Under the pieces are notes generated by a model. It was not told where the DNA came from. It saw nothing but the letters and a program-made list of their open reading frames with translations, and ran no database searches. This document shows positions 1-64,000 of a DNA stretch of 64,000 bases, one piece after another (within the stretch, counting starts at the first letter, position 1; every line of letters begins with the position of its first letter). The stretch comes from an uncultured Acidobacteriota bacterium (lineage in GTDB: Bacteria; Acidobacteriota; Vicinamibacteria; Vicinamibacterales; 2-12-FULL-66-21): assembly GCA_963773005.1 (NCBI GenBank), contig CAVYZR010000008.1:545469-609468 (forward strand), given 5' to 3'. Made by a program: the position numbers and the translations under genes.

Positions 1-100
1 GAGCCGTAAATCACCGGAATTCTCAGAATCATGGCGGAAACAGTCTATGGGGAGGTTTGCCCTCGATGCTGACTGTCTGCAGTATAATTTCACCGAGTCG

Positions 101-505
101 ATGGCTTCCGTCCGACGGCATCTCGCGTCGCTGGGGCTGGCCGTGGTGTTGTGCCACGTGGTCATGCAGGTTCTCGTTCCGGCAGCGCTCTGCTGTCAGA
201 AGCCGTTGACCACGTCCGGCAGTCGCGCGAGCGCCCATGAGTGCTGCCCTGAGGGCTCTCATCCCGGGAAAGTGTGTCCGATGCGCTCCCGGGCCGCTCA
301 GCAGAAGCAGTCGGCTGATTCGGATTGCGCCGTCCAGCCTCTCGTCGATCTGCACGACGTCCTGATTCTGCTGTCGAACGGCGGCGTCGTTCCGACGCTC
401 GTCGAGTTGGCGCGGCCTGCAGGTTCCGAATCCGCGCCGGCCACAGCTCTGCCGGCCGTCACGCTCGTCCCCTCCGTTCCTCTAGGCCCTCCGCCCCGCG
501 CCTGA
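101..505 (+). CDS. hypothetical small Cys/His-rich protein with hydrophobic N-terminus
   Basis: In-frame ATG at 101 inside track ORF 47..505 (MASVRRHLASLGLAVVLCHVV...). Contains the motif CC...HECCPEGSHPGKVCPM. Lies 54 nt upstream of, and co-oriented with, the TonB-dependent receptor. Family not recognised. Confidence 0.4.
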   Translation: MASVRRHLASLGLAVVLCHVVMQVLVPAALCCQKPLTTSGSRASAHECCPEGSHPGKVCPMRSRAAQQKQSADSDCAVQPLVDLHDVLILLSNGGVVPTLVELARPAGSESAPATALPAVTLVPSVPLGPPPRA

Positions 506-559
506 ACCGACCTCGATCGTTCATTTCGCTCGAAGTCCGTTCTCGTCGGGGAGGAGTCC

Positions 560-3421
560 ATGAATATTTCACGTGTCGCTTGTCGGCTTGGCGCGAAGCG
601 CCGGCCATGGATGTCGTTACTGATTGTCTTGGGATTGTGCGCGGCGCCAGCCGGCGCGCTCGCACAGGAGACCGTCAACTACGCGAGCGTCAGTGGACGC
701 GTCACCGACCCGCAAGGTGCCGGGGTCGGCGGCGCGCAGGTTTCCGCGCGTCAGACCGAAACCAATATCGCACGCACCGCAATTACCGACGCCGAAGGAC
801 GCTTTCGGTTTCCCTATCTGAGACTCGGACCGTACGAAATCGTCGTCCGTAGCCAGGGATTCTCGGACGCAACGCGACGGTTGAACCTCAACGTCGGTTC
901 GGCGTTCGATCTTCCCATTGCGCTAAAGCTCGAAGCGCTCGCGGAGAGCGTTACCGTCACCGGTACCGCCACAGTGCTCGAATCCGCGCGCAGTCAGATC
1001 GCTGGAACTGTCTCGCAGGCCGAAGTTGCCAGCCTGCCACTCAACGGGCGGAACTTTCTCGACATCGCTCTCCTCGTGCCTGGCGTCTCGCCGACAAACG
1101 TCGGCGGCACTCAACTGTTCGCTGAAACGTCAGCCGTTCCTGGCGCGGGTCTCTCGGTTGGCAGCCAACGGAATTTCTCGAACAATTTCATCGTCGACGG
1201 GCTGTCGGCCAACGACGATGCCGCTGGCCTCACCGGCATGCCCTACGGTGTCGACGCGGTCGATCAGTTTCAGGTGGTCACGTCGGGAGGGCAGGCCGAG
1301 CTCGGTCGCGCGCTCGGCGGCTACGTGAACGTCGTGACCAGGAGCGGCACGAATGCGGCGCGCGGCGATGTCTACGGCTACTTCCGCGACGATGCCTTCA
1401 ACGGTCGTAACGCACTCTCCGGGACCAAACTGCCGATGTCCCAGAAGCAGTACGGCGGAAGCCTGGGCGGGCCGATCGCGAGAGACCGCTCGTTTTTCTT
1501 CGCCAACGCCGAGCAACGCCTGCTGGATCAGACCGGGCTGACGACGATCCTCGATCCGAGCGTCGCCATCGTCAATGCCCGCCTCGCTGCGGTTGGCTAC
1601 CCCGGTTCGCGTGTTGCGACCGGCATCTATCCCAATCCGGTTCACAGCGTGAACGTTCTCGGAAAGATCGACCATCAGTTCAACGGCAGCGACCACTTCA
1701 GTATCAGGTACAGCCTGTACGACGTCACGTCCAGCAACTCACGTGGCGCCGGCGCGCTCAATGCCCCGTCGGCCTCCGCCGGCCTCGACAACCAGGATCA
1801 GACGCTGGCGTTCAGTAACACGTTGACCCTGTCTCCGAGCACGGTCAATGAGACCCGTGCGCAGTTTGCCCATGGCGACCTTCTGGCGCCTCCGACCGAT
1901 CCGATCGGCCCCGCTGTGAGCATCGCCGGTGTGGCGTCGTTCGGCACGTTATCAGGCAGCCCGACTGGCCGTCTGAACAAGATGTATCAGGTCGTCAACA
2001 ATCTTTCGCATCAAGCCGGGCCGCACGCGCTCAGGGCCGGCGTGGACTTCTTGTACAACGACGACAAGATCACATATCCGCGTTCGATTCGCGGCGCGTA
2101 CACGTTCTCGTCGCTGACGAATTTTCTTGTTGGCACCTACAACAACGCCGGCTTCACGCAGACCTTTGGCGAGACGACGGTGCTGCAGAGCAACGCGAAC
2201 ATCGGCATCTACGCCCAGGACGAATGGCGGGCGACGACATCACTGACCCTCAACCTGGGCTTACGCTACGATCTGCAGTTCCTCGAGACCATCGACACGG
2301 ACACCAACAACGTGTCGCCGCGTCTCGGGTTTGCCTGGACGCCGTTCCCGTCGCAGAACACCATCATCCGCGGTGCCGCGGGCCTTTTCTACGATCGCGT
2401 GCCCCTCCGAGCCGTCGCCAACGCGCTCCTTTCGGCGGGGAACACCACCGACCTCGCGAACCTTCGCCAGATTGGCGTTAGCCTGTCGCCGACGCAGATC
2501 GGCGCGCCGGTGTTTCCAAACATCCTCGCCGCGGTCGTGCCGACGGTCACGCTCGTCAACCTGACGACGATGCAGCCGGATATGAAAAACGCCTACTCGC
2601 AGCAGGCGAGCGTCGAAATCGAGCGCCAGCTCGGGGCTCGCAATACGGTCAGCGTCGGATATCAGTACATGCGCGGGCGCGACCTGATCATGGCCGTGAA
2701 CCAGAACGTGCCCTCGTGTGTGGCGTCCGGGACCAACAATGGATGCCGGCCAAATCCGAATTACGCGAACAACAGTCAGTATTCAGCGGTTGCCGCCTCT
2801 AACTATCACGGTCTCCACGTGTCGCTCCAGCAGCGGCCGGGTCAATGGGGCTATTACCGCGTCAGCTACACGTTTTCGAAGTCGATGAACAACGTCGGCG
2901 AGAACTTCTTCAGTTCTCCCATCGATCCGTTCGACCTCTCGAAGGACTGGGGTCGATCCGACGATGACCAGCGCCATCGGTTTGTGTTCACGGGCGGTGT
3001 CAACACCTCGATGGCGCCGGCCCGCGACACCTGGGAACTCGTCAGCCACGGATTTCAGTTGAGCAGCATGCTGCAGACGTACTCGGCGCTGCCGTTCAAC
3101 ATCACGTCCGGCGTGACGACCGTTCAGGGCACACCCGGACGTCCGATCGTCGATGGCGAGTTCATCCCGCGGAACGCCGGCATCGGCAGCGACTTCTTCA
3201 GCATGAGCCTGCGCCTCAGCCGGTCGTTTCCGATTGCCGGGCGTGTCCGGCTGGAAGGCCTGGCAGAAGTATTCAACCTCACGAACCGGACCAACAACCT
3301 CACGCGGAACACGAACTTCGGTTCAGGCGCGTATCCGACCAATCCGTCGCCGACATTCAATCAGATCACCGCGGTTGGGGATCCCAGAACATGGCAGTTT
3401 GCGTTGCGCGTGAAGTTTTGA
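560..3421 (+). CDS. TonB-dependent receptor with carboxypeptidase-regulatory-like N-terminal domain
   Basis: 953-aa ORF with a GGAGGAG Shine-Dalgarno just upstream and a signal peptide. N-terminal signature VSGRVTDPQGAGVGGAQV...TDAEGRFRFPYLRLGPYEIVV, plug-like LPLNGRNF, and a long beta-barrel ending in aromatic F. Confidence 0.85.
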   Translation: MNISRVACRLGAKRRPWMSLLIVLGLCAAPAGALAQETVNYASVSGRVTDPQGAGVGGAQVSARQTETNIARTAITDAEGRFRFPYLRLGPYEIVVRSQGFSDATRRLNLNVGSAFDLPIALKLEALAESVTVTGTATVLESARSQIAGTVSQAEVASLPLNGRNFLDIALLVPGVSPTNVGGTQLFAETSAVPGAGLSVGSQRNFSNNFIVDGLSANDDAAGLTGMPYGVDAVDQFQVVTSGGQAELGRALGGYVNVVTRSGTNAARGDVYGYFRDDAFNGRNALSGTKLPMSQKQYGGSLGGPIARDRSFFFANAEQRLLDQTGLTTILDPSVAIVNARLAAVGYPGSRVATGIYPNPVHSVNVLGKIDHQFNGSDHFSIRYSLYDVTSSNSRGAGALNAPSASAGLDNQDQTLAFSNTLTLSPSTVNETRAQFAHGDLLAPPTDPIGPAVSIAGVASFGTLSGSPTGRLNKMYQVVNNLSHQAGPHALRAGVDFLYNDDKITYPRSIRGAYTFSSLTNFLVGTYNNAGFTQTFGETTVLQSNANIGIYAQDEWRATTSLTLNLGLRYDLQFLETIDTDTNNVSPRLGFAWTPFPSQNTIIRGAAGLFYDRVPLRAVANALLSAGNTTDLANLRQIGVSLSPTQIGAPVFPNILAAVVPTVTLVNLTTMQPDMKNAYSQQASVEIERQLGARNTVSVGYQYMRGRDLIMAVNQNVPSCVASGTNNGCRPNPNYANNSQYSAVAASNYHGLHVSLQQRPGQWGYYRVSYTFSKSMNNVGENFFSSPIDPFDLSKDWGRSDDDQRHRFVFTGGVNTSMAPARDTWELVSHGFQLSSMLQTYSALPFNITSGVTTVQGTPGRPIVDGEFIPRNAGIGSDFFSMSLRLSRSFPIAGRVRLEGLAEVFNLTNRTNNLTRNTNFGSGAYPTNPSPTFNQITAVGDPRTWQFALRVKF

Positions 3422-3432
3422 GTCGAGAGCCG

Positions 3433-4719
3433 ATGAAAATCAGCAGGGGATGGCGTCTGGCGCGGCCGCTCGTTCTGGCAGCGATGGTGGCCTCGGCGTG
3501 TAGTGGAGATCGTGTGCCCGCACCACCTGTGGCGAGCAGCGTCGAGCCATCGCGGATCGCCCTTTCTGTCGCCGGTCGGTCGAATGCGGCGGCGTCTGTG
3601 GCTGCCTTCGGTCAGACCGTTGCCGCTGTGTGGACGGCGGCCACCAGCGATATGTCAGACGTCTATATCAGCATCAGCACGGATGGGGGCGCGACGTTTT
3701 CTGCTCCGGCACGGGTCAACGACATCGAGGGTGACGCCCGCGCTTCTGGAGAACAGGCCGCACGCGTGATGGTTGGCTACCGCAATGCCGTGCACGTCGT
3801 CTGGCCGGCGAAGCGCGAGGACCGTACCGTCATTCGTTACGCGGGCTCGAAGGATGGTGGTCGGACGTTCTCCCCGGCCGTGACCGTCGCGGGTGCGTCG
3901 TTGACCGGCGCCCGTGGCTGGCACGCAGCCACGCTGGGGTATGATGGCGGCGTCCAGCTGGTGTGGCTCGACGGACGTAACGCCGCACCGATGGCGCACG
4001 ATCACGGCAAAGTCGCATCCAAGCCAATGCGCATGCCGGGAGGCCCGCGTCAGGACATTTTTCACGCGTCGTGGAAGGGCGACAGTCGGCCGGTCGAACA
4101 CTTGATGCAGGCCAATGTCTGTTTCTGCTGCAAGACGGCCGTCGTCGCCTCCGGCGAGAAGGTCTACGCGGCCTGGCGCCACATCTATCCCGGCAGCCTG
4201 CGCGATATTGCCGTCGCGCGCTCGACGGACAACGGCGCCACCTTCGGCCCTCCCATTCGAGTCAGCGAGGATGGCTGGAAGATCGACGCGTGTCCCGACG
4301 ACGGGCCGGCGATGGCGGCGGACGGGCACGATGGCATCCACATCGCGTGGCCGACGCTCGTCGCCGGTGATACGCCGCGCAAAGCCATCTTTTACTCGAC
4401 GCTGAAGGGCGACAGCTTTGCGCCGCGCGTCCGGCTCGACGCGGGAGATGCCGACCCCGCGCACCCGCAGATCGCCGCCGACCACCATACGAACACCGCC
4501 GTCGTCTGGGATGAGCGGACCACCGACCGCCGGCGCATCGCGTTCAGGCCGGTCACGGACGGCACAGTAGAGGCGCCGCGATTTTTCGATGGCGACGGCG
4601 TCAGCCATCCGGTTGTCGCCGCGGGCGAGGGCTACTGGATCGTGTTGTGGTCCGCTCAGGATGCCAGCGGTGGATCAGTCATCGAGGGCCGGCGAATTCC
4701 TGCGCCCGCGCACCCCTGA
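3433..4719 (+). CDS. BNR/sialidase-like repeat protein, secreted (possible lipoprotein)
   Basis: ATG at 3433 within track ORF 3391..4719 gives a signal peptide MKISRGWRLARPLVLAAMVASAC. Three S-x-D-x-G-x-T-F BNR motifs (STDGGATFS, SKDGGRTFS, STDNGATFG). Starts 12 nt after the receptor stop. Confidence 0.7.
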   Translation: MKISRGWRLARPLVLAAMVASACSGDRVPAPPVASSVEPSRIALSVAGRSNAAASVAAFGQTVAAVWTAATSDMSDVYISISTDGGATFSAPARVNDIEGDARASGEQAARVMVGYRNAVHVVWPAKREDRTVIRYAGSKDGGRTFSPAVTVAGASLTGARGWHAATLGYDGGVQLVWLDGRNAAPMAHDHGKVASKPMRMPGGPRQDIFHASWKGDSRPVEHLMQANVCFCCKTAVVASGEKVYAAWRHIYPGSLRDIAVARSTDNGATFGPPIRVSEDGWKIDACPDDGPAMAADGHDGIHIAWPTLVAGDTPRKAIFYSTLKGDSFAPRVRLDAGDADPAHPQIAADHHTNTAVVWDERTTDRRRIAFRPVTDGTVEAPRFFDGDGVSHPVVAAGEGYWIVLWSAQDASGGSVIEGRRIPAPAHP

Positions 4720-4821
4720 CGACGTCCATCAGGGCGCTGGAGCCAGCGCGGGCCGCGGCCGAATCAGCCATGCTAGGATTTGCGCGCGGTGCCCAGATCC
4801 TGGCGGGAGACGGTTCGGCGA

Positions 4822-6558
4822 ATGCTGGCCCAGCTGGTGGGCGGTGCCGATCCACCGGCTGTCGAGTTCAGCGATCTGAACGAGCAGACCGCTTCCAGTA
4901 TTTCGCAGCGGGAGCAAGAACTGGCCGAGCATCAGCGCACCGAAGAGGCGCTCGCCAGACGCACGGCTGAACTCGAGGATGCACGAAGTTTTCTCGATTC
5001 GGTCCTCGAGAACCTGCCAGTCATGCTCTTCGTCAAGGATGCCCAGGACTTGCGGTTCGTCCGCTGGAACCGGGCAGAGGAAGAGGGATTGGGGATCGAT
5101 CGCGCCGCCGCGATCGGGAAAAGCGACTACGATTTCTTTCCCGAGCAGCAGGCGAGATTCTTCGAAGCCAAGGACCGCGCCGTCCTGACCGGCGGCCGCA
5201 TGGTGGATATTCCGGAAGAAGCGATCCAGACTGCCCACCGAGGCCTTCGTTTTCTTCATACGATCAAGGTCCCCGTTCGTGGCGCCGACGGGACACCGAA
5301 GTATCTGGTCGGAATCTCAGAAGACATCACCGATCGGAAGCGCGCCGAAGAGGAGCTGGCCCGGGCGCGCGAGCAGGAGGTCGAGATCGGCTTCCGGATC
5401 CAGCAGACGCTCCTGCTCGACCAGCCGCCTCGCGATCTGCCCGGCATCCGCGTCGCGGCCCTTACCATTCCGTCGCAGCGCATCGACGGCGACTTCTACG
5501 ATTTCTTCAAGCACCGCGACACATGCCTCGACGTCATCGTCGGAGACGTCATGGGCAAGGGGATCCCCGCGGCACTGATGGGCGCGGCAACCAAGAGTCA
5601 CTTTCTTCAGGCGCTCAGCCGCCTGCTTTCGCTGTCACCGCCCGGATCCCTTCCCGAACCCAAAGCGATTGTGACCCTGGCGCACTCGGAGGTTGCCCGC
5701 CAGCTCATCGAGCTCGAGAGCTTCGTGACGCTGTGCTACGCACGCTTCGACCTCGAACACCATCGGCTGGACTTCGTCGACTGCGGACACCCGGCGACGA
5801 TTCTCTTCACTGCCAGCACCGGCACGTGCCGCATGCTGCAAGGAGAGAACCTGCCCTTGGGGGTCCGCGAACAGGAGATCTACGAGCAGGTCTCAGTGCC
5901 TGTGGCGCCGGGCGACGTGCTGCTGTTCTATTCCGACGGACTGACCGAGACGCGCAACGGTTCGGGTGAGCTCTTTGGTGTCGAGCGCCTTTCGGAGTGC
6001 GTCCGGGAACACGGGCGGCTCGAGCCCGAGGATTTGATCGACGAGATCCGCAAGGCCGCGGTCGCCTTCTCCAATTCGGAAACTTTCGGCGACGACCTGA
6101 CGTGCGTCGCCGTCCGGATTGAAGAGCGAGAGATCCCGCTCGCTCACCGGGAGCTGGAGATTTCGAGCGACCTCCGGGAGTTGGCGCGCGCGCGCGCGTT
6201 CGTTCGAGACTTCTGCCAGACGGTCCCAGGCACTGCAATCGACGAGGAACGCGTGAGCCAGCTCGAGCTCGCGATCACTGAAGCTGCGAGCAACGTGATG
6301 CGCCATGCCTACCATGGGCGCACAGATCAGCAGATCCAATTGCAGGCGAGGGCCTTTGCCGACCGAATCACTTTTCGGTTACATCATCTCGGGGACGCCT
6401 TCGACCCCAACGCGGTGGAGGTTCCGTCGTTCGATGGCAGCGAAGACGGGGGTTTTGGCGTCTACATCATCGCGCAGTCCGTCGACGACGTGCGCTACGA
6501 CCGTGATGAGCGTGGGAGAAACTGCATTACCTTGACGAAAAAGCGGGCGACCGCCTGA
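4822..6558 (+). CDS. PAS - PP2C/SpoIIE phosphatase - HATPase (RsbW-like kinase) fusion protein
   Basis: Track ORF 4780..6558 begins at a TTG; the in-frame ATG at 4822 is preferred. PAS-like region (FLDSVLENLPVMLFVKD...ISEDITDRKRAEEEL). SpoIIE-like region (DGDFYDF...GDVMGKG...LLFYSDGLTE). C-terminal anti-sigma-kinase-like ATPase (LAITEAASNVMRHAY...GGFGVYII). Confidence 0.75.
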   Translation: MLAQLVGGADPPAVEFSDLNEQTASSISQREQELAEHQRTEEALARRTAELEDARSFLDSVLENLPVMLFVKDAQDLRFVRWNRAEEEGLGIDRAAAIGKSDYDFFPEQQARFFEAKDRAVLTGGRMVDIPEEAIQTAHRGLRFLHTIKVPVRGADGTPKYLVGISEDITDRKRAEEELARAREQEVEIGFRIQQTLLLDQPPRDLPGIRVAALTIPSQRIDGDFYDFFKHRDTCLDVIVGDVMGKGIPAALMGAATKSHFLQALSRLLSLSPPGSLPEPKAIVTLAHSEVARQLIELESFVTLCYARFDLEHHRLDFVDCGHPATILFTASTGTCRMLQGENLPLGVREQEIYEQVSVPVAPGDVLLFYSDGLTETRNGSGELFGVERLSECVREHGRLEPEDLIDEIRKAAVAFSNSETFGDDLTCVAVRIEEREIPLAHRELEISSDLRELARARAFVRDFCQTVPGTAIDEERVSQLELAITEAASNVMRHAYHGRTDQQIQLQARAFADRITFRLHHLGDAFDPNAVEVPSFDGSEDGGFGVYIIAQSVDDVRYDRDERGRNCITLTKKRATA

Positions 6559-6570
6559 AGGGGAGCGTTC

Positions 6571-6912
6571 ATGAACCTGACGCCGGAGAAGATCGGTGAC
6601 GTGACAGTCGTGGTCCTGCCCGGCGAACAGCTCGACGCCAGCAATGCCAAGGAGTTCAAGCGAGACATGGCGCCGCTCCTCGAACCGTGTCGAAGGGTGA
6701 TCTTCGACCTGGTCCAACTGCGCTTCGTCGATAGTTCGGGCCTTGGCGCGATCCTGTCCTCGTTGCGGCAACTGAATGCGAACGGCGGAGATCTGAAGCT
6801 CTGTGGGATGTCGAAGCCCGTGCGAGCGCTGTTCGAGCTGGTGCGGATGCACAAGATTTTCGAGATTCACGAGACCCGCGACGACGCCCTCCGCGCCTTT
6901 CAGGCGAAGTAG
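6571..6912 (+). CDS. STAS-domain anti-sigma-factor antagonist (RsbV/SpoIIAA-like)
   Basis: 113 aa with the typical STAS pattern LDASNAKEFKRDM...VIFDLVQLRFVDSSGLGAILS, where the Ser in DSSG is the candidate phospho-site. Starts 13 nt after the phosphatase/kinase gene, with an SD AGGGGAG upstream. Confidence 0.8.
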   Translation: MNLTPEKIGDVTVVVLPGEQLDASNAKEFKRDMAPLLEPCRRVIFDLVQLRFVDSSGLGAILSSLRQLNANGGDLKLCGMSKPVRALFELVRMHKIFEIHETRDDALRAFQAK

Positions 6913-8282
6913 CGGATGCCGATCGTCAGCAGTCCAAGGAACGCAAAGAACCCACAGAGATCCGTGCAGGCGGTCACGAACACGCTCGATGCGACGGCGG
7001 GATCGGCGCGCATCCAGCGCATCGCCAGCGGAATCAGGCTCGCGACCAGGGCGGCCACGAGATAGTTCACGAGCAGCGCCGCTCCCAGGACAACGGCCAG
7101 AAGCCCTTGCCCGTGGAGCAGGTAAATGGACAATCCGGCGGCAAGTCCCAACACCATGCCATTGCCGCATGCGACCGCCAGCTCCTTGAGCAGGATGGCG
7201 CGCGCGTGCGCCGCGCTGACCTGCCCGAGGGCGAGGCCGCGAACCATGACGGTGAGCGTCTGAACACCGGCGTTGCCTCCCTGCGCGGCGACGATCGTCA
7301 TCAACGCCGCGGCAAGCGCCATCGTGTGAATCGTGCCCTCGAACAGCCCGATCACGCTGGCGCTGAGGCTGGTCGTCACCAGGTTGAGTCCGAGCCACGG
7401 CAGCCGACGCCGGATCGTCCGTGCCGGTGTGTCGAAGATTGGCTCATTTTCACCGAGGCCTGACAGCTTCGATAGATCCTCGCTGGCCTCTTGTTGCAGG
7501 ACGTCGACTACGTCATCGACCGTGATACGGCCGAGGAGAGCGCCCCGCGGATCCGTCACGGGTATTGATACGAGGTCGTACTTCCTGAAGAGCTGCGCGA
7601 CTTCCTCCTGATCCGTGTCGACGGTGACGGAGATCACCTCGCGTTCCATCACCGCGTCCACCGTCTCCCCGGCTCGCGCCAGGATCAGCCGGGAAAGGGG
7701 AAGGACGCCAAGGAGATGGAAGCGATGATCGACCACGAACACGTTGTGAATGTCGCGGACCGCCTCCGCGAGGCTGCGGACGATCTCGACCGCCTCTTCA
7801 ACCGTTGCTCCTTCGAGCACCGCCGCGTACTCCGACTGCATCAAGCCGCCCGCAGTATCGGCGGGATAGCGGAGCAGTTGCTGGATCCGCGCGGAGAGCG
7901 CCCCCGGCAGTCCCTCCAGAATCGCCTGCGCGCGTTCCTTTGGAACCGAACCCAGCAGATCGGCGGCATCGTCGGAATCGAGCTCCTCCACGATCTGCCG
8001 CACGTGTTCGACCGGCAACGCCCGGACGATTTCCTGGCGGGCGTCAGGCGAGACCAGCCTGAGGACACGAGGACCGTCGTCGGACCGAACCGCGCGGAAC
8101 GTTTTGGTTCTGAGCTCCGGTCGATCGAGGACGTTGACGAGTTCTGCGACATCAGCCGGATGCCGCGAGAGGAGTAGCGCCTTGAGATCGTCGTCGCTTC
8201 CACTCTCTGCGGCGGCAACCAGTTCTTCGAGCGCGATGGCGGGTTCCAACGCGCCATCGTTGGAGTCGACGTTGGTGGGCAT
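6900..8282 (-). CDS. mgtE: magnesium transporter MgtE
   Basis: 460 aa with an MgtE N-domain, tandem CBS region (VFVVDHRFHLLGVL...ISVTVDTDQEEV...IPVTDPRGALLGRITVDDV) and five C-terminal TM helices. Its 3' end overlaps the convergent STAS gene by 13 nt. Confidence 0.85.
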   Translation of the reverse strand: MPTNVDSNDGALEPAIALEELVAAAESGSDDDLKALLLSRHPADVAELVNVLDRPELRTKTFRAVRSDDGPRVLRLVSPDARQEIVRALPVEHVRQIVEELDSDDAADLLGSVPKERAQAILEGLPGALSARIQQLLRYPADTAGGLMQSEYAAVLEGATVEEAVEIVRSLAEAVRDIHNVFVVDHRFHLLGVLPLSRLILARAGETVDAVMEREVISVTVDTDQEEVAQLFRKYDLVSIPVTDPRGALLGRITVDDVVDVLQQEASEDLSKLSGLGENEPIFDTPARTIRRRLPWLGLNLVTTSLSASVIGLFEGTIHTMALAAALMTIVAAQGGNAGVQTLTVMVRGLALGQVSAAHARAILLKELAVACGNGMVLGLAAGLSIYLLHGQGLLAVVLGAALLVNYLVAALVASLIPLAMRWMRADPAVASSVFVTACTDLCGFFAFLGLLTIGIRYFA

Positions 8283-8329
8283 GTCCTGCCAGATCGCTCG
8301 AATTCACCTAATTGTCAACTGGAATCTCG

Positions 8330-8393
8330 CCACGGATTACACGGACCACACGGACGGCCTAGAGCCACGGAATACACGGAAAACACGGATAGG
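8330..8393. repeat. CACGGA-type 9-mer tandem repeat block (family B)
   Basis: CCACGGATTACACGGACCACACGGACGG then CCACGGAATACACGGAAAACACGGATAGG. Lies between the mgtE start (8282) and the stop of the SGNH gene (8408). Confidence 0.8.
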
Positions 8394-8407
8394 GCCTGTG
8401 AGGCCCT

Positions 8408-9142
8408 TTATCGTGATGGCGCGACGGTGGTGTGGTCCGCAACTTCCTGTAACAGTTTGAGTGTGGGCGACGGCACTCCAGGTGGGCCGGGCAGTCCGAT
8501 CGCCGATTGAGCCGAGAGTCCCCTCCAAATCGTCAACGCCGCAAGGTACGAGCCCAGCCCGCTCGGATGAAACCCGTCGTCTGCGTAAAGCGCTAGTGAG
8601 GGATCGCGCCGCCACGCCTCCCGCCAAGCGTCTCCGGCCGGCAGCAGCGTGCCCGCGACGTCCTGCGCCGCCAGCGCGTACGACTCGCTGACGGCGTCGA
8701 AGTCGCGTTCGCGAGCCTTCGAGGGCCAGACCATATACAAGGCGGTGCGGGCGCCGACATGAGCGGCGTCGGCGGCGAATCGCTTGACGTAGTCGCGGAG
8801 CAGCACGCGTGATTCTGGCAGCGCCGATGGCCCTTGCTGGAGGACGACTATCGACCACCCGCCCTTCGCGACGGTCGCCCGCGCGGGTCCCTGGTTCCAG
8901 TGATCTTCCAGACTGAAATTGTTGGTCGTGACCGCCGTCGCGTCGACGACGGTCGCGGCGCCCTTCGCCCGTGAGAGCGCCTCGACCATCGCCGGTAGCC
9001 CGTTTGCCGCCGTCAGGCTGTTGCCAATGAAGAGGATGCGGAGCCCGCGAACTCGCGCCGCGCGCTTCTCTCCCGGAGCGTGAGAAGCGCCGACCGAGAC
9101 GGTCAGCACCAGCAATGCCGCGGCGTACCCGACTGCCTTCAC
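8408..9142 (-). CDS. SGNH/GDSL-like hydrolase, secreted
   Basis: C-terminal 244 codons of track ORF 8408..10090, starting at GTG 9142 (VKAVGYAAALLVLTVSVGAS signal). Motif ILFIGNSLT plus a C-terminal DDGFHPS. The GTG overlaps the upstream gene's TGA as GTGA (9139-9142). Confidence 0.65.
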   Translation of the reverse strand: MKAVGYAAALLVLTVSVGASHAPGEKRAARVRGLRILFIGNSLTAANGLPAMVEALSRAKGAATVVDATAVTTNNFSLEDHWNQGPARATVAKGGWSIVVLQQGPSALPESRVLLRDYVKRFAADAAHVGARTALYMVWPSKARERDFDAVSESYALAAQDVAGTLLPAGDAWREAWRRDPSLALYADDGFHPSGLGSYLAALTIWRGLSAQSAIGLPGPPGVPSPTLKLLQEVADHTTVAPSR

Positions 9143-10387
9143 TCGAGGGCCCAGACCGTCAGGGTCGACGCGTCGCGCACGATGACGCGGTCCCGCAGGA
9201 TGATCGGCTGAGCGTAGGTCGAGCTTGGGGCGACTGTGTAGCGGCGCACCTCGTGGAACGCCACCGGATCGATGGGCGCGACGATGAGCTGCGACTCGGT
9301 TGTCAGGAAGACGAGATGATCCCCGGCTGCCACGACAGAGGCGCTGGCTGCGTTGCGACCTTCGGTGGCCCAGAGAATCTTGCCGGTCTCGGGATCTTGC
9401 GCGACGAATTGCCCTTTGCGCTTCGAGGAATGAGCAAAGAGCGTCCCGCGCGCCATGACGGGGGAACTCATGTACATCGCGACCTCGGGCGTGTGCCAGG
9501 ACTCGGTGGCGGTCCAGGCGCTCGCCGACTTTGTCACGGTCAGCCGTCGTGTGCCCTGACGCACCCCCGAGACGATAATCCCGGTCGCCGTCGCCACCGG
9601 CGTCACGATGTTCTCGTTCCACTCGTCGTCGAACGGAAACTCCCAGAGGAGAGCGCCGCTTGCGGTCTCGACGCCGATGACCGATCGTGTCGTCATGGTG
9701 ACGACCTGCCGCACGCCGCCAAGCGTCACCTCGATCGGAGAAGCGTAGCCAGGGCCGCGAACCTCGGTGATCCAGTTTTCTTTGCCGGTCACAGGGTCGA
9801 GCGCGAGAATCGAGCCCCCCCGATCGTCTCCGACATGCGCGATGATGCCTGTCGCTGTCCGCAGTGGTGACATCGCTGTACCGCAGAACAGCTTCGAAGT
9901 ATCGATGCGCGAGGAGAAGTCCTTTCGCCAGATGAGAGCGCCAGTATAGGCGTTCCATGCTGAGAGGATTGCCGTCGTGCCAAACGTGTAGAGGCGGCCC
10001 TCCGAGAGAAGTGGCGTCGAATACGGGCCTTTCGCCATCTGCTTGGCGTACGGGTTCTTGTCCATCGGGGCGGTGTACTTGTGCTGCCACGCGACCGACC
10101 CCGTCGCGAGGTCGATCGCTGAGACGACTTCATCGGGATCGCGGCGTGCGTGAACGAAGATCCGGCCGTCGCCGGCGATCGGAGACGAGTAGCCTTCGCC
10201 GACCTCGACGCTCCATCCTTTCTTCAACTCTGCCGGCCACATCCTCGGCGCCTCGTCGAGTCGTGAGCGCACCTGTTCTGGCCGGCCCACGCCATTGTGG
10301 CCAGCTGTCTCGCGCCGGCGTCTGGCCGCCGACGTGGGCAATCGGAGCGAGCGCGAGCGCCAGGCACAGCACCAAGCGGGTTCTCAT
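9139..10387 (-). pseudogene. PQQ-like beta-propeller repeat protein; reading frame interrupted near 10266-10275
   Basis: The signal peptide and hallmark MRTRLVLCLALALAPIAHVGGQTPARDSWPQWRGPARTG sit in the frame of ORF 10130..10402. The propeller body (MWPAELKKGWSVEVGEGYSSPIAGDGRIFVH...) sits in the frame of ORF 9139..10341. The two frames differ by 1 nt. Confidence 0.6.
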
Positions 10388-10495
10388 CCTCGCATTCTCC
10401 ACCTAGGACCGCCTCGGCAGCAACGCCGCATGTCCCATCTTTTTTTGTCCAGGCTCTTGCATTGGGGTGTCTATTTCCTCTACGATGCAGTTGAA

Positions 10496-10834
10496 ATGAG
10501 TCGCACTGAGGCGTTAGGCGAGTTCGAACAGCTGGTGCTCCTCGCGGTCGTGCGCCTGGACGCCGAGGCGTACGGATCGACGATCCGACGGGAAATCGAG
10601 GAGCGCACCGGCCGAACGATTGCGATTGGTGCGCTCTACACGGCGCTCGATCGGCTGGAACGAAAGGGTTATGTCAACTCACGGCTGTCGGATCCAACGC
10701 CACAGCGTGGCGGCCGCGCGAAGCGCTATTTCCGCCTGCGGCCAGCCGGCATCGCGGCCCTGGCGCGATCGCGCGACGCGCTGACGCGTATGTGGGCCGG
10801 GATCGAACTCGGCGTGCAGCGGGGCCGGGGATGA
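10496..10834 (+). CDS. PadR-family transcriptional regulator
   Basis: ATG at 10496 within track ORF 10295..10834. Sequence FEQLVLLAVVRLDAEAYGSTIRREIEERTGRTIAIGALYTALDRLERKGYV is a typical PadR winged helix. The stop overlaps the permease ATG as ATGA (10831-10834). Confidence 0.8.
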   Translation: MSRTEALGEFEQLVLLAVVRLDAEAYGSTIRREIEERTGRTIAIGALYTALDRLERKGYVNSRLSDPTPQRGGRAKRYFRLRPAGIAALARSRDALTRMWAGIELGVQRGRG

Positions 10835-13489
10835 TCGATCCACCGCGCATCGCGGTCTGGTTGTTCGAACGTTCGCTCAGCTGGCACGAGCGTGAAGCCG
10901 TGATCGGCGATGTGATCGAAGAGTTCAACCACCGCGCTGCCCTGAATGTTTCTTCGGCTCGCCGCTGGATCTGGACCGAGGCGTGCCGTTCCGCACCGCA
11001 CAATCTCGGTCGCCGCCTTCGGGATTCGCGAGGCGCGACTGGCGTTGTTCCTGAGAATGGAGCCCGTATGCTCAATGGCTTCGTCACCGATCTGCGCTTC
11101 GCGACTCGTCTGCTGAAGCGCCAGCCCCTCGTGTCCATGGTCGCGCTCGTGTCGCTCGCGGCTGGACTCGGTTTGAACATCCTGCTGCTCGCGCTGGCCG
11201 ATGCGGCGCTCGTCCGGCCGCTCCCGCTCCACGATCCGGGGCGCCTCGTCCTCCTCCTGCTGCAGCGCGAATCACGATTCATGCACAACTTTTCGTATCC
11301 CGATTATGAGGAGTTGCGCCGCCGTGCGACCGTCGTCGATAGTCTCGTCGCCTACAGCCCGGTCGAGTCGTCGATGGCCGGGTCCGACGGCGCGACATCC
11401 GTCGAGGGCGAGGTGGTGTCGGGCAATTTCTTTGTGGCGCTGGGCGTCCCACTCCGAACTGGACGCGCGCTGAGCGACGCCGATGACGCGGCGGGTGCCC
11501 CCCCGGCCGTCGTCGTGTCCGAGGCGCTGTGGCGCGACCGATTTGGCGGCGCCGCACTCTCGGGCCAGACGGTCGTACTCAATGGCCAGCCGTTCACCGT
11601 GGTCGGCGTCGCTGCGGCGAGGTTCTCGGGCATGCAGGTCGGACGGAACGCGGATGTCTGGGTCCCCCTGGCGCATTCGCCTGGCTTCGCGGGCGGAGAT
11701 CTTCTGGGGCGTCCCACCACATCGTGGCTGACCGTTATCGCTCGTCTTCGCGCTGACGCCACCGCCGAGTCAGCGCGGCAGGAGCTCGATGCGATCCTGC
11801 GCCGCATCCGTGAATCAAGCGGCCGGCCAGTGGAGCCGGTGGTGCTGCAGCCCGGCGCGCGCGGCGACTCACTGCTGTCGGGGCAGCTCGCCTCGCCGAT
11901 GGCGCTGCTGCTGGCCGCTGGAGCGCTGGTTCTTCTCGTGGCGTGCCTCAATGTTGCCAATCTTCAGCTCTCACGGATCGAGGCGCGTCGACGTGAGCTC
12001 GCGGTGCGTTCGGCACTGGGCGCCCGCCGAGCGCAGCTCGTGAGGCTCGCGCTCATCGACGGCGGCCTCATGGCCGGCGCCGCGGGGCTGGCGGCTGTCT
12101 GGCTCGCCGTGCTCCTCAAGGATCAGGCCGCGTCGCTCATTGCGCTCTATGGCCGCCCGGTCGCGCTGTCGATTCCATTCGACGGCCGCGTCATCGTGAT
12201 GGCGGCGCTGCTTTCGTGCGCAGCGGCGCTCGTCATCGGTCTGCTGTCGAGCTGGCAGATTCTTCGGCGGCAATCCGCTGAAGGCCTGGCAGACGGTCGA
12301 GGCGAAACCGGCCGGCGACGTCCGGCACAGCGAGCAGTCGTTGTGGCGCAGGTCGCGCTCTCGATGGCTCTCCTGACTGGAGCCTCACTTCTGGTTCGAA
12401 CGCTCGATCGACTGCGTCGACGCCGATCTCGGCTTCGATCCACGTGGTGTCGCCGTGCTTCAGGTATCGCCAGAGATGGGCCGGCTCTCACGCCCTGCGG
12501 CGGGCGCCTACTTTGACGAAGCCGTCGCCGCCCTCGAAGCGCTGCCTGGCGTGCAGAGCGTTGGCGTCGCGCATGTGATGCCTCTCGACTTCGGCGGATC
12601 ACGAACCACCGTCGGGATCGCCGGTTACACGCCAGCGTCCGACGAAGACATGGAACTGAACTTCGTCCGTGTCTCACCAGGGTATTTTCGAACATTGGGC
12701 CTGTCGCCGCGCGAAGGGCGAACCTTCGACGAACGGGACCGCGACGGCCAGCCCGAGCGAATCCTCGTCAACGAGACGATGGCACGGCGGTTCTGGCCGG
12801 ACGGCAAGGCGGCCGGCCGGTTCGTGCGCTTCGACTCTCGCGCGCCCTTCAACGTCGAGGTGATCGGCGTGGTGCCCGACGCGCACTACAGGATGGTGCG
12901 GGAGCCGTCGACGCCAACCTTCTATGTGCCGCTGGCGCAGTGGCCCTCGGACGCTGGCGTTCTCCATGTGCGCGTGACTGGCGAGCCGTCGGCGCGGCTC
13001 GCCGAGTTGCGACGGGTGGTCGCTGCTGTCAATCCCGCCGTACCGGTGATTCGCGCCCACACGCTTCTCGATCAAGTCGAGCGCAACATTGCCGACGAAC
13101 GGCTGGCGATGACGATTGGGCTCACGTTGGCTCTTGTCGCGCTCCTGCTTGCCACCGCCGGTCTCTACGCGACGATGGCCTTCGCCGTCGGCCGGCGGAC
13201 GCGGGAGATCGGTGTGCGCCTCGCGCTCGGTGCCAGGACGTCGGAGGTTCGATCGCTCGTGGTGCGGGAAGGCCTGGCGCTGACGCTTCCCGGCGTCGCG
13301 TGCGGGCTTGCGCTTTCAATGTGGGTTGGACAGGCGCTGCGCCACCAGCTCTACGGCGTCAGCGCGCTCGACGTTCCCAGCCTCGTCGGCGCGGCCGTCA
13401 CTCTTATCGGTGCGGCGTTCCTTGCGAGCTGGCTTCCGGCTCGTCGTGCTGCCAGTGTCGATCCCGTTATCGCCTTGCGGGATTGCTGA
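10831..13489 (+). pseudogene. MacB/FtsX-type (ADOP-like) ABC permease; reading frame interrupted near 12413-12417
   Basis: N-terminal part in ORF 10792..12516 (ATG 10831, MIDPPRIAVWLFERSL...). Continuation ...LVRTLDRL / VDADLGFDPRGVAVLQVSPE... is in the +1 frame of ORF 12455..13489, ending with FtsX helices. The PadR plus long duplicated FtsX permease pairing is a recurrent arrangement. Confidence 0.65.
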
Positions 13490-13507
13490 CGATGTAGAGG
13501 ATCGTAA

Positions 13508-13557
13508 GGTTCAGAGGGTTCAGGGGTTCAGCCTGAACCCTTTGAACCTCCTGAACC
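13508..13557. terminator. CTGAACC-heptamer hairpin (family A), probable bidirectional terminator
   Basis: 3 x GGTTCAG followed by CTGAACC / TTGAACC / CTGAACC, folding into three 7-8 bp helices. Lies between convergent gene ends 13489 and 13607. No U-tract. Confidence 0.4.
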
Positions 13558-13606
13558 TCTGCTTTCCGTCACTACGCGCCGGCTGCCAAGACTGCCGAAG
13601 CACTGA

Positions 13607-14272
13607 TCATGTCTGAGCGGCCTTGAGACTCTGGAAGTAGGCGTTCGCGTTGGCGTTAGCCTTGTCGATTCGGGCGAGCAGTTCCGTGCCGCGTGCGTTC
13701 AGCTTTTCCGCGTTTGGTTGCAGCGCGGTCATCGCGGAGGGTGTCAAGTCGCTCCCCAGGAAAGTGATCTGATCGGCCAGGTCCTTGCGGAACGGCTCGA
13801 GCGCGTCGCCTGCCTCTTTCAGAGACTGAAGCACGCCGGCAAACTCCTTCTGGTTGTCGCCCAGGCGCTGCTTGGCCTGCGCCAGGAGTTGCGGATCCTT
13901 GATGTTCTTGATGGTCTCGGCTCGCCCGCTGAAGTAGACGTCTCCCGCCTTCTGCATCTCGGCGATCTTCTGACGTGCCCCTGCCACCCGATCGTTCATG
14001 GAGTCCGCCGACTTCATCACTTTCTTGTAGTCGCCCTTCATGTTCGTCGAAGGCTTCGTGACGAGCGCGTTGTAGGCGTCGAGCGTCTTCTGGGTCTGCA
14101 GCTTCGCCTGCTCGACTGCTTCCGACGTTTTTCCGCCAGCCTTGACGAAACGGTCGGTCTCTTTCAGACCCTCGGTTCGGCTTCGTTCTGGAGTCTCCTG
14201 GGCCGCCGCGAGCGGCGCCACGAGCACGACGGCAAGCATCAACTGCGCGGCGCGGGCAATCCGTTTCTGCAT
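13607..14272 (-). CDS. secreted alpha-helical protein (DUF2959-like)
   Basis: 221 aa with signal peptide MQKRIARAAQLMLAVVLVAPLAAAQE and K/E/Q-rich helical composition. Resemblance to DUF2959 is from memory of that family's pattern only. Confidence 0.45.
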   Translation of the reverse strand: MQKRIARAAQLMLAVVLVAPLAAAQETPERSRTEGLKETDRFVKAGGKTSEAVEQAKLQTQKTLDAYNALVTKPSTNMKGDYKKVMKSADSMNDRVAGARQKIAEMQKAGDVYFSGRAETIKNIKDPQLLAQAKQRLGDNQKEFAGVLQSLKEAGDALEPFRKDLADQITFLGSDLTPSAMTALQPNAEKLNARGTELLARIDKANANANAYFQSLKAAQT

Positions 14273-14580
14273 AACGTCCTCCTAGCGTAGTGTCACCCTA
14301 CACACAAGAAGCGTTCCTTCGTCGAACAGCTCCCTGACGGCTGTCCTCGCAGTCGAACGACGTCTGACAGCGGGTGGCCGCGGCCCGAGCCGCGAGATGT
14401 CGCGGCTCGGCCATGCCCATCAGTTCTGCGCCCGACTGCGATTGAACGAACCCGGTCACCGCGTGCCTCAGAACAACGATGGGTCGACGGAATGGCTCGG
14501 AGTTGGTTGGGCACGACATCATGCGTTTTCAGGTCTGTGCGGCGGGTTCTGAACGAGTTGCGTGGGGTTCGCCGGACGCG

Positions 14581-15675
14581 TCACCGCGCTGCGGAAGCCC
14601 TCTTGACGACCTCGAACGTATCAAGCGTTCTGCCATTGGCGCCGATGGCTTCAACGCGGATCGCGTCATGGGTGACGGTCGCGATTAAGAAGGAGTGGGT
14701 CGTCCCGTCGGCTTTCGCGAGAAACGAATTCTTGTAATCAATGACGTCCGGTCTCAATCGCGCGCTCGCACCGGCCGTCACATACTGCACCTGATGCCCT
14801 GTGGGCGACCGCGCGGGCTGCAGCGTGGAGCGATCGTAATGATGATCGTGGCCGGCGAGGACCAGGTCTACGCCGTGCTGAACGAAAATCGGCTCGAGCA
14901 GCACACGCAATCTCAAGAGCGATCGTTCGCCACCGTGTCCGCCTCGCCTCGTTGCAGCGGAATAGATCGAGTGGTGCAGAAACACGACTTTCCAGCGCGC
15001 AGGCGACTTCGCCAGCACATCGTGGAGCCAGACGAGCTGGGCATTCTTGACCGCCGTCTGCTCGCTGATGAACGCGACGTCCTCGCCAAGCTCGGCGTTG
15101 ATGCTGGCTAGCCGCCGCTCCTCCGGTTCGGTGAGCGTCTGCTTGCGCTCGAGCGCGGCGCGCTCCTTGTCGAGTTGTGCTTTTTCGACAATCTCGAGCG
15201 CGCTGGCCTCTTCGGCAAGAGCCGTCGAATCGAGCCCGAAGAACTCAATCAGCCGCTCACCCTTTGAGAACGCGTAGAACCGCTGGCCTCTCATGTTCCA
15301 TGCGGGATAGTGAATCTGCAGCTCGGTCCCGCGGCGAATGTCGTGGTTACCCAGTACGGCGTGGAACTGAACGCCCGCTGCCAGCAAATCCGCGAACGGC
15401 GCTTCAAAGACCTTCTGGATGCCTGGTCCAACGCCGTTGCTGTAGATGTTGTCGCCGAGCATGAGCACGAAGTCGAAGGTGGCGCGGTCGCGGCGATAGG
15501 CGCCCATTTCGCGGACGACGCCGCGCAGGCCTGGCGACACGTCGCCGCTGTCGCCGATGACACCAAAAACGATCGGCTCTTGGGCCGTGCCAGGGGTCGC
15601 GACGCGCGCCAGCGCGAGTACAGCCAGCCAGGCCGTCAGACGGAGGACTCGCATGAGCGGAGTGAGCGGGCTCAT
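14581..15675 (-). CDS. calcineurin-like metallophosphoesterase, secreted
   Basis: Signal peptide, then motifs GVIGDSGD, LMLGDNIY, LGNHD, VFLHH, AGHDHHY. Contains an inserted coiled-coil-like stretch (EKAQLDKERAALERKQTLTEPEERR). Confidence 0.75.
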   Translation of the reverse strand: MSPLTPLMRVLRLTAWLAVLALARVATPGTAQEPIVFGVIGDSGDVSPGLRGVVREMGAYRRDRATFDFVLMLGDNIYSNGVGPGIQKVFEAPFADLLAAGVQFHAVLGNHDIRRGTELQIHYPAWNMRGQRFYAFSKGERLIEFFGLDSTALAEEASALEIVEKAQLDKERAALERKQTLTEPEERRLASINAELGEDVAFISEQTAVKNAQLVWLHDVLAKSPARWKVVFLHHSIYSAATRRGGHGGERSLLRLRVLLEPIFVQHGVDLVLAGHDHHYDRSTLQPARSPTGHQVQYVTAGASARLRPDVIDYKNSFLAKADGTTHSFLIATVTHDAIRVEAIGANGRTLDTFEVVKRASAAR

Positions 15676-15764
15676 TTCGCCCTAATTTAGCAAACCATGA
15701 GAAAACCCCCGCCCCAATTCGCCACATTTTCGCGAGCGCCTGTCGGGAATGCCGCCACTACGTC

Positions 15765-15790
15765 GAACCCTGAACCCTGAACCCTGAGCC
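15765..15790. repeat. tandem CCTGAAC heptamers (family A, single orientation)
   Basis: GAACCCTGAACCCTGAACCCTGAGCC, in the divergent intergenic region between 15675 and 15838. Confidence 0.7.
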
Positions 15791-15837
15791 AAACGCCAAG
15801 TACAATCACCCGGTGTCGTCGTCGGAGGCCATTCGCC

Positions 15838-17160
15838 ATGGCACGCTTTTCTGTATCACTCGATCGGGTTCGTCTCGCTCTTACAGACGGAATGCACAGA
15901 TGCGCGGTTCTGGTGGCCACGTGTCTTCTGGTGTTCAACACCGTCGGGTCGGCACAGGGCCGGCCGCCGGAACCTTCCCCGCCGTCGAGTACTTCTCAGC
16001 CCATCAGCCCCGCGGTTTCTGACGAAGCACGAACCGATCTCTTTGATCTGTACAGGAGGCTCAGACACAAACCGCCCGAGGTCGCGGTCAAAGATGACCG
16101 TCGGACGGCCTTCACCATTGTGCCGATTATCGGAGCGAAGCCAACGACAGGAGTCAGCGCCGGCGTCGGCGCGAACATCGAGTTTGCGCTCGGCGACACC
16201 ACGACGACGCGGATCTCAGTGCTGAATGGCGCGCTGACGTTCTCGAGTCACGGGCAACTCGGAGCCGGCACAGTCCTTCTCCTCTACGGCCGGGACAACC
16301 GATGGAAGTTCGATGGCCTGAACGGCTTCAAAGAACCGATGAACGGCAACGTGGCCCTCGGAACCGGTGCACCACCCGGCAGCGCTCCAGAGATCGACTA
16401 CGACTCGGTGCGACTCTTCAACACCTACTATGTTCGCGTGTGGCGTCAACTCTACGCCGGCGCTGGTCTCTTCTACGAGAGGCAGGCAGGCATCGAGCCG
16501 ACATCTGAAGACGTTGCCGGCTGGGACTCGTCGCCTTTTGTGACCTACTCCACAGAACACGGCTTCGATCTCTCGACTCAGACAGCAGCCGGACCAGGCA
16601 TCGTCGTGCTGGTCGACAACCGCGACAATCAGAACGATGCGTTTCGCGGCTGGTACTTCACGTCGGAGTACCGTTACAGCTTCGAGACTTTCCTGGGAGG
16701 CGATTCGAACTGGAGCAATCTGTTCGCCGACCTGCGGACCTACAAAGCGTTGTCGCACGATCGTCGGCACAGGATGGCGTTCTGGACATTCGGTGATTTC
16801 GTGACGTCCGGCACGGCGCCGTATCTCTCATTGCCGATGACCGGCGGAGATTCGCGGGGACGGTCCGCGCGCGGCTACGCGGAGGGCCGCTTCAGAGGTG
16901 AAGGGCTGCTCTACGCGGAAGTTGAGTATCGCGCCACGTTGACCAGGAACAGTTTCCTCGGAGTCGTGACCTTCCTGAACGTGACAACGGCGAGCAACGA
17001 GCAGACTGACGAGAAGCTCTTCGACTCGGGTGCCGTGGGCGGGGGCTTCGGGTTTCGATTTCTGCTCCGCAAGCGGTCCCGGACAAACATCTGCTTCGAT
17101 CTCGGCTGGGGACGGCAAGGCTCCTTCGGCGTATACGTCGGACTCGCAGACGCCTTCTGA
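15838..17160 (+). CDS. outer-membrane beta-barrel protein (Omp85/surface-antigen-like)
   Basis: 440 aa. An alternative start at 15892 gives a cleaner signal peptide (MHRCAVLVATCLLVFNTVGSAQG). Alternating beta-strand pattern with C-terminal ...GVYVGLADAF. Confidence 0.55.
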   Translation: MARFSVSLDRVRLALTDGMHRCAVLVATCLLVFNTVGSAQGRPPEPSPPSSTSQPISPAVSDEARTDLFDLYRRLRHKPPEVAVKDDRRTAFTIVPIIGAKPTTGVSAGVGANIEFALGDTTTTRISVLNGALTFSSHGQLGAGTVLLLYGRDNRWKFDGLNGFKEPMNGNVALGTGAPPGSAPEIDYDSVRLFNTYYVRVWRQLYAGAGLFYERQAGIEPTSEDVAGWDSSPFVTYSTEHGFDLSTQTAAGPGIVVLVDNRDNQNDAFRGWYFTSEYRYSFETFLGGDSNWSNLFADLRTYKALSHDRRHRMAFWTFGDFVTSGTAPYLSLPMTGGDSRGRSARGYAEGRFRGEGLLYAEVEYRATLTRNSFLGVVTFLNVTTASNEQTDEKLFDSGAVGGGFGFRFLLRKRSRTNICFDLGWGRQGSFGVYVGLADAF

Positions 17161-17211
17161 CGCTGCTGCTGTGAAGCAGAGGGATAGTCGGCGGTTGGAT
17201 GCACGTTCATA

Positions 17212-17270
17212 GGTTCAGGAGGCTCATGGGGTTCAGGCCTGAACCCTGAACCTCTTGAATCCCCTGAACC
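17212..17270. terminator. CTGAACC-heptamer hairpin (family A), probable bidirectional terminator
   Basis: GGTTCAG-GGCTCAT-GGTTCAG followed by CTGAACC-CTGAACC-TTGAATCC-CTGAACC. Lies between convergent gene ends 17160 and 17277. Confidence 0.4.
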
Positions 17271-17276
17271 ATTTTG

Positions 17277-18809
17277 TTACCGCCGTCGGAACGCGTTCGC
17301 GAAGACGTCGTTCGCGATGCGCCGCCCCTGCGCGATGCCTTCGGTCTTGTCGAAGGACCAGTGGATGCCGAGGTAGATTCGGCTCTGGCCATTTTCTTCT
17401 TCCGCCTGCGACAGTGTCCGGAACGTGCGCGGCAGCAGCGGACGAACGTTGCCCTCGTTGTCCGCCGTGACCCCGTTCAGCTCGTCTGATGTGAACGTGA
17501 ACGGGATCTCGTCGGTGCGGTAGAAGTTCCGAAGCGTCTGGAACAGCGCGCCACCGAACACCGCGTGGCCGGAGGGGTAGGCAGGGAACGGCGGCGTGAA
17601 GTTCGGGCCCTGAAGGTTGCTGGCCGGCGCGCCGAGCGGCGAGAACTTGCGATCGCCGATCGTCAGCGGGTTGCTGTCGCCTCGCCCGGTCGGTCCGGTG
17701 CCCGGGTCGGCCTCGCGAATGCCGGTCACCGGCCGCCAGACCTGGTAGTAGTACTTCGACTCCCAACTCGCCACGCCGGCATCCGACATGGCGACGTTCA
17801 CGATCGCCAGCAGCCGCGCCAGATCGACGATGTCGGTGCCCATCTGATCGGCAATCTGGAGCGCAATCTGATTGTAGAGGCGCGGTGGGGCGCAGAGGCT
17901 CGGCGTACCGTCGTACGCCCAGTAGATGCCGGCATTCGTCTGATCGTCGGTCCGCCTGGTCCGCGTGTTCACGCCATCGCCGCCGAGGCGTTTGACCTCG
18001 TTGTACGCCTCGGTGTACTGGCGGCTGCTCATCGCCGGTGGCGGCGGGACCCGGAAGCGGGTGACATCCCTGACGACGAAAGGTGTGACTTCACCCCAAT
18101 GCGCGCCGAGCGCGACAGGCAGTTGACTAATCGGATCCTGGCGCCATTTTCCAGGCCGATCGCTGGTGATGAACTCGGTGCCGAGCAACGGCTCTTTATG
18201 CTGCGAGCCATCGTCGGTCCCGAGCGCGAGAATCGCCCGAGCGGCTCGCCGGCCGACGCGGATGCCATCCGTCTTGGCGGGCCCGTCCTTGATCTTGGCG
18301 AGCTCGGCCGCGAGCACCTCATCGCAGTGCGCCTTCTGCGAGGGGTACATCTCCACGAGCGTGTCGTGCGCGGCTTGTCCGATGGCGGCGGCCATCGAGG
18401 CATCCGGTGATGCGTCGGGAATGTTGGTGAAGCTTCGATATCGCCTTGCTATTGCGTTGACCGCGTCGTACATCGCGATGTGGACGATGGCCATGGCGCG
18501 GCTCGATCGGCCAGGTCCGATCTGCTCGCCGAAGATCCGCGGATCCCCCTCCGCAACCGGCGTGTGATCGAGTCCGGCGGAGTCGATCGCGATGTGGTTC
18601 CAGTGGTGCATCGCGTTGGACGTGCCGGGGTCCGGCGGCGGATTCGGCCGCCGGGCAGCCGTCGCCGTCAAGCCGCTTGACGGGTAGGTGTATCGAGCGC
18701 CCCAGAATTGTTCGAAGCCACCAGCCGGCGCTTGCGCCCAGGTGAAGGCCACCAGGCTGGTGACGATTGTGATTAGCGCGGCAGCAAACGCACAGAATCT
18801 CCGCGTCAT
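17277..18809 (-). CDS. vanadium-haloperoxidase / PAP2-superfamily protein, secreted
   Basis: 510 aa with a signal peptide. Acid-phosphatase/haloperoxidase motifs KYYYQVWRP, PAYPSGHA, SRIYLGIHWSFD. Confidence 0.7.
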   Translation of the reverse strand: MTRRFCAFAAALITIVTSLVAFTWAQAPAGGFEQFWGARYTYPSSGLTATAARRPNPPPDPGTSNAMHHWNHIAIDSAGLDHTPVAEGDPRIFGEQIGPGRSSRAMAIVHIAMYDAVNAIARRYRSFTNIPDASPDASMAAAIGQAAHDTLVEMYPSQKAHCDEVLAAELAKIKDGPAKTDGIRVGRRAARAILALGTDDGSQHKEPLLGTEFITSDRPGKWRQDPISQLPVALGAHWGEVTPFVVRDVTRFRVPPPPAMSSRQYTEAYNEVKRLGGDGVNTRTRRTDDQTNAGIYWAYDGTPSLCAPPRLYNQIALQIADQMGTDIVDLARLLAIVNVAMSDAGVASWESKYYYQVWRPVTGIREADPGTGPTGRGDSNPLTIGDRKFSPLGAPASNLQGPNFTPPFPAYPSGHAVFGGALFQTLRNFYRTDEIPFTFTSDELNGVTADNEGNVRPLLPRTFRTLSQAEEENGQSRIYLGIHWSFDKTEGIAQGRRIANDVFANAFRRR

Positions 18810-19083
18810 CGCGCAGTCCTCCTCGCTTCTCAGGTCGCTTGTGTTCGCAGGGGTGACTTGTGCGCCTGTGCAAGTGGTGTGCCCACACCAGAATGCTGGA
18901 GGAATCGCGAAACGATGCTCAGCCTTCTCTTGCAGCGCGCCGTAATGATGTAGGTCTTACGGGCGGAGCACGTCAGAGCCAGAGGAGGATCGAAAAACGC
19001 ACACGATCGGCGTCGTGGGCGCCCGCGCCCGAGTGCAAGAGTCGCTACAGCTCGCCCGTTCCGGCACGTTTCGAGCTGAACGG

Positions 19084-20451
19084 TCACGCGCGAACGATAC
19101 CCAGCGGTTGAGTCGAGCGCCAGCGGCCGCGTGTGAAGTCAGGAAAGTCGACGGCGCTGCTGCGGCGCGCATTCGATCGCTCGCTCAGCTGGACGACTGC
19201 GCTCAGCGCCGCCGCGTCGTAGACGTTCATGTCGGTCGGGAGACCCTCATGCAGGCATTTGATGAGCCGATAGTCCTCGATGTAGTCCATGCCGCCGTGG
19301 CCCGCGCCCTCGGCGCGCTTCGTCAGGTCCGACCACAGTGGATGGTCGTACTGATCGAGGTAGGTCTTCGCTTCTTCCCAGCCGTGTTCGGGACTCCGGC
19401 CTTCGATGTAGACACGATCCGGATAGCCTTGAAAGATTCCCTTGGTTCCTTGGACCATGTGAATACGGCTGTACGGGCGAGGCAGGTTGGTGTCGTGGCT
19501 GACGTAGATGGTCCGGCCCCTTGCAGTGCGAATGAGTGAGACGTTGACGTCGCCGAGCACGAACTTCTCGGATCGTTGCGGCGCGTCGGCCGGATAGTGT
19601 TCCTGGGCCCACGCCTGCAGACCGCGCGATGGTCCGCTCATCGATACGAGGTACTCGAATCGGTCACCGCGATTGATATCCATGCAGTTGGCCACCGGGC
19701 CGAGACCGTGGGTGGGGTAGAGGTTCGCGTTGACCTTCGACGCCCAGGCGCGGCGCCACAGCCCCTCGCCCTTGGTGGAGAACTTGATGCTCCGCAGATC
19801 GTGAAGGTAGCCGCCCTCGGCGTGCAGAATCTCGCCGAAGAGACCCTGGCGCACCATGTTGAAGACCATCATCTCCGGTCGGTCGTAGTTGCAGTTCTCC
19901 ATCATGACGCAGTGCTTGCGATGCTTTTCCGCGTCCTCCACGAGCTGCCAGCAGTCGTCGAGAGTCATCGCTGCGGGGACCTCGGTCGCTGCGTGCTTAC
20001 CGTTCTTCATCGCGGCCACGCACACCGGCACGTGCCATTCCCACGGCGTCGCGTTGAAGACGAGGTCGAGCTCCTCGGTTTCGCACAATCGCTCGAAGTC
20101 GCGCGGTCCGCGCGCGTAGGCCGTCGGTTCTTTTTGCCCCGCCTCGACGACCCACTTTTGGACGAGTTTGACGCGCTCTTCAGCGATGTCGCACACCGCC
20201 GTGATACGAACGCCGGGAACGCCCAGCATGTTGCGGACGTGGGCCCCGCCCTGGCCACCAACCCCCACGAATCCGATCCGGACTTCCGGAATCGGCGGCG
20301 CCGCGAAGCCGGGCGAGAGTGTTCCACCTGGCTGCTGAGCGGCTGCCGGCGTGCCCTCCGCGCTCGCCCCGGCCACTGACGCACCAACGAGGGCGCCAGC
20401 GAGTTGGAGAAACGTACGGCGATCTGGGTTGGTGGAGTTCGTGTCAGACAT
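19084..20451 (-). CDS. Gfo/Idh/MocA oxidoreductase with TAT signal (GH109-like)
   Basis: Twin-arginine motif DRRTFLQLAGALVGASVAGASA and Rossmann motif RIGFVGVGGQGGAH. ATG 20451 preferred; the track start 20490 is a GTG overlapping the upstream gene. Confidence 0.7.
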   Translation of the reverse strand: MSDTNSTNPDRRTFLQLAGALVGASVAGASAEGTPAAAQQPGGTLSPGFAAPPIPEVRIGFVGVGGQGGAHVRNMLGVPGVRITAVCDIAEERVKLVQKWVVEAGQKEPTAYARGPRDFERLCETEELDLVFNATPWEWHVPVCVAAMKNGKHAATEVPAAMTLDDCWQLVEDAEKHRKHCVMMENCNYDRPEMMVFNMVRQGLFGEILHAEGGYLHDLRSIKFSTKGEGLWRRAWASKVNANLYPTHGLGPVANCMDINRGDRFEYLVSMSGPSRGLQAWAQEHYPADAPQRSEKFVLGDVNVSLIRTARGRTIYVSHDTNLPRPYSRIHMVQGTKGIFQGYPDRVYIEGRSPEHGWEEAKTYLDQYDHPLWSDLTKRAEGAGHGGMDYIEDYRLIKCLHEGLPTDMNVYDAAALSAVVQLSERSNARRSSAVDFPDFTRGRWRSTQPLGIVRA

Positions 20452-20482
20452 GGGAGCTGGTACTCCTAATCGAGATTTCACC

Positions 20483-21820
20483 TCACTCACTCAACTCTAC
20501 GACCGCCGGCCCCGGCCTGGTCAGGAAGAACCGTGAGCGCGCGGCGACCGACGGGCACGCGGCAGCATACGCATTCTGCCACTGATCGAGGAAAGCGCCG
20601 CCGCGGGACTGTTCGATGAGCGCCCACGCGCTGCCGCCAAATCCCGCACCGAAGGCCGACGCCGCCCACGCGCCGAGCTCGCGAGCCGTCCTGACAAGCG
20701 CTTCCGTCTCCGGCACCTGGTTGCGCAGCAGCCTTTCGGCAAGGTGCTGCGACCGCGCCACCGTGACACCGAATCCCTCCAAGTCCCCGTGCTCGAGCTG
20801 ATCGGCGGCGGTCGGGACCAGCCGGGTGCTCTCTTCGAAAAACTGATCGAACCGGTCGAGCAGCTCCTGGTCGCCGCTCAGCGTCGCGCGCAGCCGGTCA
20901 GCCGCTTCGTCAGAGGAGGAGATGGCGGCAGCCAACGACTCGTCGCGCCGGCCGGTCGCCTCGAGCCAACGCTCGAACACCCGTCCCGCAACTCGCGACG
21001 CGCGGTTGTAGTCGTCTCGCGCCTCTCCGGTCTTGCTCGCGGCGACGCCGCTGACGCCGATGGCGAAGACCAGTCCGTCCGACAGCGGAATCGACCGCTC
21101 GCGGCGAGTTGGACAAAAGGCGTACTGTCCGACCCGCGACGGTTCGCTGCAGAGGATCGCCGTGTGATCCTCGCTGCCACCTTCCGTGCCGACGCCGCCT
21201 TCACCGATCAGGTCTCGAAATGTTCGCCCGTTTTCAATCGTCGCCGCGTACGCCGCCAGGTCCTCGGGTCCGTTCCGAAGGTTACCCGTCCAGGCCGCGG
21301 TCTTATCGAGCCGGTTCGCGTGGACGAGCGCGAGCAGAACGGCAATCATCAGCGCGCTGGAGCTGCTCATGCCCGCCGCCGACGGCAGGTCGCTCTCGAA
21401 CACGAGGTCAATGCCGTGGCGCATCTCGGGAAAGTTGCGAGAGAGACGGCGCAACACGGTCAACGGGTATGTTGACCAGCTGACCGCTGGCGGTGGTCCG
21501 TGGAGCCCCGTGAGCTCGAGCATCAAGCGTGCGCCCCGACCGAGGTCAGTCAGCGCCACGCGTCCGTCCGCGCGTGGCGCCGAGACGACGTCGAAACCGC
21601 GTTCGGCCGCGCAGATCAGGCTGCGGCCGCCCCCATAGTCGGTGTGCTTGCCGAGGACTTCGACGCGGCCGGGAACGAACCAGGCAGCCCATGTGTCGAT
21701 GTCACGGCGCTCTGTCCCAAGCGCCGCCAGCACGCGCCGAAGCCTGGAGGCGCGGGCGCTGGCGACCGCGGCGCTGAGCCCGGCTTCTTCGAGCGCTTGT
21801 GCAAGATCCGGCGCAATCAT
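20483..21820 (-). CDS. GHMP-family sugar kinase (galactokinase-like)
   Basis: Galactokinase-type signature VPGRVEVLGKHTDYGGG and GHMP motif LPSAAGMSSSSAL. Confidence 0.7.
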   Translation of the reverse strand: MIAPDLAQALEEAGLSAAVASARASRLRRVLAALGTERRDIDTWAAWFVPGRVEVLGKHTDYGGGRSLICAAERGFDVVSAPRADGRVALTDLGRGARLMLELTGLHGPPPAVSWSTYPLTVLRRLSRNFPEMRHGIDLVFESDLPSAAGMSSSSALMIAVLLALVHANRLDKTAAWTGNLRNGPEDLAAYAATIENGRTFRDLIGEGGVGTEGGSEDHTAILCSEPSRVGQYAFCPTRRERSIPLSDGLVFAIGVSGVAASKTGEARDDYNRASRVAGRVFERWLEATGRRDESLAAAISSSDEAADRLRATLSGDQELLDRFDQFFEESTRLVPTAADQLEHGDLEGFGVTVARSQHLAERLLRNQVPETEALVRTARELGAWAASAFGAGFGGSAWALIEQSRGGAFLDQWQNAYAAACPSVAARSRFFLTRPGPAVVELSE

Positions 21821-21866
21821 CGTCGACGTGCGATCCTCTGACTAGAAGCTATCTCACTAAACCCCA

Positions 21867-21922
21867 ATCCGTGTTGTCCGTGTAATCCGTGGCTCTCGGG
21901 ACGCGGTCCGTGTAATCGGTGG
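21867..21922. repeat. TCCGTG/CACGGA 9-mer tandem block (family B)
   Basis: ATCCGTGTTGTCCGTGTAATCCGTGG...GTCCGTGTAATCGGTGG. Ends exactly at the stop codon of gene 21923..22762. Confidence 0.8.
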
Positions 21923-22762
21923 TTAGGGACGCGGCTCGAACGCCGACAACCGACGTTCAACCTCGGCGATGTCTTCCCGGCGCGAGAGGTCGAGCACGCC
22001 CGCGTCTACCGGAATCGCGCGGAAGCGTTCGCCCATGACCCGCACAGCATAACGAACGGCGTTGGGCAGCTCGAGCTCGCCGCGCGGCGAGAGCTCGATG
22101 CTCCGGCAGGCAGTAAAGATCGCTGGCCCGAACCGCCAGCAGTTCATGCTGACCCTCACGTCATGTCTCCCGTGCCCCCCGTCGATCGCATCGTCGCCAA
22201 AATGGCGCGCGAACGTGGCTGGATCGGGCTTCTCGAGGATGTCCACCAGTGTGCCGGTTTGGTCGACGGTCAGGAACGCGAAGCTGCGGATTCGCTCCGC
22301 ATCGATGTTGCTCTGCTCGATGAGCGTTGAACGGCGGAACGCCGGCAATCCTGGGCCATCGAGCGCGACGAGCGCGCGCAAGACGTCCACGGGGTAGTAG
22401 TTGTCGGCGTTGAGGACCAGGAACGGCGCCTCTTGCACGAACCACTCAGCCGACAGGACTGCGTCAGCCGTGCCTCGTGCCTGCTCTTGAATGGCAAAAG
22501 CGACGCGCACGCGCTCTGGAGGACGCGTGCGCTCGTAGTAATCTCGGACGGCGTCGTGCTCGGGTCCGATCACCAGGCAGATGTCCAGGCATCCGGCGTC
22601 GGCGAGCGAGCTGAGGATGTAGTCGAGAAACGGCCGCCGAAACGGGATCATCGCCTTGAGGCCGGAGTCGGCCACGCGCGACTGCGCTTCGTCGATGGTC
22701 GCCGCCTCGTCGACGCGCTGCATCCTCGTGCCCTTGCCCCGGGCCAGGACGAGGGCCTTCAC
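21923..22762 (-). CDS. sugar-phosphate nucleotidyltransferase
   Basis: GTG start. N-terminal MKALVLARGKGTRM (the G-x-G-T-R nucleotidyltransferase motif). 279 aa. Confidence 0.7.
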   Translation of the reverse strand: MKALVLARGKGTRMQRVDEAATIDEAQSRVADSGLKAMIPFRRPFLDYILSSLADAGCLDICLVIGPEHDAVRDYYERTRPPERVRVAFAIQEQARGTADAVLSAEWFVQEAPFLVLNADNYYPVDVLRALVALDGPGLPAFRRSTLIEQSNIDAERIRSFAFLTVDQTGTLVDILEKPDPATFARHFGDDAIDGGHGRHDVRVSMNCWRFGPAIFTACRSIELSPRGELELPNAVRYAVRVMGERFRAIPVDAGVLDLSRREDIAEVERRLSAFEPRP

Positions 22763-22788
22763 GGGTGGTTGCTAGTCACTCACAAACG

Positions 22789-22815
22789 AATCCGTGTTAT
22801 CCGTGTAATCCGTGG
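22789..22815. repeat. TCCGTG/CACGGA 9-mer tandem block (family B)
   Basis: AATCCGTGTTATCCGTGTAATCCGTGG. Lies 2 nt from the stop of gene 22818..23432 and upstream of the nucleotidyltransferase start. Confidence 0.8.
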
Positions 22816-22817
22816 CC

Positions 22818-23432
22818 CTAGAAGAGCGAGTAGACCGCGCCGACGCTCAGCAGAATGGCATCCGCCGTCCACTGATTGCGATACTCGGTTCCGTCGGCGC
22901 TGCGGTAAATAAGGTCCGGCCGATTGAAACTGTAGCCGGCAAACCCGATGATTGCCACCCGCGACGCGACCGTCCACGTGACGCCGACGCCCGGCCGCAC
23001 CGCGAAGCTATTCTTCGCGTCGAGTTCCGGCACGCGTGGGCCAGGAGGCAACCGGTTGAGAAAGTCCTCGTCGAAGTCGAGATCGTTGAACGACGGTCCG
23101 GCGACGACGGAGAAGCTGATGAGTACGGGCTGCTCGCCGATTGTATAGGCCACTCCGCCCATCACCGGCCGCACGCGCAGCTTCGCGAACGTCTGGCCGG
23201 CCACCGGTTCGTCCACGTCGGCGCGGAACCAGCCGAGCCCGCCGGCAAACCCCCAACCTTTTTTCGGGTTGAGCCGCACGAGGCCACCGAAACCAACGAG
23301 CGGTCCCACCTCGCTGTCGGTCGGCTTGACGTAGGTCACTGTGCCACCGACGCTGATGCGGCCTTTGGTCTGGGCTGCGGCGGGAACGGCGAAGGTCAGG
23401 AGTAGCCCGGCGATCGTCAGCACACGCGTCAT
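22818..23432 (-). CDS. small outer-membrane beta-barrel protein
   Basis: ATG 23432 within track ORF 22818..23669. Signal MTRVLTIAGLLLTFAVPAAAQ, 204 aa, alternating strands, C-terminal ...GAVYSLF. Confidence 0.6.
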   Translation of the reverse strand: MTRVLTIAGLLLTFAVPAAAQTKGRISVGGTVTYVKPTDSEVGPLVGFGGLVRLNPKKGWGFAGGLGWFRADVDEPVAGQTFAKLRVRPVMGGVAYTIGEQPVLISFSVVAGPSFNDLDFDEDFLNRLPPGPRVPELDAKNSFAVRPGVGVTWTVASRVAIIGFAGYSFNRPDLIYRSADGTEYRNQWTADAILLSVGAVYSLF

Positions 23433-23660
23433 TGACAAAGCTCCAGTGGAGGAACGCCAGGGGAGAAACTCCCCAAGTCGGGTGCTCCAAAGCAATTGAG
23501 AACGGTCGAGATCGACCCTCAGCGCCAGCTGAGCATCGAGCCGGATATGAAAGCGAAAGCCTACAGTGATACACCGGCCGGTCGCAAGTGTCAGAAAAGC
23601 CAAGGTTCTAGGCCCGGAAGAAGTGGTACTCCTTTTGCTCAGAATCAGCAGGAGCTGACC

Positions 23661-24005
23661 ATGAGTCATCCGAAGTATCTTCCGGCGTTGCGGACCGAGG
23701 CTCGAAGTCTAGGACTGGCACGGTTGAGCGTTCGCGCAGCAGACGATCGGGAACTCGGGAAGCTCGTCGGTTTCGTCATCGATTCGCGGGCGCAGACGAT
23801 TTCCAGCCTTGTCCTGGAAGTGGCGGATGGGACCGGATCGCAGCAGGTTGCGGTGCCGATGGTTCCGCTGCGCCTGGATGCGGAGCGCCAGGCGTTGCGA
23901 TTGCTTCACACGGGAACGTTGCCGGCGATGGCGTTTCGCCCGGAATCTGTTTCGCAGGTCGAGGAAGACGACCTCTGGATTCCGTTGATTCACAGCGCGG
24001 CGTAA
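23661..24005 (+). CDS. PRC-barrel-like domain protein (hypothetical)
   Basis: ATG 23661 preceded by GGAG. Pattern ELGKLVGFVIDSRAQTISSLVLEV resembles a PRC barrel. Confidence 0.4.
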   Translation: MSHPKYLPALRTEARSLGLARLSVRAADDRELGKLVGFVIDSRAQTISSLVLEVADGTGSQQVAVPMVPLRLDAERQALRLLHTGTLPAMAFRPESVSQVEEDDLWIPLIHSAA

Positions 24006-24228
24006 GGGCTCAAGGCTCACGCAAATTCTTGGTGTAGATCCCTCAACTCAGCCGCGGGCTCCGCGGTGCGGTCGCCCTGGTCGTGCAACAACACTTCGGC
24101 GACCTAGCGTCGCGTGATCGGGAGCCTCCGACACTCTCAAAACACCGAGCGCCTTATACTGTCCCGATCGCCTGGGCCACAACCGCCTTGGGATTTTCAT
24201 CACCAATCTCATCCGTGGAGGGACCGCC

Positions 24229-24429
24229 GTGGCTATTCACAAAGTCATCGAAGTGATCGCGCAGTCCGGGAAGAGCTGGGAAGACGCAGCGCAGTCCGCC
24301 GTCAAGGATGCCGGCAAGACAGTCAAGAACATCAGGTCGATCTGGATCAAGAATGCCGAGGGCGTCGTTGAGAAGAACAAGATCGTTGCCTACCGCGTCA
24401 ACGCGCACATCACCTTCGAGATCAAGTAG
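24229..24429 (+). CDS. dodecin-family flavin-binding protein
   Basis: 66 aa, GTG start with GGAGGG 6 nt upstream. Sequence AIHKVIEVIAQSGKSWEDAAQSAVKDAGKTVKNIRSIWIKN...AYRVNAHITFEI matches the dodecin pattern. Confidence 0.7.
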   Translation: MAIHKVIEVIAQSGKSWEDAAQSAVKDAGKTVKNIRSIWIKNAEGVVEKNKIVAYRVNAHITFEIK

Positions 24430-24437
24430 CCAAGACG

Positions 24438-27098
24438 TCAGACGCGGCTGACGTCGCTGCTGGTACCGCCGGCCGCCGCGATGTAAGCCTTGAGCAGGTA
24501 GTCCTTGACCATGCGGTCGGCGCTGAAACGCCAGCCGAGCGTGCGGATCGCGCGTTTGACGCGCGCGATCCACTCGCGCGGCAGGCCGTCCCGATCCCGG
24601 TTGTAGTACAGCGGCACGACGACATCGCGCAGGACCTCGAGCAATGATTCGCCGTCGCGCCGGTCGTGCACGTCAATCGAGGTGTGCGTTTCGCCCATGC
24701 CGATCGCGAACCCGTTGACGCCGTCGTAGGCCTCCGCCCACCAGCCGTCGAGAATCGACAGGTTGAGCCCGCCGTTGAGCACGATCTTCTGGCCACTCGT
24801 GCCACACGCTTCGAGCGGCCGGCGGGGATTGTTGATCCATACGTCGACGCCCTGCACGAGGTGGCGGCCGACATTGATGTCGTAGTCCTCGACGAAGACG
24901 AGCTTGCCAGCGAAGCGCGGATCGCGGGTCAGCTGAGCGATCTCGCGCAGCAGCGCCTTGCCCGGACCATCGTGTGGATGCGACTTGCCGGCGAAGACGA
25001 ACTGGACCGGCATCGTCGCGTTGTTGACGAGCGCCGCGAACGCCTCGATATCGCGCAGCATCAGCGTGGCGCGCTTGTAGGTCGCGAACCGCCGCGCGAA
25101 ACCGATGGTCAGCGCGTCGAAACTGAGGGCGCGGCGGAGCGGCGCGACGAGCTCGGCGGGCTCGCCGCGACGCTCTGCCTGATGCGCCGTTCGGCGTCGG
25201 ACGGTCTCGATGAGCTGCACCTTCAGCGTCTGGTGCGTCTCCCAGAGCTCGCCGTCGTCGATCGCGTCGATGCGATCCCAGAGCGAGGCATCGCTCGCCC
25301 GCGCGGTCCAGTTGGGACCAAGGTGGCGGTCGTACACCTGGCGCATCTGCGGTGCCAGCCATGTCGGCACGTGGACGCCGTTGGTGATGTGGCCAATCGG
25401 CACGCGGTCTTCGCTGCGATCGGGGTAGAGAGGGCTCCACATCGCACGCGAGACCTGGCCGTGCAGCGACGAGACGGCGTTGGCGCGGTGGCACGACTTG
25501 AGCGCGAGGACCGTCATGCAGAACGTTTCGTTGCCATCCGACGGGTTCACGCGTCCGAGGCCAAGAAACCGGTCGCGATCGACGCCCAGGGATTCCCGCA
25601 GCGGGCCGAGGTGCTCTTCGACAAGAGCCGGCGTGAAGCGGTCGTGGCCAGCGGGGACCGGCGTATGCGTGGTGAAGACGACTTGCGGTGCGACGCGCCG
25701 CATCGCTTCCCAGGCATCGACGCCTTCGACCACCATGCGTTGACGGACGAGCTCCAGGGGCGCGAAAGCGCTGTGGCCCTCGTTGAGATGGAGGACGCCC
25801 GGCGCAATGCCGAGCGCGGCAAGCGCGCGGACGCCGCCGACGCCGAGGAGGAGCTCCTGGCGGATGCGAATCCGGTCATCGCCGCCGTAGAGTCGTGCCG
25901 TCAGCTCGCGATCCTCGGGCTGGTTGCCTTCGACGTTGGAATCGAGGAGGAGCAGCGTGTTGCGGCCGACCGAGAGCTGCCAGACGCGCGCGGCAATCGT
26001 TCCGGTGCGCGTCTCGACCGAGACGGTCACCGGGACACCCTGGCTGAGCGCCGGCCGCATCGGCAGCGAGCGATGATCGACGTCGATGTAGTCCTCGTGT
26101 TGCCAGCCGTCGCGATCGAGGCGCTGGCGGAAGTAGCCCTGGTCGTAGTAGAGGCCGACGCCGATGAGCGGAATGCCGAGGTCCGAGGCGCTCTTGATGT
26201 GATCGCCGGCCAGGATGCCGAGGCCGCCCGAATAGATCGGCAGCGATTCGTGGATGCCGAACTCCGCCGAGAAGTACGCGACCGGTCGCGCCCAGAGGAC
26301 GCCTGCGTGCCGGGCGCCCCAGGTGTGGGTCGAGTGCAGATACTCCTGAAGGCGGCGATAGGCGTAGTTGATGCGGCTGTGGAGCGCCAGCTGCGAGGCC
26401 CGTTCCTCGAGCTTGTCGATCGGGATTTGCTGCAGCAGGGCCACGGGATTGTTGTCGAGGGTGCGCCAGAGGACCGGATCGAGCTCGCGAAAGAGACTGG
26501 TCGTATCGGGATCCCAGCTCCACCAGAGATTCTGCGCGAGCGCGCCCAGCCGCTGGTGCGCAGGGGCGACGAACTGCCCGAGCGTTCGCGCTTCGGTCAC
26601 CATCGGCGCCAGCTGCGCGCCGGCCATCGTCAGCAGGCGCATGTCTTCGGCGCCGAACGTCCGGGCGTCGATCGTCTGGACGACCAGGACCCCCTGGAGC
26701 AGGCCTCGTTCGATGATCGGAACACCGAGGAACGAGCGGTAGGGATCTTCGCCCGCCTCGGGAAAATACTTGAAGCGCGGGTGCGTCGGTGCATCGGCGA
26801 CGAACTGTGGCCGGAGGCGTTCGGCGACGAGTCCGGCGAGTCCCTCCGAGAGCCGCATCCTGACGCGGCCGACGCTCTCGGCGCGCAACCCCACCGTGGC
26901 AGCAAGGACCAGGTTGGCGCGATCGGGCTCGAGCAGGTAGACCGAACAGACGTCGGTGCTGAACCGGCGCTGGATTAGGTGAACGATGTTGTTCAGCGTT
27001 TCCGAGGCGTTGCCGCTCGCCGACACCAGTCGGCTGATTTCCTCGAGCGTCCAAAGCGCCGAATCCTCGTCACGCACCGCCACGTCTCTGATGCTCAC
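24438..27098 (-). CDS. glgP: alpha-glucan (glycogen) phosphorylase with N-terminal GAF domain
   Basis: 886 aa, GTG start with GGAGGG upstream. Residues ~15-170 are GAF-like (ETLNNIVHLIQRRFSTDVCSVYLLEP...GVLVVQT). The rest is alpha-glucan phosphorylase family (YFSAEFGIHESLPIYSGGLGILAGDH...FAGKSHPHD...NLSILDGWW). Confidence 0.8.
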   Translation of the reverse strand: MSIRDVAVRDEDSALWTLEEISRLVSASGNASETLNNIVHLIQRRFSTDVCSVYLLEPDRANLVLAATVGLRAESVGRVRMRLSEGLAGLVAERLRPQFVADAPTHPRFKYFPEAGEDPYRSFLGVPIIERGLLQGVLVVQTIDARTFGAEDMRLLTMAGAQLAPMVTEARTLGQFVAPAHQRLGALAQNLWWSWDPDTTSLFRELDPVLWRTLDNNPVALLQQIPIDKLEERASQLALHSRINYAYRRLQEYLHSTHTWGARHAGVLWARPVAYFSAEFGIHESLPIYSGGLGILAGDHIKSASDLGIPLIGVGLYYDQGYFRQRLDRDGWQHEDYIDVDHRSLPMRPALSQGVPVTVSVETRTGTIAARVWQLSVGRNTLLLLDSNVEGNQPEDRELTARLYGGDDRIRIRQELLLGVGGVRALAALGIAPGVLHLNEGHSAFAPLELVRQRMVVEGVDAWEAMRRVAPQVVFTTHTPVPAGHDRFTPALVEEHLGPLRESLGVDRDRFLGLGRVNPSDGNETFCMTVLALKSCHRANAVSSLHGQVSRAMWSPLYPDRSEDRVPIGHITNGVHVPTWLAPQMRQVYDRHLGPNWTARASDASLWDRIDAIDDGELWETHQTLKVQLIETVRRRTAHQAERRGEPAELVAPLRRALSFDALTIGFARRFATYKRATLMLRDIEAFAALVNNATMPVQFVFAGKSHPHDGPGKALLREIAQLTRDPRFAGKLVFVEDYDINVGRHLVQGVDVWINNPRRPLEACGTSGQKIVLNGGLNLSILDGWWAEAYDGVNGFAIGMGETHTSIDVHDRRDGESLLEVLRDVVVPLYYNRDRDGLPREWIARVKRAIRTLGWRFSADRMVKDYLLKAYIAAAGGTSSDVSRV

Positions 27099-27132
27099 CG
27101 ACCCTCCGCGTCCAGACTGTTTCGGACGATTG

Positions 27133-27231
27133 AAACGATTTGAGAATGCAACTATTCGAGGATCAAACTATTTAAGGATGAAAACTATTTAAGGATGAAA
27201 CCTACTTAAGGATGAAACCATTAAGGAAGAG
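27133..27231 (+). repeat. six tandem ~17-bp AT-rich repeats (consensus AAACTATTTAAGGATGA)
   Basis: Units start at 27133, 27150, 27165, 27182, 27199 and 27216. Units 27165-27181 and 27182-27198 are identical. Five units carry GGA. The array lies 35-135 bp upstream of the glgP GTG on the opposite strand. Confidence 0.85.
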
Positions 27232-27319
27232 CAAGAACGCTGCCCCCCGAGCGCCCGCTCGCGCCGCTGTTTTCCCCGCACTTCAGAGCCCTGCGGGTGC
27301 CGTCAAGACGGGCGCATGA

Positions 27320-27357
27320 CATTTATGTAGGATTACACCAACGATAATACATAAATG
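27320..27357. promoter_or_regulatory. AT-rich perfect 10-bp inverted repeat CATTTATGTA-N18-TACATAAATG
   Basis: Arms at 27320-27329 and 27348-27357, read directly. Located in the divergent glgP / small-gene intergenic region. Candidate operator or RNA hairpin. Confidence 0.5.
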
Positions 27358-27483
27358 CTCACCGTTCGAATCGTCCCATCGCCTTGGGAATTCGACTCGC
27401 TGAAAACGCCGCGGAATTGTCGCACACCTCGCGCGGATCACGTCTTGCTTTCGCAAACGCCAACCTGGATTGGCTCGAAGGCC

Positions 27484-27702
27484 ATGTTGCCTCTCAATCT
27501 CGATACCCTCGAATTTCACCAGCTCGTCGACCGCGTGCGGAGCGAGTTCCTGGAGATGCCTGGGCTGCGGCTGACCCTGCCGCAGGCGGCGCGACTCTGG
27601 GGTCTCGACCTGCCGTCGTGCGAAGCGGTCGTGGATGCACTGATCCGATCCGCCTTTCTTCAGCGGACGGCGACGGGTGCGGTGACCCGGGTCGACGCGT
27701 GA
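27484..27702 (+). CDS. small putative winged-helix DNA-binding protein (hypothetical)
   Basis: ATG 27484 within track ORF 27355..27702, 72 aa. Sequence LTLPQAARLWGLDLPSCEAVVDALIRSAFLQR resembles an HTH recognition segment. Family not recognised. Confidence 0.4.
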   Translation: MLPLNLDTLEFHQLVDRVRSEFLEMPGLRLTLPQAARLWGLDLPSCEAVVDALIRSAFLQRTATGAVTRVDA

Positions 27703-27919
27703 AGCGGCGCCCTGCTCGCTGCTCACTACGCCTAGGGACACAACCGTCGTATTCTTGAGGCGAGGGTACATTTGTGTCGAAGGAGGCGGAGGTTAGATCA
27801 GGAGGCCAGGGGTCCGAGGGCCAAGGGTGCCAGGGAGTCCAAGAGGGCCAGGAGGGCGAACGACAGCAGCAGCAACAGCAGCAACAACAGTAATGACGGC
27901 GGAATGACGCCGGGTGGCC

Positions 27920-28085
27920 CTAGCAGCCCGTGGTGCAAGTCCAGCTGCATTCGACGGGCGATGCATCCCCGCTGGCGGCGTTGCTCCTCGTTCAAATATG
28001 CCGAATATTCTCCCTCGTCGCGCCTTGCCAGCGGGGCGCCTCGCCCGTCTCGGTGCGACGCTGGACTTGCACCACGGGCTGCTAG
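27920..28085. repeat. 166-nt nested long hairpin / MITE-like element
   Basis: Perfect 26-bp inverted repeat (27920-27945 with 28060-28085). Inner pairings GACGGGCGA/TCGCCCGTC, a perfect 10-bp CCCCGCTGGC/GCCAGCGGGG (27967-27976 with 28027-28036), and an apical AATAT/ATATT. The right arm covers the stop codon of gene 28082..28972. Confidence 0.8.
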
Positions 28086-28972
28086 CGGTTTCGCGTCTGC
28101 TCGGCGGCCGGGCCGACCGCCGCGGCGATGCGCCGCTCCAAATCACGCGGGTCCGACAGCCGGCCGATAATATCGCCCACCCAGACCTTGCGATCGATGG
28201 TCGCGTCGACCAGACGCGCGCTGACGCGCACCCCTTCGCCTTCCGTCGAGACGCTCGCCTCCAGAATCAACTCGGCGTTCAGGGTTTGCGCGATCTCCCT
28301 GAGCGGCCGCCGCGTGCCCACAAACTGCTGGGCGCTCGTGTAGGACACGACGCCGAGCGTGCGGACTCGCGCCAGCTCGCTCGTGACCCCGTCGGTCAGG
28401 CGCGCGGCCAGAAGCTCGTCGGCCGTCCCGCTCGAATACTCGGTGAATGGCAGCACCGCGATGGTGACGATAGGCGTGGCGCGGCCAACCGACGTCCAGA
28501 CGCCCGACTGCCAGATCGCCACCCCCACCGGCAGCGCGAGCAGGCCCGCGACGATGAGCGCAACGAGCCCAGGTCGCCAGTTGGGGCGCCCGGCGCGCTC
28601 CGAATTGATCGGAAGGTGCCCGGTCGCGGCGGCACCTGCCACGCGCCGTTCGAACGTGGGAGCATAGCTGCCGCGCGGGACGTGAATGACGATGGAGTCG
28701 TGCCGCCCGTCACCCGAATCGTACTCGTCGAGCTTCGCCCGCAGCCGTCGGGCTTCGACGCGGACGATCGAATCGAGCCGAGGGTCGTACTCCTCGGTGC
28801 GCCCGAAAACGGCGACGCCGACCACGTATTCCTTGACCTGATCGCCTTCTCCGGCGAGCGCGCGGTCAACCACATAGCGGAGAAAACCGCTCATGCGATC
28901 GGCGTTGGCGAAGACGCCGCTTGCAAGCACGCGGTCGAGCTGAAGGCGAATCTCGTCGGCTGACGGGTCCAC
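28082..28972 (-). CDS. single-pass membrane protein with TolB-N-like periplasmic domain (hypothetical)
   Basis: 296 aa. Cytoplasmic N-domain (FLRYVVDRALAGEGDQVKEYVVGVAVFGR...), one TM helix (GLVALIVAGLLALPVGVAIW), then IAVLPFTEYSSG...LNAELILEASV, similar to the extracytoplasmic module of kinase 32737..35610. Confidence 0.55.
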   Translation of the reverse strand: MDPSADEIRLQLDRVLASGVFANADRMSGFLRYVVDRALAGEGDQVKEYVVGVAVFGRTEEYDPRLDSIVRVEARRLRAKLDEYDSGDGRHDSIVIHVPRGSYAPTFERRVAGAAATGHLPINSERAGRPNWRPGLVALIVAGLLALPVGVAIWQSGVWTSVGRATPIVTIAVLPFTEYSSGTADELLAARLTDGVTSELARVRTLGVVSYTSAQQFVGTRRPLREIAQTLNAELILEASVSTEGEGVRVSARLVDATIDRKVWVGDIIGRLSDPRDLERRIAAAVGPAAEQTRNR

Positions 28973-29138
28973 GTCCGTGGTCTCTTTGGTCCAGTATGAA
29001 CCAGATTCCGGCCGCCGGGCGGCGCCCGGTGCAGGTTACTAACCGTTACACTCACTGCAACTCACTGACACGTGAGCCTTTTAGCAGCGACACTTCAGTG
29101 CGGGTCTTCGTCTGACCCTGCATAGGAGGTTTTGAACC

Positions 29139-29789
29139 ATGTCGACTTCACGCCAACACCTCACTCGCACGCTTCTCGCTCTCGGTATCCTCGTCGCCGT
29201 CGCTGGCGCCGCCGAGGCGGGGCCCCCTCTCATTTGTCACGCGTTCGACGCCGGCTCGGCGCCGCTCCTTCCCTGGGCTAAAGGACAAAGTTGGGATTCG
29301 CCGGACGCCTCGTACGACGCCACGCGCCTTACTGCCGACACGCTGCGCTTGCTGTCTGCTGACGCGCCCATCCTTGCCCGCATGGAGAACATGCGGCGCG
29401 CGACCATCTACGTAGCGCGGAACCGCGAGGCCGCGGGCGATCTGATGTCGGCGCTGTTGAAGCGGGCCCAGGCCGCCAGCGGATCGAACGATCCGCTGGC
29501 CTGGTTCGACGCCGGGTATCTGGTCGAGTCCTATCGCCAGGCGAGCCACATCTATAAATGGGACATGCTCTCGAAGGGCGACCGCGCCAAGTGGACCCTG
29601 CGGGACGAGCCGAACGGCGTCGATGGCTATGCGCTCGTTCAGAAGGCGATCACGATGACCGGGTCGAGCGCCGAAATGGAGTTTGCGGCGTCGTTGATGA
29701 AAGATGGACCGGCGGCCGCCGAGCATCGTCGTCGCGCGTTAGCCGGCGCCAAGGCTGGGTCGCTGCTGGCGAAGAACCTCGCGCACTAG
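29139..29789 (+). CDS. secreted hypothetical protein
   Basis: 216 aa with a strong SD AGGAGG 9 nt upstream and signal peptide LTRTLLALGILVAVAGAAEA. No recognised family. Confidence 0.55.
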   Translation: MSTSRQHLTRTLLALGILVAVAGAAEAGPPLICHAFDAGSAPLLPWAKGQSWDSPDASYDATRLTADTLRLLSADAPILARMENMRRATIYVARNREAAGDLMSALLKRAQAASGSNDPLAWFDAGYLVESYRQASHIYKWDMLSKGDRAKWTLRDEPNGVDGYALVQKAITMTGSSAEMEFAASLMKDGPAAAEHRRRALAGAKAGSLLAKNLAH

Positions 29790-30085
29790 TCTCATCCGGG
29801 GGACTTCGTCCCCCGGACCCCCTTACACGCTCGCTCGCGGGGACCCCGACGCCCCGCTCCGCTCGCGTGGCTCACTCGCTTCCGCTCGTTCGCGCTGTTT
29901 ATGAGACGGCTTCTAGTCTTTCCCGAGGGGCTTCGCCCCTCGGACTCCCCGACACGCGCTCTCGCGCGCCGCTGGCGACGGCGCGCTTCCGCCTTCGCTA
30001 AAGCTACGGCGAGACCTCGCCGAAGCGCCTCCGGCGCGAAGGCGGGCCGCTCGCGTGGCTCACTCGCTGCGCTCGTTCGCGCCAT
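29790..30085. repeat. two tandem copies of a structured GC-rich intergenic repeat
   Basis: Each copy has a GC hairpin (CCGGGGGACTTCGTCCCCCGG at 29797-29817; CCGAGGGGCTTCGCCCCTCGG at 29924-29944) and a shared ~35-bp tail CGCTCGCGTGGCTCACTCGCT..CGCTCGTTCGCGC (29861-29895; 30049-30083). Copy 2 carries an inserted AAAGCTACGGCG-type module. Confidence 0.7.
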
Positions 30086-30256
30086 TGAGATGGCGTTTCG
30101 TGTCGTCACCAGGAGATCCGGAGGAAGGTTTCTAAGACCACACGCCTCCTGATCTTCTGGTCTCCTGTGACTCGTGCCTTTACCACCTCGACACTATTCC
30201 ATCTCGGGTATGCTGAACACGCCGATCGGGGTGGCGTTGGCGGCGGTGATGGAACT

Positions 30257-31255
30257 ATGTCGAATCCTGAGACAGGAGGTTCGCGGCCAATCACGCGCGT
30301 GATGATCGTGGATGATGAGCCGGTCGTGGCCGAGGTCCTCCGACGGCTCCTGGTGAAGGAGGGGTACCACGCGGACGTCTTCCACGACGGTCAGGCGGCG
30401 CTCGATGCGCTGCCGGAGGTGCGCCCGCACCTGGTCCTTCTCGACGTGAACATGCCCGGCCTCAGCGGCATAGACGTCTGCCGCCGCCTGAAACAGGATC
30501 TTGCGCATCGGTTGACACCGGTCGTGATGGTGACGGGCCAGGCGCAACGGGACGCCAGGCTCGAAGGGCTCGAAGCCGGCGCCGACGACTTCCTCGCGAA
30601 GCCGGTCGACCCTCAGGAACTGATGATCCGGGTTCGCTCCCTCGTGCGCATCAAACGCTATACCGACGACCTCGATTCGGCGGCGTCGCTCATCGTCGCG
30701 ATGGCCCTGCTCGTCGAGGCGAGGGACGGCAACACCGAAGGCCACTGCCACCGGATGGCGAACTACGCCACCGCGCTCGGCAGGGCACTCAACCTGAGCG
30801 AGGAAGACCTGCACGCGCTCCGCCGCGGCGGCTTCCTCCACGACATCGGGATGCTAGCCATCCCCGATGAGGTGCTCAGGAAAACCGGACCGCTTGACGC
30901 CCCGCAATTCGAGTTGATGAAGTCCCACACGACCGTCGGCGATGCCCTCTGCGCCAACCTGCGATCGCTCGAGTCGGTCAGACCGATCGTGCGGCATCAC
31001 CATGAGCGGTACGATGGGTCCGGTTATCCTGACGGACTGCGCGGCGACGACATACCGCTCGTCGCGCAGATCGTCGGGCTCGTCGACGTCTACGACGCGG
31101 TGACGACTCGCCGTCCGTATCAAGGGCCGCACACTCCGCAGGAAGCGATCGCCATCCTGCGAGCGCAGGCCGAGCGCGGGTGGCGACGCCCAGACCTCGT
31201 CGAGGCTTTTGCGGGGCTCGTCGAGAGCGGGCGTCTCGACACGTTTCGGGGCTAG
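30257..31255 (+). CDS. response regulator receiver + HD-GYP phosphodiesterase
   Basis: ATG 30257 within track ORF 30167..31255. REC region (RVMIVDDEPVV...LVLLDVNMPGLSG...DDFLAKP) and HD-GYP region (HCHRMANY...GFLHDIGM...HHERYDGSGYPDGL). Confidence 0.8.
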   Translation: MSNPETGGSRPITRVMIVDDEPVVAEVLRRLLVKEGYHADVFHDGQAALDALPEVRPHLVLLDVNMPGLSGIDVCRRLKQDLAHRLTPVVMVTGQAQRDARLEGLEAGADDFLAKPVDPQELMIRVRSLVRIKRYTDDLDSAASLIVAMALLVEARDGNTEGHCHRMANYATALGRALNLSEEDLHALRRGGFLHDIGMLAIPDEVLRKTGPLDAPQFELMKSHTTVGDALCANLRSLESVRPIVRHHHERYDGSGYPDGLRGDDIPLVAQIVGLVDVYDAVTTRRPYQGPHTPQEAIAILRAQAERGWRRPDLVEAFAGLVESGRLDTFRG

Positions 31256-31346
31256 GCTGACCATATACGACGCCGTCAAATCTGCCAAAAAGCATTTCAC
31301 CGCGGACCGCGCCGAGGACGCAGAGCAATATGATCTTTCTCTGCGG

Positions 31347-31637
31347 ACTCAGCGGCCTTGTATGTTCAGTATGAATTGAATGATGGCTGTGGAAATGTGG
31401 GAATCTCGGTTTGTGAGATTTCCACATTTCCATAGCCTGGAAACTTCCGGGACGCCGGGAGAGGGCCTCGGTGACACTGGTCGGCGGATTGGCTGCTAGC
31501 CCGGCGCAGAGAGGAGTGCCCGGGGCCCGTTGTGTGACGTCGGACAGATCGGACGGTCTCGAATGCCGCTCCTGCGGAGCTGAGCATGAATGCACAAGGC
31601 TGATCAGCACACGACGTCGCGGAGCACGGAGGAATCG
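31347..31637 (+). ncRNA. candidate IS110 bridge/guide RNA region (5' non-coding arm)
   Basis: 23-bp stem (31385-31407 with 31415-31437) whose only non-Watson-Crick pairs are two G-U pairs valid on the + strand only. A further stem at 31444-31461. CGCAGAGAG (31505-31513) is the reverse complement of right-end CTCTCTGCG (32623-31). CTGCGGA (31572-78) is identical to the left junction (31341-47). Exact RNA ends unknown. Confidence 0.45.
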
Positions 31638-32609
31638 ATGGCATACGCGTATCTCGGGATTGACATCGCCAAGCGGAAGTACGATGTGGCGCTCCGGTTG
31701 CCAGACGCGCGCGTGCGGGTGAAAGCCTTTGCCAATGACGCCGCGGGCCACGCCGCGCTGCGGAGCTGGATCGCGCGCTACCACGCAGGCCCGGTGCACG
31801 CGTGTCTGGAGGCCACGGGTACCTATGGCGACGGAGTGGCAGAGACCCTCGCGGATGCAGGCCTCGTGGTCAGTGTGGTCAATCCCGCGATCATCGAGGC
31901 GTATGCGCGCAGTTGTCTGACCCGCACCAAAACCGACCCGACGGATGCCCGGCTGATTGCGCAGTTCTGTGCGACGCAGCAGCCGCGGCCATGGGTACCT
32001 CTGCCGCCAGAGGTGCGCGCACTGCAGGCCCTTGTGCGCCGGCTCGACGCGCTCGAGGGGATGCGCACGCAAGAGCGCAACCGGCTCGCCGCCGACCCGT
32101 CGGCCGAGGTGCGCGATTCTCTCACGCATGTGATTGCACTCCTCGAAGCGGAGATGGAGGCCGTTCGGCTGCGCATCCGCGCGCATGTCGATCAGCACCC
32201 GCACCTGCGCCAGCAACGCGACCTCCTGACGTCGATTCCGGGGATCGGCGACGCGACGGCCGCGGTGCTGCTCGCCGAATTCGGTTCGATGGGCCGCTTC
32301 CGCCAGGCCCGCGCGGCGGCGGCCTTTGCGGGCGTCGTGCCACGCGAGGGTCGCTCTGGAACCTCCCTGCGCCGTCGCCCGCGCCTCTCGAAGCTCGGCG
32401 CCCCGGCGATTCGCAAGGCTCTGTATTTTCCGGCGCTCACTGCCTTGCGCTGTAACCCGATCGCGCAGCGGCTGCAGGCGCGGCTACTCGCCGACGGCAA
32501 ACACCGGATGCTCATCGTGGGCGCGGTGATGCGCAAACTCGTCCACCTGGCCTTCGGGGTGCTCAAGACGGGCCAACCCTTTCGACCAGACTTCGCGCAG
32601 ACCCGTTGA
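31638..32609 (+). CDS. IS110-family (DEDD) transposase/recombinase
   Basis: ATG 31638 with GGAGG upstream. N-terminal DEDD-type region (YLGIDIAKRKYDVAL...ACLEATGTYG...KTDPTDA). C-terminal Transposase_20-like region (IPGIGDATAAVLLAEFG...FAGVVPREGRSGTS...KLGAPAIRKALY). Confidence 0.85.
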   Translation: MAYAYLGIDIAKRKYDVALRLPDARVRVKAFANDAAGHAALRSWIARYHAGPVHACLEATGTYGDGVAETLADAGLVVSVVNPAIIEAYARSCLTRTKTDPTDARLIAQFCATQQPRPWVPLPPEVRALQALVRRLDALEGMRTQERNRLAADPSAEVRDSLTHVIALLEAEMEAVRLRIRAHVDQHPHLRQQRDLLTSIPGIGDATAAVLLAEFGSMGRFRQARAAAAFAGVVPREGRSGTSLRRRPRLSKLGAPAIRKALYFPALTALRCNPIAQRLQARLLADGKHRMLIVGAVMRKLVHLAFGVLKTGQPFRPDFAQTR

Positions 32610-32677
32610 CTTGCAACACGGTCTCTCTGCGGTGAGAAGCTTTAGACAGTTCTTTTTGACTTATCCGCTTCCTCCAC

Positions 32678-32706
32678 TTGCCATCCCCAGAGCCCCCGCG
32701 TAGGAT
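32678..32706 (+). promoter_or_regulatory. candidate sigma70-like promoter of the Ser/Thr kinase gene
   Basis: TTGCCA (32678-83) - 17 nt - TAGGAT (32701-06), 31 nt upstream of GTG 32737. Pattern match only. Confidence 0.3.
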
Positions 32707-32736
32707 CGCGGCACACCCGTCACGCCCGGAGGCGCC

Positions 32737-35610
32737 GTGATCGGCAGCCAGATTTCACACTACCGCATTCTCTCGAAAATCGGCCAGGGGGGGATGGGCG
32801 AGGTGTATCTGGCGGAGGATCTTCGACTCGATCGCAAGGTCGCGCTCAAGTTCCTGCCTGAAGGCCAGGCTCCCGACGAGACGGCACGACGGCGTCTCCT
32901 GCGAGAAGCCAACGCTGCGGCGCGGCTCGATCATCCGTTCATCACGAAGGTCTACGAGGTCGGCGAGGGCGCGCCTGCGGCGGGAGATCCGGGAATCCCC
33001 TTTATCGCCATGGAGCTCGTCGAGGGTGAGACGCTCAAGGCCCGTCTCGCCCGCGGCCCGTTGCCGATGGCCGACGCCCTGCGCATTGCCTCGGAGATTG
33101 CCGAAGCGCTCGAATTCGCGCGCCAGCGCGGCATCGTTCATCGCGATCTGAAGCCGGCCAACGTGATGCTGACCTCCGACGGCCACGCCAAAGTCATGGA
33201 CTTCGGCATCGCCAAGCACGTGTCCATCCGCGGGGCGGACGGAGGCCGCGTCGACGGCCCGAGCATGACGTCCACCGGCGAGATCACGGGCACGCCGGCG
33301 TACATGGCACCCGAGCAGCTGAAAGGCCTGCCGGTCGATTCCCGCGCCGACATCTTCGCGCTTGGCGTGTGCCTGTACGAGATGGTGACCGGCACGCATC
33401 CGTTCATGAAGGACTCGGCATTTGCGACCGCCGATGTCATCTTGAACCAGCCGGCGCCGCCGCTCGATCGCTATCTCAAAGACCCGCCGCCGGGGCTCGA
33501 GCACGTTTTTCGCCGGGCGCTCGCCAAGGAACCCGATGAGCGCTATCAGTCGTTCAAGGATCTCCGAATCGATCTCGGAGCGGTCGAGTTGCCGCAGACG
33601 CGGACGGCCATCGCGCCACCCGTTCGCGCGCGCACGCGGCCGAAATGGCAGCTCGCGGCCGTGGTCGCGCTCGGCATTGTCGCCGCCAGCGGGCTGGCGT
33701 GGTGGCTGTGGCCGATGCAACTCAGCATCTCGCAGCGCGCGCTGGCCTTCAACCAGCGCGACTGGATCGTGATTACCGACTTCGAGAACCTCACGGGCGA
33801 CCCGGTCTTCGACCGGTCGCTGCGCGTGGCCCTCGACGTCGCGATTGCGCAATCTCAGTACGTCAACGTCTTTCCCTCGAGTCGGGTGCAGGAAACGCTC
33901 CGGCTCATGAAGAAAGACGCCGGAGCGCCGCTGAACGAGGCGCTCGCCTCAGAGATCGCGTTGCGCGAGCGGATTAAGGCGGTGCTCGCGTGCAGCATCA
34001 CCGCCGTCGGCGACTCGTACACGATCACCGCCAAGGTGATCGATCCGCAGACGCGGGCGGCCGTCCAGACCGACTCGGCGCAGGCACGCAGCAAGGACGG
34101 CGTGTTGCCCGCGCTCGACGAGCTCGCGACCCGCGTGCGGCGCAATCTCGGTGAATCACTGAATAGCGTCTCGGCTCAGAAGGTGGCGCTGCCACGGGCG
34201 ACGACCGCATCGCTCGAAGCGTTGCGGCTCTATGCCGAGAGCTCCCGCACTGAGGAGGACGACGTTCGCATGGAGCAGTTGCGGCAGGCGACGGTGGTCG
34301 ATCCCGAGTTCGCGATGGCCCACGCCGCGCTCGGTCATGCCTACTATCTCAGCCCCAACCGTCAGCATCGCCAGGAGGGCGAGGCGCGTTTCGTCAAAGC
34401 GCTCAGTCTTCTCGATCGGCTCAGCCATCGCGAGCGACTGTGGATTACGGCGCTCGCCGAAGATTCGCGCGGCAACCGCGAGTCGGCAATTTCGGCGTAT
34501 CGCACCTACCTGGCCGAGTACCCCGATGATCAGGCGGCCTGGTTCAGGTTGGGATGGACCAATCTGGCGGGTGTGCGCCAGTTCGAGCCAGCGGTGGAGG
34601 CCTTCAAGCGGGTCATCGCGCTCAACCCGTCGAACGCCAACGCGTATGTCAACCTGGCGACATCGTATTCGGCGCTGCGGAACGACCAGGAGGCCGTCAA
34701 GCAGTACCAGCACGCTTTCGATCTCAGCCCAGCGCTCAAGACCGACTCGATCGTCAATCACGAATACGGGTTCGTGCTCATCCGGCTTGGCGACCTTGAT
34801 CGGGCCACCGCCCATTTCGAGCAGATGCTCGCCGAAAAATCCAGCAACAGCCAGGCGCGAGGACACCGGTCTCTCGGATTGCTCGAATCCTATCGCGGTC
34901 GCTACAGCGCGGCCATCGATCACTTCAAGCAGGCGATCGTCATCAATCGCACGAACAAGGCCCAGGTGAGCGAGTTTCGGGACCGCCTGTTCCTCGCGCG
35001 CACCTACCGCGCGAAGGGAATGGCGCAAGCGGCCGCAGAGGAGCTCGACGCCGTGCACCGCCTCGCGAACACCTCCAGGCTGGCGCCGGAATGGCTCAGC
35101 CGCCTCGGGAAGGAAGAAGCGCGGTCGGGCCGGGCGGCACAAGCGCGAGCGACGCTCGGCCTGATGGCCAAAACGGCCGGCGACGCGACCGCCGCGTCGT
35201 CGGTCAACCGGAACACCGCAGCGGAACGCGCGCACTTCGAGATTGTGCAAGGCGAAGTCGAGCTCGCTGAAGGACGCGCGGCCAAGGGCGTCGAGTCCTT
35301 CGAGTCCGCGTATGTCATTGATCCCAACGCCGCCACGCTCGATTCGCTCGCCATGGGGCTTCTCCGCGCCAATCGTCCTGACGAAGCCGCGAAGCGGTTC
35401 GAGGCCATCCTCGAACGCAAGGACTACGGGAGCGAAAGCCAGGAACAGTCGTTCAACGCCCAGATCCGACTGGCCGAAATCTACGCGCGCCTCGGGCGTT
35501 CCGATCAGGCCCGAGAGCTGTCCGAGCGCCTCATCGCGCAGTGGAAGGGCGGCGACGAGGATCTCGTGCTCCTCAAGGACGCTCGCGCGCTGCTGGCCGG
35601 TCTGAAGTAG
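32737..35610 (+). CDS. Ser/Thr protein kinase with TM helix, TolB-N-like domain and TPR repeats
   Basis: GTG start with GGAGG upstream. Hanks kinase motifs GQGGMGEVY, VALK, HRDLKPANVM, DFG, APE. One TM helix (LAAVVALGIVAASGLAWWLW). Long C-terminal TPR-like region. Confidence 0.85.
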   Translation: MIGSQISHYRILSKIGQGGMGEVYLAEDLRLDRKVALKFLPEGQAPDETARRRLLREANAAARLDHPFITKVYEVGEGAPAAGDPGIPFIAMELVEGETLKARLARGPLPMADALRIASEIAEALEFARQRGIVHRDLKPANVMLTSDGHAKVMDFGIAKHVSIRGADGGRVDGPSMTSTGEITGTPAYMAPEQLKGLPVDSRADIFALGVCLYEMVTGTHPFMKDSAFATADVILNQPAPPLDRYLKDPPPGLEHVFRRALAKEPDERYQSFKDLRIDLGAVELPQTRTAIAPPVRARTRPKWQLAAVVALGIVAASGLAWWLWPMQLSISQRALAFNQRDWIVITDFENLTGDPVFDRSLRVALDVAIAQSQYVNVFPSSRVQETLRLMKKDAGAPLNEALASEIALRERIKAVLACSITAVGDSYTITAKVIDPQTRAAVQTDSAQARSKDGVLPALDELATRVRRNLGESLNSVSAQKVALPRATTASLEALRLYAESSRTEEDDVRMEQLRQATVVDPEFAMAHAALGHAYYLSPNRQHRQEGEARFVKALSLLDRLSHRERLWITALAEDSRGNRESAISAYRTYLAEYPDDQAAWFRLGWTNLAGVRQFEPAVEAFKRVIALNPSNANAYVNLATSYSALRNDQEAVKQYQHAFDLSPALKTDSIVNHEYGFVLIRLGDLDRATAHFEQMLAEKSSNSQARGHRSLGLLESYRGRYSAAIDHFKQAIVINRTNKAQVSEFRDRLFLARTYRAKGMAQAAAEELDAVHRLANTSRLAPEWLSRLGKEEARSGRAAQARATLGLMAKTAGDATAASSVNRNTAAERAHFEIVQGEVELAEGRAAKGVESFESAYVIDPNAATLDSLAMGLLRANRPDEAAKRFEAILERKDYGSESQEQSFNAQIRLAEIYARLGRSDQARELSERLIAQWKGGDEDLVLLKDARALLAGLK

Positions 35611-35617
35611 GCATCTT

Positions 35618-36895
35618 GTGAGCCTCGTCCCAGTCGCACTGCAACTGCTGGTGCTTCTCATCGCTACAGCGGCGGTACCGGCCTCGTTGATCGCCTCACG
35701 CGTTCTGCACCAGGACCCGCGTGCATCGAGCAAGCAAACGGCCGTGCTCGCCGCCGGATCTCGTCTTCAGTTACGACTGACCAGCGCCCTGTCGTCGGCG
35801 ACCTCCCGCACCGGAGATCCGGTGTCGGCAGTGCTCACAGTCGATGCGGCGGCGTCGGATCTCGTCATTCCCGCCGGCACGATTGTCCGTGGTGTGGTTC
35901 GACAAGCCGCAGCCTTCTCCTGGTCGACGCCGCAGGCGTTGCTGTGGCTCGACTTTCGTGAACTGCTCTCCTCTGGTGAACGGAGTGATAAATCTGGGAG
36001 CTCGATACCGATCGTGACGAGGGTCGCAGCCGTCGACAACGCGCGTGAGACGATCGATCAGGATGGCCGTATCCTGGGCATCACACCGCCACGCGAGGCG
36101 CCGTCGAGCGCCGAGGGCGCGGTCCTGCTCGCGGCGCTGGCACCTGAGTTGTACGACTTTGCGCGTGCCGAGTTCAGCGTCCGTGAGCTCGAACGTCCCG
36201 ATATTGTTTACGGCACCGGCACCGATTTTGTCCTGGAGACGCTGACGACGACGCGCGACGTGCCCGCGCGTATGCCGCGGGTGGAGGCCCCGCCGGACCG
36301 TGGATTGCTGATGATCGCGGCGGCGCAGCCGTTGAGGACCGTCGCCGGAACACCGGCTCTGCCAGCCGACGTCATCAACCTGGTATTCAGCGCGAGCGAA
36401 ACCGCGTTGCGGGACGCGTTCGATGCCGCTGGCTGGAACACGGCCGTCGCGCTCGGACTGCGCGCCGACGTGAAAACAATCCTCGCCGTGGCCGTGGACC
36501 GAGGATACAAGCTCGGTCCCGTCTCGCTGCAGTCACTGAACGGCCGCTCGCCGGACCACGTGTTCCAAAAGCAGACCAACACGTTCGATCGGCGCCATCA
36601 CGTTCGCATCTGGCGAGTGGAAGAAACGTATCAGGGTCTGCCAGTGTGGGCGGCGAGTGCGACGCACGACATCGGTATCAAGTTCGCGCGTGAGGAGAGA
36701 ACCTTCACGCATCGCGTCGAGCCGGAAATCGATCTCGAGCGCCAGAAAGTCGTCAACGATTTGCGGTTTGCGGGATCCGTTGCTGGGTACGCGCTCGAGA
36801 GCCGGCCGGGTGTTCCGACCGAGCTGACCAATGCGACTGGGGACCTGATGACGACCGACGGCAAGGTCGCCGTCGTCGTCCTCCGGCCTCGCTGA
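35618..36895 (+). CDS. LssY-C-terminal-domain-like protein, secreted
   Basis: GTG start 8 nt after the kinase stop. N-terminal hydrophobic signal. C-terminal region with NTFDRRHHVRIWRV...ATHDIGIKF is reminiscent of the LssY_C family. Confidence 0.5.
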   Translation: MSLVPVALQLLVLLIATAAVPASLIASRVLHQDPRASSKQTAVLAAGSRLQLRLTSALSSATSRTGDPVSAVLTVDAAASDLVIPAGTIVRGVVRQAAAFSWSTPQALLWLDFRELLSSGERSDKSGSSIPIVTRVAAVDNARETIDQDGRILGITPPREAPSSAEGAVLLAALAPELYDFARAEFSVRELERPDIVYGTGTDFVLETLTTTRDVPARMPRVEAPPDRGLLMIAAAQPLRTVAGTPALPADVINLVFSASETALRDAFDAAGWNTAVALGLRADVKTILAVAVDRGYKLGPVSLQSLNGRSPDHVFQKQTNTFDRRHHVRIWRVEETYQGLPVWAASATHDIGIKFAREERTFTHRVEPEIDLERQKVVNDLRFAGSVAGYALESRPGVPTELTNATGDLMTTDGKVAVVVLRPR

Positions 36896-36982
36896 GAAAC
36901 GAAAGGCCGGGCGTGCTGCCATCCGCTCGGATGGAGCAGCGCCCGGCCGTTGCCTGCCGTGGCGTGGCGCCGCGGCCTGAAG

Positions 36983-38470
36983 TTACTTCGCGCCGCCGAG
37001 GGTGACGAAGGCGTCGCCGCCCTTGCGCGCGACGAGGAGAAGCGCGGGCCGGCTGGTCGACTGGCCGAGCGCCGACTTCAGCTCGCTCGCGGACGTCACG
37101 GCCTTGCCGTTCACCTGAGCGATGACGTCGCCAGGCCGGAGGCCGGCTGCGGCGGCTGCGCCATCAGGATCGATGTCGCGGATGACGACGCCCTCGCGCC
37201 GTCCGGTCAATTCGAGCTCCCGCGCAACCTCCGGCGTCAACGGCTGCACCGTCATGCCAAAGCCTTGCGTATCAGCGCCGTCAGGTCCGGAGATTCGCGT
37301 CTTCCCATCCGACTGCTGAGCGTCGAGCGTCGCATTGAGCGTCTGGCTGCGACCGTCACGCAGGATCTCCACTGCCACCTTCGATCCGGGTTTCGTTCCG
37401 GCGATGCGGTTGCGGAGCGCGTTGTTGTCCGCGAGTTTCTCACCGTCGAGCGCGACGATGACATCCCCCTGACGCAGGCCGGCTCGCGCGGCCGCGCTGT
37501 CGGGCTCAACACCGCTCACCAGTGCGCCGCCCACGCTGGGAAGGTTCAGGCTGGAGGCAATGTCGGCCGTCACGTTCTGGATCGTGACGCCGAGCTTGCT
37601 GCGGCTCACCTTACCGTCGGTCTTCAATTGATCCATGACCTGCCGGGCCATGTTCGAGGGGATCGCGAATCCGAGCCCGATGTTGCCGCCGGTTGGCGTC
37701 AGGATTTGGGAGTTGATGCCGACGAGCTCGCCGGACAGGTTGACCAGCGCGCCGCCGGAGTTGCCCTGATTGATGGCGGCGTCGGTCTGGAGGAAGTCCT
37801 CGTAGCTGCCGTCGCCGACGCCAGTGGCGCGGCCCTTCGCGCTGATGATGCCCATCGTCACGGTCTGCCCGACACTGAGCGGGTTACCAATGGCGAGGAC
37901 GACATCGCCGACGCTGACGCGGTTCGAATCACCGATCGGCAGCGTGTGCAGGCCCTGCGCGTCGACTTTCAGCACCGCCAGGTCGCTCGCCGGATCGGTC
38001 CCGACGACCTTCGCGTCGAACGTCCGCTTGTCGGTCAGCTCGACGCGGACGCGGTCGGCGCCGTCGATGACGTGGTTGTTCGTCAGGATGTAGCCGTCAG
38101 GCGTGGTGATCACACCGGACCCGAGTCCCGACTGACGGGGGACACGCTGTTGCCGCGAGTCTGGCAGCCGGCGACCGAAGAACTCACGAAACATCGGGTC
38201 GTCGGGCAGTTGCGGCATCCCGGTCGGAACCATCGATGCACGCTTGTCGACGCGAACGGTGACGACGGCCGGCGCGACCGCGTTCACGATACCCGCATAC
38301 GAGGTACCGGGCACTGGCGCGGGTGATGAAACCGAGGGTGAGGACGCGGCGACGAGAGCGCTTGGCTGCTGAGTCTGTCCAACGCTGTATCCGGCGAATG
38401 CGACAAACGCGATGGCTGCGACGCCGGCGCCGGCCCGGGTCAACAGGCGACGCGGGGAGGGGTTGTTCAT
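36983..38470 (-). CDS. degP: DegP/HtrA (Do-family) periplasmic serine protease with two PDZ domains
   Basis: 495 aa. Signal peptide, trypsin-like catalytic motifs (TNNHV, D...AVLK, GNSGGALVN) and two PDZ-like segments. SD AAGGAG upstream. Confidence 0.85.
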   Translation of the reverse strand: MNNPSPRRLLTRAGAGVAAIAFVAFAGYSVGQTQQPSALVAASSPSVSSPAPVPGTSYAGIVNAVAPAVVTVRVDKRASMVPTGMPQLPDDPMFREFFGRRLPDSRQQRVPRQSGLGSGVITTPDGYILTNNHVIDGADRVRVELTDKRTFDAKVVGTDPASDLAVLKVDAQGLHTLPIGDSNRVSVGDVVLAIGNPLSVGQTVTMGIISAKGRATGVGDGSYEDFLQTDAAINQGNSGGALVNLSGELVGINSQILTPTGGNIGLGFAIPSNMARQVMDQLKTDGKVSRSKLGVTIQNVTADIASSLNLPSVGGALVSGVEPDSAAARAGLRQGDVIVALDGEKLADNNALRNRIAGTKPGSKVAVEILRDGRSQTLNATLDAQQSDGKTRISGPDGADTQGFGMTVQPLTPEVARELELTGRREGVVIRDIDPDGAAAAAGLRPGDVIAQVNGKAVTSASELKSALGQSTSRPALLLVARKGGDAFVTLGGAK

Positions 38471-38594
38471 GGCTATCTGATCTCCTTCTTACTATTAGGA
38501 CTGCCGCTGCATATTCGTTGGGCGGCTGGTCACCTAATAAGACGATGAGCAGCGTTGCCAGGCCGTTGCTGGACTATTACAACGGTGTAATGTT

Positions 38595-38722
38595 GTCGTT
38601 CGGAGTTCGTCGTTCTGGGTTCGTCGTTCTGGGTTCTGGGTTCTGGTTCAGGGTTCGCGAACGCTGAACCAAGAACCGCGAACCGAGAATCGACGAACCC
38701 AGAACGACGAACTACGAACGAC
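38595..38722. repeat. 128-nt imperfect palindrome built from GTTC(G/T) oligomers (family C)
   Basis: Outer arms 38595-38626 and 38691-38722 pair at 31 of 32 positions. The inner arms are also largely complementary, centred on TTCGCGAA (38654-38661). The right arm contains the HK stop codon (38712-14). Confidence 0.8.
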
Positions 38723-40139
38723 GATGTTCTGTTCCCTTCGGCAGTCGGATGGTGAAGGTCGAGCCACGGCCGAGCTCGGTTTGGACGTCTACGGTGCCGC
38801 CGTGGGCCCGGACGATGGCGCGCACGAGGCTGAGGCCGAGGCCGAGGCCGCGTTCGGCCCGGCTGTGGTCGCCGCGATAGAGCCGCTCCCAGATCCGCGG
38901 CAGATCGTGCGCCGCGATCCCGATGCCTGTATCGGCGACCTCGATGCGAATGGAATCTTCGTCGGCAGCAGCGCTGACCGTCACCCGTCCTCCCGGTGGC
39001 GTGTATTTGATGGCGTTGTCGACCAGGTTGGCCAGCACCTGGCGCAGGCGATCGCGATCGCCGGTCACGCTCACCGCTTCATCGAGCGCGGTGCGAAGAT
39101 CGATCTGCTTGTCTTCGGCGACGTCCTCGTACACGCTGACGACTTCACGGACCAGCGCGTCGAGATCCACCGGTGCGAGCGCGAGCCGCATCGTGCCGGT
39201 CTCCGCTTCCGAGATGTCCATCAACGTATCGAGCATCGCCAGGATCCGCTCGGATTCCTCGAGGCAGGTCGAGAGCGCCTCGCGCTGTGCCTGGAGGTTG
39301 CCTCCAGCCGGGTCGCTGGCGAGCGCCCGCTCGGCCACGCCGCGAAGCCGCGTCATCGGCGTGCGGAGATCGTGGGCGACGTTGTCGAGGGCGCTGCCCA
39401 TGCCCTCGATGAGCGTGCTGATGCGATCGAGCATCTGGTTGAACAAGGCGCTCAGCTCGTTGATGGCATCGCGATCGGTGCCAACCGGCACGCGTGTGTC
39501 GGTGCTCCCCGTCCGGGTGATGGCGCTGACCGCGGCAATCAATCGATGAATCGGCTCGAGCGTTCTCCGCGTGACCAGGATTCCGCCTGCCAGCCCGATA
39601 AGGACAATGGCCACCGACACCAGCGTCACAATCGTCCGGAACCGGGCCAGCAACTCCTCGCGGTTTTCAGTGCTCTTGCCAACCTGGAGCAGGGTGCCAC
39701 CCGGGAGCCGTGCCGACGCGACTTCGAGCTTCGCCGCGCGCGATCCAGACTGCGCCTGTTCCCAGAGGCCGCTTCGCCCGCCGAGGCCGCTGACGTCGAA
39801 GTCGCTCCATTCCGGCGGCATGCTGACGAAAAGCGTTTCGCTGCCGCCGCGGACCACGCGCACGAACAGGCGCTCATGTCGACCCGACCGTTGCTCGAGA
39901 TCGACCGCACGGCCAAGCGCTGGCAAACCGCCGTCGGCATATTGGGCCGCGTATTCACGAAGCGTCGAAGTGACGATCTGCCGGTCGCGTTCGGCAAGCG
40001 AAGAGGCGAGCAGCGTGTAGGTGAGGAGCACGATCGCGAGCGAGCTCGCCACGAAGACCGCGGCGTACCAGAACGCCAATCGCAGTCCGAATCGTCCGGA
40101 CGGGGGAGCGGCAGCGCGCAGCAGGGTTTCGTCGGCCAC
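38712..40139 (-). CDS. sensor histidine kinase (HAMP-HisKA-HATPase)
   Basis: 475 aa, GTG start, two TM helices. H-box NVAHDLRTPMT and HATPase motifs (DNAIKYTP, DTGIGI, GLGLSLV). Confidence 0.85.
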   Translation of the reverse strand: MADETLLRAAAPPSGRFGLRLAFWYAAVFVASSLAIVLLTYTLLASSLAERDRQIVTSTLREYAAQYADGGLPALGRAVDLEQRSGRHERLFVRVVRGGSETLFVSMPPEWSDFDVSGLGGRSGLWEQAQSGSRAAKLEVASARLPGGTLLQVGKSTENREELLARFRTIVTLVSVAIVLIGLAGGILVTRRTLEPIHRLIAAVSAITRTGSTDTRVPVGTDRDAINELSALFNQMLDRISTLIEGMGSALDNVAHDLRTPMTRLRGVAERALASDPAGGNLQAQREALSTCLEESERILAMLDTLMDISEAETGTMRLALAPVDLDALVREVVSVYEDVAEDKQIDLRTALDEAVSVTGDRDRLRQVLANLVDNAIKYTPPGGRVTVSAAADEDSIRIEVADTGIGIAAHDLPRIWERLYRGDHSRAERGLGLGLSLVRAIVRAHGGTVDVQTELGRGSTFTIRLPKGTEHRRS

Positions 40140-40200
40140 GTTCTGAGGAGGTTAGCGGCTTTGGTACCGTGTCACAAGGTCACTCTGCAAGAGCCATTCA

Positions 40201-40372
40201 CCGCTGAGAACGCGGAGCTCGCAGAGCCTTTTCAAAGAGCATGAGAGCGATTGCCTGTTCTTTGTCGCTTGTAGTGTCCGGCTTTAGCCGGACGTCAGTC
40301 GGTCCGCCTAAAGGTGGACACTACGGACAAATGAAAGCGTTAGAGCCTCTGCGTGTTCAGTGTCCTCAGCGG
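40201..40372. repeat. REP-like composite element between RR and HK genes
   Basis: Central hairpin GTAGTGTCC (40271-79) with GGACACTAC (40316-24) enclosing GGCTTTAGCCGGAC...GTCCGCCTAAAGG. Flanked by an imperfect ~28-bp inverted repeat (40201-40228 with 40343-40372). Confidence 0.7.
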
Positions 40373-40401
40373 TGAAAGGCTTTGGCGGCAAACCAAGACG
40401 A

Positions 40402-41088
40402 CTATTGTGCGGCGCCCCGCGGCTCGAGCACGTAGCCGACGCCGCGCACGGTGTGCAGGAGCTTCGTTTCGAACCCCTTGTCGATCTTCTCGCGCAGCCG
40501 CGAGACGAGGACGTCGACCACGTTCGTCCCCGGGTTGAAGTTGTACCCCCAGACATGCGAGAGGATCATTGTCTTGGAGATCACGCGGCCCGGGTTGCGC
40601 ATCAGGTACTCGAGCAGGGCAAACTCTCGCGGGCGGAGATCGAGCGCGGCGCCGGCGCGCTCGGTCCTTCGCGTCAGCAGATCGATCGACAGATCACCGG
40701 CCGTGAGGCGGGTCGGCTCGGTCGCGCCGGTCGAGCGTCGAATGAGGGCCTGGACGCGCGCAATCAGCTCGGCGAAGGCGAACGGCTTGGTCAGGTAGTC
40801 ATCGCTCCCCGCCTGCAGGCCGCGGACGCGATCGTCCACGGTCCGCCGCGCGCTCAGGATCAGCACGGGCGTCCGCACGCCGCGGGCGCGCATCCGATCG
40901 ATGAGCGAGAGACCGTCGAGCTTCGGCAGCATCACGTCGATGATGGCGACGTCGTAAGCACCCTGGATGGCAAGTTCCAGGCCCTGTTCGCCGTCGGCCG
41001 CAGTGTCCATCGCAAACCCGGCCTCTGCGAGCCCCTTGCCCACAAAGTCGGCAATCGTCGCGTCGTCTTCGACGATGAGCACCCGCAT
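40402..41088 (-). CDS. OmpR-family response regulator
   Basis: 228 aa. REC region (MRVLIVEDD...IIDVMLPKLDG...DDYLTKPF) and a winged-helix C-terminus (LLEYLMRNPGRVISKTMILSHVWGYNF...LHTVRGVGY). Confidence 0.9.
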   Translation of the reverse strand: MRVLIVEDDATIADFVGKGLAEAGFAMDTAADGEQGLELAIQGAYDVAIIDVMLPKLDGLSLIDRMRARGVRTPVLILSARRTVDDRVRGLQAGSDDYLTKPFAFAELIARVQALIRRSTGATEPTRLTAGDLSIDLLTRRTERAGAALDLRPREFALLEYLMRNPGRVISKTMILSHVWGYNFNPGTNVVDVLVSRLREKIDKGFETKLLHTVRGVGYVLEPRGAAQ

Positions 41089-41095
41089 CGAGCCG

Positions 41096-42316
41096 CTACC
41101 GCTTGCTGACGAGGCGCCAGAACTGGGTTTCGTTGAGGACGGTGACTTTCTGACCCTTTTCGCGGAGGCGCTTGATCTCCATCAACTTCCGGCCGCCGTC
41201 GCGGCCGGCGGCCTGTAAGGCGTTGGGTCGTCCGCGGACGATGACCGTCGTCTTCGAGGATGGTCCGCTGTGGACGAGCGCCCCGGCGCGGCGCGCGGCC
41301 CGGATCGCGTCGCGTCGCGGCTTGCTGAGGATGCCCGTAAACGTCAGGTGCACGCCCTTGAGCGTGCGCAGCACGCCAACGTTGAGCGCGGTCGGCGGGT
41401 TGCGGAGCGCTTCGATCAGCTCGTTGGCACTTTCGTATCGCTTGCGGCGTTCGCCGAGGCAGCGATAGACGATTTCCTTCAGGTGATCGCTACACGGCAG
41501 AAGCCGCACGTCGGGCGTTCGAAGCCGCGCCCGCGCGTCCCCCTTGATCAGCATGCCTAGCAGCTGGCCGACCTGGTAGACATCGTCGCGAGCCTGCCAC
41601 TTCGGCGCAGCTCCGGCCAGAATGTCGCTGGGGGCCGTCAGCGCGTTCATCGTCCGCGCCGTGATGCCGTGGCGATCGCTCTGCTGCTGCACGATGCCGA
41701 AGTCCCCGAGCTTGAGCTGACGGCCGTCGCAGACAAAGACGTTCAGCGGCGTCAGGTCGCGATGGAGCAGCTGACCACGGTGCAGTTTGCCGAGGACGTC
41801 GAGGATTCCCGCGATCTCGCGCCTGGCGGTTCTCTCCGGCCAGCCGCCGGCATGGCGTCGCAGGTAGGCGCTCAAATCGCCGAAACGCGCGTACTCGAGG
41901 GCGAGGCAATAGCGTACGCGGCCCTCCACCAGCATCGGAAACGTGTCGAAAATGCGGATCGCCCGGGGATGCTCGTCGAGCAGCTGCCCGAAGTACGCCT
42001 CGCGAAGCCAGCCGTCAATCCGCGTGCTGATCTTGATGCAAAGGATCTCGGGCACGTCGCGGGACCGTCCGAGTCGCCGCGCAAGGTACACTTGACCGAA
42101 CCCGCCTTCGCCGAGCAGCCGTTCGACGGCGTACTTGAATCCGGTCTCAGGGCTTTCGATGGTTTGGCCGGGGCGGAGCAGTTGGCTTGCGGAGGTGACT
42201 CGGACCCGCCCGGACGTGGCCGTGCGCGTGAGGCGCTGGCTGTCCTCGGTCGAGGGAACAAGAGTCGTGAAAGGCCGTGAACGTTGCGGCATTTGGTCCG
42301 GACAGCCAATCAGCAT
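41096..42316 (-). CDS. Ser/Thr protein kinase with C-terminal BRCT-like domain
   Basis: Kinase motifs GEGGFGQVY, HRDLTPLN, DFG. C-terminal ~85 aa (LKGVHLTFTGILSKPRRDAIRAARRAGALVHSGPSSKTTVIVRG...) fits the BRCT pattern. The stop is 7 nt before the RR start. Confidence 0.7.
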   Translation of the reverse strand: MLIGCPDQMPQRSRPFTTLVPSTEDSQRLTRTATSGRVRVTSASQLLRPGQTIESPETGFKYAVERLLGEGGFGQVYLARRLGRSRDVPEILCIKISTRIDGWLREAYFGQLLDEHPRAIRIFDTFPMLVEGRVRYCLALEYARFGDLSAYLRRHAGGWPERTARREIAGILDVLGKLHRGQLLHRDLTPLNVFVCDGRQLKLGDFGIVQQQSDRHGITARTMNALTAPSDILAGAAPKWQARDDVYQVGQLLGMLIKGDARARLRTPDVRLLPCSDHLKEIVYRCLGERRKRYESANELIEALRNPPTALNVGVLRTLKGVHLTFTGILSKPRRDAIRAARRAGALVHSGPSSKTTVIVRGRPNALQAAGRDGGRKLMEIKRLREKGQKVTVLNETQFWRLVSKR

Positions 42317-42440
42317 AGCTGACTCACGGCCAGCGACACCATGCTTTGCTGGGGGCTTTGGTGCTCGGGCCGTCGTGCTCGGGTATGCTTCTTTGCTCAG
42401 GCACGGCAGCGATCAGCTCGTCCGGCCGGCCGTATCGCCC

Positions 42441-43163
42441 ATGCCCATCGACCGGAGACAATCAGCCCTGCAGCTCAACCTGGTCCTGATTGGCCCGCCC
42501 GGTTCGGGCAAGGGTACCCAGGCCGTCCGGATGGCTGAGCGATACGGCATTCCACATATCTCGACCGGGGAAATCCTTCGTGCCGCAGTGCGGGCGGGGT
42601 CGCCGCTCGGCTTGCAGGTCGCTGCCACCCTCTCGAGTGGAGGGCTCGTCAGCGACGACCTGATGACGGACCTCGTGCGTGAGCGGCTCCGCCAGGCCGA
42701 CGCGATTTCGGGCTTCATTCTCGATGGATTTCCGAGAACGGTCGTGCAGGCACATGCCCTCGACGAGATGCTCGGACATGCCGGGTCGGCGTCAGAACCT
42801 TCTCCACTGATTGTCATTCTCGTTGCCGTGGCCGACGACGCCATCGTCGAGCGGCTGAGCCGCCGACGCCTTTGCGCGTCCTGCGGAATCACTCAGTCGG
42901 TGTCGCAGGACAGCGAGCCTCAGGCCGATCCCTGCCCGTATTGCGGGGGCAGCCTGGTTCGGCGCGACGATGACTCGCCGTCGACGATCCGGCGGCGGCT
43001 GGCGACCTACGCGTCGTTTGCCGAGCCGATCACGACCCTCTACCGGGCCCGACCGCGCTTTGCCTCGGTGGATGGCTTGCGGCACGCTGACGAGGTGACG
43101 GCGGCGCTCTCCGCCCATATCGAGCTTTTGAGTGGCGGCGCTTCGGGGCAGCCAGGACAGTAA
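42441..43163 (+). CDS. adk: adenylate kinase (Zn-lid type)
   Basis: ATG 42441 within track ORF 42135..43163. P-loop GPPGSGKGTQ, motif ISTGEILR, motif ILDGFPRT, and lid CASCG...CPYCGG. Confidence 0.85.
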   Translation: MPIDRRQSALQLNLVLIGPPGSGKGTQAVRMAERYGIPHISTGEILRAAVRAGSPLGLQVAATLSSGGLVSDDLMTDLVRERLRQADAISGFILDGFPRTVVQAHALDEMLGHAGSASEPSPLIVILVAVADDAIVERLSRRRLCASCGITQSVSQDSEPQADPCPYCGGSLVRRDDDSPSTIRRRLATYASFAEPITTLYRARPRFASVDGLRHADEVTAALSAHIELLSGGASGQPGQ

Positions 43164-43215
43164 CCCCTGCCAATTCAACGCGGTCGGGCCGGGGAGGGGG
43201 TGTCCGGGCTGGGTC

Positions 43216-43243
43216 TGGACAGACCCGAGGCCCGTGCTATACT
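43216..43243 (+). promoter_or_regulatory. candidate sigma70 promoter (extended -10) for the RRM/csp unit
   Basis: TGGACA (43216-21) - 16 nt - TGC-TATACT (-10 at 43238-43). This implies a ~185-nt 5' UTR before ATG 43432. Pattern match only. Confidence 0.4.
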
Positions 43244-43431
43244 CCCTGCCGTCAGGTGGACGACAGCCATCCTGCTTGAGATCCGCGTCAAGCGCCGAAC
43301 CGAGCCCCTCCGACTCGCTTCCTCTGCGAACGTGATCGCCTGAGCACATAGCCGACTCCATCATCCGATCCGCATTGGATCATCCACTCGTGACGTGCCT
43401 CGTGCAGCGAGGCAGAAGTGAGCATTCAGAC

Positions 43432-43752
43432 ATGGCTCGAAAACTCTACGTTGGCAACCTGCCCTACGACACCGGCGAACAGGATCTCGAATCGCTTTTC
43501 GCGGCGGCGGGGACAGTCGAGTCTGTCAGCGTCATGCGCGACATGGCAACCGGTCGCGCCCGGGGCTTCGCCTTCGTCGAGATGGCGTCGGACGAAGATG
43601 CGCAGAACGCCATCAGCCAGTTCAACAACTACTCGCTCGGCGGACGCAATCTGACGGTCAACGAAGCGCGTCCGAAGCCGCAGTCCTCAGGCGGTTACGG
43701 CGGTGGTGGGGGCGGGGGCAAGGGCGGGCGTCGGCGCGAGCCGCGCTGGTAG
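43432..43752 (+). CDS. RRM-type (RNP-1) RNA-binding protein with Gly/Arg-rich tail
   Basis: ATG 43432. RNP-2 KLYVGNL, RNP-1 RGFAFVEM, C-terminal GGYGGGGGGGKGGRRREPRW. Confidence 0.85.
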   Translation: MARKLYVGNLPYDTGEQDLESLFAAAGTVESVSVMRDMATGRARGFAFVEMASDEDAQNAISQFNNYSLGGRNLTVNEARPKPQSSGGYGGGGGGGKGGRRREPRW

Positions 43753-43850
43753 CAAGTGGAGTTGGCGTCGGCGTCAGCCAAGTGGGTGGACGTCGGCGTG
43801 AGCCGAGTGGGTGGGCGTCGGCGGTGAGCCGAGTGGGTGGGATGGACGGG
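43751..43850 (+). repeat. ~3.9 copies of a 25-26-bp tandem repeat
   Basis: Units at 43751-75, 43776-800, 43801-26 and 43827-50 (AGCCGAGTGGGTGGGCGTCGGCGGTG-like). The unit is homologous to the last codons of the RRM gene (GGGCGTCGGCGCGAGCCGCGCTGG). Confidence 0.8.
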
Positions 43851-43881
43851 AGCAGGAATGCTCGATTCAGGAGTGTTGCAG

Positions 43882-44088
43882 ATGGCATCAGTGAAGGGCA
43901 CAATCAAGCGGCTGGTGAGCGACAAAGGCTTCGGCTTCGTCGCGGCGCAGGATGGCACGGAGTACTTCTTTCATCAGTCGGCCTGCACGGGAGTGCGTTT
44001 CGACGAGTTGAGGGAAGGGCAGTCGGTTTCGTTCGAGAAGGGGCAGGGCCCGAAGGGTCCGCGCGCCGAGCGCGTCACGCTCGACTAG
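43882..44088 (+). CDS. cold-shock domain protein (CspA family)
   Basis: ATG 43882 within track ORF 43837..44088, 68 aa. RNP1-like KGFGFV and RNP2-like YFFHQS motifs. Confidence 0.85.
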   Translation: MASVKGTIKRLVSDKGFGFVAAQDGTEYFFHQSACTGVRFDELREGQSVSFEKGQGPKGPRAERVTLD

Positions 44089-44126
44089 CGCGTCCGCTCG
44101 ACTTATCGACTCTGAGATTGGAGGAG

Positions 44127-44154
44127 CGCGGACTGGCCTGAGCAGTCCGCGTTT
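44127..44154 (+). terminator. rho-independent terminator candidate after csp
   Basis: 9-bp stem CGCGGACTG / CAGTCCGCG with a 7-nt loop, followed by TTT. Confidence 0.5.
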
Positions 44155-44412
44155 CCACGTCTGAACTGCCCCGATCAGGGGCACTTCCTCTTCTTCCTCC
44201 ACAAGGGGTTTCCCACCACGGGAGTTTTCCGTCTGACCGGCCTCCGATAAAGCTACGGCGGTCCGCCGACCGCCTCCGCCGAAGGCTTCGGCGAGTCTGC
44301 CGTAACGTTGTGAAGGCGGAAGCCTTTGGCAACGGCGGATGACGGCAGCGACCGCCTTTCTTCGTGTTATCCTCCCGCCTTCCCGGCTCCCGGACTTTGA
44401 GGAAAGGCGTCC

Positions 44413-46198
44413 ATGACTACGCGCGTACTTAGTCCACGTTCGGTGCGAACGTTCGTTGGCGCTCTGTTTCTCGGCGCCGCGGTCCTGACCTCGTCTAGTG
44501 GGACAGTGACGGCGGGGCAGGGCGCCCCGCAGCCGACCCCACCGCCACCTGCACCAGTGCAGCGCAATCCCGGCGCGCCGGCCGGCGACGTCATCAAGGC
44601 GGAATTCGACCAGAGCAAGGTCTACCCCGGGACGTGGCGCGAGTACTGGGTGTATGTGCCGAAGCAGCTCGATCGGACCAAGCCCGCGCCCGTCATGGTC
44701 TTCCAGGACGGGGTCCAGTACAGCGCCCCGATCGTCTTCGACAATCTGATCCACGCGAAGGCGATTCCGCCGCTCGTCGGCGTCTTCGTGATGCACGGCC
44801 GAGTCAGGGCGCCATCGGCGGACGCGCTCGACCGCATGAATCGGAGCTACGAGTACCGACTCGGTCAGCGGCGATTACGCGCGCTTTTTGCTCGACGAAC
44901 TGCTGCCCCACGTGGCACAGACCCAAGGATTGCAATTGTCGAACGACCCGAACGATCGGGCCATTGCCGGGAACAGCAGCGGCGCGATCGCGGCGTTTGC
45001 CGCGGCCTGGCAACGCCCGGACGCGTTTCGTCGCGTGTTCAGCGCGATCGGCACGTATGTTGGCCTGCGCGGCGGAAACGAGTTTCCGGTCCTCATTCGA
45101 AAGACCGAGCCCAAACCGATCCGCGTCTTCCTGCAGGACGGCCGGAACGATCTGAACAACTACACCGGCAGCTGGTTTGTCGCCAACCAGGACATGCAGT
45201 CGGCGCTCGAGTACGCGGGTTACGACCTTCGCTACGAGTGGGGCGAGGGCGAGCACAACTCTAGGCATGCCACCGAGATCTTTCCGCAGGCGCTGACCTG
45301 GCTGTGGCGCGACTGGCCCGCGCCGCTGAAGGCGAACCCCGACGGGAAGTCGCGTCAGGACGTCTATCAGGTGCTCGTCCCAGGTGAAGACTGGCAGGTG
45401 GTTGGCGTTGGATATCGCGCGACCGATGGGCCGGCAGTGAGCGCCACCGGTGAGTTGTACTTCACGGATCCGCCAAACAATCGGATTCACAAAGTCGGGC
45501 TGGATGGCAAGGTTGCTGTCTTTGCCGAGAATACCAACGGCGCGAACGGCATGATGTTCGGTCCCGACGGACGGCTCTATACGGGCGCGACGCGGACGCG
45601 GCAGATTGTCGCCTACGATCCTGCTGGCAAGCCACAAGTGCTCGCCGAGGATATGCCGGTGAACGATCTTGCGGTCAACGTCAAAGGCGATCTCTATTTC
45701 ACGGATACGGCCAACAAGAAGGTGTGGTTGCTGCCGAAAGGCGGTACACCGCGTGTGGTCGACGAGGGGATCGAGTCACCAAACGGCGTGTTGTTCTCGC
45801 CCGATCAGACGCTGCTCTACGTGTCGGATTACGTCGGGCAGCTCTCATGGGTCTTCCAGATTCAACCCGATGGCTCGCTGGCCTACAAGCAGCGCTACTT
45901 CTACGTGCACATGCCGGATGCGGCGACCCGCAGTTCCTCGGATGGCATGGCGGTCGATACTGAGGGTCGTGTCTACATCGCCACCGCGCTCGGCGTGCAG
46001 GTCTTCGATCAGATTGGCAAATGCCACGCGATTATTCCCGCGCCCCAGCGGATGTCGCTGTCGAATGTCGAGTTCGGTGGCCCGAACTTCGACGAGATGT
46101 ATGTCACCAACGGCGACAAGGTCTTCAAGCGCAAGACCAAGGTGAAGGGCGTCCTCTCGTGGCGCCCGGCGATCAAGCCGGCGCCGCCGCGGCTCTAG
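44413..46198 (+). pseudogene. esterase (putative-esterase family) fused to SMP-30/gluconolactonase-like beta-propeller; frame interrupted near 44851-44860
   Basis: ORF 44413..45264 carries the signal peptide and esterase N-terminus up to ...NRSYEY. The conserved continuation DSVSGDYARFLLDELLPHV...AGNSSGAIAAF... and the SMP-30-like repeats are in the next frame (ORF 44888..46198). One extra base fits. Confidence 0.6.
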
Positions 46199-46271
46199 GG
46201 GCCGTTTCGCTGTGGGTGCGCTGATTGTTGTGCAGTGCGCGACCGATATATAGGCGATGCGGAACGCGTAT

Positions 46272-46292
46272 ATAGTTTGCATCTCAAACTAT
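46272..46292. promoter_or_regulatory. palindromic candidate operator ATAGTTTG-N5-CAAACTAT upstream of the TonB receptor
   Basis: Perfect 8-bp arms in an AT-rich patch that also holds TATATAG x2 (46247, 46269) and CATAT-GAT-ATATG (46310-22). Shares the 11-mer TCAAACTATTT (46284-94) with the 17-bp array (27163-73). Confidence 0.45.
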
Positions 46293-46405
46293 TTGCGAAC
46301 CGACTGTCGCATATGATATATGACGTCCCTCGCAATCCACTCAGGGCATAGTGTTTTGACGCGCGTCGCTTTGGTCAGTCGCTCGGTCAGTAAAGAGGAG
46401 GAGAA

Positions 46406-49400
46406 ATGATCAGGTACGCAAGTTCGGCGCTGGGACGAGGTCTGTGCGTCGCCGCACTGAGTCTCGGTCTGGCAGCATCGGCGGCGGCACAGTCGGTCAG
46501 CGGCACCATTCTCGGCACGGTCACCGATTCCACTGGCGCGACCGTCGCGGGTGCGAAGGTCACCATCGTCAACGAGGGCACAGGTCTCACCCGTGTCCTC
46601 ACCGCGGACAGCAACGGCGAGTACACGGCGCCGGCTCTGCCCACCGGGCACTACACCATCACCTCTGAAATGACCGGATTCAAGACCGTCGCGCTGTCGA
46701 ACGTCGAAGTCGGCGTCGACCAGCGCGTCCGTATCAATATCAAGCATGAAGTCGGCGCGATGACTGAATCGGTCAGCGTCACGGCCGATACGCCATTGAT
46801 TCAAACCTCCTCTTCTGAACTCGGCACGACCGTTGGCAGCACCCAGATCGAAGCGCTCCCGCTGAACGGCCGCAACTTTGTCAGCCTTACCCGCTCGATT
46901 CCGGGCGTTCTTCGCGGCATTCCAGGCGCGAACATCGACGGCGCTGGCAGCCTCGCCTGGCGCGCGTCGGCGTCGTTTTCCGCCAACGGTCAGCGTCCGC
47001 GTGACAACAACTACATGCTCGACGGCGTCGACAACAACGAGACCTGGCTGCAGACGGTCGTTATCTTCCCGAGCGTCGATGCGCTCGACGAGTTCAAGAT
47101 GCAGACCTCGACGTACTCCGCCGAGTACGGCCGGTCGCTCGGAGGCGTCGTCAACCTGCAGATCAAGTCAGGGACCAACAGCCTGCACGGCAGCGGGTTC
47201 GAGTTCCACCGCAACGACGCGTTCGACGCCAACAATTTCTTCAACAACCGCGCCGGCCGCGGCAAGCCGGAGTTCAAGCAGAACCAGTTCGGCGGCACCA
47301 TCGGCGGCGCGGTGTTCAAGGACAAGACCTTCTTCTTCTCCGACTACCAGGGCCATCGGGAGACGCTCGGCCAGACGTTCCTCTCGACGGTGCCCTCGAT
47401 GGCCATGCGCGCCGGCAATTTCTCGGAAGTGTCGCGCGTCATTTACGATCCGACCACGCGCGAGCCGTTCCCGGGCAATACCATTCCGACCGAACGCATT
47501 GACACGGTCGCGCGCAACATCCTGACGCAGCTCTATCCGGAACCGAATACGCCCGGCACGCGCCAGGCGTCCAACGGCCAGACGATCAACAACTACCTGA
47601 TCAATCCAATCAAGGAGCGGCAGGACAACCAGTTCGACGTCAAGGTCGATCACAACCTGACGACGTCAAACCGGTTCTTCACGCGTTACAGCTACCAGAA
47701 GACGCATCGGAACCAGCCCGCCACGCTGCCGCATGGTGACGCGGGGGCCACCTTCGGCGCCGGCGAAGGCGACATCAAGGCGCAAGGGCTGGCCTTCAAC
47801 GATACGCAGACCCTGGGCACCAACTGGCTCAACGAGTTCCGTTTTGGCTGGTCGTCGGTCAAGTTTTTCATGACCTCGATCGACTACGGTACCAATCCGG
47901 CGAACGCGGTCGGTCTGCCGGGAATCAACCTCAATCAAGCGACATCCGCCATGTCGCAGCTCACCTTCCAGAACATTCGCAACCTGGGGGCCAACGGCAA
48001 CCAGCCGCTCATCACCAACCAGAACGATTTTCAGATTTTCGACAACGTCACCTGGATCAAGGGCAAGCACACGGTGAAGAGCGGCGGGAACATTACCTTC
48101 CGGTCGCGCGAGATTCTCAACGCGGACTCGATCACCGGCGTCTTCAACTTCAACAACAACATGACGTCGAACTGCGCGGGCCAGGCCGCCGGCTGTTCGG
48201 TGAACAGCGCCACGGGCTTCGACGTGGCAAGCTTCATGCTCGGTCTCGTCAACACCAAGGTTCGTAACCTCTTCGACGCGAACACGTACACCGAGACGCG
48301 CCCTGAATATTCTCTGTACGTTCAGGATGACTATCGTCTGACCAACCGTCTGACGATGAATCTCGGGCTGCGCTGGGACGTGTACGTGCCGTGGATTGAG
48401 AAGGACAATCGCCAGTCGAACTTCGACGAGTCGACAGGTACGTTCGTGGTCGCCTCCGACAATGCGGTGATTAACGGCGTGGAAGTTGGTCGCTACCTGC
48501 AGACATACTCGAAGGGCGACCTCGGGCCGCGATTCGGCCTCGCCTACGATCTGACCGGCGATGGTAAGACGATGATTCGTGGCGGCTTTGGCGTCTTCTG
48601 GAACTTCACGCCCGGCGGCACGTCGTCGTCGAAGGCCCAGAACCCGCCATTTCTCCAGGGGACGGCGCTCAACGCGTCGCCGACCTCTTACGGCGTCAAC
48701 TTGCTCCTCAAGGATGGCATGCCGCCGCCTCCCGGGGTCGACCCCAATCGTCCTGCTGCCGGCAACACGCGCTCAATCTTCGACATCAACTTCCGCGACG
48801 CCTACGCGCGCCAGTGGAACTTGAACGTTCAGCGGTCCTTCTTCACAAACTACATGCTGGAGGTGGCCTATGTCGGGTCACAGGGCCGGGACATGCTCTA
48901 CAAGGGCGACCCGAATCAGGCGCCGCCCGTGGTCGGCGTAACCGACGCGAACGTCAATCGCCCGTATGCGAGAATCTCGCCGGCGCTCCGGACCATCGGC
49001 CAGGTGCAGAGCAAGGGCACGCTCGATTACCACGCGTTGCTCGTAAAGTTCCAGCGCCGATTTGCGAACAACTTCTCGATGCTGAATTCGTACACCTACG
49101 GCAAAGCCATCGACCTCAACTCCGACAACGATGGCAACGTCACGCTGACCAACGTCTACGATCCGCAGTACAACCGCGGCCCGGCCGACTACGACATCAC
49201 GCACACCTTCGCCTCGAGCTGGATCTACGAGATCCCGTGGGCGACCCAGAAGCTCTACGGTGGATGGCAAGTCGCTGGAATCCTGACGGCGCGAGGCGGC
49301 CTGCCGCTGACCGTCACGTCCACGCAGGGCGTCCAGTCGACGGGGACCGGCAATCGCCCGAACCGGGTCTGCGACGGCAGACTTTCCAACCCGACGATCG

Positions 49401-49723
49401 ATCAGTGGTTCGACACGAGCTGCTTCGTGCAGACGACCGAGATCACGGGGACCTACGGCGATTCCGGCCGTGGCGTGATCCGTGGTCCGGGGTCGTTCAA
49501 CATCGACGCGTCGCTCATCAAGAACACGAGGATCGGCCGCACTACGACCGAGATTCGCGTCGAGGCGTTCAACGTCCTCAATCACCCGCAGTTCGGCAAC
49601 CCGAACACGACGGTTGGCAATGCCGCCTACGGCACGATCTCGACGATGCTGTCGAGCCCGTCGTGCTCGCTCTGCGGCACGGTCGAGCGGCAGGTGCAGC
49701 TGGCGATCAAGGTCCGCTTCTAA
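46406..49723 (+). CDS. TonB-dependent receptor with carboxypeptidase-regulatory-like N-terminal domain
   Basis: 1105 aa with SD GAGGAGG and a signal peptide. N-terminus SGTILGTVTDSTGATVAGAKVTIVNEGTGLTRVLTADSNGEYTAPALPTGHYTI, plug LPLNGRNF, barrel ending ...QLAIKVRF. Confidence 0.85.
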   Translation: MIRYASSALGRGLCVAALSLGLAASAAAQSVSGTILGTVTDSTGATVAGAKVTIVNEGTGLTRVLTADSNGEYTAPALPTGHYTITSEMTGFKTVALSNVEVGVDQRVRINIKHEVGAMTESVSVTADTPLIQTSSSELGTTVGSTQIEALPLNGRNFVSLTRSIPGVLRGIPGANIDGAGSLAWRASASFSANGQRPRDNNYMLDGVDNNETWLQTVVIFPSVDALDEFKMQTSTYSAEYGRSLGGVVNLQIKSGTNSLHGSGFEFHRNDAFDANNFFNNRAGRGKPEFKQNQFGGTIGGAVFKDKTFFFSDYQGHRETLGQTFLSTVPSMAMRAGNFSEVSRVIYDPTTREPFPGNTIPTERIDTVARNILTQLYPEPNTPGTRQASNGQTINNYLINPIKERQDNQFDVKVDHNLTTSNRFFTRYSYQKTHRNQPATLPHGDAGATFGAGEGDIKAQGLAFNDTQTLGTNWLNEFRFGWSSVKFFMTSIDYGTNPANAVGLPGINLNQATSAMSQLTFQNIRNLGANGNQPLITNQNDFQIFDNVTWIKGKHTVKSGGNITFRSREILNADSITGVFNFNNNMTSNCAGQAAGCSVNSATGFDVASFMLGLVNTKVRNLFDANTYTETRPEYSLYVQDDYRLTNRLTMNLGLRWDVYVPWIEKDNRQSNFDESTGTFVVASDNAVINGVEVGRYLQTYSKGDLGPRFGLAYDLTGDGKTMIRGGFGVFWNFTPGGTSSSKAQNPPFLQGTALNASPTSYGVNLLLKDGMPPPPGVDPNRPAAGNTRSIFDINFRDAYARQWNLNVQRSFFTNYMLEVAYVGSQGRDMLYKGDPNQAPPVVGVTDANVNRPYARISPALRTIGQVQSKGTLDYHALLVKFQRRFANNFSMLNSYTYGKAIDLNSDNDGNVTLTNVYDPQYNRGPADYDITHTFASSWIYEIPWATQKLYGGWQVAGILTARGGLPLTVTSTQGVQSTGTGNRPNRVCDGRLSNPTIDQWFDTSCFVQTTEITGTYGDSGRGVIRGPGSFNIDASLIKNTRIGRTTTEIRVEAFNVLNHPQFGNPNTTVGNAAYGTISTMLSSPSCSLCGTVERQVQLAIKVRF

Positions 49724-49724
49724 G

Positions 49725-49755
49725 CCACGGAATACACGGAATACACGGAATACAC
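49725..49755. repeat. CACGGAATA 9-mer x3 (family B)
   Basis: CCACGGAATACACGGAATACACGGAATACAC, starting 2 nt after the receptor stop codon. Confidence 0.85.
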
Positions 49756-49757
49756 TG

Positions 49758-49797
49758 CGACGGGCCACGTGCTGAAGCGCGTGGCCCGTCGTTGTCT
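49758..49797 (+). terminator. strong hairpin terminator candidate after the TonB receptor
   Basis: 15-bp stem (49758-72 with 49777-91, one G-U pair) with a TGAA tetraloop, followed by TTGTCT (a poor U-tract). Confidence 0.55.
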
Positions 49798-49863
49798 CAT
49801 GGGGACGGCGCGGGCCACCAGGACGCGCGCCACGCCCGTCAATCTCGATAATCCGCCACACCC

Positions 49864-50033
49864 CACTGATTACACGGGATTCTCAGGCCACGGATCACAG
49901 GCCACGGATCACAGGCCACGGATCACACGGATTACACGGACCCGCAAAACCTTCGTGTGCGTCTGGCGGCTCTTACCCACGCGGCCCGTGTTGTCCGCGG
50001 CTCGGGATTCCGTGAAACCCGTGTCATCCGTGG
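49864..50033. repeat. family B repeat cluster in inverted arrangement
   Basis: 49864-49942 holds CACGGA-sense units, including 3 x CAGGCCACGGATCA (49885-49926). 50006-50033 holds TCCGTG-sense units. Segment 49916-49942 is ~80% complementary to 50006-50033. Confidence 0.7.
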
Positions 50034-50104
50034 CTTGGGACTCTGGGGGTAACGTCCCCATGAGAAGGCTTGTCGCGGTCCAGCGGATGGAGTAGCTTCT
50101 CCGC

Positions 50105-50854
50105 ATGATCCGTGCAGTAGCCGGGGTGGCGGGGCTGTCGATTGCCTTGGTTTCATCCGCCCCCGCACCTCCTGGCCTCGTCAGGCTCGGCGAAGTCCTG
50201 GTCTTCAGCGCGACGGGTCTTCCCGCCGACGCCAACGCCAACGCAATCGCGCAACTCCTCACAAAAGCCGCGCCACAGCGGCCCGAACCTGGCGTTGCAG
50301 TACACATGTTCCAGGGAGACCGGGGGAGTCGCAAAGGACTGCACGCGCTCGTCTGGACGGTCGACACGCTGCAGAGGCGCCGCGGGGTTCCAGATCTCGG
50401 AAGTGGCGTCGCGAGCCCCGTCGAATACCACCTGCTGGCTCCCGATACACTCGGAGCGCTTCCTGAGGTCGATGTCCTGGGGTTTCACTACGCGAGCGTG
50501 CGACCCGATCGCGCTGAAGCGTTCGAGCAGTTCGTCAGGCAGACACTGCACCCTGCCGTAGGTACCCTCAGGCCCGATCTCAGAATCCTGTATTACAAGG
50601 CCGTCCACGGCGCGCAGGCTGGCACCTACGTGGCTCTCTTCGCGCTGACCAGGGCGTCACGCGACAAATACTGGCCCGGCGGTTCAGACTCCGACGAGCT
50701 CAGAGCTGCCTTCAAACCGGTCCAGGGCCTGACGAAAGAGCTCAGCACATATCTTGTCGATGGCTCGTTTCTCGCGGATCCGAAGTTTGCCGCGGCCGTC
50801 TTCGAAAGCCGCCAGTGGGCGGATTTCGTGCTCGTGCCGACGGACCCTCGTTAA
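50105..50854 (+). CDS. hypothetical secreted protein
   Basis: 249 aa with an N-terminal hydrophobic segment MIRAVAGVAGLSIALVSSAPA. Coding-like composition; no recognised family. Confidence 0.5.
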   Translation: MIRAVAGVAGLSIALVSSAPAPPGLVRLGEVLVFSATGLPADANANAIAQLLTKAAPQRPEPGVAVHMFQGDRGSRKGLHALVWTVDTLQRRRGVPDLGSGVASPVEYHLLAPDTLGALPEVDVLGFHYASVRPDRAEAFEQFVRQTLHPAVGTLRPDLRILYYKAVHGAQAGTYVALFALTRASRDKYWPGGSDSDELRAAFKPVQGLTKELSTYLVDGSFLADPKFAAAVFESRQWADFVLVPTDPR

Positions 50855-50878
50855 CCTCAGTCAACCGGAGACGCCGCC

Positions 50879-52396
50879 ATGACTGACATCGATCGCCGAA
50901 CATTCCTGACCGGGCTCTCCGCCGCGACGGCTTTCACCATCGTTCCACGGCGTGTGCTCGGCGGCCAGGGGTTCGTCGCGCCGAGCGACATGATTCGCCT
51001 GGCACAGGTCGGCTGCGGATTGCAGTCGCAGCGCCAGGTCAACACGGGGTTCGTGCGCCGCCCCGACATCCAGTTCGTTGCGGTCGTCGATCCCAACCGC
51101 GACAGCCAGAACTATGTCGACTGGAGTGAGTTCGGCAACCGCAACCAGATTCGAAAGTTTCTGGAGGACCCCAATTGGGGCGCGGGCGACAAAGGGATTC
51201 GCGGCGGACGTGAAGTCGCCCGCGAGATCATGGAGACCTACTACAAGAAGCAGCAGCGACCGGGAGGGATTCGCGCCTACGAAGACTACCGCGAGATGCT
51301 CGAGAAGGAGACCGACATCCAGGGCGTGATCAACATCACGCCAGACCACCAGCACGGCAACATCAACATTGCTGCGCTCAAGAAGGGGCGGGCGGCGATC
51401 TCCCACAAGCCAGTCGCGAGCGTCATGTACGAAGTCAGGCGCACGATACAAACGGCAAAAGACAGCGCCGCGGTGTCGCACCTGCTCGCCTACAGTAACA
51501 GCCCCGACCGGCATACGCTCGCCGCGTGGATTAACTCAGGCGCAATCGGTACCATCCGCGAAGTCCACAACTGGACCGATCGGCCATTCTGGCCCCAGGG
51601 CATGCAGGCGTATCACACGTCCGGACCGCCCGTGCCCGATGGGTTCAACTGGGCGCTGTGGCAGGGCCCCGAGCCGGATCGCCCCTATCATCCGAGTTAT
51701 ACCTTCGCGGTGTATCGAGGCTGGTATGCGTATGGCACCGGCTGCCTCGGCGATATGGGCCATTACAGCCTGTGGCAGCCCTATCGGATCCTGAACCTCG
51801 GCGTGCCCGAATGGGTCGAGGGGCGGCCCAACAACGATGCCTTCGTCAACGACCGCAACGTCAGCACCGGCGGCCGCGTCTCGCTGGCCGCGTTTCCTCG
51901 CGCGAGCACTGTCCGGTGGCGCCATCCGGCGACCGCTACCCGTCCGGCAGTCGACACGTTCTGGTACGACGGCGGGATGAAGCCGCAGACGCCGGAAGAG
52001 CTCTATGCCGATGGAGAGGATCTCAAGGCCGAGGGGATGTTGATCATCGGCGACAAGGGCAAAATCCTCTGCGACTTTCGCGGCACCGCGCCACGCCTCA
52101 TCCCGCGCAGCCGTCAGCAGGCCTTTGCGGGATCGGTTCCCGTGCCAGAGTTCGACGCAACCAGCCCGGAAGACGAGTGGGTGAACGCGATCAAGAACGG
52201 CAAGAAGTCACGCGGCAGCTTCGAGGAGGTCGCCGCACTCGCCGAAGCAGTCGCGTTGGCTGGGATCGCGCTGCGCGTCCCGTATAAGCGTCTGATGTGG
52301 AATTCCGAGCGGATGGAGTTCACGAACGCTCCCGAAGCCAACGCCTTCGTCCGGCGCGAGCAGTACCGGGAGGGCTGGCAGACGCAAATCGAGTGA
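50879..52396 (+). CDS. Gfo/Idh/MocA-family oxidoreductase with TAT signal
   Basis: Twin-arginine motif DRRTFLTGLSAATAFTIVP, Rossmann-like IRLAQVGCG, 505 aa. Confidence 0.7.
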   Translation: MTDIDRRTFLTGLSAATAFTIVPRRVLGGQGFVAPSDMIRLAQVGCGLQSQRQVNTGFVRRPDIQFVAVVDPNRDSQNYVDWSEFGNRNQIRKFLEDPNWGAGDKGIRGGREVAREIMETYYKKQQRPGGIRAYEDYREMLEKETDIQGVINITPDHQHGNINIAALKKGRAAISHKPVASVMYEVRRTIQTAKDSAAVSHLLAYSNSPDRHTLAAWINSGAIGTIREVHNWTDRPFWPQGMQAYHTSGPPVPDGFNWALWQGPEPDRPYHPSYTFAVYRGWYAYGTGCLGDMGHYSLWQPYRILNLGVPEWVEGRPNNDAFVNDRNVSTGGRVSLAAFPRASTVRWRHPATATRPAVDTFWYDGGMKPQTPEELYADGEDLKAEGMLIIGDKGKILCDFRGTAPRLIPRSRQQAFAGSVPVPEFDATSPEDEWVNAIKNGKKSRGSFEEVAALAEAVALAGIALRVPYKRLMWNSERMEFTNAPEANAFVRREQYREGWQTQIE

Positions 52397-52460
52397 GATC
52401 GGCGCCCACGACTCGTTGTTGGGATGTTCGTCACGTTGGGAAAGCCGCTACGATAACAGC

Positions 52461-53543
52461 GTGGCGCGCGAATTTCGCATAGCCGTCCTTCCCGGCGATG
52501 GAATCGGCCGGGAAGTGATGGCTCCCTGTCTGACCCTGCTCGAGGCGGTGACCTCGGCGACTGGCGTCCGTCTGCGCCTGGATTCGTACGAAGCAGGCGC
52601 TGAGCTTTACCGCAGAACCGGCGTTGCGCTGCCTGCCGAAGTGTTGCAGGCCGCGGCCTCGGCCGACGCCGTCCTCCTCGGTGCCATGGGACATCCCGAC
52701 ATCCGCTACCCGAACGGCACCGAGGTCGTTCCTCAGATCGATCTGCGCGACCACTTCGAGCTCTACGCCGGCCTCCGGCCGATCCGCGCGCTCCCTGGCG
52801 TGCGCACGACGCTTGCGGACCCCCGCGCGGGCGACATCGATTTCGTGGTCGTTCGAGAATCCACCGAGGGACTCTTCGCCGCGCGGAATGAAAGCCGGCG
52901 CGACGGCGATGCAGCCGTCTTCGACACCATGCGCGTCACCCGCCGCGGCTGCGTCCGCCTGTTCGAGTCGGCGTTCGCGCTCGCCCGTAGTCGCCGCCGG
53001 CGCACGCTTGGGAATGCGAACGTCACCTGCGTCGACAAGGCCAATGTGCTGCCGTCGATGGCCTTCTTCCGCGAAATTTTTCTGGAGTGCGCCGCTCGAT
53101 ATCCCGACGTCGCCACGGACTGCGTCTACGTCGACGCCGCGGCGCTGCGGTTCGTCAAAGCGCCATGGACTCTCGATGTCGTCGTCACCGAGAACATGTT
53201 CGGGGACATCCTGTCGGATCTCGGTGCCGGCCTGATCGGCGGTATGGGGATGGCGCCATCGGCGGACATCGGCGAACGGCAGGCGGTGTTCCAGCCCTGC
53301 CACGGCACTGCGCCGGACATTGCCGGCCGCGGGCTGGCCAATCCGACGGCGATGTTCCTGTCAGCCGCGATGATGCTCGACTGGCTGGGCGAGCGTCACG
53401 ACGTTTCGTCGTGTCAGGCCGCGGCGGGGATGCTGACGGGCGCCGTCGAGCGGGCGTTTGCCGACGGCACGCTCGTGCCGACCGAGCACGGCGGCAGCGC
53501 CGGCACTGCGGCGATTACCGAACGCGTCACCTTGGCGCTGTAG
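52461..53543 (+). CDS. isocitrate/isopropylmalate dehydrogenase-family enzyme (tartrate/3-IPM dehydrogenase-like)
   Basis: Likely GTG start at 52461 (track start 52416). Motifs FRIAVLPGDGIGREV, VRESTEGLF, NMFGDILSDLGAGLIGGMGMAPSA, HGTAPDIAG. Confidence 0.75.
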   Translation: MAREFRIAVLPGDGIGREVMAPCLTLLEAVTSATGVRLRLDSYEAGAELYRRTGVALPAEVLQAAASADAVLLGAMGHPDIRYPNGTEVVPQIDLRDHFELYAGLRPIRALPGVRTTLADPRAGDIDFVVVRESTEGLFAARNESRRDGDAAVFDTMRVTRRGCVRLFESAFALARSRRRRTLGNANVTCVDKANVLPSMAFFREIFLECAARYPDVATDCVYVDAAALRFVKAPWTLDVVVTENMFGDILSDLGAGLIGGMGMAPSADIGERQAVFQPCHGTAPDIAGRGLANPTAMFLSAAMMLDWLGERHDVSSCQAAAGMLTGAVERAFADGTLVPTEHGGSAGTAAITERVTLAL

Positions 53544-53619
53544 GCTCGCTATCGCAACGCCAGCGTCGCGCTGCCGGATTGGAACACACCGGTCGACCGC
53601 GTATACCAGGGGCGCTGCG

Positions 53620-54072
53620 ATGCCAAGCATTGCTTTGATAGTGGCCGGCGCTTACTTCGCGCTCTTCGCGCTGGCGCTTCTGTGGAACGTCGTGACCGAC
53701 CTCGTCGCAGGACTCGGCGCGGCCATGCGCGCGAGGCAATTCCCGCATGACGTTCCCTTGTCCGACCCCAGGGTCGTCGTCACGCTTGTCCATGGCACGT
53801 GGGGGCGTAAAACGACGTGGATTCTTCCAGACTCTCCTCTGTGCCAAACGCTTCTCCGAGCGGCTGATGCCCCGGTCCTGTTTCAGCGGTTTATGTGGTC
53901 AGGCAGCAACTCGATCTCGGCCCGTCGGACCGCCGTCCGTGGTCTGGTTACGCATCTTCACACCGCGATCCAACGGTGGCCGCACGCCGAACACTGTGTC
54001 GTGGCGCACAGTCATGGCGGCAACGTCGCGTTCCAGGCGCTCGCTGATCCTGTGCTGCTCAGGCGATCCTGA
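53620..54072 (+). pseudogene. alpha/beta-hydrolase N-terminal fragment (3'-truncated)
   Basis: ATG 53620. TM helix, then VTLVHGTWG...WSGSNS...AHSHGGNV (nucleophile elbow). The ORF stops ~18 aa later, before any Asp/His of a catalytic triad. Confidence 0.45.
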
Positions 54073-54536
54073 CACTCACCAGGGCGCTCGCCGGATCGTG
54101 GCGCACCAGCGAGACCTACGAGCGCACGGAACCAACGCCGAACGGAGGGACGGGCGAGGGTGAAGCGGTGTGGCGTCCCGGGCCGGGAGGGTTCACGTTG
54201 CTCGAAGAGTACCAATCGAGAACGCCTCTCGGGGAGCTATTCGGTTTCGGCGTCATCTGGTGGGACTCGGCCAAAGATCTCCAACACCTCTGGTGCATCA
54301 ACGTCATTCCGACAGGTTGTGAAATGTTTCCCGGTCCGCCTTTACCGGGCCCGACATGGGACGGCACGGCGCTCGTGATCGATACAGAGGTCGTCGTTGG
54401 TGGAAAGAAGTTGCAATGGCACGAGACGATTTCCGACTTCACAGAAACGTCTTATGTTGTCACCGTCGATCTCGGTGACTCGCGTACAACGATGAAGCGC
54501 TGGTTGAACAGCCGTGCGGCGAAGGTCAGGAAGTAA
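54048..54536 (+). pseudogene. DUF1579-like fragment lacking a start codon (5'-truncated)
   Basis: The frame is open from 54048 with no ATG/GTG/TTG before GTG 54168. Sequence LAGSWRTSETYE...GGFTLLEEY...GVIWWDSAKDLQHLW...TSYVVTVD resembles DUF1579 (identification from memory). GC is visibly lower than in the neighbours. Confidence 0.4.
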
Positions 54537-54540
54537 CCGT

Positions 54541-54570
54541 CCGATCCGTGTCGTCCGTGTGATCTGTGGC
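54541..54570. repeat. TCCGTG/CACGGA 9-mer block (family B)
   Basis: CCGATCCGTGTCGTCCGTGTGATCTGTGGC, filling the 35-nt gap between convergent stops 54536 and 54572. Confidence 0.75.
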
Positions 54571-54571
54571 G

Positions 54572-57031
54572 TCAGTCTTTCCGCAGCGCCGTCAGCGGAT
54601 CGACGGACGCGGCGCGCCTGGCCGGAATCACGCAGGCCAGGAGCGCGGAGACGATGAGCGCCAGCGCGACCGCGCCAAAGGCGAGCGGGTCGACCGCGCC
54701 GACGTCGAACCACATGCCCTGCATCGCGCGGCCGACCAGGTAAGCGCCGACCAGCCCGAGCGCCACGCCGGTCCCGGCGGCCAGCATGCCTTCCTTCAGC
54801 ACCTGCGCGACGACACCGCGGCGCTCGGCGCCGAGCGCCATGCGCAACCCGATTTCAGGCGTTCGCTGCGCCACCAGGAACGACATCACGCCATAGATGC
54901 CGAGCGCCGCCAGCAGTAGCGCGACCGCGCCAAAGCTGGCAAACAACACCGTCCTGAACCGGTCCGCGGCAATGCTCAGATCGACAATCTGCTCCATCGT
55001 CCGCACGCCGACCATCGGCAGGTCGGGGTCGACCAACTTTAGCGCGTCGGCGATGCTGCGCGTGACGGCTGCGGGATCGCCGGCGGTTCGGACAGCCACG
55101 TCGACATTCGGCCATGGGCTTTGCGCCAGCGGCACGTCGATCTCAGGGAATCCGGTGTCGCGCGGGCCACCGTTCCTGATGTTGCGATACACGCCGACGA
55201 TCTGCCACTCCATGGGCGGGCCGAGCCTGGTGACGCCGGGAATGAGCTGCTCGACGAGGATCCGCTGCGTGAGGGGGTCGACATCCGCCATGTAGCGTCG
55301 CGCGAAGGTCTCGTTGACGAGCGCGACCGGCTGCGTTCCAAGGCGGTCCTGGTCGGTGATGGCGCGACCGCGGAGAATCTGGATGCCGAACGTGTCGAAA
55401 TAGCTCGGCGACACCATGTTGAAACCAGCGCCGGGCCGCCGTGACGGATCCTCGACCGGCTTTCCGACGATCGTGAAGGGCATGCCGAAGGCCGTGCCGC
55501 GGACCGGAATTCCAGTCGATGCCGAGACCGATCTGATGCCGGGCAGGTTTTCGATTTTTTCAATCAGTGCCCGATGGAATGCATTGATCTGCTCAGGGCC
55601 AGAGAGTTTGCCTTCCTGAACTGGCAGGTGAAACGTCAGCAGGTGATCGGTGCGAAATCCGAGGTCGACATTCGTCAGCTTGATCAGGCTGTGGACGGCG
55701 AGCCCGCCGCCGGCGAGCAGCGACAGCGCGAGCGCGAACTCGCCGGCTACGAGCGCGTGGCGGAGCCGATAACGGCTGGAGCCGCCCGACGAGCGTCCGC
55801 CGTCCTTCAGAATCTCGTTGACGTTGGCGCGCGCGGCCTGCCACGCCGGCATGCAGCCGAAGAGCACGCCTGAGAGCGTCGACACGAGCAGCGTGAACGC
55901 GAGGACGGTCATGTTCAGAGTCAGGTCGGCCTCGTACGGGAGCGTGTCGGCCGGCATGATCGCGACGATCGCGCGCAGGAGGAGCGACGACAGCGCCACG
56001 CCGATCGCCCCGCCGAGAAGCGCCAGGACCAGGCTTTCGGACAGGAGCTGCGTGAACAGCCGCCCACGGCTGGCGCCGATTGACGCGCGAACCGCCAGCT
56101 CGCGCTGCCGCGAGGCGCCGCGCGCGAGCAGCAGGTTCGCGACGTTGACGCAGGCGATCAGCAGCACGAAGCCGACCATGCCGAGAAGCAGCCACAACGC
56201 GGTCTGCGTCTGGCGTGGTAGGAAGTTGTTCTTGAGCAGCTCGACGCTCGCTCCCCAACCCTTGTTCGACGTCGGATAAAGCTCTGCGATCCGCTGCGCC
56301 ACCGAGGTCATGTTGCCGTTGGCTTGTGCCAGGCTGACGCCCGGCTTCAGTCGGCCCATGACGAGCAGCCAATGAAAGTCGTGATTGATCTGATCAGGCG
56401 TGAACGCGAGCGGGATCAGCAGTTGCGGCGGCTCACGATACTCTGAGGGCAGCGCTGCCAGAACGCCGACGACGTTGCGAGGCTTGCCATCGATCCGTAT
56501 TTCGCGACCGACGATGTTTGGATCCTTGCCGAAGCGCTCGTCCCAGAGCCGGTAGCGAAGCACCACGACCTGATCGGTGCCCGGCTGGCCCTCTTCCGGG
56601 CGGAAGTCGCGGCCAAGCACGAAGGGCACGCCCATCATCGAGTAGAACCCCGGTGTCGCGCGAACAGCATCGACCTGTTCCGGACGGTCGGCGGTCGCGA
56701 GATTGACTGCGCCGCCGGTCCAGGCGTTCAGGTCCTCGAAGACTGTGGCCTGGCGTTTCCACGCGAGAAACGTGCCGGCGGCAGTGGAGTTGCGCCCCTC
56801 CTGGACCCGCGACCAGACCATTACCAGCCGGTCGGGATCCGGATACGGCAGCGGCGCCAGGAGCGTGCCGTAGACGACGCTGAAGATCGCTGTGTTCGCG
56901 CCGACACCGATCGCCAGCGCCAGCAGGGCAATGGCAGCAAAGCCGGGACTCTTCCTGAGCAGTCGAAAGCTGAACGGGATGTCCCGCATGAGGGTAGTCA
57001 GCACGCTCGCCTCCTGATGGGCCGGAATCAC
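54572..57031 (-). CDS. MacB/FtsX-type (ADOP-like) ABC permease, intact
   Basis: 819 aa. N-terminus LRKSPGFAAIALLALAIGVGANTAIFSV, two MacB-periplasmic plus FtsX modules, C-terminus ...ARRAASVDPLTALRKD (compare ...ARRAASVDPVIALRDC in the interrupted paralog). Confidence 0.8.
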   Translation of the reverse strand: MIPAHQEASVLTTLMRDIPFSFRLLRKSPGFAAIALLALAIGVGANTAIFSVVYGTLLAPLPYPDPDRLVMVWSRVQEGRNSTAAGTFLAWKRQATVFEDLNAWTGGAVNLATADRPEQVDAVRATPGFYSMMGVPFVLGRDFRPEEGQPGTDQVVVLRYRLWDERFGKDPNIVGREIRIDGKPRNVVGVLAALPSEYREPPQLLIPLAFTPDQINHDFHWLLVMGRLKPGVSLAQANGNMTSVAQRIAELYPTSNKGWGASVELLKNNFLPRQTQTALWLLLGMVGFVLLIACVNVANLLLARGASRQRELAVRASIGASRGRLFTQLLSESLVLALLGGAIGVALSSLLLRAIVAIMPADTLPYEADLTLNMTVLAFTLLVSTLSGVLFGCMPAWQAARANVNEILKDGGRSSGGSSRYRLRHALVAGEFALALSLLAGGGLAVHSLIKLTNVDLGFRTDHLLTFHLPVQEGKLSGPEQINAFHRALIEKIENLPGIRSVSASTGIPVRGTAFGMPFTIVGKPVEDPSRRPGAGFNMVSPSYFDTFGIQILRGRAITDQDRLGTQPVALVNETFARRYMADVDPLTQRILVEQLIPGVTRLGPPMEWQIVGVYRNIRNGGPRDTGFPEIDVPLAQSPWPNVDVAVRTAGDPAAVTRSIADALKLVDPDLPMVGVRTMEQIVDLSIAADRFRTVLFASFGAVALLLAALGIYGVMSFLVAQRTPEIGLRMALGAERRGVVAQVLKEGMLAAGTGVALGLVGAYLVGRAMQGMWFDVGAVDPLAFGAVALALIVSALLACVIPARRAASVDPLTALRKD

Positions 57032-57133
57032 GGCGCTCGGCGTTGAAATACGCGGGAATGCGGCGCCGACACGCCCTGGCGGAGTTTGACGGATCGTGCG
57101 AGGCGATGGTTTGCGAAAAGTGACGGGTAAGCG

Positions 57134-58282
57134 TCAGCGAGGGGCGACGAACTTCACGCTGACGGGAGCGCCGACGGCGATCTTCGATCCTGTCGGCGTC
57201 AGCCGTCCGGTTTCGGGATTGATGCGGAAGACGACGACGGAGTCCGACCGCTGGTTGCCGGCGATGAGGTATGCACCGCTCGGGTCGATGCCGAAGCCTC
57301 GCGGCGTCGAGCCTTCGGTCGCGACGGTCTCGACGAACGTCAGGCGGCCGGTCGCCTGGTCGATGCTGAAAACCGCGATGCTGTCGTGGCCGCGGTTCGA
57401 ACCGTAGAGAAACCGGCCGGTCGGATGAACCAGGACCTCCGCTGTGCTGTAGTTGGGCAGCGCCTTGACGTCGGCGGGCAGGGTCGAGATGGTTTGTAGC
57501 GCCGTCAACGACCCACGGCCGGAGTCGCGCGTATAGGCGGTGACGGTGTTCTCGAGCTCGTTGATAGCGTACGCGAATTGCTGTTGAGGATGGATCGCCA
57601 AGTGGCGTGGGCCGGCGCCGGGCGTCGCGGCGACAAACGCCGGGTCGGCCGCTGCGAGCGCGCCCTTCGCGGCGTCCAGCTGATAGATCATGATCTTGTC
57701 GAGCCCCAGGTCGGCGACATACGCGAACCGATCGGTTTTGTCGACGATGACCGAATGCGCGTGCGGTCCCTTCTGGCGCGTCGGATTCACGCTCGAACCG
57801 GTGTGCTGGACAAAGGCCGACGCGGGCTTCAGCGCGCCATCGGTGCCGACCGGCAGCACGGCGACGCTCCCGCCGCCGTAGTTGGCGACGAGCACGTTTC
57901 TGCCGCCGTGGTCGACGGTAAGGTACGCCGGCCCACCGCCGACAGACGCCTGCCGGTTGATTGGCGTGAGCGCGCCAGTGTCGCGATTGATTGCGAACGC
58001 GCTGACCGATCCGCTCGGCTTTCCTTCGTAGGTGCCGATCTCATTGACCGCGTAGAGCCAGTCGCGCGTCGGGTGTACGGCCAGAAAGCTCGGGTTGTCG
58101 CTCTCGGTCGCCAGCACCGGCGCCGTCAGTGCTCCCTGCGCCAGATCGAGTCGGGAGACATAGATGCCCTTGCTCGTCGTGTTGGTGTAGGTGCCGATAT
58201 AGACGAGGGTGGTTTTCGGTGGTTGCATCACGGACAGGGCAGTAATGGCCAGGAAGCTGACGAGGAGATTTTGGAAAGACAT
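57134..58282 (-). CDS. lactonase-family 7-bladed beta-propeller protein (6-phosphogluconolactonase-like)
   Basis: 382 aa with a signal-like N-terminus. Sequence VYIGTYTNTTSKGIYV...NPSFLAVHP...LYAVNE is typical of the lactonase family. Confidence 0.7.
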   Translation of the reverse strand: MSFQNLLVSFLAITALSVMQPPKTTLVYIGTYTNTTSKGIYVSRLDLAQGALTAPVLATESDNPSFLAVHPTRDWLYAVNEIGTYEGKPSGSVSAFAINRDTGALTPINRQASVGGGPAYLTVDHGGRNVLVANYGGGSVAVLPVGTDGALKPASAFVQHTGSSVNPTRQKGPHAHSVIVDKTDRFAYVADLGLDKIMIYQLDAAKGALAAADPAFVAATPGAGPRHLAIHPQQQFAYAINELENTVTAYTRDSGRGSLTALQTISTLPADVKALPNYSTAEVLVHPTGRFLYGSNRGHDSIAVFSIDQATGRLTFVETVATEGSTPRGFGIDPSGAYLIAGNQRSDSVVVFRINPETGRLTPTGSKIAVGAPVSVKFVAPR

Positions 58283-58287
58283 ATTGA

Positions 58288-58500
58288 CAGTCGGTAGTCG
58301 GGAGTCGTTGGTCGGGAGTCGCAGTCGTCAGTCTTAGTCGGCACTCCGAGTCGTCACTCCGAGTCGTCAGTCCAGTGGTCAGTCGCAATCGTAGCTCATG
58401 TCGACCGCCGACTGTGACTGTCGACTGTGACTGCCGATTCGGACTGCCGACTAAGACTGACGACTGCGACTCCCGACCAACGACTCCCGACTGTCGACTG
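58288..58500. repeat. 213-nt palindrome with 56-bp near-perfect arms built from AGTCG-type oligomers (family D)
   Basis: 58288-58343 pairs with 58445-58500 at 54 Watson-Crick positions plus 2 adjacent G-U/U-G positions. The ~100-nt centre is partly self-complementary. It starts 5 nt from the lactonase ATG and ends at the DUF1552 stop codon. Confidence 0.85.
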
Positions 58501-59847
58501 TTAGAGTTCAGTCAATTGATCAATCCGTCCCGTGCTATCTCCGATTTTTTCGGCCTGAACCCCCATGCGATCGAGGACCGTCAGGAAGAGGTTCGTCATC
58601 GGCGTGTCCTTTGGATAGACGATGTGGTTGCCGAGCCTGAACCCGCCGCCCTTGCCGATCATCAGCACGGGCAGATCCTCGTGCGTGTGCCGGTTGCCGT
58701 CGCTCAGACCGCTGCCGTAGATGATCATCGAGTGGTCGAGCAGCGACCCGTCACCGTCGGGGGTGTCCTTCATCTTCTGGATGAATCCCGAGAAGAGCTC
58801 GGTGTGCATCACGTTGATCTGCGCGACCTTTTCGATCCATTCCCTGTTGTTGCGGTGGTGGGTGAGTGGGTGGTGCGGGTCGGGAACGTTGATCTCGGGA
58901 TACGTCCGCATGCTGCCTTCGCGGCCCATCATCATCGTGAGGATGCGCGTGGAGTCGGTCTGGAACGCCAGGACCTGCAGGTCGAACATCAGGTTGACGT
59001 AGTCGGCGTAGAGCACCGGAATGCCGGTCGGCTTGTCGATCGTCGGGACGAGGCCGGTCATGTCTTTCTCGGCGCGCTCGATGCGCTGCTCGATCTCGCG
59101 GATCGACGACAAGTATTCGTCGAGCTTTCGCTTGTCGGCCGGCCCGAGCGTGGCGGAGAGTTCGGCTGTCCGTTCCCCGACGAGGTCGAGGATGCTGCGC
59201 CGATACATCAGCCGCCGCGCCCGCACCTCAGGCGTCAGGCTGGTATCGATATCGCCAAACAGACGTTCGAACACCAGCCTCGGGTTTGTTTCCGGCGGCA
59301 TCGGCGTCGCCGGGCCACGCCAGGCGAGGCTGTTGGTGTAGGCGCACGAATAACCCGAGTCGCAGTTGCCGACCGTGCGCGAGTCGTCGCAGCCGAGTTC
59401 CAGCGACCCGAAGCGCGTCTGCGATCCGATGTGCTGCGCTGCCACCTGGTCGACGGAGATACCGTTTTGAATGTCGGCGCCGGCCGTCTTGCGCGGGTGG
59501 ACGCCGGTCAGGTACGACGCGCCCGCCCGCGCGTGATCGCCAGGGCCGTCGCCGAGCGCATAGCCATTGCGTTGCGCCAGTCCGGACAGCACCAGCGTGT
59601 CTTCCCTGAACTTCTCGAGCGGCTTGAGGACGCGCGTGTACTCGAAGGCGCGTCCGGCAGCCGTCGGCGTCCAGTCGGCCATGACGATGCCATTCGGCAC
59701 GTAGGTGAAGGCGAGACGCACCGGTGCCTTCGCGAGTCGAGGCGCGGCAAACGCCGGTGTCATCGAATCCAGCACGGGAAGCGCAATGGCGGCGCCCATC
59801 CCCTTCAGAAACGTGCGGCGGTGCAGATGCTTGCGCGTGACGATCAT
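58501..59847 (-). CDS. DUF1552-family protein with TAT signal
   Basis: 448 aa. N-terminus RRTFLKGMGAAIALPVLDSM. Conserved partner of DUF1592-type proteins. Function unknown. Confidence 0.7.
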   Translation of the reverse strand: MIVTRKHLHRRTFLKGMGAAIALPVLDSMTPAFAAPRLAKAPVRLAFTYVPNGIVMADWTPTAAGRAFEYTRVLKPLEKFREDTLVLSGLAQRNGYALGDGPGDHARAGASYLTGVHPRKTAGADIQNGISVDQVAAQHIGSQTRFGSLELGCDDSRTVGNCDSGYSCAYTNSLAWRGPATPMPPETNPRLVFERLFGDIDTSLTPEVRARRLMYRRSILDLVGERTAELSATLGPADKRKLDEYLSSIREIEQRIERAEKDMTGLVPTIDKPTGIPVLYADYVNLMFDLQVLAFQTDSTRILTMMMGREGSMRTYPEINVPDPHHPLTHHRNNREWIEKVAQINVMHTELFSGFIQKMKDTPDGDGSLLDHSMIIYGSGLSDGNRHTHEDLPVLMIGKGGGFRLGNHIVYPKDTPMTNLFLTVLDRMGVQAEKIGDSTGRIDQLTEL

Positions 59848-59861
59848 GGCGCTGCGACTCC

Positions 59862-62444
59862 TTATTTGATTCGACCTTCGGCCCTCTGACGAGGGCCGAA
59901 GGCCGGTGTATCAGCATTGGGGGAAGGTGAGGGTGTCCCTGTCGCGGATCGCCGGGACTGGAACGGCACGCTCTTGACGATCTCGAGCACGAGCCCCGAG
60001 AACCTGTAGTCGTACTTCGGCAGCCGGCTGGCGATGAGCTTGACGGTCCGGTAGTCGTACCGCTCCAGACCGCGTCCGAGCCCGTAGGTGAGGAGCTTCG
60101 ACGTGATCGCACGGGCAAACGCGTCCTGGTCTGCAGAGAGAATCTTCCGCAGTTCCTCGGGGCCGGTGAAACGGCGGCCGTCCGGCAGCTGGCCTGATGC
60201 GTCGATCGGGAACTTGCCCTCCCGGTCTCGCCACGCGCCAACCGCGTCGAAGTTCTCGAGACCGAAACCGAGCGGATCCATGCGACGGTGACACGAGGCG
60301 CAGATCGCGTTCTTGCGATGTTCCTCGAGCTGCGCGCGCATCGACGCCGACGTGCCGATGGTGGCTTCGTCGAGGTTCGGGACGTCGGCGGGCGGCTCGG
60401 GCGGTGGCGCATTGAGCAGGTTGTCGAGGACCCACTTGCCGCGAAGCACCGGCGAGGTCCTCGTGGCGTACGAGGAAACGGCGAGGATGCTGCCCTGGGT
60501 CAGCACGCCGCCGCGCGGCGTCGCCGACAGGTCGACCTGGCGGAACTCCGGTCCCGACACATTGGGGATTCCGTAGTGGCGCGCCAGGCGCTCGTTCAGG
60601 AACGAGTAGCGACCGTTGATGAAGTCGAGCACGCTGCGGTCGTTCCTGACGATCGCCTCGATGAAGAGCTCGGTTTCGCGGCGCATCGACAGCCGCAGGT
60701 AGTCTTCGAACTCCGGGAACTTGTCGCGGTCGCGGGTCAACGATTCAAGGGCGCGGAACTGCAGCCATTGGCCGCCAAAGTTCTCGGCCAGTGCATGAGA
60801 TTTCGGATCCCGCAGCATCCGCCGGACCTGGAACGCAAGGACCTGCGGGTCGCGCAGCGTGCCTGTGTCGGCCGCCTTGCGCAGCTCGGCATCGGGCATA
60901 CTCGCCCAGAGGAAGTACGACAGCCGCGCTGCCAGCTCGTGAGGCGTGAGGCGAAAGACGCCGGTGACCCCGCTGTTCAACGTCCCACTCGAGCGATCGC
61001 GTTCGATCCTGAACAAGAAGTCCGGCGACACCAGGATCGCCTGAATTCCGACCGCCAGGCCCTCTTCGAACGACCCTTCCTGCTTTTGCGCCAGCTCGGC
61101 CAGGACGATGTATTTTTCGACTTCACGCGTCGTGACGGGACGGCGGAACGCGCGCCGTGCGAGACCGGTGACGACGCGGGGCATGCAGGTCGGCTGGTGC
61201 TGGCCGTTCAAGTGGCCGCAGGTGTAGATCTTCTCGAGACTCGCCCGCGACGGTCCCTTCGTAAACGAATAGGGCCCGCCAATCTCGACGACGTTCACGC
61301 GGACGCCGTTCAACCCCATCTTTGCGAGCTCCGCGGTTGCATCGTCGAAGCGCTTGCGGAGCTGCTCGAGCCGTTCTGGCGGCACATTGGCCGGCGGCTT
61401 GAACTCACGTGGAGGATCCGGCCGTGTCGATGGGTTCGGCCCCGCGTATCGGACCGGCAGCCCTTCGTAGATTCGCGGGATGGCGACGGAAATCCAGTGG
61501 TCGCCGGCGGTCAGCCGGAGTTTCATCTGCACGGCCTGGCCGCCGAAATCCTGCCGATCGTCGGCAAACGACGCCGCGCGCTCTTGATCGTGGGTGGCGG
61601 TCTGCACCAGCTTCTCGTCAACCCACAGCGCGATCGTGATCGGTTCGGACGCTTTCGGGCGCAGCCCCCCGAGCACGACGCGGACGATGTACTCGCCGTC
61701 GACGGGAATGCGGTGCATCGCGTGGAATGCGTTGGGGAGGCTGAGCCCGGTGACGTCGTAGGTAGCCGGAACCGTCACTTGATCGACGACTTTGCGGCCC
61801 TCGGAGCGCAGCCGCGCCAGCGTCGGTTCCATCGGCGGCGGTCCGAACACGGCGACCCTCGCCACACGATCTGCGGCCGACACGTACTTTTCCATGAGCA
61901 CCGGCGAGAGGGACAACACGTCGGCAATGTTGTCGAATCCGTAGCCGGCATCGTCCTGCGGGAAGTCGTCGGCCGGGCGCAGGTCAACCCCAAGGAGTTC
62001 TTTGATGGTGTTGTTGTATTCGGTACGGTTCAGGCGTCGCGCGGTGACCCGGCCGGGATCGGGCGGAGTCGACGCGTCAATGCGTTCGAGCTCCCGTGCC
62101 AGCCACGCCGCCACCGCCTGACGCTGCTCTTCCGGCGGCTGCTCTTCCTCGAGCGGCGGCATTTCGCTGCGGCGAAGCTTGCCGACGACCTCGTCCCACT
62201 GCTCGCGATGCGCGATGAGAGACGCGCGGGTGTCAAACGATTGCAGGTTGAGATCGTTTTCTTGCTTCTTGTTGCCGTGGCAGGAAAAGCAGTTCTGCGC
62301 GAGGAACGGCTTGACGACGGTGTCGAAGCTCGCGCTTGACCGCACAGGCGCAGGCCCGGCCTTCGGGGCAGGCCCGGATGCCTTCTGGGCGGAGCCCACG
62401 ATCACCATCGACGTGAGTAGAGCGAGAACGAGGAGCGATCGCAC
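59862..62444 (-). CDS. DUF1592/DUF1595/DUF1587/DUF1588/DUF1585-type multi-domain protein with heme-c-like CxxCH motifs
   Basis: 860 aa, GTG start with GGGAGG upstream, signal peptide. Motifs CFSCHG near the N-terminus and CASCHRRMDPLGFGLENFD near the C-terminus. Confidence 0.7.
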   Translation of the reverse strand: MRSLLVLALLTSMVIVGSAQKASGPAPKAGPAPVRSSASFDTVVKPFLAQNCFSCHGNKKQENDLNLQSFDTRASLIAHREQWDEVVGKLRRSEMPPLEEEQPPEEQRQAVAAWLARELERIDASTPPDPGRVTARRLNRTEYNNTIKELLGVDLRPADDFPQDDAGYGFDNIADVLSLSPVLMEKYVSAADRVARVAVFGPPPMEPTLARLRSEGRKVVDQVTVPATYDVTGLSLPNAFHAMHRIPVDGEYIVRVVLGGLRPKASEPITIALWVDEKLVQTATHDQERAASFADDRQDFGGQAVQMKLRLTAGDHWISVAIPRIYEGLPVRYAGPNPSTRPDPPREFKPPANVPPERLEQLRKRFDDATAELAKMGLNGVRVNVVEIGGPYSFTKGPSRASLEKIYTCGHLNGQHQPTCMPRVVTGLARRAFRRPVTTREVEKYIVLAELAQKQEGSFEEGLAVGIQAILVSPDFLFRIERDRSSGTLNSGVTGVFRLTPHELAARLSYFLWASMPDAELRKAADTGTLRDPQVLAFQVRRMLRDPKSHALAENFGGQWLQFRALESLTRDRDKFPEFEDYLRLSMRRETELFIEAIVRNDRSVLDFINGRYSFLNERLARHYGIPNVSGPEFRQVDLSATPRGGVLTQGSILAVSSYATRTSPVLRGKWVLDNLLNAPPPEPPADVPNLDEATIGTSASMRAQLEEHRKNAICASCHRRMDPLGFGLENFDAVGAWRDREGKFPIDASGQLPDGRRFTGPEELRKILSADQDAFARAITSKLLTYGLGRGLERYDYRTVKLIASRLPKYDYRFSGLVLEIVKSVPFQSRRSATGTPSPSPNADTPAFGPRQRAEGRIK

Positions 62445-62652
62445 GCACCTCCCATCGCACGGTGACGCCTCTTCGGCCGCCCCGCGGGATCTAAACCGTT
62501 ACCCTATTATGAATTATCGGGAATCGGCGTGATCAAGATCAAGCCGATTCCGGATCGGCGTCGCGGGATTGGAAAACGCCGGAGCTGAGCCGGATCACGG
62601 TGGTATAGTCGCCGCGTCTGGCGCTGTTGAGATAAGAGGAGGATCGGGGTCC

Positions 62653-62778
62653 ATGCGTGTTTTTTCCATCCTCGCCGTTTGTGGCTTCGCAGCCTGGCCT
62701 GGCCTGTCGGCAGGGTCGGGAGGAGCCTACGGCCGCGGCGTCTCCGTGCGCGCGCCGTCACTCGTGCCGGACCGATGA
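62653..62778 (+). CDS. candidate 41-aa small secreted peptide
   Basis: ATG 62653 preceded by AAGAGGAGG about 10 nt upstream. Sequence MRVFSILAVCGFAAWPGLSAGSGGAYGRGVSVRAPSLVPDR. Too short to evaluate by composition. Confidence 0.25.
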   Translation: MRVFSILAVCGFAAWPGLSAGSGGAYGRGVSVRAPSLVPDR

Positions 62779-62854
62779 CGCGTCCAGGATCGACGCATGC
62801 CGCGCGGTCCACGTCTCAACCACACATCCACAGACAAGTAGCCTAGAGCCGACT

Positions 62855-64000
62855 ATGGTTTCGTTCCTGAAAACGCGCCTCGGCGCGATGATGTTCCTGC
62901 AGTACGTGATCTGGGGCGCGTGGTATGTCACCCTCAACACGTATCTCACCAGCACCCTGAAGTTCTCGGGCACGGAGGCCGGCGCGGTCTTTGGCACCAC
63001 GGCGCTCGCCTCCCTGGTCGCGCCGTTCCTGGTCGGGTTGATTGCCGATCGGTTCTTCGCCACCGAACGCGTGCTCGCGGCGCTCTATGCGCTCGGCGCG
63101 CTGTTTCTTCTCCTGGCGACGCAGGTCACCAGCTTCGGCGCCGTCTATCTCGTCTTGCTGGCGTTCTGCCTGTGTTACTTCCCGACCATCGCGTTGACCA
63201 ACTCGATCACGATGCAGCAAGTCGCGGATCCGGGTCGCGAGTTTCCGAAAATCCGCATGCTCGGAACGATCGGCTGGATTGTCATCGGCTTTGTGGTTGG
63301 TTACCTCCGCGTGGAAGCCGGCACGATGCCGTTCCTTTTGGGAGCGGGCGCAAGCGTCGTGATGTGCGTCTACAGCCTGGTCGCGCTTCCGCACACTCCG
63401 CCGCGGGCGTCCGGGCAGAAGGCGACCCTGAGGAGCGTGCTCGGCCTCGACGCGCTGGCGATGCTGAAGGATCCGACGTATCTCGTGTTCGTCATTGCGT
63501 CGGTGCTGGCGTGCATTCCGTTGACGTTCTACTACTCGTTCACCAACGCCTACCTCAACGAAGTTGGCTTCAGTAACGCGGCCGGAAAGATGACCCTCGG
63601 CCAGGTGTCCGAGATCGGCATGATGCTGCTGATGCCGCTCGTGTTTCGCGTCGCCACGGTGCGATGGATCCTGCTCGTCGGCTTGCTGTCCTGGGCCGTG
63701 CGCTACGTGCTGCTGGCCTACGGCGACCCGGGCCCCGGTGTCTGGATGTTCTATCTGGCGATCATCATGCACGGCGTCTGTTTCGATTTCTTCTTCGTCA
63801 CCGGCCAGCTCTACACCGATCAGCAGGCGCCACCGCACCTCCGCAGCACCGCGCAGGGCTTCATAACCGCGATGACCTACGGCGTCGGCATGCTCGTCGG
63901 CTCACTCCTCTCGGGTGGTGTGCTGGACTACTTCTCGAAGACGGCCGCTGACGGTACGATCACGCGCGACTGGACGGCTTTCTGGCTGACGTCCGCGTCG
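62855..64000 (+). CDS. nucleoside:H+ symporter-family MFS permease (NupG/XapB-like), 3'-partial
   Basis: Not in the supplied ORF track because it runs off the window. Own translation from ATG 62855: MVSFLKTRLGAMMFLQYVIWGAWYVTLNTYLTSTLKFSG...FPKIRMLGTIGWIV..., continuous to 64000 with about 11 TM-like segments. Confidence 0.7.
   Translation, partial: MVSFLKTRLGAMMFLQYVIWGAWYVTLNTYLTSTLKFSGTEAGAVFGTTALASLVAPFLVGLIADRFFATERVLAALYALGALFLLLATQVTSFGAVYLVLLAFCLCYFPTIALTNSITMQQVADPGREFPKIRMLGTIGWIVIGFVVGYLRVEAGTMPFLLGAGASVVMCVYSLVALPHTPPRASGQKATLRSVLGLDALAMLKDPTYLVFVIASVLACIPLTFYYSFTNAYLNEVGFSNAAGKMTLGQVSEIGMMLLMPLVFRVATVRWILLVGLLSWAVRYVLLAYGDPGPGVWMFYLAIIMHGVCFDFFFVTGQLYTDQQAPPHLRSTAQGFITAMTYGVGMLVGSLLSGGVLDYFSKTAADGTITRDWTAFWLTSAS

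What the first reader, a model, noticed from the sequence alone, without database searches (positions are those of the whole stretch)
31338..32632. IS110-family element with a long, RNA-structured 5' arm: candidate uncharacterised bridge (guide) RNA, inserted in a REP-like hairpin
Seen in sequence. A DEDD/IS110-type recombinase ORF (31638-32609) sits in a ~1286-bp block bracketed by a perfect 9-bp direct repeat TCTCTGCGG (31338-46 and 32624-32). Only ~23 bp follow the ORF, but ~290 bp of lower-GC non-coding DNA precede it. That arm has a 23-bp stem (31385-31407 with 31415-31437, 7-nt loop). Its only two non-Watson-Crick positions are G-U pairs that work on the transposase-sense transcript and would be C-A on the other strand, which points to selection at the RNA level. 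Inside the arm, CGCAGAGAG (31505-13) is the exact reverse complement of the right-end junction CTCTCTGCG (32623-31). CTGCGGA (31572-78) repeats the left junction (31341-47) in sense; this 7-mer match is weak evidence on its own. One antisense plus one sense match is what guide loops reading opposite strands would give. The reconstructed empty site (CGCAGAG-N13-CTCTGCGG|TGAGAAGCTTT) resembles the REP-like element at 40343-40385. Established knowledge: IS110-family recombinases (IS621) use an element-encoded bridge RNA with target- and donor-binding loops, and family members frequently target REP sequences. Inference: this copy encodes its own, uncharacterised bridge RNA whose programmable specificity could be read from the loops.
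Basis: partly seen in the sequence, partly recalled or inferred. Interest (0 to 1): 0.75.

Follow-up and report, generated by a model that had tools for sequence, protein, structure and literature searches.

The report
IS621-like insertion sequence with bridge RNA
This is an ordinary member of the IS110/IS621 family of mobile elements, sitting in a repeated palindrome between two genes. Its 5' arm encodes the known type of "bridge" guide RNA, so it adds a new example rather than a new mechanism.

Summary
The ORF 31638-32609 is an IS110 recombinase. It is 47% identical to IS621 and has the D9/E58/D100/D103/S240 catalytic set.

The upstream arm folds into a 5' hairpin (31385-31437), a small hairpin (31444-31461) and two stem-loops with internal loops (31463-31528 and 31536-31618). 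Compensatory changes across about 60-75 distinct relatives support the last two. The loop strands behave as in the IS621 bridge RNA:
- LTG 31482-90
- RTG, core-binding bases and handshake guide 31505-13
- LDG 31553-61
- RDG 31594-99

They covary with flanking target or element ends in relatives and in identical copies at five or more other sites.

Corrections:
- The element runs from core CT 31357-58 to core CT 32625-26, not between the 9-bp repeats.
- The 9-bp repeat is not a target duplication.

The target is a REP-like palindrome, and window 40365-66 is an orthologous empty site for a sister element. The only unusual feature is the elongated, sequence-conserved 24-bp 5' hairpin. Verdict: new member of a known kind, with modest interest. 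There are no expression or activity data.

The parts
31357..32626 (+). Whole element with a core CT at each end. The unit is 1268 bp when one core is counted.
   Evidence: Seven contigs carry a 0/1266-mismatch copy. They give four distinct left flanks besides the window's own and four distinct full right flanks. Identity breaks exactly at LT7|CT and within RT. Sister copies L087, L088 and L082-L086 show the same breaks.
31289..31356 (.). Left part of the REP-like target palindrome. It includes the left copy of the 9-bp repeat (31338-46) and LT1-7 CAGCGGC (31350-56).
   Evidence: Inverted repeat 31289-31306 / 32626-32643 (I3). Similar flanks occur in L083, L084, L087, L088 and L093.
31357..31358 (+). 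Left core dinucleotide CT
   Evidence: This is the first position shared by all copies. 40 of 58 relatives have CT here.
31359..31366 (+). Right donor (RD) TGTATGTT. It contains the -10 hexamer TATGTT (31361-66) of the promoter formed at the circle junction.
   Evidence: Invariant in the 10 aligned relatives. TGTATGT is present upstream of the ORF in most of the 88 loci held. The spacer to TTGACT is 17 bp in the joined ends.
31385..31437 (+). 5' stem-loop SL1: 23-24 bp, 5-7 nt loop, with two G-U pairs
   Evidence: The basal pairs covary (GC/CG/AU/UA). The G-U positions become G-C or A-U in relatives. The sequence of the distal 16 bp is nearly invariant.
31444..31461 (+). Small hairpin SL2 (CUUCCGG GAC GCCGGGAG)
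   Evidence: Seven pairs, with covariation at the closing pair. It is also present in the 61%-identity clade.
31463..31528 (+). Target-binding stem-loop (TBL). Stems 31463-71/31520-28, 31473/31519 and 31475-78/31515-18. Distal hairpin 31491-31501.
   Evidence: Model R1 has one hit in the window, at 31461-31529, E 1.4e-17. 12 of 14 pairs show compensatory changes and 97% of cells pair, against 38-44% when partners are slid.
31482..31490 (+). Left target guide (LTG) CGGCGGA + UU. It has the same sense as LT1-7 + core.
   Evidence: The identical element sits next to CGGCGGA|CT in L095 (7/7). At the other sites LT is CAGCGGC, CAGCGAC or CAGCGTT. In sister L088 the guide changes GA to TG and the flank reads GCGTG. 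Family-wide match is 7.2/9 against 4.9 +/- 0.15 shuffled.
31505..31513 (+). Right target guide CGCAG (31505-09), core-binding AG (31510-11) and handshake guide AG (31512-13)
   Evidence: The reverse complement tracks the right junction in relatives: CTGCG, CGGCG, TAGCG, CTCCG. RT match is 4.6/7 against 2.6 +/- 0.17 shuffled. The handshake guide is AG where LD6-7 is CT (16/16) and AT where it is AT (32/48).
31536..31618 (+). Donor-binding stem-loop (DBL). Stems 31536-42/31612-18 and 31547-52/31600-05. Distal hairpin 31563-87.
   Evidence: Model R2 has one hit in the window, at 31533-31621, E 1.3e-28, and hits 87 of 89 sources. 19 of 23 pairs show compensatory changes. Its top hit in a real IS621 copy falls on the IS621 DBL.
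31553..31561 (+). Left donor guide (LDG) ACGGUCUCG. It has the same sense as the right end ACGGTCT|CT.
   Evidence: 8/9 identity to 32618-26. Relatives with LDG ACGGTAT or ACAGTAT have the matching right ends. IS621 has ACAGUAUCA against ACAGTAT|CT.
31572..31578 (+). It is the last pair, the apical loop and the first 3' bases of the DBL distal hairpin, and it is not a guide.
   Evidence: The loop varies in length and sequence among relatives without tracking the flanks.
31594..31599 (+). Right donor guide ACAAG (complementary to CT+TGT at 31357-61) plus handshake base G31599
   Evidence: The base after CAAG pairs with LT7 in 50 of 58 loci, including G-T. L006 and L007 have A where LT7 is T.
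31628..31633 (+). Ribosome-binding site GGAGGA, 4 nt before the ATG
   Evidence: Read from the sequence.
31638..32609 (+). IS110-type recombinase, 323 aa
   Evidence: Pfam PF01548 + PF02371. IS621 structure 8wt6, E 1.5e-79. 47% identity to IS621, with D9, E58, D100, D103 and S240 present.
32606..32611 (+). -35 hexamer TTGACT of the circle-junction promoter. It overlaps the stop codon.
   Evidence: TTGAC is invariant in the right ends of relatives. TTGACT-17-TATGTT forms once the ends are joined. No promoter-like site precedes the RNA in the integrated copy.
32618..32624 (+). Left donor LD1-7 ACGGTCT, the last element-specific bases
32625..32626 (+). Right core dinucleotide CT
   Evidence: Three results fix it. 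Only this choice aligns without a gap to an orthologous empty site. It gives the handshake pairing. It gives the same promoter register as IS621.
32627..32643 (.). Right target (RT CTGCGGT...) and right arm of the REP-like palindrome. The right copy of the 9-bp repeat (32624-32) spans LD7 + core + RT1-6.
   Evidence: Position 32628 is A in L092 and T elsewhere for the identical element, so it is target DNA. Inverted repeat with 31289-31306.

Best explanation
A 1268-bp insertion sequence of the IS110 group, close to IS621, has inserted at a CT inside a roughly 100-bp REP-like palindrome. The site lies between a response-regulator/HD-domain gene and a Ser/Thr kinase gene.

**Inferred mechanism, following IS621**
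1. Excision joins the ends into a circle. This creates the promoter TTGACT-17-TATGTT across the core.
2. Transcription starts near 31373. It yields an RNA of about 250 nt, roughly 31373-31620, that precedes and may be continuous with the recombinase mRNA.
3. The RNA has a long 5' hairpin, a small hairpin, a target-binding loop and a donor-binding loop.
4. [quoted passage not shown] 5. [quoted passage not shown] 6. AG (31512-13) and G31599 are handshake bases. They pair with the other DNA partner after top-strand exchange.
7. The DEDD/Ser recombinase then exchanges strands at CT.

**Shown here:** protein family and catalytic residues, element ends, RNA fold with covariation, guide-to-flank covariation, and identical copies at several sites.

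**Inferred:** transcription, RNA ends, and the chemistry.
For: **Protein**
-.

**Element ends**
- Identical copies (0/1266 mismatches) carry different flanks, as do sister copies.
- Window 40345-40524 aligns without gaps to the reconstructed empty site of L084/L086 only if the right core is 32625-26.

**RNA fold**
- In the 10-sequence consensus, 19 of 80 pairs show compensatory changes.
- In larger sets, 12/14 (TBL) and 19/23 (DBL) pairs show compensatory changes. No shuffle in 500 reaches the observed values, and the slid-partner controls collapse.
- Each model hits once per locus, on the + strand, just upstream of the ORF.

**Guides**
- RT match is 4.6/7 against 2.6 shuffled. LT match is 7.2/9 against 4.9 shuffled. 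Both are 0/5000.
- L095 gives a 7/7 LT match for the identical element.
- The L088 guide and flank change together.
- Handshake correlations hold, matching PMC11208158.

**Link to IS621**
- The DBL model's best hit in a real IS621 copy is its DBL, E 0.024.
- The donor and promoter register is identical: TTGCAG-17-TATTAT against TTGACT-17-TATGTT.
- The architecture matches PMC11208160.
Against: - There is no transcript or activity evidence for this element.
- Rfam 15 returned no bridge RNA family for this region, only sub-threshold chance matches to unrelated families, so nothing curated confirms it.
- The TBL model does not detect the IS621 TBL above noise.
- At the window's own site the pairing is imperfect. 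LT is 5 Watson-Crick + 1 wobble of 7, the core is read as UU, and RT is 5 of 7.
- The LTG register is ambiguous by +/-1 in some relatives.
- Shuffle controls do not remove relatedness, and some loci may be inherited copies of the same insertion.
- The pair counts were made on alignments fitted to the models.
- Several metagenome contigs are chimeric across the repeat.
Confidence: 0.9

Rival explanations
1. The element is the 1286-bp block bracketed by a 9-bp target-site duplication TCTCTGCGG, with guides CGCAGAGAG (antisense) and CTGCGGA (sense).
For: The repeats and both matches exist at the stated coordinates.
Against: - Identical copies share nothing left of 31357 or right of 32627-28.
- Sister elements L003 and L031 differ within 31348-56.
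- The 9-mer is not enriched beyond chance.
- CTGCGGA overlaps a variable apical loop.
- IS110 elements make no target duplication beyond the shared core (PMC11208160).
Confidence: 0.02
2. The 5' arm is only a leader or regulatory region for the recombinase gene, with promoter, attenuator and hairpins. It has no guide function, and target choice is made by the protein.
For: - No RNA data exist for this element.
- The 5' hairpin of IS621 is reported to lower downstream expression (bioRxiv 10.64898/2026.03.19.712850).
- Part of the arm, SL1 and SL2, carries no guide.
Against: - Loop strands change together with flanking host DNA that is not part of the element.
- The loop strands match both element ends in the strand pattern of IS621.
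- The recombinase is 47% identical to an enzyme shown to need the RNA (PMC11208160).
Confidence: 0.03
3. The copy is a dead relic. The RNA and protein features are inherited, but the element no longer moves.
For: Only one copy lies in this 64-kb window. Its own target matches the guides imperfectly.
Against: - The ORF is intact with all five catalytic residues.
- Both ends, the junction promoter and all four guides are intact.
- Copies with 0 of 1266 mismatches occur next to four other left flanks and four other right flanks in related metagenomes, which implies recent movement.
Confidence: 0.05

Closest known systems
IS621 (E. coli; IS110 group) and its 177-nt bridge RNA (PMC11208160, PMC11208158; PDB 8wt6)
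   Same: - Recombinase 47% identical, with the same catalytic residues.
- RNA encoded in the long left end.
- Same order of parts: 5' stem-loop, target loop, donor loop.
- Left guides are sense and right guides are antisense.
- CT core.
- A two-base handshake guide follows the core-binding AG.
- LDG ends in C plus an unpaired base.
- The donor ACGGTCT-CT-TGTATGT compares with ACAGTAT-CT-TGTATTA.
- The junction promoter has the same 17-bp spacer and the same core position.
- REP-type targets.
   Different: - The left end is 279 nt against about 194 nt.
- The 5' hairpin is 23-24 bp and conserved in sequence, and a second small hairpin follows it.
- The right target guide is 5 nt (up to 7 in relatives) against 2-4 nt.
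- The core is read as UU instead of CU in the left target guide.
- The target sequence and the host lineage differ. The only genome hit is a Vicinamibacterales MAG at 61%.
ISPpu10 (Pseudomonas putida; IS110 group), bioRxiv 10.64898/2026.03.19.712850
   Same: An IS110 bridge-RNA element that inserts into REP palindromes in intergenic DNA. Insertion falls in one half of a hairpin-forming target.
   Different: ISPpu10 is reported to lack the 5' stem-loop and to need a target hairpin that forms a terminator with the element end. Here the 5' stem-loop is enlarged, and no terminator-like site is found at the left junction. A requirement for the target hairpin was not tested.
ISCro4 transposase (PDB 9t56)
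   Same: Second-best solved relative of the recombinase (E 4.5e-78).
   Different: Its RNA was not compared here.
IS1111 group elements and their seekRNA / right-end bridge RNA
   Same: Same recombinase superfamily and the same RNA-guided principle.
   Different: In IS1111 the RNA is in a long right end and there are 7-17 bp subterminal inverted repeats (PMC11208160). Here the right end is 17 bp after the stop codon, the RNA is in the left end, and only a 4-bp inverted pair (AACA/TGTT) flanks the donor.

Membership tests
IS110 family, IS110 group (IS621-like bridge recombinase elements) | Recombinase with an N-terminal DEDD RuvC-like domain and a C-terminal Tnp domain carrying the catalytic Ser | tested here: met
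   PF01548 + PF02371. D9, E58, D100, D103 and S240 are present and invariant in 76 relatives. 47% identity to IS621.
IS110 family, IS110 group (IS621-like bridge recombinase elements) | Long non-coding left end, short right end, and no target duplication other than a shared core dinucleotide | tested here: met
   The left end is 279 nt (31359-31637). The right end is 15 nt + core. CT is present at both junctions.
IS110 family, IS110 group (IS621-like bridge recombinase elements) | [quoted passage not shown] | tested here: met
   Consensus fold. Covariation counts. This element also has one extra small hairpin.
IS110 family, IS110 group (IS621-like bridge recombinase elements) | The first internal loop covaries with flanking target DNA: left strand sense, right strand antisense | tested here: met
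   The register of the left guide is uncertain by one base in some relatives.
IS110 family, IS110 group (IS621-like bridge recombinase elements) | The second internal loop matches the element's own ends: left strand sense to the right end, right strand antisense to the left end | tested here: met
   ACGGTCTC at 31553-60 equals 32618-25. ACAAG at 31594-98 is complementary to 31357-61. LDG variants track right-end variants in relatives.
IS110 family, IS110 group (IS621-like bridge recombinase elements) | Handshake bases next to the core-binding bases pair with the non-cognate DNA | tested here: met
   TBL AG against LD6-7 CT, 16/16. AT against AT, 32/48. The DBL base pairs with LT7 in 50/58. Concept from PMC11208158.
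IS110 family, IS110 group (IS621-like bridge recombinase elements) | A sigma-70 type promoter is formed across the core when the ends are joined | tested here: met
   TTGACT-17-TATGTT in the joined ends. Both hexamers are conserved. It is absent in the integrated copy. Same register as IS621. Promoter activity was not tested.
IS110 family, IS110 group (IS621-like bridge recombinase elements) | RNA homologous to the IS621 bridge RNA | tested here: inconclusive
   The DBL model's top hit in an IS621 copy is its DBL, but only at 12 bits, E 0.024. The TBL model gives no signal above noise. Rfam returned no bridge RNA family for this region.
IS110 family, IS110 group (IS621-like bridge recombinase elements) | The RNA is expressed, binds the recombinase and is required for recombination | not testable with these tools
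   Needs RNA-seq, binding assays and recombination assays.
IS1111 group | Guide RNA in a long right end and 7-17 bp subterminal inverted repeats | tested here: not met
   The right end is 17 bp. The RNA models hit only the left end. The inverted pair is only 4 bp.

The most novel reading that the evidence does not exclude
The enlarged 5' module is a clade-specific control device, not a passive homologue of the IS621 5' stem-loop. The module is a 23-24 bp hairpin whose distal 16 bp are nearly invariant in sequence, plus a conserved GGGACGCC-loop hairpin. It might be a stronger brake on recombinase expression, a double-strand RNase processing site that frees the bridge RNA from the mRNA, or an extra protein-binding handle. 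Nothing here tests this. It rests on the length of the stem, its sequence conservation beyond pairing, and a preprint that reports a repressive role for the much shorter IS621 hairpin.
Probability: 0.2. Interest if true: 0.4.

Novelty: new member of a known kind. Interest (0 to 1): 0.25.

Why it matters
- It adds a fully annotated natural bridge-recombinase system from a poorly sampled soil lineage. The ends, core, all four guides, the handshake bases, the junction promoter and the natural target motif are defined.
- The preferred target is about CGGCGGA-CT-CTGCG(CC), inside a REP-like palindrome.
- Such orthologues are useful as candidates for genome-engineering screens and for comparing guide lengths. 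This one has a 5-7 nt right target guide.
- The identical copies at several sites show the element was recently active.
- It does not change what is known about the mechanism.

Tried and rejected
- **Rfam 15 scan of 31000-33000.** It gave only sub-threshold chance hits to microRNA models on the long hairpin and no bridge RNA family.
- **GTDB genome scan with the protein.** It gave one distant locus, so comparative work relied on metagenome contigs and exact-protein look-ups.
- **Right core at 32623-24 (GGT|CT|CTCTGCGG).** This would give a 10-nt contiguous guide match. I rejected it for three reasons. It needs a 2-nt gap against the orthologous empty site. It leaves the AG/AT handshake correlation unexplained. 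It gives a 15-bp promoter spacer, unlike IS621.
- **Right core at 32627-28.** Rejected because L092 has CA there.
- **An intrinsic terminator at the left junction or after the long hairpin.** None was found.
- **The TBL model against IS621.** No usable signal.
- **Naming the source organism through neighbouring genes.** The look-up returned no DNA.
Full report
**1. Observation**

- The ORF 31638-32609 carries the two IS110 Pfam domains.
- TCTCTGCGG occurs at 31338-46 and 32624-32.
- A 23-bp inverted repeat lies at 31385-31407/31415-31437. Its only two exceptions are G-T, which pair as G-U on the + strand.
- CGCAGAGAG at 31505-13 is the reverse complement of 32623-31.
- CTGCGGA occurs at 31572-78 and 31341-47.
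- The arm folds much better than shuffles (z = -5.8).

The 9-mer itself is not remarkable: there are 3 copies in the window against 1.2 expected.

**2. The protein**

- The recombinase matches the solved IS621 transposase at E 1.5e-79. It is 47% identical to an IS621 copy fetched from an E. coli plasmid record.
- D9, E58, D100, D103 and S240 align with the IS621 catalytic residues. They are invariant among 76 relatives.

**3. True ends**

Homologues are abundant in soil metagenomes, mostly on contigs of 1.3-2 kb.

Exact-protein look-ups returned seven contigs whose element body has 0 mismatches in 1266 bp to the window copy.
- They give four left flanks other than the window's own and four full right flanks other than the window's own.
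- Identity starts at CT|TGTATG (31357). It ends within GGTCT|CT|C (32626-27).
- Position 32628 is T or A depending on the site, so it is target DNA.
- Sister elements at 95-96% (L087, L088) and 87% (L082-L086) protein identity show the same breaks.

Three independent results place the right core at 32625-26.
- Window 40345-40524 is more than 90% identical to the flanks of the L084/L086 insertion. It aligns without a gap only with this choice.
- This choice makes the two bases after the core-binding AG complementary to the last two bases of the element.
- It gives TTGACT-17-TATGTT in the joined ends. That is the same register as TTGCAG-17-TATTAT in IS621, with the core at the same spacer position.

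The 9-bp repeat is therefore not a target duplication. Its right copy is LD7 + core + RT1-6. Its left copy is a repeat unit of the target palindrome, 11-19 nt outside the element.

**4. The RNA**

Alignment of ten arms of 68-96% protein relatives gives a consensus fold of 80 pairs, 19 with compensatory changes. Its parts are:
- SL1, 31385-31437
- SL2, 31444-61
- a stem-loop with a large internal loop, 31463-31528
- a second such stem-loop, 31536-31618

I built covariance models of the last two.
- Each hits once per locus, always on the + strand just upstream of the ORF. They hit 66 and 87 of 89 sources, and once each in the window.
- On those alignments, 12 of 14 and 19 of 23 pairs show changes on both sides. 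97% and 92% of cells pair, against 25-44% when partners are slid.
- These alignments were fitted to the models, which favours the structure. The independent MAFFT/RNAalifold result agrees.

**5. Guides**

The strand logic is that published for IS621.

*Donor loop*
- ACGGUCUC (31553-60) is identical to the right end 32618-25.
- ACAAG (31594-98) is complementary to CT+TGT at the left end.
- Relatives with ACGGTAT or ACAGTAT in this strand have the matching right ends.

*Target loop, 3' strand*
- CGCAG-AG-AG (31505-13) is complementary to RT, then the core, then LD6-7.
- In relatives this strand changes with the right flank: CTGCG, CGGCG, TAGCG, CTCCG.

*Target loop, 5' strand*
- CGGCGGA (31482-88) has the same sense as the left target.
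- The identical element lies next to CGGCGGA|CT in L095. At other sites the left target is CAGCGGC, CAGCGAC or CAGCGTT.
- In L088 the guide changes GA to TG and the flank reads ...GCGTG.

*Across 58-59 distinct loci*
- The right guide matches its own flank at 4.6 of 7 positions, against 2.6 +/- 0.17 after shuffling flanks.
- The left guide matches at 7.2 of 9, against 4.9 +/- 0.15. Both are 0 of 5000 shuffles.
- The handshake bases behave as described by Hiraizumi et al. TBL AG goes with LD6-7 CT in 16/16 loci, and AT with AT in 32/48. The DBL base after CAAG pairs with LT7 in 50/58.
- Shuffling does not correct for relatedness, and some loci may be the same inherited insertion. The identical-element and sister-element comparisons are the cleanest evidence.

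- CTGCGGA (31572-78) overlaps the apical loop of the DBL distal hairpin.
- That loop varies freely in length and sequence and does not follow the flanks.
- The same motif recurs inside the ORF.

**6. Target**

The flanks form an imperfect palindrome. AAAGCATTTCACCGCGGA (31289-31306) pairs with TCTGCGGTGAGAAGCTTT (32626-43), and there is an inner CGCAGAG/CTCTGCG pair.

The same kind of sequence flanks relatives in other contigs. A second copy lies at 40190-40385 in the window. Insertion is always in the same half and the same orientation. The element lies between genes and interrupts none.

**7. Comparison with what is known**

The element meets every sequence-level criterion of an IS110-group bridge-RNA element. 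Its donor site and junction promoter align with those of IS621.
- The DBL model's best hit in a real IS621 copy is the IS621 DBL. The score is weak (12 bits, E 0.024).
- The TBL model finds nothing there. This fits the reported low conservation of the first loop.
- Rfam returned no bridge RNA family for this region.

The differences are of degree:
- a longer left end
- a 5-nt right target guide
- UU instead of CU opposite the core in the left guide
- an enlarged 5' module

Relatives at 51-62% identity have one or two short 5' hairpins. This clade has a 23-24 bp SL1 whose distal 16 bp are almost invariant. A preprint reports that the shorter IS621 5' hairpin lowers downstream expression. What SL1 does here is unknown.

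**8. Verdict**

This is a new member of a known kind. The ends, the status of the repeat and one of the two proposed guides needed correction, and the novelty was overstated. No expression or activity data exist for this element.

Noticed in passing
window 40190-40385: A second REP-like palindrome. Its arms (40190-40229 and 40343-40385) are separated by about 113 bp of extra DNA with its own hairpin (GTCCGGCTTTAGCCGGAC), where the orthologous copy in L084 has a loop of about 20 nt. The CT at 40365-66 is the unoccupied counterpart of the site that a sister element (87% protein identity) occupies in L084/L086.
   Followed up: partly
L003:1678-1720: The right junction reads CAACACGGTCTCTCGGCG GTCTCTCGGCG GTGAAGG. 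This is an 11-bp tandem copy of the element's last bases plus core plus right target. It looks like a footprint of an earlier insertion or excision at the same site.
   Followed up: no
L043, L045, L049-L054, L062, L065, L076 (left and right junctions): In this more distant subgroup the left junction carries TT and the right junction CT at the core position, and the left target guide ends in AAUU. This suggests a target core TT recombining with a donor core CT.
   Followed up: no
L089-L095 compared with window 31359-32624: Element copies with 0 of 1266 mismatches occur next to several different flanks in soil metagenomes. Some contigs are chimeric across the repeat. L091 has a foreign left flank but the window's right flank, and L092 is the reverse.
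   Followed up: yes
window 31590-31637: An upstream in-frame ATG at 31590 gives a 339-aa ORF, and some gene callers use it (P0001, L091-L095). That start lies inside the donor-binding stem-loop. The conserved start is 31638, preceded by GGAGGA at 31628-33.
   Followed up: partly
window 32615-32618 and 31363-31366: A 4-bp inverted pair AACA / TGTT flanks the 12-bp donor core region when the ends are joined. It resembles the short subterminal inverted repeat reported for IS110-group elements.
   Followed up: no
window 30167-31255 and 32737-35610: The neighbouring genes are a response-regulator/HD-domain protein (PF00072 + PF13487) and a 957-aa Ser/Thr kinase with TPR repeats. Both are on the + strand, and the element lies in the 1.5-kb gap between them in the same orientation.
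   Followed up: no
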